64,000 nucleotides of DNA, taken from contig NC_000964.3 of assembly GCF_000009045.1 (NCBI RefSeq), positions 62,001 to 126,000 on the forward strand, given 5' to 3'. How positions within the stretch are numbered: position 1 is the first letter of the stretch; each line of letters begins with the position of its first letter. The stretch is from Bacillus subtilis subsp. subtilis str. 168 (lineage in GTDB: Bacteria; Bacillota; Bacilli; Bacillales; Bacillaceae). Position numbers and translations under genes: made by a program. The notes beneath the pieces are model-generated. The model did not search any database, was not told where the DNA came from, and was given only the letters and a program-made list of their open reading frames with translations. Below are positions 1 to 64,000 of the stretch, in pieces.

Positions 1-1963
1 CAACGGCATTCATAAAGACTATTTAAATATACATTATCAGGGCAGTGACAAGCTTTACGTCCCTGTAGAACAAATTGATCAGGTCCAAAAATATGTTGGC
101 TCCGAAGGAAAAGAGCCAAAGCTGTATAAATTAGGCGGAAGTGAATGGAAGCGGGTCAAGAAAAAAGTAGAGACATCCGTTCAGGATATTGCTGATGACT
201 TAATTAAGCTGTATGCCGAAAGAGAAGCGAGCAAGGGCTATGCGTTTTCTCCTGACCATGAGATGCAGCGTGAATTCGAATCGGCTTTCCCTTATCAAGA
301 GACTGAGGATCAGCTCCGTTCTATTCACGAAATCAAAAAAGACATGGAAAGAGAACGTCCGATGGACCGCTTGCTGTGCGGAGATGTGGGCTACGGTAAA
401 ACAGAGGTTGCCATACGTGCCGCGTTTAAGGCGATCGGTGACGGAAAGCAGGTAGCTCTGCTCGTTCCGACAACCATTTTGGCACAGCAGCACTATGAAA
501 CCATAAAAGAGCGCTTCCAGGACTATCCGATTAATATCGGCCTTCTCAGCAGGTTCAGAACGAGAAAAGAAGCAAACGAAACAATCAAAGGGCTGAAAAA
601 TGGAACGGTTGATATCGTCATCGGGACGCATCGGCTGCTATCAAAGGATGTCGTGTATAAAGACTTAGGGCTCCTCATCATTGATGAAGAGCAGCGTTTC
701 GGTGTAACCCATAAAGAAAAGATCAAGCAAATAAAAGCCAATGTTGATGTATTAACGTTAACAGCAACGCCGATTCCGCGTACGCTGCATATGTCTATGC
801 TTGGCGTAAGGGACCTTTCAGTCATCGAGACTCCGCCGGAAAATCGCTTCCCCGTACAGACGTATGTTGTGGAATATAACGGCGCTCTTGTCAGAGAGGC
901 GATTGAACGTGAGCTTGCACGCGGAGGCCAGGTCTATTTCTTGTACAACCGGGTAGAGGACATTGAGCGGAAAGCGGATGAAATTTCAATGCTAGTCCCT
1001 GACGCGAAGGTAGCATATGCGCATGGGAAAATGACAGAAAATGAATTAGAAACCGTTATGCTAAGCTTCCTTGAAGGAGAATCAGACGTTCTCGTCAGCA
1101 CAACCATTATCGAAACTGGCGTGGACATCCCAAACGTCAATACGCTGATCGTATTTGACGCCGACAAGATGGGACTTTCTCAGCTTTACCAGCTGCGGGG
1201 GCGTGTCGGCCGTTCTAACCGTGTGGCGTATGCGTACTTCACGTATCGCCGGGATAAAGTGCTGACAGAAGTGGCTGAAAAAAGGCTGCAGGCTATTAAA
1301 GAATTCACAGAGTTAGGTTCCGGTTTTAAAATCGCAATGCGTGACTTAACGATTCGCGGAGCCGGGAATCTTCTTGGTGCCCAGCAGCATGGCTTCATCG
1401 ATTCGGTCGGATTTGACCTCTATTCACAAATGCTGAAGGAGGCCATTGAGGAGCGTAAAGGAGACACAGCGAAGACAGAGCAGTTTGAAACAGAAATTGA
1501 TGTCGAGCTTGATGCGTATATTCCGGAAACTTATATTCAAGACGGCAAACAGAAAATTGATATGTATAAACGCTTCAGGTCTGTGGCGACAATCGAAGAG
1601 AAGAATGAGCTTCAAGATGAAATGATCGACCGCTTTGGAAACTATCCAAAAGAAGTCGAATACTTGTTTACTGTTGCAGAAATGAAAGTCTATGCGAGAC
1701 AGGAACGTGTCGAGCTGATTAAGCAGGATAAAGATGCTGTCAGATTGACGATTTCTGAAGAAGCAAGTGCTGAAATTGACGGGCAGAAGCTGTTTGAGCT
1801 TGGCAATCAATATGGCAGACAAATCGGACTGGGAATGGAAGGGAAAAAACTCAAAATCTCCATACAGACGAAAGGCCGTAGTGCTGATGAATGGCTCGAC
1901 ACCGTGCTGGGCATGCTGAAGGGCTTAAAAGATGTGAAAAAGCAAACCATTTCATCAACGTAA
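1..1963 (+). CDS. mfd: Transcription-repair coupling factor Mfd (5'-truncated by window edge)
   Basis: Frame is open from base 2 (NGIHKDYL...). SF2 translocase motifs [24 protein letters not shown] and QLRGRVGR, followed by a TRCF-type C-terminus. Confidence 0.98.
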
Positions 1964-1981
1964 ATTTTGTTACTCTCTGGT

Positions 1982-2011
1982 GTATATTACATTTGATGTG
2001 ACGGATACTAA
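1982..2011 (+). promoter_or_regulatory. Putative sigma-G promoter of spoVT
   Basis: GTATA (1982-1986), 17 nt, GATACTA (2004-2010); resembles the sigma-G consensus GHATA...CATACTA. spoVT is an established sigma-G gene. Confidence 0.55.
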
Positions 2012-2098
2012 TTTCAAGCGAGGCGGAAGGTACATAAAGTAACTGCTTTAGGTCTTTCCCACATGTATATACCATCAAATGAAAGAGAGGCACCAGAG

Positions 2099-2635
2099 AT
2101 GAAAGCAACCGGTATCGTACGTCGTATTGATGACTTAGGTCGGGTCGTGATTCCTAAAGAAATTCGAAGAACTCTGAGAATCAGGGAAGGCGATCCGCTT
2201 GAGATTTTTGTAGATCGTGACGGAGAAGTGATTTTGAAAAAGTACTCTCCGATCAGTGAGCTTGGAGACTTTGCAAAGGAGTATGCAGACGCGCTTTACG
2301 ACAGCCTCGGCCATTCAGTGCTGATTTGTGATCGTGATGTATATATTGCCGTGTCCGGCAGCTCCAAAAAAGATTACTTAAACAAGTCAATCAGCGAAAT
2401 GCTGGAAAGAACAATGGATCAGCGCAGCTCCGTGCTTGAGAGTGATGCGAAATCAGTACAGCTTGTGAATGGAATTGATGAGGACATGAATTCTTATACT
2501 GTAGGCCCAATTGTGGCGAACGGTGATCCGATAGGTGCTGTGGTGATCTTTTCAAAAGATCAGACAATGGGCGAAGTAGAGCATAAAGCCGTTGAAACAG
2601 CAGCTGGATTTTTGGCTCGTCAAATGGAACAGTAG
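2099..2635 (+). CDS. spoVT: Forespore transcriptional regulator SpoVT (AbrB-like N-domain plus GAF), 178 aa
   Basis: MKATGIVRRIDDLGRVVIPKEIRR is the AbrB/SpoVT signature. ATG at 2099 follows AGAGAGG. Confidence 0.97.
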   Translation: MKATGIVRRIDDLGRVVIPKEIRRTLRIREGDPLEIFVDRDGEVILKKYSPISELGDFAKEYADALYDSLGHSVLICDRDVYIAVSGSSKKDYLNKSISEMLERTMDQRSSVLESDAKSVQLVNGIDEDMNSYTVGPIVANGDPIGAVVIFSKDQTMGEVEHKAVETAAGFLARQMEQ

Positions 2636-2666
2636 GTCTTATTCCTTTCTTCGAAAATAGGTATGT

Positions 2667-2700
2667 AAAGAACAGCTCTCCTTGGGACGCTGTTCTTTTT
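2667..2700 (+). terminator. Intrinsic terminator after spoVT
   Basis: Stem AAAGAACAGC / GCTGTTCTTT followed by a T-run. Confidence 0.8.
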
Positions 2701-2734
2701 CATGCGTGCCGAAAAAGGAATCCAAGGGTTGGGA

Positions 2735-2745
2735 TGTGGTATAAT
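2735..2745 (+). promoter_or_regulatory. Extended -10 sigma-A promoter upstream of yabM
   Basis: TGTG-G-TATAAT; no good -35. Confidence 0.5.
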
Positions 2746-2816
2746 AACCTCGTTTTTATTTGTGCCGCGGTAATACGTGAACCGTATTGCCCCTGACGTT
2801 GGGAAGGAGCTTTTGG

Positions 2817-4415
2817 ATGGACGATTCAATAGGCGTTAAACGGCATTGGATTTGGCAGGGGGCTTTTGTTTTAATTCTGGCAGGCGTCATCACAAAAATT
2901 TTAAGCGCTGTTTACAGAGTCCCGTTTCAAAACATTGTCGGCGATGTTGGATTTTATATATATCAGCAGGTATACCCCTTTCTTGGTATTGCGGTCATGC
3001 TGTCCACATCAGGATTTCCAGTCATTATTTCAAAGCTGATGAATGATTATAGTGAAAAAAATCATCACACCATATTAAAAATATCAGCGTTGTTTTTGTC
3101 TTTAATCGGTATTTTATTATTTCTTTGTTTATATCTGGGTGCTGTTCCTATTGCACTCTTTATGGGAGATTCGCATCTAGCCGTGTTAATTCAAGTGGCC
3201 GCATACGCGTTTCTGCTTTTCCCATTTGTCGCGTTGCTAAGAGGCGGTTTTCAGGGGCGGCACGAAATGCTCCCTTCAGCCTTATCACAGATGACAGAGC
3301 AGTTTCTGCGTGTTGCGGTGCTCTTGGGTTTATCATTTTGGCTCGTGAAAAAGGGAGCCTCGCTTTATACTGCGGGAGCGGCAGCCGCTTCAGGCTCTCT
3401 TGCCGGAAGTTTGGTTGCATTGATAATACTGGGGTTTTTTTGGTTCAAAACGAAAAGAGACAACCAAACGGATAGGCAAAACGAAAATGTCATCACAACA
3501 AAAGAATTGACGAAAAAACTGCTTTTATATTCGGTCACAATTTGTGTAAGCAGTTTGCTGCTTTTGTTTATCCAGCTTGTTGATGCTTTGAATTTATATG
3601 CATTGCTTTCGGGTGGTGAGGCAAGCGAAGAAGCAAAATGCCTAAAGGGGATCTATGATCGGGGACAACCCTTGTTGCAGCTCGGTTCAGTTTTTGCCGT
3701 AAGCATTGCGACGTCACTCGTTCCGTATATTTCTATGGCTGTAAAAAACAAAGAGCTGAAGATCATGAAAGAAAAAATCACGTCATCTTTGAAACTATGC
3801 CTTGTGCTCGGTACAGGCGCATCGGCTGGGTTGATTTGCATTCTAAAGCCGGTAAATATCATGCTGTTTCAAAATGGAGAAGGGACAGGTGCGTTACAAG
3901 TATTTAGCTGCTCCATTTTGTTTGCATCCTTGGCGGTAACGGCAGCGGCAGTCTTACAGGGAGCGGGATACACAGTTTTTCCTGCGATAGCGGTGGGCGC
4001 GGGTGTTGCGGTGAAATGGGTGTTAAACACACTTTTGGTTCCGCGCTATGGGATTGAAGGCGCATCGCTTGCGACAGCGGCTTCCTTTGCGGCTGTCGCC
4101 GGCCTTAACTTGTATCAGCTTCGGCAAAAGGAATGGCTCGATAAGCTTAGAGGCGTTTTGATTCCGATTATTGGATCTGCTCTTTTGATGTCAGCTGTTT
4201 TGCTTGCGTATACGCGTCTCTGGACTTTCTTGTTTCCTGCAACAGGAAGAGGAGCGGCTGTGATTGAGAGTCTTTCTGCTGTTGCCATTGGTGGCGCGGT
4301 GTTTATTTATTGTATGATGAGATTGGGAATATTTACAGATGAAGAGCTGAACAGTGTGCCATTCGGCAGCAAGTTAAGCAAATTCATGAGAAGGAGAGAA
4401 CAAAATGGCGGGTAA
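2817..4415 (+). CDS. yabM: MurJ/SpoVB-family (MOP) polysaccharide or lipid II flippase-like membrane protein, 532 aa
   Basis: Many hydrophobic helices; ITKILSAVYRVPFQNIVGD N-terminal motif of the SpoVB/MOP family; ATG 2817 after AAGGAG. Confidence 0.9.
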   Translation: MDDSIGVKRHWIWQGAFVLILAGVITKILSAVYRVPFQNIVGDVGFYIYQQVYPFLGIAVMLSTSGFPVIISKLMNDYSEKNHHTILKISALFLSLIGILLFLCLYLGAVPIALFMGDSHLAVLIQVAAYAFLLFPFVALLRGGFQGRHEMLPSALSQMTEQFLRVAVLLGLSFWLVKKGASLYTAGAAAASGSLAGSLVALIILGFFWFKTKRDNQTDRQNENVITTKELTKKLLLYSVTICVSSLLLLFIQLVDALNLYALLSGGEASEEAKCLKGIYDRGQPLLQLGSVFAVSIATSLVPYISMAVKNKELKIMKEKITSSLKLCLVLGTGASAGLICILKPVNIMLFQNGEGTGALQVFSCSILFASLAVTAAAVLQGAGYTVFPAIAVGAGVAVKWVLNTLLVPRYGIEGASLATAASFAAVAGLNLYQLRQKEWLDKLRGVLIPIIGSALLMSAVLLAYTRLWTFLFPATGRGAAVIESLSAVAIGGAVFIYCMMRLGIFTDEELNSVPFGSKLSKFMRRREQNGG

Positions 4416-5874
4416 AATTACAGTCGTCGGACTTGGTGCCGGAGACATGGACCAATTGACAATTGGTATACACAAGCTGCTGACGAAGGCAGATACGCTG
4501 TATGTCAGAACCAAGGATCATCCTTTAATTGAGGAGCTTGAAAAAGAAACGAAGAACATCCGTTTCTTTGATGATATATATGAGAAACATGATCAGTTCG
4601 AGGCGGTATATGAAGAAATTGCAGATATCCTCTTTGAAGCGGCGCGGCGTGAGGACGTGGTTTACGCTGTGCCGGGACACCCTTTTGTCGCAGAAAAAAC
4701 AGTTCAGCTGCTGACGGAGCGGCAGGAAAAGGAAAACGTTCAAGTGAAAGTCGCGGGGGGACAAAGTTTCCTTGATGCCACATTCAATGTCTTGCAAATT
4801 GACCCGATTGAAGGTTTTCAATTTGTGGATGCCGGCACATTGTCCGCGGATGAGCTTGAGCTCAGACATCATCTGATCATATGTCAGGTTTACGACCAAA
4901 TGACGGCTTCTGAAGTCAAGCTGACATTGATGGAGAAGCTGCCTGATGATTATGAGGTCGTCATTGTGACTGCAGCAGGCAGCCGTGGCGAGGAGATCAG
5001 GACAGTGCCATTATTTGAGCTGGACCGCAATGTCGCTTTGAACAACTTAACAAGTGTGTATATTCCGCCGATTAAAGAAGAGAAGCTGCTTTATCACGAA
5101 TTCTCCACGTTCCGAAGCATCATCAGAGAGCTTCGCGGACCTAATGGATGTCCGTGGGATAAAAAGCAGACGCATCAGTCATTAAAGCAGTACATGATTG
5201 AAGAATGTTATGAGCTTCTCGAAGCTATTGACGAAGAAGACACAGACCATATGATCGAAGAGCTTGGCGACGTTTTGCTTCAGGTCTTGCTTCACGCGCA
5301 AATTGGTGAAGATGAAGGTTATTTCACAATTGATGATGTCATAAAAGGAATCAGTGAAAAAATGGTCCGAAGACATCCCCATGTGTTTAAAGATGTTAAG
5401 GTTCAGGATGAAAACGATGTTTTAGCCAATTGGGAAGATATAAAAAAGGCCGAAAAAAATACATCTGAATCATCATTACTAGACAGCGTACCGAAAACCC
5501 TTCCAGCTCTTTCGAAAGCAGCTAAATTGCAGAAAAAAGCAGCGAAGGTCGGTTTTGACTGGGAAGACGTCAGCGATATTTGGGAAAAGGTAAGTGAGGA
5601 AATGAAGGAATTTTCTTCTGAGGTTTCTGAAGCTCCTCACGAACACAATCTTAAAGCTGAGTTTGGCGACATTTTGTTCGCGCTGGTGAATGTAGCCCGC
5701 TTCTACAAAATAGAGCCAGAGGAAGCGCTGACCATGACTAATGACAAATTCCGGAGACGGTTCTCGTACATTGAGGAAACAGCGAAGGAAGAGGGAGTCG
5801 AGTTGGCTGATATGTCCCTTGAGGACATGGACAAACTGTGGAATGAAGCAAAAGAAACTGAGAGGAGATCATAG
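4405..5874 (+). CDS. yabN: Tetrapyrrole-methylase-like domain fused to tandem MazG nucleotide pyrophosphohydrolase domains
   Basis: N-terminal VVGLGAGD and YAVPGHP; MazG motifs [23 protein letters not shown] and EFGDIL. Confidence 0.92.
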
Positions 5875-5876
5875 AT

Positions 5877-6137
5877 ATGAGATTAGATAAATTTTTGAAA
5901 GTATCACGGCTGATCAAACGGCGTACACTAGCGAAGGAAGTAGCTGACCAAGGACGAATCTCTATTAACGGAAACCAAGCTAAAGCTAGCTCTGACGTAA
6001 AACCGGGAGATGAACTAACGGTCCGCTTCGGCCAAAAGCTTGTAACGGTTCAAGTTAATGAATTGAAAGACACGACGAAAAAAGAAGAAGCTGCAAACAT
6101 GTACACGATTCTAAAAGAAGAAAAACTCGGCGAATAG
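5877..6137 (+). CDS. yabO: S4-domain RNA-binding protein YabO (RqcP / Hsp15-like ribosome quality-control factor)
   Basis: [21 protein letters not shown]...GRISING is an S4 signature; 86 aa. Confidence 0.93.
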
Positions 6138-6143
6138 GCTTGT

Positions 6144-6171
6144 TCTAAAAAAACCCCCCACCTCATACAAT
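6144..6171 (+). promoter_or_regulatory. Putative sigma-E promoter of yabP
   Basis: TCTAA, 15 nt, CATACAAT (6164-6171); the -10 matches the sigma-E consensus CATACAHT. Confidence 0.6.
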
Positions 6172-6215
6172 GCAGTAATAATGCTAAAAGTATCGAGGAT
6201 ATGGGGGCTGAATAG

Positions 6216-6518
6216 ATGAATTCATATTATGATCAAAAAGGTTCTTCGTCTGTTCCGGAACAGCATGATGTGACAATGAAAGGCCGGAAGCATTTAGATA
6301 TTTCTGGGGTTAAGCATGTGGAGAGTTTTGATAACGAAGAATTCCTGCTGGAAACGGTGATGGGAATGCTCTCCGTCAGAGGCCAAAACCTGCAGATGAA
6401 AAATCTTGATGTGGAAAAAGGGATTGTTTCGATTAAAGGCAGGGTATTTGATTTAGTGTACTTAGACGAACAACAAGGGGATAAAGCTAAAGGGTTTTTT
6501 AGCAAGTTGTTTAAATGA
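6216..6518 (+). CDS. yabP: Sporulation protein YabP
   Basis: HDVTMKGRKHLDISGVKHVESFDNEEFLLET is typical of the YabP/YqfC family; synteny. Confidence 0.93.
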   Translation: MNSYYDQKGSSSVPEQHDVTMKGRKHLDISGVKHVESFDNEEFLLETVMGMLSVRGQNLQMKNLDVEKGIVSIKGRVFDLVYLDEQQGDKAKGFFSKLFK

Positions 6519-7150
6519 CGCTGACGACACAATTCTATACAATGCTAGCGATGTCCGGTATGGGTCTCTGGCTTGGTGCTTCGCTTGATACATACCGGCT
6601 CTTTGTCATTCGTGCCAAAACAGCCAGATGGCTATTATTTATTCATGATATTCTTTTCTGGATTATGCAAGGGCTGCTTTTCTTTTATGTCTTGCTTCAT
6701 GTAAATGAGGGAGAATTCAGGATTTACATCTTTTTAGCGGTTCTGCTGGGCGTTGCGACGTATCAGAGCCTTTGCAAACGAATCTATATAAAAATACTGA
6801 AATTCGTCATTTACCTTGTTGTTTCTGTTTATCAATTCTTCAAAAAACTCATTCAGCACGTGTTATTTCGTCCTATTGTGTGGACATGCGGAGCGATCAT
6901 CTGGCTGGCGGCATTTTTATTCAAGAAAACATACAGCCTGATAGGTTTTCTCCTGCTGTGTCTATATAAAATAGTCATGGTTCTGTGTTTTCCGATCCGT
7001 TTTATCGCGAAACAATGTTTGAAACTTCTTCCTGTGAAAATGCGTCTAACTTTTAGACGTTATTTTGAAAAAGGTGCAGGATTTCTCAAAAAGAAGAAGA
7101 AACTATTGATAACCATAAGAACGACCATCACACGGTTTTTGAAGAGATGA
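6515..7150 (+). CDS. yabQ: Spore cortex membrane protein YabQ
   Basis: Hydrophobic 211 aa ORF with the GEFRIYIFLAVLLG motif; ATGA overlap with yabP. Confidence 0.92.
   Translation: MTLTTQFYTMLAMSGMGLWLGASLDTYRLFVIRAKTARWLLFIHDILFWIMQGLLFFYVLLHVNEGEFRIYIFLAVLLGVATYQSLCKRIYIKILKFVIYLVVSVYQFFKKLIQHVLFRPIVWTCGAIIWLAAFLFKKTYSLIGFLLLCLYKIVMVLCFPIRFIAKQCLKLLPVKMRLTFRRYFEKGAGFLKKKKKLLITIRTTITRFLKR
7020..7046 (+). promoter_or_regulatory. Putative sigma-M (ECF) promoter inside yabQ driving divIC
   Basis: TGAAAC-N17-CGTC, an exact ECF sigma-M-type consensus. Confidence 0.65.
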
Positions 7151-7167
7151 AAGGAGGACCGTCTGGT

Positions 7168-7545
7168 TTGAATTTTTCCAGGGAACGAACGATAACTGAA
7201 ATACAAAACGACTATAAAGAACAAGTAGAACGGCAAAATCAGCTGAAGAAACGAAGACGCAAAGGGCTGTACAGACGGTTAACTGTATTCGGCGCCCTAG
7301 TATTCCTGACGGCAATTGTGCTGGCAAGCTCTGTATGGTCCCAAACATCTTCCCTTAGTGCAAAAGAAGAAAAGAAAGAACAGCTTGAAAAAGAACTGAA
7401 AAGTTTAAAGACAAAACAAACGGATTTAAAAGAAGAAATATCCAAATTGAAGGATGAGGATTACGTCACAGAGCTTGCCAGAAGGGACTTATTCATGTCT
7501 GGAGACGGAGAAATTATCTTCAATGTGGAGAAGAAGAGCAAGTAG
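7168..7545 (+). CDS. divIC: Cell division protein DivIC (FtsB family), 125 aa, TTG start
   Basis: Basic N-terminus, one TM helix, coiled coil, and the ELARRDL motif; RBS AAGGAGG about 10 nt upstream of TTG 7168. Confidence 0.95.
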   Translation: MNFSRERTITEIQNDYKEQVERQNQLKKRRRKGLYRRLTVFGALVFLTAIVLASSVWSQTSSLSAKEEKKEQLEKELKSLKTKQTDLKEEISKLKDEDYVTELARRDLFMSGDGEIIFNVEKKSK

Positions 7546-7550
7546 CCTTG

Positions 7551-7580
7551 TTGACACTTAAATTTTTATTTAGGTATAAT
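7551..7580 (+). promoter_or_regulatory. sigma-A promoter of yabR
   Basis: TTGACA-N18-TATAAT with both hexamers perfect. Confidence 0.8.
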
Positions 7581-7625
7581 TAAGCAAACGATCTTTTTAT
7601 AAGCCTAAGGAGGAGCACTTTTTTT

Positions 7626-8012
7626 ATGTCGATTGAAGTTGGCAGCAAGTTGCAAGGGAAAATTACAGGTATTACAAATTTTGGAGCATTTGTTGAATTG
7701 CCTGGAGGCTCAACCGGTCTCGTTCACATTAGTGAGGTAGCTGATAATTATGTCAAAGACATTAACGACCACTTAAAAGTCGGCGACCAAGTTGAAGTGA
7801 AAGTCATCAACGTTGAAAAAGACGGGAAAATTGGTTTATCTATTAAAAAAGCTAAAGACCGTCCGCAAGCCAGACCTAGAAATGATTTCCGTCCGAAAGA
7901 ATCTTTTGAACAGAAAATGAATAAGTTTTTAAAAGACAGCGAAGATCGCTTGTCATCTTTAAAACGCAATACGGAATCAAAACGTGGAGGGCGCGGAGCA
8001 AGAAGAGGATAA
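7626..8012 (+). CDS. yabR: S1-domain RNA-binding protein YabR
   Basis: GKITGITNFGAFVEL...GLVHISEV S1 motif with a basic C-terminal tail. Confidence 0.93.
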   Translation: MSIEVGSKLQGKITGITNFGAFVELPGGSTGLVHISEVADNYVKDINDHLKVGDQVEVKVINVEKDGKIGLSIKKAKDRPQARPRNDFRPKESFEQKMNKFLKDSEDRLSSLKRNTESKRGGRGARRG

Positions 8013-8037
8013 CTTGCTGCTTTCTATAAAATAAATG

Positions 8038-8069
8038 AAGCATCCGTTCATCCCGACGGATGCTTTTTT
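8038..8069 (+). terminator. Intrinsic terminator after yabR
   Basis: AAGCATCCGT / ACGGATGCTT followed by a T-run. Confidence 0.85.
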
Positions 8070-8120
8070 ATTATCCTCATTCTCTTTAAGAGTCAGAAAA
8101 TTACAACATTAAAGTTTCTG

Positions 8121-8149
8121 TTGACGAAAGAGACAAACCTTTGTATTAT
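8121..8149 (+). promoter_or_regulatory. sigma-A promoter of the tRNA-Met/Glu pair
   Basis: TTGACG-N17-TATTAT. Confidence 0.7.
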
Positions 8150-8180
8150 ATAACTTGTGCTTAGAAGCACAAAACAATAT

Positions 8181-8257
8181 GGCGGTGTAGCTCAGCTGGC
8201 TAGAGCGTACGGTTCATACCCGTGAGGTCGGGGGTTCGATCCCCTCCGCCGCTACCA
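8181..8257 (+). tRNA. tRNA-Met (CAT), elongator type, CCA encoded
   Basis: Cloverleaf, anticodon CAT at 8215-8217, TTCGA T-loop; paired 1-72 position, so not the initiator. Confidence 0.93.
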
Positions 8258-8266
8258 TATTTGTTT

Positions 8267-8338
8267 GGCCCGTTGGTCAAGCGGTTAAGACACCGCCCTT
8301 TCACGGCGGTAACACGGGTTCGAATCCCGTACGGGTCA
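8267..8338 (+). tRNA. tRNA-Glu (TTC), CCA not encoded
   Basis: Cloverleaf with anticodon TTC at 8300-8302. Confidence 0.95.
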
Positions 8339-8345
8339 TCCTAAC

Positions 8346-8378
8346 AAATCGGTTTCTCTTGCAGAAGCCGATTTTTTT
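8346..8378 (+). terminator. Intrinsic terminator after the tRNAs
   Basis: AAATCGGTTTCT / AGAAGCCGATTT followed by a T-run. Confidence 0.8.
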
Positions 8379-8383
8379 CATTT

Positions 8384-8500
8384 TTAGACAACATTCCGGA
8401 AATTCTTTTCATAAACGAATATCAAGGCAGAAACCGTCGAAGATTTCTTTGGTATTGTTACCTTCTTTTGACAAAATCCTATCTGTGCTTTCGCTATAAT
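8384..8500 (+). promoter_or_regulatory. Spo0A-activated sigma-A promoter of spoIIE with 0A-box-like heptamers
   Basis: TTGACA (8468-8473) and TATAAT (8495-8500) separated by an abnormal 21 nt. 0A-like sites TTAGACA (8384), CGTCGAA (8435) and TTTGACA (8467), each one mismatch from TGNCGAA or its complement. Confidence 0.7.
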
Positions 8501-8537
8501 GACAGGCAACGAATATAACAGGTGGGAGATGAGAGGA

Positions 8538-11021
8538 ATGGAAAAAGCAGAAAGAAGAGTGAACGGGCCAATGGCGGGACAAGCTTTGGAAAAACTCCAA
8601 TCGTTTTTTAACAGGGGCACGAAGCTGGTGACTCATCATTTGCATTCACTGTTTTTCTATAAAGGATTCATTTATGTTGTCATCGGATTTTTGCTTGGAC
8701 GGGCTTTCATATTATCCGAGGTGCTTCCTTTCGCACTTCCTTTCTTTGGAGCGATGCTTCTTATCAGAAGAGACAAAGCGTTTTATGCGGTTTTGGCTGT
8801 GCTTGCAGGTGCGCTGACCATATCTCCAAAGCACTCATTGCTCATACTGGCGGCATTGCTGGCATTCTTCGTATTTTCTAAAGTGGCTGCCTTCATTACC
8901 GACGATCGTGTTAAAGCGCTCCCGATTGTCGTGTTCTTCTCCATGGCTGCAGCAAGAGCCGGGTTTGTTTATGCCCAAAATGGCGTATTTACAACCTATG
9001 ATTATGTAATGGCTATCGTTGAGGCTGGACTATCGTTTATCTTAACACTGATTTTCCTTCAGAGCCTTCCGATTTTTACTGTGAAAAAAGTGAAACAATC
9101 ATTAAAAATAGAGGAAATCATTTGCTTTATGATTCTTATTGCCTCTGTTTTAACGGGGCTGGCTGGCTTGTCCTACCAAGGGATGCAGGCAGAACATATA
9201 TTGGCTCGTTATGTTGTGTTGAGTTTTTCCTTTATTGGCGGAGCAAGCATCGGCTGTACGGTTGGGGTTGTGACCGGCCTGATTCTTGGCTTGGCGAATA
9301 TCGGAAACCTATATCAAATGAGTCTGCTTGCTTTTTCCGGTTTATTGGGCGGTTTGCTGAAGGAAGGGAAAAAAGCGGGTGCAGCAATTGGTTTGATCGT
9401 TGGATCACTTCTTATATCTTTATATGGTGAAGGCTCTGCCGGTCTGATGACAACGCTCTATGAGTCATTAATCGCAGTCTGCCTGTTTTTGCTCACACCT
9501 CAATCTATTACGAGGAAAGTGGCGAGATATATTCCGGGAACTGTCGAGCATCTTCAAGAGCAACAGCAATACGCTAGAAAAATCCGTGATGTCACTGCTC
9601 AGAAGGTAGACCAATTCTCCAATGTATTTCACGCGCTGTCTGAAAGCTTTGCAACCTTTTATCAAGCATCAGACGAACAGACAGATGACAGCGAAGTTGA
9701 TCTGTTCTTAAGCAAAATCACGGAGCATTCCTGCCAGACGTGCTACAAGAAAAACAGGTGCTGGGTACAGAACTTTGATAAAACATATGACTTAATGAAA
9801 CAAGTTATGCTTGAAACAGAGGAAAAAGAATATGCATCAAACCGAAGGCTGAAAAAAGAGTTTCAACAGTATTGTTCTAAATCCAAGCAGGTTGAAGAGC
9901 TGATTGAGGATGAGCTCGCACATCATCATGCCCATTTGACACTCAAGAAAAAAGTCCAAGACAGCAGGCGCCTTGTTGCTGAACAGCTTTTAGGCGTTTC
10001 TGAGGTTATGGCCGACTTTTCTCGGGAAATAAAAAGAGAGCGAGAACAACACTTTCTGCAGGAAGAGCAAATCATAGAAGCGCTTCAGCATTTCGGAATT
10101 GAGATTCAGCATGTCGAGATCTATAGTCTTGAACAAGGAAATATCGATATTGAAATGACCATTCCGTTCAGCGGACATGGAGAAAGTGAAAAAATCATTG
10201 CTCCTATGCTTTCTGACATTCTGGAGGAACAAATTCTTGTGAAAGCCGAACAGCACTCTCCGCATCCGAATGGATACAGCCATGTCGCCTTTGGATCAAC
10301 AAAATCATACAGGGTGTCCACGGGAGCTGCTCACGCTGCGAAGGGCGGCGGCCTTGTCTCCGGTGACAGCTACAGCATGATGGAGCTTGGAGCCAGAAAA
10401 TATGCTGCAGCAATCAGTGACGGAATGGGCAATGGCGCAAGAGCGCACTTTGAAAGCAATGAAACGATCAAGCTTCTTGAAAAAATCCTTGAATCGGGCA
10501 TTGATGAAAAAATAGCAATTAAAACGATCAACAGCATACTGTCTCTAAGGACAACTGACGAAATATATTCCACGCTTGACCTATCTATTATCGATCTTCA
10601 AGATGCCAGCTGTAAATTTTTGAAGGTTGGATCGACGCCCAGCTTTATCAAACGGGGTGACCAGGTCATGAAAGTTCAAGCGAGCAATCTGCCAATCGGT
10701 ATTATTAATGAATTCGATGTGGAGGTTGTGAGTGAACAGCTGAAAGCGGGTGACCTCTTAATTATGATGAGTGATGGCATTTTTGAGGGGCCTAAGCATG
10801 TGGAAAATCACGACTTATGGATGAAGCGTAAAATGAAAGGGTTGAAAACAAATGACCCGCAGGAGATTGCCGATTTGCTTATGGAAGAAGTCATCCGCAC
10901 AAGATCCGGCCAAATTGAGGACGATATGACTGTTGTTGTCGTCCGGATTGATCACAATACACCGAAGTGGGCATCCATTCCTGTTCCGGCAATCTTTCAA
11001 AACAAACAAGAAATTTCATAA
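8538..11021 (+). CDS. spoIIE: Stage II sporulation protein E, membrane PP2C-type serine phosphatase, 827 aa
   Basis: N-terminal multi-TM region; C-terminal PP2C motifs SGDSY, ISDGMGNG, MMSDGI and EDDMTVVV; ATG 8538 after GAGAGG. Confidence 0.97.
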   Translation: MEKAERRVNGPMAGQALEKLQSFFNRGTKLVTHHLHSLFFYKGFIYVVIGFLLGRAFILSEVLPFALPFFGAMLLIRRDKAFYAVLAVLAGALTISPKHSLLILAALLAFFVFSKVAAFITDDRVKALPIVVFFSMAAARAGFVYAQNGVFTTYDYVMAIVEAGLSFILTLIFLQSLPIFTVKKVKQSLKIEEIICFMILIASVLTGLAGLSYQGMQAEHILARYVVLSFSFIGGASIGCTVGVVTGLILGLANIGNLYQMSLLAFSGLLGGLLKEGKKAGAAIGLIVGSLLISLYGEGSAGLMTTLYESLIAVCLFLLTPQSITRKVARYIPGTVEHLQEQQQYARKIRDVTAQKVDQFSNVFHALSESFATFYQASDEQTDDSEVDLFLSKITEHSCQTCYKKNRCWVQNFDKTYDLMKQVMLETEEKEYASNRRLKKEFQQYCSKSKQVEELIEDELAHHHAHLTLKKKVQDSRRLVAEQLLGVSEVMADFSREIKREREQHFLQEEQIIEALQHFGIEIQHVEIYSLEQGNIDIEMTIPFSGHGESEKIIAPMLSDILEEQILVKAEQHSPHPNGYSHVAFGSTKSYRVSTGAAHAAKGGGLVSGDSYSMMELGARKYAAAISDGMGNGARAHFESNETIKLLEKILESGIDEKIAIKTINSILSLRTTDEIYSTLDLSIIDLQDASCKFLKVGSTPSFIKRGDQVMKVQASNLPIGIINEFDVEVVSEQLKAGDLLIMMSDGIFEGPKHVENHDLWMKRKMKGLKTNDPQEIADLLMEEVIRTRSGQIEDDMTVVVVRIDHNTPKWASIPVPAIFQNKQEIS

Positions 11022-11028
11022 CGCTTCC

Positions 11029-11058
11029 GTATAAATCAAATTTCTTCTGGCGAAGATG
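11029..11058 (+). promoter_or_regulatory. Putative sigma-F promoter for yabS-yabT
   Basis: GTATA-N15-GGCGAAGAT matches GYATA-N15-GGnnAnAnT. Confidence 0.65.
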
Positions 11059-11105
11059 GGAATATATGAATCTGAGAATCCTCGTATTCTCCAGGAGGAA
11101 TGAAT

Positions 11106-11843
11106 GTGAACAACGGACATTTAAATCAAATTTTGCTGATAACGGATGGCTGCTCAAACCATGGGGAAGACCCGCTTGCAATGGCTGCTTTTGCTAAAGA
11201 GCAGGGGATTACGGTAAATGTCATTGGTATAATGGAAGAAAATCAAATTGACCCTGAGGCAATGAAGGAAGTCGAAGGGATTGCACTTGCCGGAGGAGGC
11301 GTGCACCAAGTCGTTTATGCATCTCAGCTTTCACAAACTGTTCAAATGGTAACAAAGAAAGCGATGACGCAAACCTTACAAGGTGTAGTCAATCAAGAAC
11401 TGAAACAGATTCTCGGAAAGAATGTGGAAATGGAAGAGCTTTCTCCGGAAAAACGCGGCGAAGTCATGGAAGTGGTAGACGAGCTTGGAGAAACGGTGCA
11501 TCTTCAGGTTTTGGTTCTTGTTGATACAAGTGCAAGTATGGCGCCAAAGCTTCCAACAGTAAAAGAGGCGCTGATTGATTTGTCTGTAAGCCTCAATTCC
11601 CGAATTGGGAATAACGAATTTGCGATGTGTATATTTCCCGGGAAAAAACAAGAGGTCGAGCTTGTGCTGAACTGGACACCGAAGCTGCAATCTCTTTCCA
11701 CACTCTTTGCAAAGCTTTCGACAGGCGGCATCACGCCGACAGGTCCGGCGATTCGTGAAGCGACACTGCAGTTTGAAAAAATACGCTCAAGAAGGGGCAT
11801 GCTGGCAGATGATGAACGACGCTTTGACGAGTTTGGCATGTAG
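11106..11843 (+). CDS. yabS: vWA (von Willebrand A) domain protein YabS, 245 aa, GTG start
   Basis: MIDAS elements LLITDG, VDTSAS and GGITPT; RBS AGGAGG 7 nt upstream of GTG 11106. Confidence 0.9.
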   Translation: MNNGHLNQILLITDGCSNHGEDPLAMAAFAKEQGITVNVIGIMEENQIDPEAMKEVEGIALAGGGVHQVVYASQLSQTVQMVTKKAMTQTLQGVVNQELKQILGKNVEMEELSPEKRGEVMEVVDELGETVHLQVLVLVDTSASMAPKLPTVKEALIDLSVSLNSRIGNNEFAMCIFPGKKQEVELVLNWTPKLQSLSTLFAKLSTGGITPTGPAIREATLQFEKIRSRRGMLADDERRFDEFGM

Positions 11844-12825
11844 CCTCAAGCCGGGTACGACAATCAAAGGCAAGTGGAATGGAAACACTTATACATTGCG
11901 TAAACAGCTTGGTAAAGGGGCCAATGGAATTGTGTATTTGGCAGAAACATCAGATGGACATGTTGCCTTAAAGGTGAGTGATGACAGCCTGTCTATTACT
12001 TCTGAAGTGAATGTCTTGAAATCTTTCTCAAAGGCCCAGTCCGTTACGATGGGGCCTTCTTTTTTTGATACGGATGATGCCTATATTCCCAGTGCCAATA
12101 CGAAAGTTTCATTTTATGCAATGGAATACATAAAAGGGCCGCTGCTTTTGAAGTATGTCAGTGATAAAGGAGCAGAGTGGATACCGGTATTAATGATTCA
12201 GCTGTTATCCAGCTTATCGGTGCTTCACCAGCAAGGATGGATATTCGGCGATCTTAAACCTGATAATCTGATCGTAACTGGTCCGCCCGCAAGGATCCGC
12301 TGCATTGATGTGGGCGGCACGACAAAGGAAGGCCGGGCGATAAAAGAGTATACGGAGTTTTATGACAGAGGCTATTGGGGGTATGGAACAAGAAAGGCAG
12401 AGCCATCCTATGATCTGTTCGCAGTTGCCATGATTATGATCAACAGTGTGCATAAAAAAGAATTTAAGAAAACGAACCAGCCCAAAGAACAGCTTAGGTC
12501 TCTCATCGAAGGAAACCCGCTGCTTCAAAAGTATAAAAAAGCGCTTTTTTCAGCCTTGAACGGAGATTATCAATCCGCAGATGAAATGAAAAAGGATATG
12601 CTAGACGCGGGGCAAAAAGCAGCACAAAGAAAACAGCCTATAAAAGCATCACCGCAGCCTGCCACACGACAAAGACAGCAAAAACCGCGCCAAGGAAAAA
12701 TAACGAAGACGCGATATACCCCAAAACAGAAACCGGCTAAGTCGGGGGGGTTATTTGAAACAACGCTTATCGTGATCAGTGTTTTAGCGCTTTATTTCGC
12801 CTATATTATCTTTTTCTTAATCTGA
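11809..12825 (+). CDS. yabT: Hanks-type Ser/Thr protein kinase YabT, 338 aa
   Basis: LGKGANGIVY glycine loop, VALK, GDLKPDN and DVG; basic linker; C-terminal TM helix. Overlaps the yabS end. Confidence 0.94.
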   Translation: MMNDALTSLACSLKPGTTIKGKWNGNTYTLRKQLGKGANGIVYLAETSDGHVALKVSDDSLSITSEVNVLKSFSKAQSVTMGPSFFDTDDAYIPSANTKVSFYAMEYIKGPLLLKYVSDKGAEWIPVLMIQLLSSLSVLHQQGWIFGDLKPDNLIVTGPPARIRCIDVGGTTKEGRAIKEYTEFYDRGYWGYGTRKAEPSYDLFAVAMIMINSVHKKEFKKTNQPKEQLRSLIEGNPLLQKYKKALFSALNGDYQSADEMKKDMLDAGQKAAQRKQPIKASPQPATRQRQQKPRQGKITKTRYTPKQKPAKSGGLFETTLIVISVLALYFAYIIFFLI

Positions 12826-12928
12826 ATGGTGCAAACTGCAGAGCCTATGCTTCTTCTTTGCTTGGAGGGGTTGAAAGTGTTAGGATATGAATATCTTTAA
12901 AATACCTGCTCATTGTGAGGAGGACATT

Positions 12929-14347
12929 GTGAAAAGTGTCAAAGATTTTTTAAACAAACACAATCTTACGTTAAAAGGGGCGACAATCATTGTAGGCGTT
13001 TCCGGCGGTCCGGACTCAATGGCTCTTCTTCACGCGTTGCATACGTTATGCGGCCGTTCAGCGAATGTTATTGCAGCTCACGTTGACCATCGGTTCAGAG
13101 GTGCGGAATCCGAGGAGGACATGCGTTTTGTCCAAGCTTATTGTAAAGCTGAACAGCTCGTGTGCGAAACGGCTCAAATCAATGTAACCGCATATGCACA
13201 GGAAAAAGGACTCAATAAGCAGGCTGCAGCACGCGATTGCCGCTACCAGTTTTTTGAGGAAATCATGTCGAAGCACCAAGCGGACTATCTGGCTCTTGCG
13301 CATCATGGTGATGACCAGGTTGAAACAATGCTTATGAAACTGGCTAAGGGTACGCTTGGAACGGGACTTGCGGGAATGCAGCCGGTTAGACGTTTTGGGA
13401 CAGGGCGGATCATCAGGCCGTTCTTAACCATTACAAAGGAAGAGATCCTTCACTATTGCCATGAAAACGGCTTGAGCTACCGGACGGATGAAAGCAACGC
13501 CAAAGATGACTACACAAGAAACAGATTCAGAAAAACAGTGCTCCCGTTTTTGAAGCAGGAATCTCCGGATGTGCATAAAAGGTTTCAGAAAGTGAGTGAA
13601 GCACTGACGGAAGATGAGCAATTCTTACAGTCATTAACGAAAGATGAAATGAATAAAGTAATCACAAGCCAGTCTAATACATCAGTTGAAATCAATTCCT
13701 CTCAATTGCTTGCCCTCCCGATGCCTTTACAAAGAAGAGGAGTTCAACTAATATTAAACTATCTTTATGAAAACGTTCCATCATCCTTTTCAGCCCATCA
13801 CATTCAGCAGTTTCTCGATTGGGCGGAAAATGGCGGTCCTTCAGGAGTACTGGACTTTCCGAAAGGGCTGAAGGTGGTCAAATCATATCAGACATGTTTG
13901 TTTACATTTGAACAATGGCAGTGCAAAAATGTTCCCTTTGAATACCAAATTAGCGGAGCTGCTGATGAAACGGCAGTGCTCCCTAATGGATATCTGATAG
14001 AGGCAAGGCATTATGCGGACTCGCCTGAAGAACATGGGAATGCTGTTTTTATCACAAGTGAAAAAAAGGTGCGATTTCCCTTAACAATCCGGACGAGAAA
14101 AGCTGGAGACCGGATCAAACTAAAAGGGATGAACGGCTCAAAAAAGGTAAAGGATATATTTATTGATAAGAAATTGCCTCTCCAAGAAAGAGACAACTGG
14201 CCGATTGTGACGGACGCAAGCGGTGAAATTATCTGGATACCTGGCTTGAAAAAATCAATTTTTGAAGATCTTGTGATTCCAAACAGCGACCGCATTGTAT
14301 TACAATATAGACAGCATGAAAAGTGTAGGGGGCAAGCAAAATCATGA
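12929..14347 (+). CDS. tilS: tRNA(Ile)-lysidine synthase, 472 aa, GTG start
   Basis: SGGPDS PP-loop, [14 protein letters not shown] and TRNRFR; RBS GAGGAGG. Confidence 0.96.
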
Positions 14348-14886
14348 TGAAACATGATATCGAGAAAGTACTGATCTCAGAGGAAGAGATACAAAAGAAA
14401 GTAAAAGAGTTAGGTGCAGAATTAACGAGCGAGTATCAAGATACATTTCCGTTGGCAATCGGTGTGTTAAAAGGAGCACTTCCTTTTATGGCGGATCTTA
14501 TCAAGCATATTGATACATATTTGGAAATGGATTTCATGGATGTATCAAGCTACGGAAATTCTACGGTTTCTTCTGGAGAAGTAAAAATCATTAAAGATTT
14601 GGATACATCTGTAGAGGGCCGGGACATCTTAATTATTGAAGATATCATCGACAGTGGGTTAACCTTAAGTTATCTCGTAGAGCTCTTCCGATACCGTAAA
14701 GCAAAATCAATTAAGATTGTTACCCTTTTGGATAAACCGAGCGGAAGAAAAGCGGACATCAAAGCAGACTTTGTCGGTTTTGAAGTTCCTGACGCGTTTG
14801 TAGTGGGTTACGGACTTGATTATGCTGAGCGCTATCGCAATCTGCCTTATATCGGAGTGTTAAAACCGGCAGTTTATGAAAGCTGA
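14344..14886 (+). CDS. hprT: Hypoxanthine-guanine phosphoribosyltransferase
   Basis: [22 protein letters not shown] loop, FVVGYGLDY. Confidence 0.97.
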
Positions 14887-14983
14887 TCGGCAGCCTGCTT
14901 CCGAGATGGTTATTGTTTGTATTGGAATGATTTTCTATGGTACTATTGAACATAGTTGTGCTTACTGTGGGAGGAGGTAAGGA

Positions 14984-16897
14984 ATGAATCGGGTCTTCCG
15001 TAATACCATTTTTTATTTACTTATTTTATTAGTAGTAATCGGGGTTGTGAGCTACTTCCAGACCTCAAATCCGAAAACAGAAAATATGTCGTACAGTACG
15101 TTCATCAAAAACCTGGATGACGGGAAAGTTGATAGCGTATCGGTTCAGCCTGTCAGAGGTGTTTATGAGGTAAAAGGGCAGCTGAAAAACTACGACAAAG
15201 ATCAATACTTTTTGACTCATGTTCCTGAAGGAAAGGGAGCAGACCAGATATTTAACGCTTTGAAAAAGACAGACGTAAAGGTTGAGCCCGCGCAAGAAAC
15301 AAGCGGATGGGTGACGTTCCTGACGACCATCATCCCATTTGTCATTATCTTTATTCTGTTTTTCTTCCTGCTCAATCAGGCTCAAGGCGGCGGCAGCCGT
15401 GTCATGAACTTTGGCAAGAGTAAAGCGAAGCTGTATACAGAGGAAAAGAAACGCGTCAAATTTAAAGACGTTGCAGGGGCTGACGAAGAAAAGCAAGAAC
15501 TTGTTGAAGTTGTTGAGTTTCTGAAAGATCCCCGCAAGTTTGCCGAGCTCGGCGCCAGAATACCGAAAGGCGTGCTTTTAGTCGGACCTCCGGGTACCGG
15601 TAAAACATTGCTTGCCAAGGCTTGTGCAGGAGAAGCCGGCGTACCTTTCTTCAGCATCAGCGGATCTGATTTCGTTGAAATGTTTGTAGGGGTCGGTGCT
15701 TCCCGTGTGCGTGACTTGTTTGAAAATGCGAAAAAGAATGCGCCTTGTTTGATCTTCATTGATGAAATTGACGCAGTCGGACGCCAGCGTGGCGCTGGTC
15801 TCGGCGGTGGACACGATGAACGTGAACAGACGCTAAACCAATTGCTTGTTGAAATGGACGGATTCAGCGCTAATGAAGGAATTATCATCATTGCTGCGAC
15901 GAACCGTGCGGACATCTTGGACCCAGCCTTACTTCGTCCGGGACGTTTTGACCGTCAAATCACAGTGGACCGCCCAGATGTCATTGGCCGTGAAGCTGTA
16001 TTGAAAGTCCATGCGAGAAACAAACCGCTGGATGAAACGGTTAACCTAAAATCAATTGCCATGAGAACACCAGGCTTCTCAGGCGCTGACTTAGAAAACC
16101 TCTTGAATGAAGCTGCGCTTGTAGCGGCTCGTCAAAACAAGAAAAAAATCGATGCGCGTGATATTGACGAAGCGACGGACCGTGTAATTGCCGGACCCGC
16201 TAAGAAGAGCCGCGTTATCTCCAAGAAAGAACGCAATATCGTGGCTTATCACGAAGGCGGACACACCGTTATCGGTCTCGTTTTAGATGAGGCAGATATG
16301 GTTCATAAAGTAACGATTGTTCCTCGGGGCCAGGCTGGCGGTTATGCTGTTATGCTGCCAAGAGAAGACCGTTATTTCCAAACAAAGCCGGAGCTGCTTG
16401 ATAAAATTGTCGGCCTCTTGGGCGGACGTGTTGCTGAAGAGATTATCTTCGGTGAAGTCAGCACAGGGGCGCACAATGACTTCCAGCGTGCGACGAATAT
16501 TGCAAGACGAATGGTTACAGAATTCGGTATGTCAGAAAAACTGGGACCGTTGCAATTTGGACAGTCTCAGGGCGGTCAGGTATTCTTAGGCCGTGATTTC
16601 AACAACGAACAGAACTACAGTGATCAAATCGCTTACGAAATTGATCAGGAAATTCAGCGCATCATCAAAGAATGTTATGAGCGTGCGAAACAAATCCTGA
16701 CTGAAAATCGTGACAAGCTTGAATTGATTGCCCAAACGCTTCTGAAAGTTGAAACGCTTGACGCTGAACAAATCAAACACCTTATCGATCATGGAACATT
16801 ACCTGAGCGTAATTTCTCAGATGATGAAAAGAACGATGATGTGAAAGTAAACATTCTGACAAAAACAGAAGAAAAGAAAGACGATACGAAAGAGTAA
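14984..16897 (+). CDS. ftsH: ATP-dependent zinc metalloprotease FtsH
   Basis: Two TM helices, [19 protein letters not shown] and the HEGGH zinc motif. Confidence 0.98.
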
Positions 16898-16912
16898 TTC
16901 GCTTTCTTTCTA

Positions 16913-16945
16913 AAAAAACTGCCGGCTGACGCTGGCAGTTTTTTT
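16913..16945 (+). terminator. Intrinsic (bidirectional-type) terminator after ftsH
   Basis: A-run, ACTGCCGG / CTGGCAGT, then a T-run. Confidence 0.85.
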
Positions 16946-17091
16946 ATGTAAATGATTGGCTCAGCTGCGGCTTTTACAATCATCCAATTCTGGTATCGAT
17001 TTGTTTACAAATGAGCCGCTGATCGTGTATGGTATTGTAGAATGTTTGTAAAAAGTAAAGTAGAGAAACTATTCAAAAGTGGTGATAGAGG

Positions 17092-17868
17092 TTGTTACTG
17101 GTTATCGATGTGGGGAACACCAATACTGTACTTGGTGTATATCATGATGGAAAATTAGAATATCACTGGCGTATAGAAACAAGCAGGCATAAAACAGAAG
17201 ATGAGTTTGGGATGATTTTGCGCTCCTTATTTGATCACTCCGGGCTTATGTTTGAACAGATAGATGGCATTATTATTTCGTCAGTAGTGCCGCCAATCAT
17301 GTTTGCGTTAGAAAGAATGTGCACAAAATACTTTCATATCGAGCCTCAAATTGTTGGTCCAGGTATGAAAACCGGTTTAAATATAAAATATGACAATCCG
17401 AAAGAAGTAGGGGCAGACAGAATCGTAAATGCTGTCGCTGCGATACACTTGTACGGCAATCCATTAATTGTTGTCGATTTCGGAACCGCCACAACGTACT
17501 GCTATATTGATGAAAACAAACAATACATGGGCGGGGCGATTGCCCCTGGGATTACAATTTCGACAGAGGCGCTTTACTCGCGTGCAGCAAAGCTTCCTCG
17601 TATCGAAATCACCCGGCCCGACAATATTATCGGAAAAAACACTGTTAGCGCGATGCAATCTGGAATTTTATTTGGCTATGTCGGCCAAGTGGAAGGAATC
17701 GTTAAGCGAATGAAATGGCAGGCAAAACAGGAACCAAAGGTCATTGCGACAGGAGGCCTGGCGCCGCTCATTGCGAACGAATCAGATTGTATAGACATCG
17801 TTGATCCATTCTTAACCCTAAAAGGGCTGGAATTGATTTATGAAAGAAACCGCGTAGGAAGTGTATAG
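17092..17868 (+). CDS. coaX: Type III pantothenate kinase, TTG start
   Basis: [20 protein letters not shown] and VVDFGTATT motifs. Confidence 0.96.
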
Positions 17869-17879
17869 GAGGTTTAGTA

Positions 17880-18755
17880 ATGGATTATTTAGTAAAAGCA
17901 CTTGCGTATGACGGAAAAGTTCGGGCTTATGCAGCGAGAACGACTGATATGGTAAATGAGGGGCAGAGACGCCATGGTACGTGGCCGACAGCATCCGCTG
18001 CACTAGGCCGTACAATGACAGCTTCACTTATGCTCGGCGCTATGCTGAAGGGCGATGATAAGCTGACCGTGAAAATCGAGGGCGGAGGTCCGATCGGAGC
18101 TATTGTAGCTGATGCCAATGCCAAAGGAGAAGTCAGAGCCTATGTCTCTAACCCGCAAGTTCATTTTGATTTAAATGAACAAGGTAAGCTTGATGTCAGA
18201 CGTGCGGTTGGAACAAACGGAACGTTAAGTGTCGTAAAAGATTTAGGTTTGCGCGAGTTCTTCACAGGACAAGTAGAAATCGTTTCAGGAGAATTAGGAG
18301 ATGATTTTACTTACTATCTTGTGTCATCTGAGCAGGTTCCTTCATCAGTGGGCGTAGGTGTGCTCGTAAATCCTGACAATACCATTCTTGCGGCAGGGGG
18401 CTTTATTATTCAGCTGATGCCGGGAACAGATGATGAAACAATCACAAAAATTGAACAGCGTCTATCTCAAGTAGAGCCGATTTCTAAGCTCATCCAAAAA
18501 GGGCTGACACCAGAAGAAATTTTAGAAGAAGTCCTAGGCGAGAAACCTGAGATTTTGGAAACGATGCCTGTCAGATTCCATTGCCCTTGTTCAAAAGAAC
18601 GGTTCGAAACAGCCATTTTAGGACTAGGCAAAAAAGAAATTCAAGATATGATAGAAGAAGATGGACAAGCCGAAGCAGTATGCCATTTTTGTAATGAAAA
18701 GTACTTATTTACAAAAGAAGAGCTGGAAGGGCTTCGTGACCAAACTACCCGCTAA
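17880..18755 (+). CDS. hslO: Hsp33 redox-regulated chaperone
   Basis: C-terminal zinc centre CPCS...CHFC. Confidence 0.96.
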
Positions 18756-18773
18756 GCTCTTTAGCGGGTTTTT
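18747..18773 (+). terminator. Terminator-like hairpin overlapping the hslO stop
   Basis: ACCCGCTAA / TTAGCGGGT followed by TTTT. Confidence 0.7.
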
Positions 18774-18801
18774 AATTTGAGAAAAGGGGCTGAAAGCAGG
18801 T

Positions 18802-19695
18802 TTGAAATCAAGAACAATCTGGACCATTATTTTAGGGGCGCTGTTGGTTTGCTGTATTGCTGTTGCATATACGCTGACGAAATCCCAAGCCGGCGCATCG
18901 TCATCCGGTGAGTCTATTGCGACTATCGGAGGCAAGAGTGTGACAAGAGAAGAATGGCTGAAAGAAATGGAAGATCAGTATGGTAAGTCAACGCTTGAAG
19001 ATATGATCAATGTCCGAGTTGTTGAGCAGCTGGCTAAAAAGAACAAACTTAAAATATCCAAAAGCGAAGTTGATCGTGAGTTTTTGCTGATTAAAGCGGT
19101 CAATAATTCCTTTTACGAAGATGAACATACGACGGAGAAAGAGTGGAAAGACCAAATTCGTTATAATATCCTCCTTGAGGATTTGTTAACAAGGGATATC
19201 GATATCTCAAACAAAGAATTGGAATCATTCTATAATAAAAATAAGGAACTATATCAGTTTGATGATTCGTATCGAATTCGGCACATTGTTGTAAAAGATG
19301 AAGAAGAAGCAAGAGAAGTCCTGAAAGAACTGAAAGGCGGATCAAGCTTTGAAGCTGTCGCTGCCGAAAGATCTACAGACAGATATACATCACCATACGG
19401 CGGAGATTTAGGTTTTGTCACAGAGGCATCAGACAACATTCCATCAGCATACATTGAAGAGGCGAAAACACTCAAAGAGGATGAATGGTCTCAGGAACCA
19501 ATAAAGGTCAGCAACGGATATGCCATTATCCAGCTGAAAGAAAAACTAAAGGCAAGAACGTTCTCATTTGATGAAGTAAAGGACCAGATCAGACGGCAAA
19601 TCGCAATGGATCAGCTAGGCGATAAAGCGACAGTTAAGACACTTTGGAAAGAAGCCGATGTATCTTGGTTTTATGGGGAAAAAAGTACTAAGTGA
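18802..19695 (+). CDS. yacD: PrsA/parvulin-like putative foldase YacD, TTG start
   Basis: N-terminal hydrophobic anchor; RHIVV, SFEAVAAERSTD and GGDLGFV PpiC motifs. Confidence 0.88.
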   Translation: MKSRTIWTIILGALLVCCIAVAYTLTKSQAGASSSGESIATIGGKSVTREEWLKEMEDQYGKSTLEDMINVRVVEQLAKKNKLKISKSEVDREFLLIKAVNNSFYEDEHTTEKEWKDQIRYNILLEDLLTRDIDISNKELESFYNKNKELYQFDDSYRIRHIVVKDEEEAREVLKELKGGSSFEAVAAERSTDRYTSPYGGDLGFVTEASDNIPSAYIEEAKTLKEDEWSQEPIKVSNGYAIIQLKEKLKARTFSFDEVKDQIRRQIAMDQLGDKATVKTLWKEADVSWFYGEKSTK

Positions 19696-19758
19696 TTGAC
19701 AAAAAATTTTGAAATTGATAGATTATATACATAATACCAATACAAATAGTCGGAAATT
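19696..19758 (+). promoter_or_regulatory. sigma-A promoter of cysK with downstream CymR-like operator
   Basis: TTGACA-N17-TAGATT with an extended TG; AATACC...GGAAATT imperfect dyad at 19733-19758 overlapping the start region. The CymR assignment rests on my recollection of its consensus. Confidence 0.6.
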
Positions 19759-19770
19759 GAGGTGTCGAGA

Positions 19771-20697
19771 ATGGTACGTGTAGCAAACTCCATTACTGAA
19801 TTAATTGGGAATACGCCAATCGTTAAATTAAATCGCCTTGCAGATGAAAACAGTGCGGATGTATATCTAAAACTTGAATACATGAACCCTGGAAGCAGTG
19901 TAAAAGACCGTATCGGTTTAGCTATGATTGAAGCGGCTGAAAAAGAAGGAAAATTAAAAGCCGGTAATACAATCATTGAACCGACAAGCGGAAATACTGG
20001 AATCGGGCTTGCAATGGTTGCTGCTGCTAAAGGATTAAAAGCCATTTTGGTTATGCCTGATACAATGAGCATGGAGCGCCGCAACCTTCTTCGCGCATAT
20101 GGTGCTGAGCTTGTGCTGACTCCTGGTGCGGAAGGCATGAAAGGTGCTATTAAGAAAGCTGAAGAGCTTGCTGAAAAGCACGGATACTTTGTGCCGCAGC
20201 AGTTTAACAACCCTTCTAACCCCGAAATTCACCGCCAAACAACGGGTAAAGAAATCGTTGAGCAATTCGGTGATGATCAGCTTGACGCATTTGTAGCCGG
20301 AATCGGAACGGGCGGAACGATTACGGGAGCGGGCGAAGTGCTGAAGGAAGCATACCCTTCCATCAAGATTTATGCTGTTGAACCGTCAGATTCCCCAGTG
20401 CTTTCAGGAGGAAAACCAGGCCCCCACAAAATTCAGGGAATCGGAGCAGGATTCGTGCCGGACATCTTAAACACTGAAGTATATGATGAAATCTTCCCTG
20501 TGAAGAATGAAGAAGCATTCGAATATGCCCGCAGAGCTGCACGTGAAGAAGGAATTCTCGGAGGCATCTCATCAGGTGCGGCAATTTATGCTGCTCTTCA
20601 AGTAGCAAAAAAACTCGGAAAAGGCAAAAAAGTATTGGCCATCATTCCAAGTAACGGCGAACGTTATCTAAGCACGCCGCTGTACCAATTCGATTAA
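19771..20697 (+). CDS. cysK: Cysteine synthase A (O-acetylserine thiol-lyase), 308 aa
   Basis: [12 protein letters not shown] lysine, EPTSGNTG and GIGTGGT. Confidence 0.97.
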
Positions 20698-20705
20698 AAA
20701 AAGCC

Positions 20706-20734
20706 AAAACTCCCGGTTCGCCGGGAGTTTTTTT
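20706..20734 (+). terminator. Intrinsic terminator after cysK
   Basis: AAAACTCCCGG-TTCG-CCGGGAGTTTT followed by a T-run. Confidence 0.9.
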
Positions 20735-20863
20735 ATATTTCGTGCATCAAATATGCCATGTCTGCGACGAATGTTATTCTTGGAAGAGAAATTCACTTTT
20801 TTCACTAACAACATTGCTTTACAATTAAAAACAAGTAAAAAAGAAAATAGAGGAATGATACAA

Positions 20864-22276
20864 ATGGCACAACGCAGACCGGCAGGCAAAAAAATACCTT
20901 TTCAAAAAGACTCATTCTTACAACAATTTGAGAAACTTGCGCAATCCCGGAAACATCATGTACTTCTCGAAAGTGCAAGAGGCGGCAGATATAGTATAGC
21001 CGGTCTTGATCCAATTGCGACTGTGAAAGGAAAAGACGGAATAACTACAATTAAGCATGGTGATGAGATGCTGTTTAAAGAAGGTGATCCATTACGGGCC
21101 TTCCACAGCTGGTTTAAAACACTGGAAACAGAAACGAATCATGAGTTCCCTGACTTTCAAGGCGGGGCAATCGGGTTTCTCAGCTATGATTACGCACGGT
21201 ACATTGAAAATTTTAAAATGCTCTCATTAGATGATTTAGAAACACCAGATATTTATTTTCTTGTTTTTGATGATATAGCAGTTTATGACCATCAAGAAGA
21301 GTCTCTATGGCTGATTACTCATGTTAATGGTTCTGATCAGGAAACAGCGGATGTGAAGCTATCTGAGTTAGAGCAGATGTGGTTGACTGAGCTTCCCGCT
21401 GTCACTTCGCGAGAGATGAAGCCTGAAACAGCTGGTTCTTTCGCGGCGCCATTTACCGAGGATGGGTTCTCACAAGCTGTAGAGAAAATCAAACAATACA
21501 TTGCCAGCGGAGATGTGTTTCAAGTCAATCTATCAATAAGGCAGTCACAGTCACTGTCTGTCCACCCATATCAAATTTACAAAACCTTGAGAGAAGTAAA
21601 TCCTTCTCCTTATATGGCGTATTTAGAAACACCTGATTTCCAAATCATTTGCGGATCGCCTGAACTGCTTGTCAGCAAAAAGGGCAAGCTATTAGAGACG
21701 AGACCGATTGCGGGCACCCGTTCCAGAGGGAAAACAAATGAAGAAGACGAGGCGCTTGCAAACGAATTGATACACAATGAAAAAGAACGCGCGGAACATG
21801 TCATGCTGGTTGATCTTGAGCGAAATGATCTGGGAAGAGTATCACGTTACGGGTCTGTGCGCGTAAATGAATTCATGGCAATTGAAAAATACTCGCATGT
21901 GATGCACATTGTGTCTAATGTCCAAGGTGAACTGCAGGATGGGTATGATGCTGTAGATATTATTCATGCTGTGTTTCCCGGAGGAACCATTACTGGTGCA
22001 CCGAAAGTAAGAACGATGGAAATTATAGAAGAACTTGAGCCGACACGCCGAGGGCTTTATACTGGATCTATAGGATGGTTTGGATATAATCACGATCTGC
22101 AGTTTAATATCGTCATTCGAACCATTTATGCAACCGGAGGGCAGGCATTTATGCAGTCCGGTGCAGGAGTTGTGATTGATTCTGTTCCGAAGCACGAATA
22201 CAAGGAATCATTCAAAAAAGCTTTTGCGATGCAAAGAGCATTAGAGCTGAGCGAAGAAGAGACAAAAATTAGATGA
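20864..22276 (+). CDS. pabB: Aminodeoxychorismate synthase component I, 470 aa
   Basis: Chorismate-binding motifs [18 protein letters not shown] and [11 protein letters not shown]; start of the folate operon. Confidence 0.96.
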
Positions 22277-22287
22277 GGTGAGCGGAG
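22236..22287 (+). promoter_or_regulatory. TRAP-binding site (nine G/U/A-AG triplets) over the pabA ribosome-binding site
   Basis: GAG at 22236, 22244, 22249, 22259, 22275, 22280 and 22285; AAG at 22254; TAG at 22270; mostly 2-nt spacers, ending just before ATG 22290. Confidence 0.85.
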
Positions 22288-22289
22288 AA

Positions 22290-22874
22290 ATGATTTTAAT
22301 GATTGATAACTACGATTCATTCACGTACAACTTGGTACAGTATTTGGGCGAGCTTGGGGAAGAGCTGGTTGTGAAACGCAATGACAGCATCACAATCGAT
22401 GAAATTGAAGAACTGTCTCCGGACTTTCTGATGATATCTCCCGGACCGTGCAGCCCTGATGAGGCGGGAATCAGCCTCGAAGCAATTAAACATTTCGCAG
22501 GGAAAATTCCTATTTTCGGTGTATGTCTCGGACATCAGTCCATCGCACAAGTGTTCGGTGGTGATGTTGTTAGGGCAGAACGGCTTATGCACGGGAAAAC
22601 CTCGGATATCGAGCATGACGGCAAAACCATTTTTGAAGGGTTGAAAAATCCCCTTGTTGCGACGCGATACCACTCGCTGATCGTAAAACCTGAGACGCTG
22701 CCAAGCTGTTTTACAGTAACAGCACAAACGAAAGAAGGAGAAATCATGGCTATTCGCCACAATGACCTCCCGATAGAGGGTGTGCAATTTCACCCAGAGT
22801 CTATTATGACCTCCTTTGGGAAAGAAATGCTCAGAAATTTTATTGAGACATATCGCAAGGAAGTTATTGCGTGA
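22290..22874 (+). CDS. pabA: Glutamine amidotransferase PabA/TrpG (shared by folate and tryptophan synthesis), 194 aa
   Basis: IDNYDSF, SPGPCSP, GVCLGHQ and QFHPES class I GAT motifs. Confidence 0.97.
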
Positions 22875-23755
22875 TGATATATGTGAACGGCCGGTATATG
22901 GAGGAGAAAGATGCAGTTCTTTCTCCTTTTGACCATGGGTTTTTATATGGGATCGGTGTTTTCGAAACCTTCAGGCTCTACGAAGGCTGCCCGTTTTTGC
23001 TTGATTGGCATATAGAGAGGCTTGAACGCGCGCTTAAGGATCTGCAAATCGAATATACTGTTTCAAAGCATGAGATCCTTGAGATGCTGGACAAGCTGCT
23101 TAAGCTAAATGATATCAAGGATGGCAATGCCCGCGTCAGACTGAACATATCAGCGGGAATCAGCGATAAAGGCTTTGTCGCCCAGACGTACGATAAGCCC
23201 ACCGTTTTATGCTTTGTGAATCAGCTGAAACCAGAAAGTCTTCCTTTGCAAAAAGAAGGAAAGGTTTTATCGATACGGAGAAACACTCCAGAGGGATCGT
23301 TCCGGTTAAAATCTCATCATTATCTAAATAATATGTATGCGAAACGGGAAATTGGAAATGATCCGCGTGTCGAGGGAATTTTCTTAACGGAGGATGGAGC
23401 TGTTGCAGAGGGTATCATATCTAATGTCTTCTGGAGAAAAGGTCGCTGTATCTATACGCCATCGCTTGATACCGGTATTCTGGACGGCGTCACGAGACGT
23501 TTTATCATAGAAAATGCAAAGGATATCGGCCTGGAGCTCAAAACGGGCCGATATGAGCTAGAAGCTCTCTTGACAGCTGACGAAGCGTGGATGACGAACT
23601 CGGTTCTTGAAATCATCCCGTTTACTAAAATAGAAGAAGTAAACTATGGAAGCCAAAGCGGAGAAGCAACCTCCGCTCTTCAATTGTTATACAAAAAAGA
23701 AATAAAGAACATGATTCATGAAAAGGGAGGAAGAGCATGGCGCAGCACACAATAG
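22874..23755 (+). CDS. pabC: Aminodeoxychorismate lyase
   Basis: DHGFLYGIGVFET, LKSHHY and GILDGVTR class IV PLP motifs. Confidence 0.95.
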   Translation: MIYVNGRYMEEKDAVLSPFDHGFLYGIGVFETFRLYEGCPFLLDWHIERLERALKDLQIEYTVSKHEILEMLDKLLKLNDIKDGNARVRLNISAGISDKGFVAQTYDKPTVLCFVNQLKPESLPLQKEGKVLSIRRNTPEGSFRLKSHHYLNNMYAKREIGNDPRVEGIFLTEDGAVAEGIISNVFWRKGRCIYTPSLDTGILDGVTRRFIIENAKDIGLELKTGRYELEALLTADEAWMTNSVLEIIPFTKIEEVNYGSQSGEATSALQLLYKKEIKNMIHEKGGRAWRSTQ

Positions 23756-24594
23756 ATCAAACACAAGTAATCCACACTAAGCCCAGCGCTTTATCATATA
23801 AAGAGAAGACGCTGGTGATGGGAATTTTAAACGTAACGCCTGACTCTTTCTCGGACGGCGGAAAATATGACAGCTTGGACAAGGCGCTGCTGCACGCGAA
23901 AGAGATGATCGATGATGGTGCCCATATCATTGATATTGGAGGGGAATCGACAAGGCCTGGCGCTGAGTGCGTATCTGAGGATGAGGAGATGTCCAGAGTC
24001 ATTCCGGTGATTGAGCGGATTACGAAAGAGCTTGGTGTTCCTATTTCTGTAGACACGTACAAGGCTTCTGTCGCAGATGAAGCAGTGAAAGCCGGTGCAT
24101 CCATTATCAATGATATTTGGGGAGCCAAACATGATCCGAAGATGGCTTCCGTTGCAGCTGAACATAATGTTCCAATTGTACTCATGCATAACCGCCCTGA
24201 AAGAAACTACAATGACTTATTGCCGGATATGCTGTCGGACTTAATGGAGAGTGTAAAAATTGCTGTTGAGGCCGGAGTAGACGAGAAGAACATTATTCTT
24301 GATCCTGGTATCGGTTTCGCGAAAACCTATCACGATAACTTGGCAGTGATGAACAAACTAGAGATTTTCAGCGGATTGGGATATCCGGTTCTTCTGGCAA
24401 CCTCCCGAAAAAGATTCATCGGACGTGTTCTGGATCTTCCGCCTGAGGAGCGGGCTGAGGGCACAGGCGCGACTGTGTGTCTCGGCATTCAAAAAGGCTG
24501 TGACATTGTCAGGGTCCATGATGTAAAGCAAATTGCCAGAATGGCGAAAATGATGGACGCGATGCTGAATAAGGGAGGGGTGCACCATGGATAA
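23737..24594 (+). CDS. sul: Dihydropteroate synthase (FolP)
   Basis: GILNVTPDSFSDGG, GGESTRPG, SRKRF and RVHDV. Confidence 0.97.
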   Translation: MAQHTIDQTQVIHTKPSALSYKEKTLVMGILNVTPDSFSDGGKYDSLDKALLHAKEMIDDGAHIIDIGGESTRPGAECVSEDEEMSRVIPVIERITKELGVPISVDTYKASVADEAVKAGASIINDIWGAKHDPKMASVAAEHNVPIVLMHNRPERNYNDLLPDMLSDLMESVKIAVEAGVDEKNIILDPGIGFAKTYHDNLAVMNKLEIFSGLGYPVLLATSRKRFIGRVLDLPPEERAEGTGATVCLGIQKGCDIVRVHDVKQIARMAKMMDAMLNKGGVHHG

Positions 24595-24949
24595 AGTTTA
24601 TGTAGAAGGTATGGAGTTTTACGGATATCACGGTGTGTTCACAGAAGAAAACAAACTTGGCCAGCGGTTTAAAGTCGATTTAACCGCTGAGCTGGATTTA
24701 AGCAAAGCTGGACAGACAGACGACCTTGAGCAAACGATCAACTATGCTGAGCTCTATCACGTATGTAAAGATATCGTGGAAGGGGAGCCTGTGAAATTGG
24801 TGGAAACGCTGGCGGAACGTATTGCTGGCACTGTTCTCGGAAAATTTCAGCCTGTTCAGCAATGTACGGTGAAAGTGATTAAGCCAGACCCGCCAATTCC
24901 CGGACACTATAAATCAGTAGCAATTGAAATTACGAGAAAAAAGTCATGA
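24587..24949 (+). CDS. folB: Dihydroneopterin aldolase
   Basis: YGYHGVFTEENKLGQRF, INYA and LVETLAE. Confidence 0.97.
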   Translation: MDKVYVEGMEFYGYHGVFTEENKLGQRFKVDLTAELDLSKAGQTDDLEQTINYAELYHVCKDIVEGEPVKLVETLAERIAGTVLGKFQPVQQCTVKVIKPDPPIPGHYKSVAIEITRKKS

Positions 24950-25449
24950 ACAACATAGCTTATATTGCACTTGGATCTAATATTGGAGATAGAGAAACGT
25001 ATTTAAGGCAAGCAGTGGCTTTACTGCATCAGCATGCTGCGGTGACAGTCACTAAAGTGTCGTCTATTTACGAAACTGACCCGGTCGGATACGAAGATCA
25101 AGCTCAATTTTTGAATATGGCTGTTGAAATCAAGACATCATTGAACCCTTTTGAACTCCTTGAACTGACGCAGCAGATAGAAAATGAATTAGGCAGAACA
25201 AGGGAAGTAAGATGGGGGCCGCGGACGGCAGACCTTGACATTTTGTTATTTAATCGTGAAAATATTGAAACAGAGCAACTAATTGTTCCGCATCCGAGAA
25301 TGTATGAGCGTTTGTTTGTCCTTGCGCCGCTTGCGGAAATTTGCCAGCAGGTTGAAAAAGAGGCTACAAGCGCCGAAACAGACCAAGAAGGTGTAAGAGT
25401 ATGGAAGCAGAAATCTGGGGTAGACGAATTCGTGCATTCAGAAAGCTGA
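24946..25449 (+). CDS. folK: 2-amino-4-hydroxy-6-hydroxymethyldihydropteridine diphosphokinase
   Basis: YIALGSN, RWGPRTADLDIL and VPHPRM. Confidence 0.97.
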   Translation: MNNIAYIALGSNIGDRETYLRQAVALLHQHAAVTVTKVSSIYETDPVGYEDQAQFLNMAVEIKTSLNPFELLELTQQIENELGRTREVRWGPRTADLDILLFNRENIETEQLIVPHPRMYERLFVLAPLAEICQQVEKEATSAETDQEGVRVWKQKSGVDEFVHSES

Positions 25450-25610
25450 AAGGTTATACTCAAGAAGGATTTGCAAAAGCATTAGGTATATCAGTTTCTA
25501 TTCTCGGCGAAATTGAACGCGGAAACCGATTGCCGTCTGCTGCCATCATTCAAGATGCAGCAGATGTTTTAAATATAAGTGCGGACGAATTGGCGCCGCC
25601 AGAAAAATAG
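25401..25610 (+). CDS. yazB: Small XRE-family HTH protein YazB, 69 aa
   Basis: IRAFRKLKGYTQEGFAKALGISVSILGEIERG; RBS AAGGTG 7 nt upstream; overlaps folK by 49 nt. Confidence 0.88.
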   Translation: MEAEIWGRRIRAFRKLKGYTQEGFAKALGISVSILGEIERGNRLPSAAIIQDAADVLNISADELAPPEK

Positions 25611-25633
25611 AACAAATGAAAGGAGGAGAAAAA

Positions 25634-26635
25634 TTGTTCAAAATCGGAGATATTCAATTGAAAAACCGGGTTGTGCTCGCACCTATGGCTGGTGTCTGCA
25701 ACTCTGCGTTCAGATTGACTGTAAAGGAATTCGGAGCCGGATTGGTATGCGCTGAAATGGTCAGTGACAAAGCGATCCTTTACAACAATGCAAGAACAAT
25801 GGGTATGCTTTATATTGATGAACGTGAGAAACCACTGAGCCTTCAAATTTTCGGAGGAAAAAAGGAAACCCTTGTGGAAGCGGCGAAGTTTGTAGACCAA
25901 AACACAACTGCTGATATCATTGATATTAACATGGGATGTCCCGTGCCGAAGATTACAAAATGCGATGCGGGAGCCAAATGGCTTCTCGATCCTGATAAGA
26001 TTTACGAAATGGTTTCTGCAGTAGTGGATGCTGTTAATAAGCCAGTTACAGTGAAAATGAGAATGGGCTGGGATGAAGACCACATTTTCGCAGTGAAAAA
26101 TGCACAGGCTGTAGAACGTGCGGGCGGTAAAGCAGTGGCGCTTCACGGCCGTACGAGAGTGCAGATGTACGAAGGAACGGCAAACTGGGATATCATCAAA
26201 GAAGTAAAACAATCAGTATCGATTCCGGTTATCGGAAACGGCGATGTTAAGACACCGCAGGATGCTAAGCGTATGCTCGATGAGACAGGAGTAGACGGGG
26301 TCATGATCGGACGCGCTGCATTGGGTAACCCGTGGATGATTTACCGTACGGTTCAGTATCTTGAAACAGGTAAATTAAAAGAAGAGCCGCAAGTACGCGA
26401 AAAAATGGCCGTATGCAAACTGCATCTTGACCGCCTGATTGACTTAAAAGGTGAAAACGTAGCGGTAAGAGAAATGAGAAAGCACGCTGCATGGTATCTG
26501 AAAGGCGTGAAAGGCAATGCGAACGTTCGTAATGAAATCAATCATTGCGAGACGAGAGAAGAGTTTGTACAGCTTTTAGATGCATTTACGGTTGAAGTTG
26601 AGGCAAAAGAGCTTCAAAATGCAAAAGTAGGATAA
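25634..26635 (+). CDS. dusB: tRNA-dihydrouridine synthase B, 333 aa, TTG start
   Basis: LAPMAGV, DINMGCP, HGRTR, GNGDV and IGRAALGNPW. Confidence 0.96.
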   Translation: MFKIGDIQLKNRVVLAPMAGVCNSAFRLTVKEFGAGLVCAEMVSDKAILYNNARTMGMLYIDEREKPLSLQIFGGKKETLVEAAKFVDQNTTADIIDINMGCPVPKITKCDAGAKWLLDPDKIYEMVSAVVDAVNKPVTVKMRMGWDEDHIFAVKNAQAVERAGGKAVALHGRTRVQMYEGTANWDIIKEVKQSVSIPVIGNGDVKTPQDAKRMLDETGVDGVMIGRAALGNPWMIYRTVQYLETGKLKEEPQVREKMAVCKLHLDRLIDLKGENVAVREMRKHAAWYLKGVKGNANVRNEINHCETREEFVQLLDAFTVEVEAKELQNAKVG

Positions 26636-26657
26636 TACTCACCTCTATTTGCTGCTC

Positions 26658-26684
26658 ACTGCTAGTTTTACGCTGGCAGTTTTT
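26658..26684 (+). terminator. Terminator-like hairpin between dusB and lysS
   Basis: ACTGCTAG / CTGGCAGT followed by TTTT. Confidence 0.6.
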
Positions 26685-26699
26685 CTGCTTTTTTCATGA

Positions 26700-28226
<1,527 letters not shown>

Positions 28227-28228
28227 TA

Positions 28229-28272
28229 AAAAAGAGCGGTATCCTCCATAGGGAAAGGATGCCGCTCTTTTT
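28229..28272 (+). terminator. Intrinsic terminator after lysS
   Basis: AAAAAGAGCGGTATCCT / AGGATGCCGCTCTTTTT. Confidence 0.9.
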
Positions 28273-28302
28273 AAATCCCTTAGTATTTCTTCAAAAAAAC
28301 TA

Positions 28303-28417
28303 TTGCACTATTATTTACTAGGTGGTATATTATTATTCGTTGCCGCTAAACAAGGCGATAACGAAAAAAAGAACTTCAAAAAAAGTTATTGACTTCACTG
28401 AGTCAACGAGTTATAAT
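28303..28417 (+). promoter_or_regulatory. Tandem rRNA promoters P1 and P2 of the first operon (rrnJ)
   Basis: P1 TTGCAC(28303)-N17-TATATT with TG; P2 TTGACT(28389)-N17-TATAAT; both preceded by A-rich UP elements. Confidence 0.85.
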
Positions 28418-28448
28418 AATAAAGTCGCTTGAACGAAGTGAACAAAAT

Positions 28449-28472
28449 GATCTTTGAAAACTAAACAAGACA
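28449..28472 (+). other. 5' arm of the 16S processing stalk with boxA-like TCTTTGAAAAC; pairs with 30141-30164
   Basis: GATCTTTGAAAACTAAACAAGACA versus TGTCTTGTTTAGTTTTGAAGGATC. Equivalent 23S arms lie at 30180-30202 and 33202-33224. Confidence 0.8.
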
Positions 28473-28535
28473 AAACGTACCTGTTAATTCAGTTTTTAAA
28501 AATCGCACAGCGATGTGCGTAGTCAGTCAAACTAC

Positions 28536-30096
<1,561 letters not shown>

Positions 30097-30253
30097 TTTA
30101 CGGAATATAAGACCTTGGGTCTTATAAACAGAACGTTCCCTGTCTTGTTTAGTTTTGAAGGATCATTCCTTCGAAACGTGTTCTTTGAAAACTAGATAAC
30201 AGTAGACATCACATTCAAGTAATACAAGATATCACATAGTGATTCTTTTTAAC

Positions 30254-33180
<2,927 letters not shown>

Positions 33181-33236
33181 TATTTTTGAATGATGTCACA
33201 TCTGTTATCTAGTTTTGAGAGAACACTCTCAATTTG

Positions 33237-33352
33237 TTTGGTGGCGATAGCGAAGAGGTCACACCCGTTCCCATACCGAACACGGAAGTTAAGCTCTTCA
33301 GCGCCGATGGTAGTCGGGGGTTTCCCCCTGTGAGAGTAGGACGCCGCCAAGC
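33237..33352 (+). rRNA. 5S rRNA (first operon)
   Basis: TTTGGTGGCG...CGCCAAGC, 116 nt, containing CCGAAC. Confidence 0.97.
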
Positions 33353-33374
33353 AATTGCACGTTAGTGCAATTAT

Positions 33375-33450
33375 GGAGGATTAGCTCAGCTGGGAGAGCA
33401 TCTGCCTTACAAGCAGAGGGTCGGCGGTTCGAGCCCGTCATCCTCCACCA
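33375..33450 (+). tRNA. tRNA-Val (TAC)
   Basis: Cloverleaf, anticodon 33408-33410, CCA encoded. Confidence 0.96.
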
Positions 33451-33454
33451 TTAT

Positions 33455-33518
<64 letters not shown>

Positions 33519-33530
<12 letters not shown>

Positions 33531-33547
33531 CTTTTATATGATATAAT
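33519..33547 (+). promoter_or_regulatory. Internal sigma-A promoter within the tRNA cluster
   Basis: TTGCCG (inside tRNA-Thr)-N17-TATAAT with extended TG at 33539-33540. Confidence 0.65.
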
Positions 33548-33566
33548 ACTCAAGTCTCTTGTAGAA

Positions 33567-33642
33567 GAGCCATTAGCTCAGTTGGTAGAGCATCTGACTT
33601 TTAATCAGAGGGTCGAAGGTTCGAGTCCTTCATGGCTCACCA
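33567..33642 (+). tRNA. tRNA-Lys (TTT)
   Basis: Cloverleaf, loop CTTTTAA, CCA encoded. Confidence 0.96.
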
Positions 33643-33648
33643 TTTTAC

Positions 33649-33731
33649 GCGGGTGTGGCGGAATTGGCAGACGCGCTAGACTTAGGATCTAGTGTCTTTA
33701 TGACGTGGGGGTTCAAGTCCCTTCACCCGCA
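33649..33731 (+). tRNA. tRNA-Leu (TAG), CCA not encoded
   Basis: Long variable arm, loop CTTAGGA. Confidence 0.95.
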
Positions 33732-33771
33732 TTATATAGGATAACAGTTAGAAAAACTGGACATCCTGTCT

Positions 33772-33846
33772 GCGGAAGTAGTTCAGTGGTAGAACACCAC
33801 CTTGCCAAGGTGGGGGTCGCGGGTTCGAATCCCGTCTTCCGCTCCA
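33772..33846 (+). tRNA. tRNA-Gly (GCC)
   Basis: Cloverleaf, loop TTGCCAA, ends in TCCA. Confidence 0.96.
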
Positions 33847-33860
33847 ACTATACCATCCAC

Positions 33861-33946
33861 GCCGGGGTGGTGGAATTGGCAGACACACAGGACTTAAAAT
33901 CCTGCGGTAGGTGACTACCGTGCCGGTTCAAGTCCGGCCCTCGGCA
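33861..33946 (+). tRNA. tRNA-Leu (TAA), CCA not encoded
   Basis: Long variable arm, loop CTTAAAA. Confidence 0.95.
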
Positions 33947-33955
33947 TTATGTTTT

Positions 33956-34032
33956 GCGCCCGTAGCTCAATTGGATAGAGCGTTTGACTACGGATCAAAA
34001 GGTTAGGGGTTCGACTCCTCTCGGGCGCGCCA
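33956..34032 (+). tRNA. tRNA-Arg (ACG)
   Basis: Cloverleaf, loop CTACGGA, CCA encoded. Confidence 0.96.
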
Positions 34033-34059
34033 TATCTTTTAATAGAATAGATAGGAAAT

Positions 34060-34136
34060 CGGGAAGTAGCTCAGCTTGGTAGAGCACATGGTTTGGGACC
34101 ATGGGGTCGCAGGTTCGAATCCTGTCTTCCCGACCA
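34060..34136 (+). tRNA. tRNA-Pro (TGG)
   Basis: Cloverleaf, loop TTTGGGA, CCA encoded. Confidence 0.96.
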
Positions 34137-34145
34137 TTTTTTTAT

Positions 34146-34221
34146 GGGGCCTTAGCTCAGCTGGGAGAGCGCCTGCTTTGCACGCAGGAGGTCAGCGGTT
34201 CGATCCCGCTAGGCTCCACCA
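34146..34221 (+). tRNA. tRNA-Ala (TGC)
   Basis: Cloverleaf with G3-U70, loop TTTGCAC, CCA encoded. Confidence 0.96.
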
Positions 34222-34269
34222 AAAGTTTTTAAAAAAGTTGTTGACTTTGAAGAAGTGACGTTGTATACT
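34222..34269 (+). promoter_or_regulatory. Single rRNA promoter of the second operon (rrnW) with UP element
   Basis: A/T tract, then TTGACT(34241)-N17-TATACT. Confidence 0.85.
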
Positions 34270-34391
34270 AATAAAGTTGCTTTAACAAAGCGGACAAACA
34301 AAATGATCTTTGAAAACTAAACAAGACAAAACGTACCTGTTAATTCAGTTTTTAAAAATCGCACAGCGATGTGCGTAGTCAGTCAAACTAC

Positions 34392-35952
<1,561 letters not shown>

Positions 35953-36109
35953 TTTACGGAATATAAGACCTTGGGTCTTATAAACAGAACGTTCCCTGTC
36001 TTGTTTAGTTTTGAAGGATCATTCCTTCGAAACGTGTTCTTTGAAAACTAGATAACAGTAGACATCACATTCAAGTAATACAAGATATCACATAGTGATT
36101 CTTTTTAAC

Positions 36110-39036
<2,927 letters not shown>

Positions 39037-39092
39037 TATTTTTGAATGATGTCACATCTGTTATCTAGTTTTGAGAGAACACTCTCAATTTG

Positions 39093-39208
39093 TTTGGTGG
39101 CGATAGCGAAGAGGTCACACCCGTTCCCATACCGAACACGGAAGTTAAGCTCTTCAGCGCCGATGGTAGTCGGGGGTTTCCCCCTGTGAGAGTAGGACGC
39201 CGCCAAGC
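39093..39208 (+). rRNA. 5S rRNA (second operon)
   Basis: Same text as the first 5S. Confidence 0.97.
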
Positions 39209-39214
39209 AAGCTT

Positions 39215-39243
39215 AAACCCAGCTCAATGAGCTGGGTTTTTTG
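39215..39243 (+). terminator. Terminator of the second rRNA operon
   Basis: AAACCCAGCTC-AAT-GAGCTGGGTTT followed by a T-run. Confidence 0.92.
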
Positions 39244-39324
39244 TATTTTGGTTTATTGGTATCATAAAATTCCACTTAACTGTATAATATAATAACTTTA
39301 TACCGAATTTTAAATCAGCAATCA

Positions 39325-39351
39325 GGTTTTGTGGACCGGGAAAATGGAAAT
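39325..39351 (+). promoter_or_regulatory. Putative sigma-B promoter of the ctsR-clpC operon
   Basis: GGTTTT-N15-GGAAAT; a dual sigma-A/sigma-B clpC operon promoter is established. Confidence 0.6.
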
Positions 39352-39373
39352 AATGAAGGATAGAGCGAGAAAG

Positions 39374-39402
39374 TTGAAAATTCTCGAGAAACGGCTTATA
39401 GT
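39374..39402 (+). promoter_or_regulatory. sigma-A promoter of the ctsR-clpC operon
   Basis: TTGAAA-N17-TATAGT. Confidence 0.7.
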
Positions 39403-39410
39403 AAGATTAA

Positions 39411-39427
39411 AGTCAAATATAGTCAAA
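39411..39427 (+). promoter_or_regulatory. CtsR operator (class III heat-shock heptad direct repeat)
   Basis: AGTCAAA-TAT-AGTCAAA equals (A/G)GTCAAA-NAN-(A/G)GTCAAA. Confidence 0.9.
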
Positions 39428-39448
39428 GTCAGTAAAGGAGGGGGTTGA

Positions 39449-39913
39449 GTGGGACATAATATTTCTGACATCATTGAACAATATTTAAAACGAGTGTTAG
39501 ATCAAAATGGCAAGGAAATTTTAGAGATTAAACGAAGTGAAATTGCAGATAAATTTCAATGCGTTCCTTCCCAAATAAATTATGTCATCAACACCAGATT
39601 TACAAGCGAAAGAGGATATATTGTTGAGAGCAAACGCGGGGGCGGCGGTTACATCAGAATCATTAAAATTAAAATGAACAATGAAGTTGTCCTGATCAAT
39701 AATATAATTTCTCAAATTAATACCCATTTGTCTCAAGCAGCCTCTGATGACATTATTTTAAGGCTATTAGAAGACAAGGTAATTTCAGAAAGAGAAGCAA
39801 AAATGATGGTCAGCGTAATGGACCGCTCAGTTTTACACATTGACTTACCTGAACGTGATGAATTAAGAGCGAGAATGATGAAGGCAATGCTGACTTCTTT
39901 AAAATTAAAATAA
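39449..39913 (+). CDS. ctsR: Class III stress gene repressor CtsR, GTG start
   Basis: NISDIIEQY, CVPSQINYVINTRF and ESKRGGGGYIRI. Confidence 0.97.
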   Translation: MGHNISDIIEQYLKRVLDQNGKEILEIKRSEIADKFQCVPSQINYVINTRFTSERGYIVESKRGGGGYIRIIKIKMNNEVVLINNIISQINTHLSQAASDDIILRLLEDKVISEREAKMMVSVMDRSVLHIDLPERDELRARMMKAMLTSLKLK

Positions 39914-39926
39914 GCGGGTGAAAAGA

Positions 39927-40484
39927 TTGATTTGTCAAGAGTGCCACGAGAGACCAGCCACTTTTCACTTTACAAAGGTTGTTAACGGAGAAAAAATAGA
40001 AGTTCATATTTGTGAACAATGTGCCAAAGAAAATAGTGATTCATATGGTATAAGTGCAAATCAGGGTTTCTCTATTCATAATTTACTTTCGGGTTTACTG
40101 AACATGGATTCTTCATTTCAAAATGCAGGAACTCAAATGTTCAGTCACTCGGAGCAAATATCTGCTTGTCCGAAATGCGGAATGACTTTTCAGCAATTCA
40201 GAAAAATTGGCCGTTTTGGATGTTCTGAATGTTACAAAACATTTCATAGCAACATTACACCAATCCTACGTAAAGTGCACAGCGGAAACACTGTGCATGC
40301 AGGTAAGATACCGAAACGAATAGGCGGCAATCTTCATGTCAGACGGCAGATTGATATGCTAAAAAAGGAATTAGAATCCTTAATCCATCAAGAAGAATTT
40401 GAAAATGCAGCTCATGTAAGAGATCAAATTCGTTTATTAGAACAATCACTCAAAAGTACAGATAGTGAGGAGGAACAGGAGTAA
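39927..40484 (+). CDS. mcsA: McsA zinc-finger/UVR activator of McsB, 185 aa, TTG start
   Basis: CQEC, CEQC, CPKC and CSEC motifs; UVR tail [13 protein letters not shown]. Confidence 0.95.
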
Positions 40485-41575
40485 TGTCGCTAAAGCATTT
40501 TATTCAGGACGCACTAAGCAGTTGGATGAAGCAGAAAGGACCTGAAAGTGACATTGTACTCAGCAGCCGCATACGTTTAGCAAGAAACTTTGAGCATATT
40601 CGGTTCCCTACGCGGTATTCCAATGAAGAAGCCTCATCCATCATACAGCAATTTGAAGATCAGTTTTCAGAGCAAGAAATTCCCGGAATCGGCAAATTTG
40701 TTTTGATTAGAATGAATGATGCACAGCCTTTAGAAAAGCGTGTACTTGTTGAAAAACATCTAATCAGCCCGAATTTGACAGAGTCTCCTTTTGGCGGCTG
40801 TTTGCTTTCTGAAAATGAGGAAGTAAGCGTCATGCTAAATGAAGAGGACCATATTAGAATTCAGTGTCTTTTCCCTGGATTTCAGCTTTTAGAAGCAATG
40901 AAAGCCGCAAACCAGGTCGACGACTGGATTGAAGAAAAAGTTGATTATGCATTCAATGAGCAAAGAGGATACTTAACCAGCTGTCCTACAAACGTAGGTA
41001 CTGGTTTAAGGGCTTCGGTCATGATGCATCTGCCGGCGCTGGTTTTAACTAGGCAAATAAATCGAATTATACCGGCAATTAATCAATTAGGCTTAGTTGT
41101 TAGAGGAATTTATGGGGAAGGCAGCGAAGCAGTAGGGAATATCTTTCAAATTTCAAATCAGATCACGCTTGGTAAGTCAGAGCAGGATATTGTAGAGGAT
41201 CTTAACAGTGTTGCTGCTCAGTTGATTGAACAAGAACGATCTGCCCGAGAAGCGATTTATCAAACTTCTAAAATCGAACTTGAGGATCGGGTATATCGGT
41301 CATATGGGGTCTTGTCTAATTGCCGGATGATAGAATCGAAAGAAACTGCAAAGTGCCTTTCAGATGTTCGGTTAGGCATAGACTTAGGCATAATAAAAGG
41401 ACTTTCAAGCAACATACTTAACGAACTTATGATTTTGACGCAGCCAGGGTTTTTACAGCAATACTCGGGAGGCGCTTTGCGACCGAACGAAAGGGACATT
41501 CGAAGAGCGGCTCTCATCAGAGAACGGCTTCACTTAGAAATGAATGGGAAAAGACAGGAGGATGAATCGATATGA
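40484..41575 (+). CDS. mcsB: Protein-arginine kinase McsB
   Basis: [14 protein letters not shown] and [12 protein letters not shown] phosphagen-kinase motifs. Confidence 0.97.
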
Positions 41576-44004
41576 TGTTTGGAAGATTTACAGAACGAGC
41601 TCAAAAAGTACTGGCGCTAGCACAGGAAGAAGCACTTCGGTTAGGTCATAATAACATTGGCACTGAGCATATTTTATTAGGACTGGTAAGAGAAGGAGAG
41701 GGCATTGCTGCTAAAGCTCTTCAAGCGCTTGGACTCGGTTCAGAAAAAATTCAGAAAGAAGTAGAAAGTTTGATCGGGCGCGGGCAGGAAATGTCTCAAA
41801 CGATTCATTATACTCCTAGAGCTAAAAAAGTCATTGAGCTTTCAATGGATGAGGCAAGAAAACTCGGTCATTCTTATGTGGGAACAGAACATATTCTTCT
41901 TGGTCTGATTCGTGAAGGAGAAGGTGTTGCTGCGAGAGTTCTGAATAATCTCGGTGTCAGCTTAAATAAAGCAAGACAGCAGGTGCTCCAGCTTCTAGGA
42001 AGTAATGAAACAGGATCATCAGCGGCAGGAACAAACAGCAATGCGAATACGCCTACGCTTGACAGCTTGGCAAGAGACTTAACTGCTATTGCGAAGGAAG
42101 ACAGCCTTGACCCTGTAATCGGCAGAAGCAAGGAGATCCAGCGTGTCATTGAAGTGTTAAGCCGCAGAACGAAAAACAACCCTGTTCTCATTGGGGAACC
42201 AGGTGTAGGTAAAACGGCTATCGCAGAAGGTTTGGCACAGCAAATTATCAATAATGAAGTACCCGAAATTTTGCGTGATAAACGTGTGATGACATTAGAC
42301 ATGGGAACAGTTGTTGCCGGCACAAAATACCGCGGAGAATTTGAGGATCGCCTGAAGAAGGTCATGGATGAAATTCGCCAGGCAGGAAATATCATTCTAT
42401 TCATCGATGAGCTCCATACATTAATCGGGGCAGGCGGAGCAGAAGGTGCTATTGATGCATCTAATATTTTAAAACCTTCACTTGCTCGTGGCGAACTCCA
42501 ATGTATTGGTGCAACGACTCTTGATGAGTACCGTAAATATATTGAAAAAGATGCAGCACTGGAACGCCGTTTTCAGCCGATTCAGGTTGATCAGCCATCT
42601 GTAGATGAAAGTATTCAAATTTTACAAGGTCTGCGTGACAGATACGAAGCCCACCACCGCGTTTCTATCACTGATGATGCCATTGAAGCTGCGGTTAAGC
42701 TTTCTGACAGATATATTTCTGACCGCTTCCTTCCGGATAAAGCAATTGACTTGATCGATGAAGCGGGTTCAAAGGTGAGACTGCGCTCATTTACAACGCC
42801 TCCTAACTTAAAAGAGCTTGAGCAGAAGCTTGATGAGGTTCGTAAAGAGAAGGATGCGGCAGTGCAAAGCCAAGAGTTTGAAAAAGCTGCTTCCTTGCGT
42901 GATACTGAACAACGCCTGCGCGAGCAAGTAGAGGATACGAAGAAATCATGGAAAGAGAAGCAAGGGCAGGAAAACTCAGAGGTTACTGTGGATGATATTG
43001 CGATGGTTGTATCCAGCTGGACCGGTGTGCCTGTATCTAAAATCGCCCAAACTGAAACTGATAAGCTTCTCAATATGGAAAACATTCTTCACTCCCGTGT
43101 CATCGGCCAGGATGAAGCAGTTGTAGCGGTTGCAAAAGCCGTCAGACGTGCAAGAGCAGGATTGAAAGATCCTAAACGCCCAATCGGCTCATTCATTTTC
43201 TTAGGCCCTACAGGTGTAGGTAAAACAGAACTTGCACGAGCACTTGCTGAATCCATTTTTGGCGATGAAGAATCCATGATCAGAATTGATATGTCTGAAT
43301 ACATGGAAAAACATTCAACTTCAAGACTTGTTGGTTCACCTCCGGGTTATGTGGGATATGATGAAGGCGGTCAATTGACAGAGAAAGTCAGAAGAAAACC
43401 TTACTCTGTCGTGCTTCTTGATGAGATCGAGAAAGCGCACCCTGATGTCTTCAATATCCTTCTGCAAGTTCTTGAAGACGGACGATTGACTGATTCTAAA
43501 GGACGCACAGTCGATTTCCGCAATACCATTCTGATCATGACATCAAACGTCGGAGCAAGTGAGCTAAAACGCAATAAATATGTCGGCTTTAACGTTCAGG
43601 ATGAAACTCAAAATCATAAAGACATGAAAGATAAAGTGATGGGTGAATTAAAACGAGCGTTCAGACCTGAGTTCATCAACCGTATTGATGAAATCATTGT
43701 CTTCCATTCACTTGAGAAAAAACATCTCACTGAGATTGTGTCATTAATGTCTGATCAATTAACGAAACGCCTGAAAGAACAAGATCTTTCTATCGAATTG
43801 ACAGATGCTGCAAAAGCGAAAGTCGCGGAAGAGGGCGTTGACCTGGAATACGGTGCCCGTCCGTTAAGAAGAGCGATCCAAAAACATGTCGAGGATCGTT
43901 TATCTGAAGAACTCCTCAGAGGAAATATTCATAAAGGACAGCATATTGTTCTTGATGTAGAAGATGGCGAATTTGTCGTAAAAACGACTGCTAAAACGAA
44001 TTAA
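41572..44004 (+). CDS. clpC: AAA+ unfoldase ClpC
   Basis: Clp N-domain repeats, [11 protein letters not shown] domain, GPTGVGKT and GARPLRR. Confidence 0.98.
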
Positions 44005-44019
44005 TATAGAAGACGGAAA

Positions 44020-44056
44020 TGAGGCATACAGCATGTAAGTGTATGCCTCACTTTCA
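44020..44056 (+). other. 11-bp inverted repeat between clpC and radA (stability hairpin or partial terminator)
   Basis: TGAGGCATACA / TGTATGCCTCA followed by CTTTC. Confidence 0.65.
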
Positions 44057-44095
44057 TATCAAGAAATAGAACAAGGGAGAGGTCTTACACTATAT

Positions 44096-45472
44096 ATGGC
44101 TAAAACAAAATCGAAGTTCATCTGCCAATCCTGCGGCTACGAGTCTCCAAAATGGATGGGGAAATGTCCGGGCTGTGGTGCTTGGAATACAATGGTGGAA
44201 GAAATGATTAAAAAAGCACCGGCCAATCGGAGAGCGGCTTTTTCTCATTCTGTTCAAACTGTACAGAAACCTTCACCTATTACATCAATCGAAACATCAG
44301 AAGAACCCCGCGTCAAAACCCAGCTTGGCGAGTTTAACAGAGTACTCGGCGGAGGTGTCGTTAAAGGCTCCCTCGTTTTAATTGGCGGTGATCCTGGTAT
44401 CGGAAAGTCAACGCTATTACTGCAGGTTTCCGCTCAATTATCAGGCTCATCAAACAGTGTCCTGTATATTTCGGGAGAAGAATCTGTAAAGCAAACGAAG
44501 CTGCGAGCAGACCGTCTCGGCATTAATAATCCGTCACTGCATGTTTTATCTGAAACCGATATGGAGTATATTTCGTCTGCTATACAAGAGATGAATCCAT
44601 CGTTTGTCGTTGTTGACTCTATTCAAACGGTTTACCAAAGCGATATTACATCTGCTCCAGGCAGTGTGTCACAGGTCAGAGAATGTACCGCTGAGCTGAT
44701 GAAAATTGCAAAAACAAAAGGTATTCCGATTTTTATCGTAGGGCACGTGACGAAAGAAGGGTCTATTGCAGGTCCGAGACTGTTGGAGCATATGGTTGAC
44801 ACTGTTTTATATTTTGAAGGAGAACGCCACCATACTTTCCGTATTTTGCGGGCTGTAAAAAACCGTTTCGGATCTACAAACGAAATGGGCATTTTCGAAA
44901 TGCGGGAAGAGGGGCTCACTGAGGTTTTGAATCCTTCGGAAATTTTCTTAGAAGAACGCTCTGCTGGTTCCGCAGGCTCGAGTATCACTGCCTCTATGGA
45001 GGGCACTAGACCGATTCTCGTTGAAATTCAGGCACTCATCTCGCCAACAAGTTTTGGCAACCCAAGGCGTATGGCAACGGGAATAGACCATAACAGGGTT
45101 TCTCTGTTAATGGCTGTGTTAGAAAAAAGAGTTGGACTGCTGCTGCAAAATCAGGATGCTTATTTGAAAGTGGCTGGCGGCGTTAAGCTTGATGAACCGG
45201 CAATTGATCTTGCGATTGTGATTAGTATTGCATCAAGCTTTAGAGACACACCTCCAAATCCTGCAGATTGTTTTATTGGAGAAGTGGGATTAACCGGAGA
45301 AGTCCGGCGGGTTTCAAGAATTGAACAGCGTGTGAAAGAAGCGGCAAAGCTTGGTTTTAAACGCATGATCATACCCGCGGCAAATCTGGATGGATGGACA
45401 AAACCAAAAGGGATTGAGGTTATCGGAGTAGCAAATGTTGCAGAAGCGCTTCGTACTTCATTAGGAGGATAA
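44096..45472 (+). CDS. radA: DNA repair protein RadA/Sms, 458 aa
   Basis: CQSC...CPGC zinc finger, GDPGIGKST, the KNRFG signature and a Lon-like C-terminus. Confidence 0.97.
44551..44577 (+). promoter_or_regulatory. Putative sigma-M promoter inside radA driving disA-yacL-ispDF
   Basis: TGAAAC-N17-CGTC. Confidence 0.6.
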
Positions 45473-45475
45473 TAG

Positions 45476-46558
45476 ATGGAAAAAGAGAAAAAAGGGGCGA
45501 AACACGAGTTAGACCTGTCATCTATATTGCAGTTTGTTGCTCCGGGTACACCGCTCAGAGCGGGGATGGAAAACGTCTTGAGAGCAAATACAGGCGGTCT
45601 GATTGTTGTTGGATATAATGATAAAGTAAAAGAAGTGGTGGACGGCGGCTTTCACATAAACACGGCTTTTTCTCCGGCGCATTTATATGAGCTGGCTAAA
45701 ATGGATGGAGCGATCATTTTAAGTGATTCTGGTCAAAAGATCCTATACGCGAATACTCAGCTGATGCCGGATGCCACAATTTCTTCATCAGAAACAGGAA
45801 TGCGGCACAGAACTGCCGAAAGAGTAGCTAAGCAAACTGGCTGTCTTGTAATCGCCATTTCTGAAAGAAGAAATGTCATAACGTTATATCAGGAAAACAT
45901 GAAGTATACACTAAAAGACATAGGATTTATTTTAACCAAGGCGAACCAAGCCATTCAAACACTTGAAAAATATAAGACAATCCTCGATAAAACGATTAAT
46001 GCACTGAACGCGTTAGAGTTTGAGGAACTTGTTACCTTCAGTGATGTCTTGTCTGTCATGCATCGTTATGAAATGGTACTGAGAATCAAAAACGAAATTA
46101 ATATGTATATCAAAGAGCTGGGGACAGAAGGGCATCTGATCAAACTGCAAGTCATTGAATTGATTACGGATATGGAAGAAGAGGCCGCTTTATTTATTAA
46201 GGACTATGTAAAAGAAAAGATTAAAGATCCGTTTGTTCTCTTGAAGGAGCTGCAGGATATGTCCAGTTATGATCTGCTGGATGATTCCATTGTGTATAAG
46301 CTTCTCGGTTACCCTGCTTCTACTAATCTTGATGATTATGTATTGCCGAGAGGATACAGGCTGTTAAATAAGATACCGCGTCTTCCGATGCCGATTGTTG
46401 AAAATGTTGTAGAAGCATTTGGAGTCCTGCCAAGGATTATTGAGGCGAGTGCAGAAGAATTAGATGAAGTAGAGGGAATCGGTGAAGTACGAGCCCAAAA
46501 AATCAAAAAAGGATTAAAACGCCTGCAAGAGAAGCATTATTTAGACAGACAACTGTGA
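45476..46558 (+). CDS. disA: DNA integrity scanning diadenylate cyclase DisA
   Basis: DGA and RHR catalytic motifs (KMDGAII, GMRHRTA); C-terminal Hh[10 protein letters not shown]. Confidence 0.97.
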
Positions 46559-46562
46559 TTTC

Positions 46563-46588
46563 GGTTAAAACCTTATGAATACGGGTAT
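46563..46588 (+). promoter_or_regulatory. Putative sigma-B promoter of yacL
   Basis: GGTTAA-N14-GGGTAT. Confidence 0.65.
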
Positions 46589-46673
46589 ATTAATGTTGGT
46601 TTTTGTTTATTCTGATATTCGTAGGATGCATAAGACTTTGTGAAATTAAAATGTTAAAAAAGGAGGTGGGGGT

Positions 46674-48956
<2,283 letters not shown>

Positions 48957-48962
48957 CTTGTT

Positions 48963-48991
48963 TTGATGCCGGGTCTATTTGGTGGTAGAAT
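48963..48991 (+). promoter_or_regulatory. sigma-A promoter of gltX
   Basis: TTGATG-N17-TAGAAT with extended TG. Confidence 0.7.
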
Positions 48992-49046
48992 AGATTCATA
49001 CATTTTTGCCTGAGGCCATACATGACATGAAAGGAAGTATTTGAAA

Positions 49047-50498
49047 ATGGGAAACGAAGTACGCGTCCGTTATGCACCGAGTCCAACCGGACATTTGCAT
49101 ATTGGAAATGCCAGAACGGCGCTTTTTAATTATTTATTTGCCCGCAATCAAGGCGGTAAGTTTATCATTCGAGTTGAGGATACTGATAAAAAGCGCAATA
49201 TTGAGGGCGGAGAACAAAGCCAGCTGAATTATCTGAAGTGGCTAGGTATTGACTGGGATGAGAGTGTGGATGTCGGAGGAGAGTACGGTCCATACCGTCA
49301 GTCAGAGCGTAACGATATCTATAAAGTGTACTATGAAGAGCTTCTTGAAAAAGGGCTTGCTTATAAATGTTACTGTACGGAAGAAGAGCTTGAAAAAGAG
49401 CGTGAAGAACAGATTGCCCGCGGAGAAATGCCTCGTTATTCCGGAAAACACAGAGACCTGACTCAGGAAGAACAGGAGAAATTTATCGCCGAAGGCAGAA
49501 AACCAAGTATTCGTTTCCGTGTGCCGGAAGGAAAAGTCATCGCCTTCAACGACATCGTAAAAGGCGAAATTTCTTTTGAATCAGATGGCATCGGCGACTT
49601 CGTTATTGTGAAAAAGGACGGAACGCCTACTTATAACTTCGCGGTAGCTATTGATGACTACTTAATGAAAATGACACACGTGCTGCGCGGTGAGGATCAT
49701 ATTTCTAACACACCGAAACAGATTATGATCTATCAAGCATTCGGGTGGGATATTCCTCAGTTCGGACACATGACGCTGATTGTAAACGAAAGCCGTAAAA
49801 AGCTCAGCAAACGTGATGAATCCATTATTCAATTCATCGAGCAGTACAAAGAGCTTGGCTACCTGCCAGAAGCGCTGTTCAACTTTATCGGCTTGTTAGG
49901 CTGGTCACCGGTTGGAGAAGAAGAGCTTTTCACAAAAGAGCAGTTTATTGAAATTTTTGATGTAAATCGTTTATCTAAATCACCAGCTTTGTTTGATATG
50001 CATAAGCTAAAATGGGTTAACAACCAATATGTGAAGAAGCTGGATCTTGATCAGGTTGTTGAACTGACGCTTCCGCATTTGCAAAAAGCCGGCAAAGTTG
50101 GCACTGAGCTTTCTGCTGAAGAACAAGAATGGGTTCGTAAACTGATTTCCCTGTATCATGAGCAATTAAGCTACGGTGCGGAAATTGTTGAGCTGACTGA
50201 TTTGTTCTTTACGGATGAGATCGAGTATAATCAAGAAGCGAAAGCTGTTCTGGAAGAAGAACAGGTTCCTGAAGTGCTCAGCACATTCGCAGCGAAGCTT
50301 GAAGAGCTTGAGGAGTTCACTCCGGATAATATCAAAGCATCGATCAAAGCAGTGCAGAAAGAAACTGGCCATAAAGGGAAAAAACTGTTTATGCCGATTC
50401 GTGTTGCTGTAACAGGGCAAACTCACGGTCCGGAACTGCCGCAATCAATTGAATTGATCGGTAAAGAGACTGCAATTCAGCGTTTAAAGAATATCTAA
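49047..50498 (+). CDS. gltX: Glutamyl-tRNA synthetase, 483 aa
   Basis: [12 protein letters not shown] and KLSKR class I motifs. Confidence 0.98.
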
Positions 50499-50514
50499 AT
50501 AAATGATTGTTGAC

Positions 50515-50760
50515 AGGGAAGAGTATAAAGCTTTAGGCCATTACAGAAAGGATCTTCATTGGCTGAGAGAGATCCATGAGCCGGGTTTTAGAAGTGCGCC
50601 CTTAAGACCTTTGAAGAACGTTTTTTGAAATCAGTATTCAAAGGCGGCCGCCGCCGTTACAGGCTGAAGTTGGGAGAGCAGAAGTCTGCTTTTCAAACAG
50701 AGTGGAACCGCGCGGTTAAAGCGTCTCTGTCATGTTTACATGCAGAGACGCTTTTTTTAT
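50515..50760 (+). promoter_or_regulatory. Cysteine-specific T-box riboswitch between gltX and cysE
   Basis: Stem I with GCTGAG/AG box; specifier TGC at 50595-50597; T-box AAACAGAGTGGAACCGCG at 50695-50712; overlapping terminator. Confidence 0.9.
50718..50758 (+). terminator. T-box attenuator terminator
   Basis: AAAGCGTCTCTG / CAGAGACGCTTT followed by a T-run. Confidence 0.9.
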
Positions 50761-50799
50761 TGGGTAGAGGAAATCAGATAGAGAAACGGGGGGAAGCAT

Positions 50800-51453
50800 G
50801 TGTTTTTTAGAATGCTCAAAGAAGACATTGATACTGTGTTCGATCAAGATCCCGCAGCAAGAAGCTATTTTGAAGTGATTTTAACTTATTCCGGTTTACA
50901 TGCTATATGGGCGCATCGGATTGCACATGCTTTATATAAACGAAAATTTTATTTCCTTGCACGCCTTATATCTCAAGTAAGCCGATTTTTTACCGGGATA
51001 GAAATCCACCCCGGCGCTACAATCGGGAGAAGATTTTTCATAGACCACGGCATGGGGGTTGTCATTGGGGAGACATGTGAAATCGGCAATAACGTAACCG
51101 TTTTTCAGGGGGTTACCCTCGGGGGAACGGGAAAAGAAAAGGGAAAAAGGCACCCAACGATTAAAGATGACGCATTGATAGCCACAGGTGCTAAAGTGCT
51201 CGGTTCTATTACGGTCGGTGAAGGCTCAAAGATTGGCGCTGGTTCAGTAGTGCTGCATGATGTTCCTGATTTTTCAACAGTTGTCGGTATCCCTGGACGG
51301 GTCGTTGTACAAAATGGCAAGAAAGTAAGACGCGATTTAAACCATCAGGATTTGCCCGATCCAGTTGCTGACCGCTTTAAGTCTTTGGAACAGCAGATTT
51401 TAGAGCTGAAGGCAGAACTTGAAGACAGAAAAGAAAGGATCAATCAAAAATGA
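50800..51453 (+). CDS. cysE: Serine O-acetyltransferase, GTG start
   Basis: [27 protein letters not shown] hexapeptide repeats and RHPT. Confidence 0.97.
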
Positions 51454-52850
51454 CAATCACACTTTATAATACATTGACTAGACAGAAGGAAACATTCGTT
51501 CCTCTTGAAGAGGGAAAAGTGAAAATGTATGTATGCGGACCCACGGTTTACAATTACATTCATATCGGGAACGCGCGTCCGGCAATCGTTTACGATACGG
51601 TTCGAAACTATTTAGAGTATAAAGGCTATGATGTGCAGTATGTCTCTAACTTCACAGACGTAGACGATAAATTAATTAAAGCGGCAAATGAACTCGGTGA
51701 GGATGTACCCACCATTTCAGAGCGTTTTATTAAAGCATACTTTGAAGACGTAGGTGCGCTCGGCTGCCGAAAAGCCGACCTTCATCCGCGAGTAATGGAG
51801 AACATGGATGCCATTATCGAATTCGTAGATCAGCTCGTGAAAAAGGGCTACGCATATGAATCAGAAGGTGACGTATATTTCAAAACCAGAGCATTTGAAG
51901 GGTACGGAAAGCTTTCTCAGCAATCAATCGATGAACTAAGATCAGGTGCACGCATCCGGGTCGGCGAGAAAAAAGAAGATGCTCTTGATTTCGCACTGTG
52001 GAAAGCGGCAAAAGAAGGAGAAATCTCTTGGGATAGCCCTTGGGGGAAAGGGCGTCCGGGCTGGCACATTGAATGCTCAGCAATGGTGAAAAAGTATCTC
52101 GGTGACCAGATTGATATCCATGCGGGCGGACAGGATTTAACATTCCCTCACCATGAAAACGAAATTGCGCAATCTGAGGCGCTGACAGGCAAAACGTTTG
52201 CGAAGTACTGGCTTCATAATGGTTATATCAATATTGATAATGAAAAAATGTCAAAATCACTAGGCAACTTTGTGCTTGTGCATGACATCATTAAACAGCA
52301 TGATCCGCAGCTTTTGAGATTCTTTATGCTATCTGTTCATTATCGCCATCCGATTAACTATTCAGAAGAGCTTCTGGAGAATACGAAAAGCGCGTTCAGC
52401 CGTTTAAAAACAGCGTACAGCAATCTTCAGCACCGTCTGAACAGCAGTACGAATTTAACCGAAGATGACGATCAATGGCTTGAAAAGGTTGAAGAACACC
52501 GCAAAGCATTCGAAGAAGAGATGGACGATGATTTTAATACGGCGAATGCCATTTCAGTCTTGTTTGACTTAGCGAAACACGCCAATTATTATCTTCAGAA
52601 AGATCATACGGCTGATCATGTGATTACGGCGTTTATTGAGATGTTTGACCGCATTGTTTCTGTCCTCGGTTTTTCGTTGGGTGAGCAGGAACTTCTCGAT
52701 CAAGAGATTGAAGACTTAATCGAAAAGCGAAATGAAGCGCGCCGGAATCGCGATTTTGCATTGTCAGACCAGATCCGCGACCAGCTGAAAAGCATGAATA
52801 TCATTCTTGAAGATACGGCTCAAGGCACTCGCTGGAAACGGGGAGAATAA
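51450..52850 (+). CDS. cysS: Cysteinyl-tRNA synthetase
   Basis: [19 protein letters not shown] and KMSKS. Confidence 0.98.
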
Positions 52851-52853
52851 CAG

Positions 52854-53285
52854 ATGCTTGAATTTGATACGATAAAAGATTCTAAGCAGCTTAACGGTCT
52901 TGCGCTTGCTTATATAGGTGATGCCATTTTTGAAGTGTATGTCAGGCATCACCTGCTTAAGCAGGGCTTTACCAAACCAAATGATCTTCATAAGAAATCA
53001 AGCCGGATTGTTTCAGCAAAGTCACAGGCTGAGATCCTATTTTTTCTGCAGAATCAATCATTTTTTACGGAAGAAGAGGAAGCGGTGCTGAAAAGAGGCA
53101 GAAATGCCAAGTCAGGGACAACACCTAAAAATACAGATGTTCAGACGTACCGCTACAGTACAGCATTTGAAGCGCTTCTGGGCTACCTTTTTCTAGAGAA
53201 AAAAGAGGAACGACTTAGTCAGCTCGTAGCCGAAGCTATACAATTCGGGACGTCAGGGAGGAAAACAAATGAGTCAGCAACATGA
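52854..53285 (+). CDS. mrnC: Mini-ribonuclease III (23S rRNA maturation)
   Basis: [10 protein letters not shown] and [10 protein letters not shown]; no dsRBD. Confidence 0.95.
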
Positions 53286-54018
53286 TTACGTCATAGGGAA
53301 AAATGCAGTGATCGAGACGTTAAAATCTGATCGGAAGCTGTATAAGCTGTGGATGGCGGAAAACACCGTAAAGGGACAAGCACAGCAAGTGATTGAGCTT
53401 GCCAAAAAGCAGGGAATCACGATTCAATACGTCCCGAGAAAAAAACTCGATCAAATGGTGACAGGACAGCATCAGGGCGTAGTGGCACAGGTTGCAGCGT
53501 ATGAATATGCAGAACTGGACGATTTATATAAAGCAGCCGAAGAAAAAAATGAACAGCCTTTCTTCCTCATTCTGGACGAGCTTGAAGACCCTCATAATCT
53601 TGGTTCCATTATGAGGACAGCAGATGCGGTCGGCGCTCATGGCATCGTCATTCCAAAACGGAGAGCTGTCGGGCTGACAACAACAGTGGCAAAAGCTTCA
53701 ACAGGAGCAATTGAGCACATTCCTGTAGCAAGAGTCACCAATTTGGCACGGACGTTAGAAGAGATGAAAGAGCGGGGAATCTGGGTTGTCGGAACGGATG
53801 CGTCCGCGCGTGAGGATTTCCGTAATATGGACGGCAATATGCCTTTGGCTCTAGTCATCGGAAGTGAAGGAAAAGGGATGGGCCGCCTTGTGAAGGAAAA
53901 GTGCGATTTTCTCATTAAACTCCCGATGGCCGGAAAGGTAACTTCACTAAATGCATCTGTCGCGGCTGGTCTTTTGATGTATGAAGTCTACCGGAAACGA
54001 AACCCTGTGGGAGAATAA
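53269..54018 (+). CDS. rlmB: 23S rRNA (Gm2251) 2'-O-methyltransferase, SpoU family (YacO)
   Basis: [19 protein letters not shown] and SLNASVA SPOUT motifs. Confidence 0.94.
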
Positions 54019-54024
54019 AGACCC

Positions 54025-54537
54025 ATGGATATCCTGTTAGTAGACGGGTACAACATGATTGGAGCCTGGCCGCAGCTGAAGGATTTAAAAGCGAACAGTT
54101 TTGAAGAGGCGAGAGACGTACTGATTCAGAAAATGGCGGAATATCAATCGTATACAGGAAACAGGGTTATTGTTGTTTTTGACGCGCATCTCGTAAAAGG
54201 GCTTGAGAAAAAACAGACCAACCATAGAGTTGAAGTAATTTTTACAAAAGAAAATGAGACGGCTGATGAGCGGATAGAAAAGCTCGCTCAGGCTTTGAAT
54301 AATATTGCGACTCAAATTCACGTTGCGACCTCTGACTATACTGAGCAGTGGGCGATTTTCGGACAGGGGGCATTGCGGAAATCGGCCCGGGAGCTTCTGA
54401 GAGAGGTAGAAACGATTGAAAGGCGAATAGAGAGACGGGTAAGAAAAATCACTTCCGAAAAGCCGGCGGGTAAAATTGCTTTATCGGAAGAGGTTTTGAA
54501 AACGTTTGAAAAGTGGAGGCGGGGAGACTTAGATTAA
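54025..54537 (+). CDS. rae1: NYN/PIN-like ribosome-associated endoribonuclease Rae1 (YacP)
   Basis: LLVDGYN, VVFDA, TADERIE and VATSD. Confidence 0.93.
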   Translation: MDILLVDGYNMIGAWPQLKDLKANSFEEARDVLIQKMAEYQSYTGNRVIVVFDAHLVKGLEKKQTNHRVEVIFTKENETADERIEKLAQALNNIATQIHVATSDYTEQWAIFGQGALRKSARELLREVETIERRIERRVRKITSEKPAGKIALSEEVLKTFEKWRRGDLD

Positions 54538-54538
54538 G

Positions 54539-54568
54539 TTGACGCTTTTTTGCCCAATACTGTATAAT
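54539..54568 (+). promoter_or_regulatory. sigma-A promoter of sigH
   Basis: TTGACG-N18-TATAAT. Confidence 0.8.
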
Positions 54569-54599
54569 ATTTCTATCTACGTGCGCCGGGGGGATCGGA

Positions 54600-55256
54600 G
54601 TGAATCTACAGAACAACAAGGGAAAATTCAACAAAGAGCAGTTTTGCCAGTTGGAGGACGAGCAGGTCATTGAAAAGGTTCATGTTGGGGACAGTGATGC
54701 GTTAGATTACTTGATTACGAAGTACCGAAACTTTGTTCGGGCAAAAGCAAGATCCTATTTCTTAATAGGGGCGGACAGAGAGGATATTGTTCAGGAAGGC
54801 ATGATAGGCCTCTATAAGTCTATTCGTGACTTCAAAGAGGACAAGCTTACCTCATTCAAAGCTTTTGCAGAATTATGTATTACCCGCCAAATTATTACCG
54901 CAATAAAGACAGCTACTCGCCAGAAACACATTCCTTTGAATTCCTACGCCTCATTAGATAAACCGATCTTTGATGAAGAATCAGACCGAACGCTGCTGGA
55001 TGTCATTTCAGGAGCGAAAACCTTAAATCCTGAGGAAATGATCATTAATCAGGAAGAATTTGATGATATTGAAATGAAAATGGGAGAACTATTAAGTGAT
55101 TTAGAGAGAAAAGTACTCGTCTTATATCTCGACGGGAGAAGTTACCAAGAGATTTCTGATGAACTGAACCGACATGTGAAATCGATCGACAATGCCCTTC
55201 AGCGTGTGAAACGCAAGCTGGAGAAGTACTTGGAAATTCGCGAAATCAGTTTGTAA
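54600..55256 (+). CDS. sigH: RNA polymerase sigma-H factor, GTG start
   Basis: DREDIVQEGMIGLYKSIRDF and KSIDNALQRVKRKL. Confidence 0.97.
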   Translation: MNLQNNKGKFNKEQFCQLEDEQVIEKVHVGDSDALDYLITKYRNFVRAKARSYFLIGADREDIVQEGMIGLYKSIRDFKEDKLTSFKAFAELCITRQIITAIKTATRQKHIPLNSYASLDKPIFDEESDRTLLDVISGAKTLNPEEMIINQEEFDDIEMKMGELLSDLERKVLVLYLDGRSYQEISDELNRHVKSIDNALQRVKRKLEKYLEIREISL

Positions 55257-55273
55257 TAGGAATTTATGCTATA

Positions 55274-55303
55274 TTGACAGTATTTTTCTGACTATGATAT
55301 GTT
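55274..55303 (+). promoter_or_regulatory. sigma-A promoter of rpmG-secE
   Basis: TTGACA-N18-TATGTT with extended TG. Confidence 0.65.
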
Positions 55304-55348
55304 ACTAAAGATAAGAACTAATGTCTATTTAGAAAAAGGTGTAATGAC

Positions 55349-55498
55349 ATGAGAAAAAAGATTACGTTAGCATGCAAGACATGCGGAAACCGTAATTATA
55401 CGACAATGAAGAGCTCTGCATCAGCGGCTGAGCGATTAGAAGTAAAGAAATACTGCAGTACTTGCAATTCACATACAGCTCATCTTGAAACAAAATAG
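55349..55498 (+). CDS. rpmGB: 50S ribosomal protein L33 (zinc-type, CxxC...CxxC), 49 aa; below the ORF-track size cut-off
   Basis: Translated by hand: [49 protein letters not shown]; RBS AAAGGTG. Confidence 0.93.
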
Positions 55499-55531
55499 TT
55501 TTTGCGCTTTTAAATTGTGGAGGTCTTTTAC

Positions 55532-55711
55532 ATGCGTATTATGAAATTCTTTAAAGATGTTGGGAAAGAAATGAAAAAGGTAAGCTGGCCTAAAGGAAAA
55601 GAGTTAACGCGTTATACCATTACGGTAATTTCAACAGTTATCTTTTTTGTTATCTTTTTTGCCCTCCTTGACACAGGAATTTCTCAATTAATTCGTTTAA
55701 TAGTTGAATAA
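55532..55711 (+). CDS. secE: Preprotein translocase subunit SecE, 59 aa
   Basis: KEMKKVSWPKGKEL followed by a single TM helix. Confidence 0.96.
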   Translation: MRIMKFFKDVGKEMKKVSWPKGKELTRYTITVISTVIFFVIFFALLDTGISQLIRLIVE

Positions 55712-55754
55712 TGATCAGCAATACGTGCTATAATAGATCATAATATTACTTGCC

Positions 55755-55780
55755 AAAACCCGTTCAGCGGGTTTTTTATT
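55755..55780 (+). terminator. Weak terminator between secE and nusG
   Basis: AAAACCCG-TTCAG-CGGGTTTTTT; 4 GC pairs. Confidence 0.65.
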
Positions 55781-55889
55781 GTGGCTTAAAATGAAAGTTA
55801 TCATAGGCTTGCCGCCTATTTTTTGAAGCGTTATGGTAATTCACTAAAACCAAATGCGGGGAGGGAAGGACTGGACAGTCCTGAATAGA

Positions 55890-56423
55890 ATGGAAAAGAA
55901 TTGGTATGTTGTTCACACGTACTCTGGTTATGAGAATAAAGTAAAAGCCAACTTGGAAAAGCGTGTTGAATCAATGGGGATGCAGGATAAAATTTTCCGT
56001 GTAGTCGTACCCGAAGAAGAAGAAACGGATATCAAAAACGGCAAGAAAAAAGTCGTGAAAAAGAAAGTATTCCCTGGTTATGTGCTTGTTGAAATTGTAA
56101 TGACAGACGACTCTTGGTATGTCGTCCGCAACACGCCGGGCGTTACTGGATTCGTAGGATCTGCCGGGTCAGGTTCAAAACCGACGCCGCTTCTTCCGGG
56201 GGAAGCAGAAACCATTCTGAAGAGAATGGGCATGGATGAACGAAAAACTGATATTGACTTTGAACTGAAAGAGACAGTGAAAGTAATAGACGGACCTTTT
56301 GCTAACTTTACAGGATCAATTGAAGAGATTGATTATGATAAAAGCAAGGTCAAAGTTTTCGTTAATATGTTTGGCCGTGAAACGCCGGTTGAGCTGGAAT
56401 TTACCCAAATCGATAAATTGTAA
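55890..56423 (+). CDS. nusG: Transcription elongation factor NusG, 177 aa
   Basis: WYVVHTYSGYE, FPGYVLV, and a KOW domain ending FGRETPVEL. Confidence 0.98.
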   Translation: MEKNWYVVHTYSGYENKVKANLEKRVESMGMQDKIFRVVVPEEEETDIKNGKKKVVKKKVFPGYVLVEIVMTDDSWYVVRNTPGVTGFVGSAGSGSKPTPLLPGEAETILKRMGMDERKTDIDFELKETVKVIDGPFANFTGSIEEIDYDKSKVKVFVNMFGRETPVELEFTQIDKL

Positions 56424-56434
56424 TGTGAAAAAAC

Positions 56435-56463
56435 TTGAAATTGCTATATATAAATGATAATAT
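56435..56463 (+). promoter_or_regulatory. sigma-A promoter of rplK-rplA
   Basis: TTGAAA-N17-TAATAT with extended TG. Confidence 0.7.
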
Positions 56464-56539
56464 AGCAAAGGTACGTCTTGGACTTATCCAAGGCAACTAG
56501 CATGATATTTCGTCATTCATATAAAGAATGAAACCTTGA

Positions 56540-56564
56540 GTGGGAGGGTTTACCCTATTACCAC
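56540..56564 (+). promoter_or_regulatory. L1-binding operator-like RNA upstream of rplK
   Basis: GTGGGAGGGTTTACCCTATTACCAC. Confidence 0.6.
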
Positions 56565-56590
56565 ATCACGGACTTAAGGAGGTGTGTCTC

Positions 56591-57016
56591 GTGGCTAAAA
56601 AAGTAGTTAAAGTTGTAAAATTGCAAATTCCTGCTGGAAAAGCTAACCCAGCACCACCAGTTGGACCTGCACTTGGTCAAGCCGGTGTTAACATCATGGG
56701 ATTCTGTAAGGAGTTTAACGCTCGTACAGCTGACCAAGCTGGTTTAATCATTCCTGTTGAAATTTCGGTTTACGAAGACCGTTCATTTACATTTATTACA
56801 AAAACTCCACCTGCTGCAGTATTGCTTAAAAAAGCAGCTGGAATTGAGTCTGGTTCTGGTGAACCAAACCGTAATAAAGTGGCAACCGTTAAGCGCGATA
56901 AAGTACGCGAAATCGCTGAAACGAAAATGCCTGACTTAAACGCAGCAGACGTTGAAGCGGCAATGCGCATGGTTGAAGGTACTGCCCGCAGTATGGGTAT
57001 TGTAATCGAGGATTAA
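56591..57016 (+). CDS. rplK: 50S ribosomal protein L11, 141 aa, GTG start
   Basis: [11 protein letters not shown] and GTARSMG. Confidence 0.98.
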
Positions 57017-57065
57017 TTTGTTTCTTGTCGGGTTGCGAGTTTTAACAAGTTCGCAACCCTTATTC

Positions 57066-57091
57066 GTGGGAGGTTATTCCGCTATAACCAC
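57066..57091 (+). promoter_or_regulatory. L1-binding operator-like RNA upstream of rplA
   Basis: GTGGGAGGTTATTCCGCTATAACCAC directly before the RBS. Confidence 0.65.
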
Positions 57092-57110
57092 ATAAGGAGG
57101 AAATTTTAAA

Positions 57111-57809
57111 ATGGCTAAAAAAGGTAAAAAGTACGTTGAAGCTGCTAAGCTTGTAGACCGTTCTAAAGCTTACGACGTCTCTGAAGCAGTAGCTCTCGTT
57201 AAAAAAACAAACACAGCTAAATTCGACGCTACAGTTGAAGTGGCTTTCCGTTTAGGGGTTGACCCTCGTAAAAACGACCAGCAAATCCGTGGAGCAGTTG
57301 TGCTTCCAAACGGAACTGGTAAAACTCAGCGCGTTCTCGTTTTCGCAAAAGGCGAAAAAGCGAAAGAAGCTGAAGCTGCTGGTGCAGATTTCGTAGGCGA
57401 TACTGACTACATCAACAAAATTCAACAAGGCTGGTTCGATTTCGATGTTATCGTAGCTACACCTGACATGATGGGTGAAGTTGGTAAAATCGGTCGTGTA
57501 CTTGGACCAAAAGGTTTAATGCCGAACCCTAAAACTGGTACAGTTACTTTCGAAGTTGAAAAAGCTATCGGCGAAATCAAAGCTGGTAAAGTTGAATACC
57601 GCGTTGATAAAGCTGGAAACATTCATGTTCCTATCGGTAAAGTTTCTTTCGAGGATGAAAAACTTGTTGAGAACTTCACAACAATGTACGATACAATCCT
57701 TAAAGCTAAACCTGCTGCAGCTAAAGGCGTTTACGTGAAAAACGTTGCTGTAACTTCTACTATGGGACCTGGTGTCAAAGTAGACTCTTCAACTTTTAAC
57801 GTAAAATAA
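57111..57809 (+). CDS. rplA: 50S ribosomal protein L1
   Basis: [16 protein letters not shown] and [10 protein letters not shown]. Confidence 0.98.
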
Positions 57810-57811
57810 TA

Positions 57812-57840
57812 TTGACATGACATCAACATTCTGATATTAT
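57812..57840 (+). promoter_or_regulatory. sigma-A promoter of rplJ-rplL
   Basis: TTGACA-N17-TATTAT with extended TG. Confidence 0.8.
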
Positions 57841-57870
57841 TCAAAATGTTGTAAAATAGAATATCATTTA

Positions 57871-57985
57871 TACCGTAGACAGTAGGGGCCTAACCGCTTA
57901 ATTATCCTACCGAGGTGTATATTATCACAGCTATTACGTTACGTATGCTTGTATATACAGCCTCCATGTCTCATGGAGGCTTTTT
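57871..57985 (+). promoter_or_regulatory. L10 leader (L10-L12 autoregulatory attenuator) with terminator at 57959-57985
   Basis: AGACAGTAGG...TTAA...CCTACCGAGG core; terminator AGCCTCCATG / CATGGAGGCT followed by TTTT, upstream of rplJ. Confidence 0.85.
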
Positions 57986-58060
57986 ATATGGAATCCGTCG
58001 TCTCAGTCGTGATCACCTAACGGTATAAGTGTTACACAAGAATCTACAGGAGGTGTAACC

Positions 58061-58561
58061 ATGAGCAGCGCAATTGAAACAAAAAAAGTTGTTGTTGAAG
58101 AAATTGCTTCTAAACTGAAAGAAAGTAAATCAACGATCATCGTTGACTATCGCGGACTTAACGTTTCTGAAGTAACTGAACTTCGTAAACAGCTTCGCGA
58201 AGCTAACGTTGAGTTCAAAGTTTACAAAAATACGATGACTCGCCGTGCGGTTGAACAAGCTGAGCTTAATGGTTTGAATGATTTCTTAACTGGACCGAAC
58301 GCGATCGCATTCAGCACTGAAGATGTTGTCGCTCCGGCTAAAGTTCTTAATGACTTCGCTAAAAATCACGAAGCTCTTGAAATCAAAGCTGGCGTTATCG
58401 AAGGTAAAGTTTCTACTGTTGAAGAAGTGAAAGCTCTTGCTGAACTTCCATCACGCGAAGGCTTGCTTTCTATGTTGCTTAGCGTACTTCAAGCTCCAGT
58501 TCGCAACCTTGCTCTTGCTGCAAAAGCTGTGGCAGAACAAAAGGAAGAACAAGGCGCTTAA
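58061..58561 (+). CDS. rplJ: 50S ribosomal protein L10
   Basis: DYRGLNV, KVYKNT and GPNAIAF. Confidence 0.98.
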
Positions 58562-58606
58562 TCTAATCAGTTTTTCATAAATTAAAACAAAATGGAGGAA
58601 TTACAA

Positions 58607-58978
58607 ATGGCTTTAAATATCGAAGAAATCATTGCTTCCGTTAAAGAAGCAACTGTACTTGAATTGAACGACCTAGTAAAAGCAATCGAAGAAGAATTTG
58701 GCGTAACTGCTGCTGCTCCTGTAGCTGTAGCTGGCGGAGCTGCTGCTGGCGGAGCTGCTGAAGAGCAAAGCGAATTCGATCTTATCCTTGCTGGTGCAGG
58801 ATCTCAAAAAATCAAAGTTATCAAAGTTGTACGTGAAATCACTGGTCTTGGCTTGAAAGAAGCTAAAGAGCTTGTTGACAACACTCCAAAACCACTTAAA
58901 GAAGGTATTGCTAAAGAAGAAGCTGAAGAGCTTAAAGCTAAACTTGAAGAAGTTGGCGCTTCTGTAGAAGTTAAGTAA
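58607..58978 (+). CDS. rplL: 50S ribosomal protein L7/L12, 123 aa
   Basis: Ala/Gly hinge, [23 protein letters not shown]. Confidence 0.98.
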
Positions 58979-58998
58979 TCTTCACTTACCTGTAGGGG

Positions 58999-59030
58999 AA
59001 GCTCGCTTTTATGAGGCGAGCTTTTTCTTT
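58999..59030 (+). terminator. Intrinsic terminator after rplL
   Basis: AAGCTCGC / GCGAGCTT followed by a T-run. Confidence 0.85.
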
Positions 59031-59067
59031 GCCATTCTTTAAGCCATGAAAAAAGGAGGTTCTAATA

Positions 59068-59673
59068 ATGAGTGAGCACTATTATTCAGAAAAACCTTCA
59101 GTAAAAAGCAACAAGCAAACCTGGTCTTTTAGGCTTCGGAATAAAGATTTCACGTTTACCAGCGACAGCGGGGTTTTTTCTAAAAAAGAAGTTGATTTCG
59201 GCTCCCGCCTGCTGATTGATTCTTTTGAAGAGCCTGAGGTTGAGGGCGGCATTTTAGATGTAGGCTGCGGATACGGCCCGATTGGTTTATCGCTCGCCAG
59301 CGACTTTAAAGACCGGACCATCCACATGATTGACGTTAATGAGAGAGCCGTAGAACTATCAAATGAAAATGCGGAACAGAACGGAATAACAAACGTTAAG
59401 ATTTATCAAAGCGATTTGTTTTCAAACGTTGATTCTGCTCAAACATTTGCTTCTATTCTTACAAATCCCCCAATCCGAGCCGGAAAAAAAGTTGTCCATG
59501 CTATCTTTGAGAAAAGCGCTGAACACTTAAAAGCTTCAGGTGAATTGTGGATCGTCATACAGAAAAAGCAAGGCGCGCCTTCTGCCATTGAAAAGCTCGA
59601 GGAACTGTTCGATGAAGTTTCCGTCGTTCAAAAAAAGAAAGGCTATTATATCATAAAAGCAAAAAAAGTTTGA
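59068..59673 (+). CDS. ybxB: Class I SAM methyltransferase YbxB (RsmC-like)
   Basis: GVFS...VDFGSRLL, LDVGCGYG and NPPIRAG. Confidence 0.92.
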   Translation: MSEHYYSEKPSVKSNKQTWSFRLRNKDFTFTSDSGVFSKKEVDFGSRLLIDSFEEPEVEGGILDVGCGYGPIGLSLASDFKDRTIHMIDVNERAVELSNENAEQNGITNVKIYQSDLFSNVDSAQTFASILTNPPIRAGKKVVHAIFEKSAEHLKASGELWIVIQKKQGAPSAIEKLEELFDEVSVVQKKKGYYIIKAKKV

Positions 59674-59698
59674 CTCGGTATTTTAACTATGTTAATAT
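59670..59698 (+). promoter_or_regulatory. sigma-A promoter of rpoB-rpoC
   Basis: TTGACT (overlapping the ybxB TGA)-N17-TAATAT with extended TG. Confidence 0.75.
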
Positions 59699-59918
59699 TG
59701 TAAAATGCCAATGTATATATTTTGCTTGATATGATGAATTGTCAATATCTATGTATAAATTATACAAGTATGGAAATGCTAATAAAATCGGTATTTGTTT
59801 TTGGATGTGGTTTTCTTAATTAGAAACCCTTTTTTCTTTTGTCTTGTAAAAGTATTTTCTTTCTTTGGAAGAAATGCTTATTACACATATAATACGCATG
59901 ATTTGAGGGGTGAATCAG

Positions 59919-62900
59919 TTGACAGGTCAACTAGTTCAGTATGGACGACACCGCCAGCGCAGAAGCTATGCTCGCATTAGCGAAGTGTTAGAATTACCAA
60001 ATCTCATTGAAATTCAAACCTCTTCTTATCAGTGGTTTCTTGATGAGGGTCTTAGAGAGATGTTTCAAGACATATCACCAATTGAGGATTTCACTGGTAA
60101 CCTCTCTCTTGAGTTCATTGATTATAGTTTAGGTGAGCCTAAATATCCTGTAGAGGAATCAAAAGAACGTGATGTGACTTACTCAGCTCCGCTAAGAGTG
60201 AAGGTTCGTTTAATTAACAAAGAAACTGGAGAGGTAAAAGACCAAGATGTCTTCATGGGTGATTTCCCTATTATGACAGATACAGGTACTTTTATCATTA
60301 ACGGTGCGGAACGTGTTATCGTTTCCCAGCTTGTTCGGTCTCCAAGTGTATATTTCAGTGGTAAAGTAGACAAAAACGGTAAAAAAGGTTTTACCGCAAC
60401 TGTCATTCCAAACCGTGGCGCATGGTTAGAATACGAAACTGATGCGAAAGATGTTGTTTATGTCCGCATTGATCGCACACGTAAGTTGCCGGTTACGGTT
60501 CTTTTGCGTGCTCTCGGCTTCGGCTCCGATCAAGAGATTCTTGATCTCATAGGAGAAAACGAATACCTGCGAAATACGCTTGATAAAGATAACACAGAAA
60601 ACAGCGACAAAGCGTTGCTGGAAATTTACGAGCGTCTCCGTCCTGGAGAGCCGCCTACAGTAGAAAATGCGAAAAGCTTGCTTGATTCTCGTTTCTTTGA
60701 TCCGAAACGATACGATCTTGCCAATGTAGGACGCTATAAAATTAATAAAAAACTTCATATTAAGAATCGCCTCTTCAATCAGAGACTTGCTGAAACGCTT
60801 GTTGATCCTGAAACAGGAGAAATCCTTGCTGAAAAAGGCCAGATTCTTGATAGAAGAACGCTTGATAAAGTACTGCCATACTTAGAAAACGGAATCGGTT
60901 TTAGAAAGCTGTATCCGAATGGCGGCGTTGTTGAAGATGAAGTGACTCTTCAATCAATTAAAATCTTTGCTCCGACTGATCAAGAAGGAGAACAGGTTAT
61001 CAATGTAATCGGCAATGCTTACATCGAAGAAGAGATTAAAAACATCACGCCTGCTGATATTATTTCTTCAATCAGCTACTTCTTCAACCTGCTGCACGGA
61101 GTAGGCGACACAGATGATATCGATCATCTTGGAAACCGCCGTTTACGTTCTGTAGGCGAGCTTCTCCAGAACCAATTCCGTATCGGTTTAAGCCGTATGG
61201 AGCGTGTGGTTCGTGAGAGAATGTCAATTCAAGATACGAATACAATTACGCCTCAGCAGCTGATCAATATTCGTCCTGTTATTGCGTCCATTAAAGAGTT
61301 CTTTGGAAGCTCACAGCTTTCTCAATTCATGGATCAGACGAACCCGCTTGCTGAATTAACGCACAAGCGTCGTCTGTCAGCATTAGGACCGGGCGGATTG
61401 ACACGTGAGCGTGCCGGAATGGAAGTGCGTGACGTTCACTACTCCCACTATGGCCGTATGTGTCCGATTGAAACGCCTGAGGGCCCGAACATCGGTTTGA
61501 TCAACTCACTATCATCTTATGCAAAAGTAAACCGTTTTGGCTTTATTGAAACGCCATATCGCCGCGTTGACCCTGAAACAGGGAAGGTAACGGGCAGAAT
61601 CGATTACTTAACTGCTGATGAAGAGGATAACTATGTTGTCGCTCAAGCGAATGCTCGTCTTGATGACGAAGGCGCCTTTATTGATGACAGCATCGTAGCT
61701 CGTTTCCGCGGGGAGAACACCGTTGTTTCCAGAAATCGTGTAGACTACATGGATGTATCGCCTAAGCAGGTTGTATCTGCTGCGACAGCATGTATCCCGT
61801 TCTTAGAAAACGATGACTCCAACCGTGCCCTCATGGGAGCGAACATGCAGCGTCAGGCTGTGCCTTTGATGCAGCCGGAAGCGCCATTTGTTGGAACTGG
61901 TATGGAATACGTATCAGGAAAAGACTCTGGTGCCGCTGTTATTTGTAAACACCCTGGTATCGTTGAACGCGTAGAAGCCAAAAACGTTTGGGTTCGCCGT
62001 TATGAAGAAGTAGACGGTCAAAAAGTAAAAGGAAACCTGGATAAATACAGCCTGCTGAAATTTGTCCGCTCTAACCAAGGTACGTGCTACAACCAGCGTC
62101 CGATCGTAAGTGTCGGCGATGAAGTGGTAAAAGGAGAAATCCTTGCTGACGGTCCTTCTATGGAGCTTGGTGAACTTGCACTTGGCCGTAACGTAATGGT
62201 CGGCTTCATGACGTGGGATGGCTACAACTATGAGGATGCCATCATCATGAGTGAACGCCTAGTGAAGGATGATGTTTATACATCTATCCACATTGAAGAA
62301 TACGAATCAGAAGCACGTGATACGAAACTTGGACCTGAAGAAATCACTCGCGATATTCCAAACGTCGGTGAAGATGCGCTTCGCAATCTTGATGACCGCG
62401 GAATCATCCGTATTGGGGCAGAAGTAAAAGACGGAGATCTTCTTGTTGGTAAAGTAACGCCTAAAGGCGTAACTGAACTGACTGCCGAAGAACGCCTTCT
62501 TCACGCCATCTTTGGCGAGAAAGCCCGCGAGGTTCGTGATACTTCTCTTCGTGTGCCTCATGGCGGCGGCGGAATTATCCATGACGTTAAAGTCTTCAAC
62601 CGTGAAGACGGAGACGAACTTCCTCCAGGTGTTAACCAGTTAGTACGCGTATATATCGTTCAGAAACGTAAGATTTCTGAAGGGGATAAAATGGCCGGTC
62701 GTCACGGTAACAAAGGTGTTATCTCTAAGATTCTTCCTGAAGAGGATATGCCTTACCTTCCTGACGGCACACCAATTGATATCATGCTTAACCCGCTGGG
62801 CGTACCATCACGTATGAACATCGGGCAGGTATTGGAACTTCACATGGGTATGGCCGCTCGTTACCTTGGCATTCACATTGCATCTCCTGTATTTGACGGA

Positions 62901-63500
62901 GCGCGAGAAGAGGATGTCTGGGAAACACTTGAAGAAGCCGGCATGTCTCGTGACGCCAAAACAGTGCTTTACGACGGACGTACTGGAGAGCCGTTTGATA
63001 ACCGTGTATCTGTCGGTATCATGTACATGATCAAACTGGCTCACATGGTTGACGATAAACTTCATGCACGCTCTACAGGCCCTTACTCACTTGTTACGCA
63101 GCAGCCTCTTGGCGGTAAAGCGCAATTTGGCGGACAGCGTTTTGGTGAGATGGAGGTTTGGGCACTTGAAGCTTACGGTGCGGCTTACACTCTTCAAGAA
63201 ATTCTGACTGTTAAGTCTGATGACGTGGTTGGACGTGTGAAAACATACGAAGCCATCGTTAAAGGCGACAATGTTCCTGAACCAGGTGTTCCGGAATCAT
63301 TCAAAGTATTAATCAAAGAACTTCAAAGCTTAGGTATGGATGTCAAAATCCTTTCTGGTGATGAAGAAGAAATAGAAATGAGAGATTTAGAAGACGAAGA
63401 AGATGCGAAACAAGCTGACGGCCTGGCATTATCAGGTGATGAAGAGCCGGAAGAAACAGCATCTGCAGACGTTGAACGCGATGTAGTAACAAAAGAATAA
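59919..63500 (+). CDS. rpoB: RNA polymerase beta subunit, 1193 aa, TTG start
   Basis: FIINGAERV, the rifampicin region [27 protein letters not shown] and GQRFGEME. Confidence 0.99.
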
Positions 63501-63513
63501 TCTCTAGTTATAA

Positions 63514-64000
<487 letters not shown>

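Follow-up and report, generated by a model that had tools for sequence, protein, structure and literature searches.

The canonical von Willebrand A (vWA) domain presents its sequence elements in the order DxSxS, Thr loop and TDG. In YabS, which is encoded directly downstream of spoIIE in Bacillus subtilis subsp. subtilis str. 168, the elements run TDG, DxSxS and Thr. YabS is thus excluded from the canonical family by element order and is a circularly permuted variant of it. The locus lies within a stretch of 64,000 nucleotides (NC_000964.3, positions 62,001 to 126,000 of the forward strand), which we refer to as the window and which carries spoIIE, yabS, yabT, tilS, hprT and ftsH in that order. 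The question it raises is whether YabS is one domain, rearranged but with an intact metal-ion-dependent adhesion site (MIDAS), or two half-domains that complete such a site between chains, and what role a protein of this kind might have next to a phosphatase and a kinase. Taken as a whole, the evidence is best explained by YabS being a single permuted vWA domain with its site formed in cis, derived by tandem duplication and acting as a putative partner of YabT, a reading to which we give a probability of about 0.85.

To place the motifs correctly, the start of the gene has to be settled. The GTG at 11106 is separated by 7 nt from the GGAGG at 11094–11098. An in-frame ATG is also present at 11100, two codons upstream of the GTG, where it touches the Shine–Dalgarno sequence directly. 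The GTG is preferred as the start codon because of its better spacing, and therefore the 245-residue numbering adopted in the sequence-only reading holds. Translation of 11106–11843 places all of the motifs which that reading had quoted at the residues it gave for them, these being LLITDG (Asp14), GITVNVIGI (34–42), VLVLVDTSASM (Asp140, Ser142 and Ser144), FAMCIF (172–177) and GGITPT (Thr210). The features of the locus and of the protein are collected in Table 1.

Table 1. Positions within the window of yabS, its flanking genes and the elements of the encoded protein
Feature	Position	Strand	Basis
spoIIE (PP2C phosphatase, PF07228), directly 5' of yabS	8538..11021	+	Pfam
yabS Shine–Dalgarno sequence, AGGAGGA	11093..11099	+	The sequence itself
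yabS coding sequence	11106..11843	+	GTG start, 245 aa, TAG stop
Residues 5–71, strand–helix–strand–helix–strand, second half of canonical vWA (β4 to β6)	11118..11318	+	Pfam, hhalign, 4rck_B, model
Asp14 codon, TDG aspartate of MIDAS	11145..11147	+	Alignment to canonical TDG; invariance
Residues 72–130, family-specific helical hairpin	11319..11495	+	Predicted helices; no canonical profile counterpart
Residues 132–243, first half of canonical vWA (β1, α1, β2, β3, α2, Thr loop, α3)	11499..11834	+	Pfam, hhalign, 4rck_B
Asp140-Thr-Ser142-Ala-Ser144, DxSxS of MIDAS	11523..11537	+	In register with canonical DxSxS; invariance
Thr210 codon, MIDAS threonine in GG-I-T-P-T	11733..11735	+	Alignment to canonical Gly-Thr; invariance
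yabT (Hanks-type Ser/Thr kinase, PF00069, 338 aa)	11809..12825	+	Pfam

Sequence profiles provide the clearest view of the permutation. The Pfam VWA family (PF00092) matches YabS with 39 bits against a curated cut-off of 23.8, and this match is split into two stretches. The two halves were also scanned separately, as the sequence-only reading had proposed, which returned the halves of the profile in swapped order: residues 7–78 of YabS align with VWA positions 105–167 and residues 135–228 with positions 2–97. The C-terminal half additionally aligns with positions 1–93 of the VWA_2 profile (PF13519). In NCBIfam the matches to YabS are partial and far below threshold; the C-terminal half is matched by a cobaltochelatase family and the N-terminal half by BatA.

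The same arrangement is recovered with hhalign when an alignment of the YabS family (25 sequences, with identity to the query as low as 29%) is compared with one of canonical vWA domains (22 sequences, from Bacillota genomes). Against a single copy of the canonical profile, YabS residues 132–233 match positions 1–109 with an E-value of 3.4e-14, and residues 7–74 match positions 107–192 with an E-value of 1.3e-11. Doubling the vWA profile head to tail gives a single in-order match that runs over the junction (YabS 7–233 to positions 107–316, E 6e-23), and re-cutting the YabS alignment at residue 108 gives a single in-order match to vWA positions 1–192 (E 3.8e-25). A collinear alignment over the whole protein, which had been named in advance as the result that would speak against a permutation, is absent, order being restored only by re-cutting or doubling. 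As judged from these profile alignments, the out-of-order vWA match far exceeds chance. An in-order vWA reading of YabS was considered as well and is ruled out by the out-of-order matches.

The re-cut alignment brings the DxSxS motif, the Gly-Thr loop, LLTDG, the IG motif of β5 and the GGG turn into register with canonical vWA domains, so that the full set of MIDAS motifs (DxSxS, the Thr and the TDG Asp) is accounted for in YabS. Asp14, Asp140, Ser142, Ser144 and Thr210 are invariant in 133/133 distinct homologues, as are the flanking residues Thr13, Gly15, Pro211 and Thr212 in the same set, and this invariance argues for a functional site. The claim of a permuted single domain with an intact MIDAS motif is thus borne out by the profile tests and by the conservation of these residues. 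With the chain closing upon itself, the five MIDAS residues should form one predicted Mg/Mn site in cis; that they would lie near one another is predicted from the alignments together with the canonical topology.

What this domain might do is best approached from its neighbourhood. Among the 301 genomes of a sample of the phylum, yabS was found in 14, with spoIIE upstream at 14/14 loci and the order spoIIE–yabS–yabT–tilS kept at all 13 of the 13 loci that reach as far as yabT. In the window the first 35 nt of yabT are also the last 35 nt of yabS (11809–11843), and elsewhere the yabT start overlaps or abuts the yabS stop, with 1–4 nt overlaps of the ATGA type at the distant loci L008, L009, L011 and L012, which suggests a conserved translational coupling of the two genes. 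No site resembling an intrinsic terminator was found from the end of spoIIE up to tilS (window positions 10800–13000), which fits transcription reading through from spoIIE into yabS–yabT. According to a transcriptome study, spoIIE and yabST are transcribed together, and what yabS does is poorly understood (PMC5857382).

Two genomes that have spoIIE without yabS carry tilS directly after spoIIE, with no yabT at the site (L128, G069:C44:11500-15800; L129, G209:C1:24500-29000). Because both genes are missing at these two loci, yabS–yabT behaves as one two-gene module that is gained or lost together, and it may be an insertion that some endospore-formers carry between these two genes, spoIIE and tilS. 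SpoIIE_N is found in 244/301 genomes of the same sample, as against 14/301 for YabS, and for this reason SpoIIE is not regarded as a dedicated partner of YabS. A search of genome contigs for related loci with yabS returned close Bacillaceae relatives only and so added nothing to its known distribution. Records named 'Pseudomonas sp. ISL-84' and 'Chryseobacterium sp. ISL-80' (L113 and L122) contain a yabS locus of Bacillaceae type with ~70% identity, and both assemblies probably carry the wrong label or contain contaminating sequence.

From this setting we propose that YabS would be a cytoplasmic protein-binding partner or switch of YabT, the kinase with which it is co-translated, and would depend on metal. 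A predicted complex of YabT(1-275), YabS and Mg scored 0.67, compared with 0.51 for the control, and weighs neither way. The alternative that survives best keeps the fold and changes the role, casting YabS as phospho-substrate or metal sensor in a switch like that of TerY-P, where YabT would phosphorylate it and SpoIIE dephosphorylate it. TerY-P triads (Anantharaman et al. 2012, via PMC10542128) combine a vWA protein with a PP2C phosphatase and a Ser/Thr kinase and are predicted to form metal-sensing phosphorylation switches, with the kinases carrying nucleic-acid-binding modules. The yabS locus shares with them a vWA gene flanked by genes for a PP2C phosphatase and a Hanks kinase, adjoining one another as spoIIE (PF07228), yabS and yabT (PF00069) in an order kept at 13 loci, and the MIDAS motif of YabS contains invariant Ser and Thr residues. 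YabT, described as a DNA-activated kinase localised to the septum (PMC3708118, PMC6333020), also resembles the TerY-P kinases in its dependence on nucleic-acid binding, DNA binding being required for its activation (PMC3708118).

Against such a switch stands the much wider occurrence of SpoIIE, which together with the spoIIE–tilS arrangement of the two genomes without yabS does not fit a dedicated three-gene module. Furthermore, YabT has only the Pkinase domain in Pfam, whereas TerY-P kinases have a C-terminal zinc ribbon or OB-fold fusion; the literature on YabT describes a basic DNA-binding stretch next to a membrane helix rather than a zinc ribbon or an OB fold. The vWA domain of YabS is permuted, which sets it apart from the TerY-P system, and among PADLOC models there was no match for YabS nor for the PP2C part of SpoIIE, so that no specific link to defence-type TerY-P emerges. 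A role as substrate or sensor of this kind is therefore rather unlikely, and a binding partner or switch of YabT is the reading we carry forward.

The next question is whether the halves of YabS meet within one chain or between two. AlphaFold2, run with the 25-sequence family alignment, gives a confident single-domain monomer model (pLDDT 84.6, pTM 0.83), the tail past about residue 230 having low confidence. On the N-terminal side the model has strand 5–13, a helix, strand 35–43, a helix, strand 64–71 and helix 72–103; on the C-terminal side it has helix 114–130, strand 132–140, helix 143–164, strands 170–177 and 185–191, a short helix and helix 212–243. A PDB sequence search identified 3RAG as a full-length homologue (E 4e-47, 42% identity over residues 5–220). 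This is the structural genomics entry of Aaci_0196 from another species, Alicyclobacillus acidocaldarius, which was released in 2011 as an 'uncharacterized protein' with two chains and has TDG, DTSASM and TPTGPA in common with YabS. Foldseek fits the model onto single chains of 3RAG with TM 0.85/0.90 and an rmsd of 1.9 Å, and VIA-align does so over 224–228 residues with Z 31.4–31.7 and an rmsd of 1.9–2.1 Å. One chain of the crystal is therefore as compact as the monomer model, with both halves packed within it.

These superpositions bear directly on the suggestion, also made by the sequence-only reading, that two half-domains of YabS complete the MIDAS site in trans through a domain-swapped dimer or a head-to-tail polymer. 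The helical linker of residues 72–130 is in principle long enough to act as a hinge, and 3RAG does contain two chains, but a swapped chain could not fit a single 3RAG chain in this way, and in the crystal of this 42%-identical homologue the halves pack inside one chain. For 3RAG the trans or domain-swap reading is largely refuted, and for YabS, where the structure prediction that had been called for yielded a single domain superposing on one chain, we consider it very improbable.

Canonical vWA domains match the YabS model one half at a time, so that superposition is reached half by half. With VIA-align, residues 14–117 of 4rck_B from Vibrio fischeri align with residues 131–226 of the model (Z 8.0, rmsd 1.7 Å, 24% identity) and residues 120–217 with residues 5–88 (Z 7.0, rmsd 2.2 Å, 22% identity), the two alignments combined covering the canonical domain in swapped order. 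Z-scores of 7–8 are middling, since unrelated Rossmann-like folds aligned in order reach similar values, and the case for structural homology to vWA domains consequently leans on the low rmsd, the 22–24% identity and the sequence profiles. The N-terminal halves of 4rck_B, ArnB, Ku80, collagen VI, ANTXR2 and SpaC all align in VIA-align with about residues 127–231 of the model. Canonical prokaryotic vWA proteins (4rck_B, ArnB 8s05_B and the BatA and ChlD types) have the same secondary-structure elements and the same set of MIDAS motifs as YabS, but their halves stand in the opposite order and they are without its hairpin of about 55 residues. From these half-by-half matches we infer the sheet order and the simultaneous fit of both YabS halves on one vWA domain.

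Least credible of all is a reading of YabS as an ordinary Rossmann-like domain of the SDR or HAD kind, with its elements in order and its vWA motifs present by chance. The model does match SDR and HAD folds in order and at full length in VIA-align (Z 6–8, those of Z 7–8 spanning 125–150 residues), and residues 11–129 resemble YjeF_N in Pfam, although at 22.7 bits (E 1e-4) this match stays below the cut-off of 24.9. The SDR and HAD matches, however, have an rmsd of ~4 Å and 6–14% identity, which is the range of a common arrangement, neither family appears among the Pfam and NCBIfam matches, and the vWA profiles are matched by each half at E 1e-11 to 1e-14, all MIDAS motifs being in register. 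Going by known topologies, a doubly wound 3-2-1-4-5-6 sheet that is cut between strands 3 and 4 gives 3-2-1-4-5-6 anew. As the cut keeps the strand order, an in-order Rossmann-like resemblance of YabS is expected, and the similarity to YjeF_N and to SDR and HAD folds is probably a generic one made by the permutation itself.

With YabS taken as a single permuted vWA domain, its chain can be followed in terms of the ancestral fold. It would begin at β4, which ends in the TDG Asp14, and continue through β5, β6 and the ancestral last helix. In vWA domains the N- and C-termini of this ancestral fold lie next to each other, and in YabS they would be linked by the hairpin, which in the model consists of a long helix (72–103) that extends the ancestral last helix, a loop and a second helix (114–130). 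The hhalign alignments contain no counterpart to this hairpin in the canonical vWA profile; within the homologue alignment its residues Thr83, Leu99, Pro114, Arg117 and Leu127 are nearly invariant. After it, β1 with DxSxS, α1, β2, β3, the Thr210 loop and α3 would close the chain. The alignments and the canonical topology indicate that the new termini probably correspond to the former α3–β4 connection, and by analogy with that topology this connection would lie on the face opposite the MIDAS site.

The likeliest origin of this arrangement would be a tandem duplication of a vWA domain, after which both outer halves were lost. After 3RAG, the best Foldseek match of the model is PTMP1, a mussel protein with tandem vWA domains (4CN8, 4CN9), which aligns over 225 columns with E 7e-5 at an rmsd of 17 Å and a TM of 0.24. 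This alignment apparently spans the two vWA domains of PTMP1, and the rmsd of 17 Å fits a match of YabS that runs over from one domain into another, separate one. Read in this way, the alignment would parallel the test with the doubled profile, and PTMP1 would serve as a model for the origin of YabS by duplication and truncation, with the difference that the matched halves apparently belong to two separate domains in PTMP1 and to one domain in YabS. Natural permutation of an α/β fold with all active-site motifs kept is also seen in cpRAS and the YlqF/YawG GTPases (PMC2430557), although these belong to another superfamily than YabS and the vWA domain features in that paper merely as a neighbouring domain.

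The permutation also has a bearing on how the site could be regulated. In canonical vWA and I-domains a free C-terminal helix moves in a piston-like manner and sets the affinity of the MIDAS site. Permutation makes this normally free, allosteric last helix an internal element of YabS, where it would be 32 residues long and continuous with the conserved hairpin. The hairpin might then be linked mechanically to the binding of ligand or metal at the MIDAS site. YabS would in that case sense metal or phosphorylation and regulate the DNA-activated kinase YabT allosterically at the sporulation septum, as a switch in the manner of TerY-P that development has taken over, a doubtful extension to which we attach less weight than to the substrate or sensor role considered above.

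A search of the literature library found in it no publications on 3RAG or Aaci_0196, on the YabS fold or on a permuted vWA domain, and the matches on permutation that it returned (cpRAS and an eLife paper) concern other permuted domains. The earlier impression that the permutation was undescribed thus stands as far as the papers in that library are concerned; the fold itself has been in the PDB since the release of 3RAG, and the novelty of the finding is tempered to that extent.

Few metal-dependent modules for protein interaction are as widespread as vWA domains with a MIDAS site, and YabS indicates that their fold tolerates a cut between α3 and β4 with all of the metal-ligand residues kept. 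The permutation explains why tools that expect the elements in order annotate YabS partially or report two out-of-order VWA matches. For a conserved sporulation gene that is co-translated with YabT, it offers a structural handle and a set of positions for point mutants, namely D14, D140/S142/S144 and T210.
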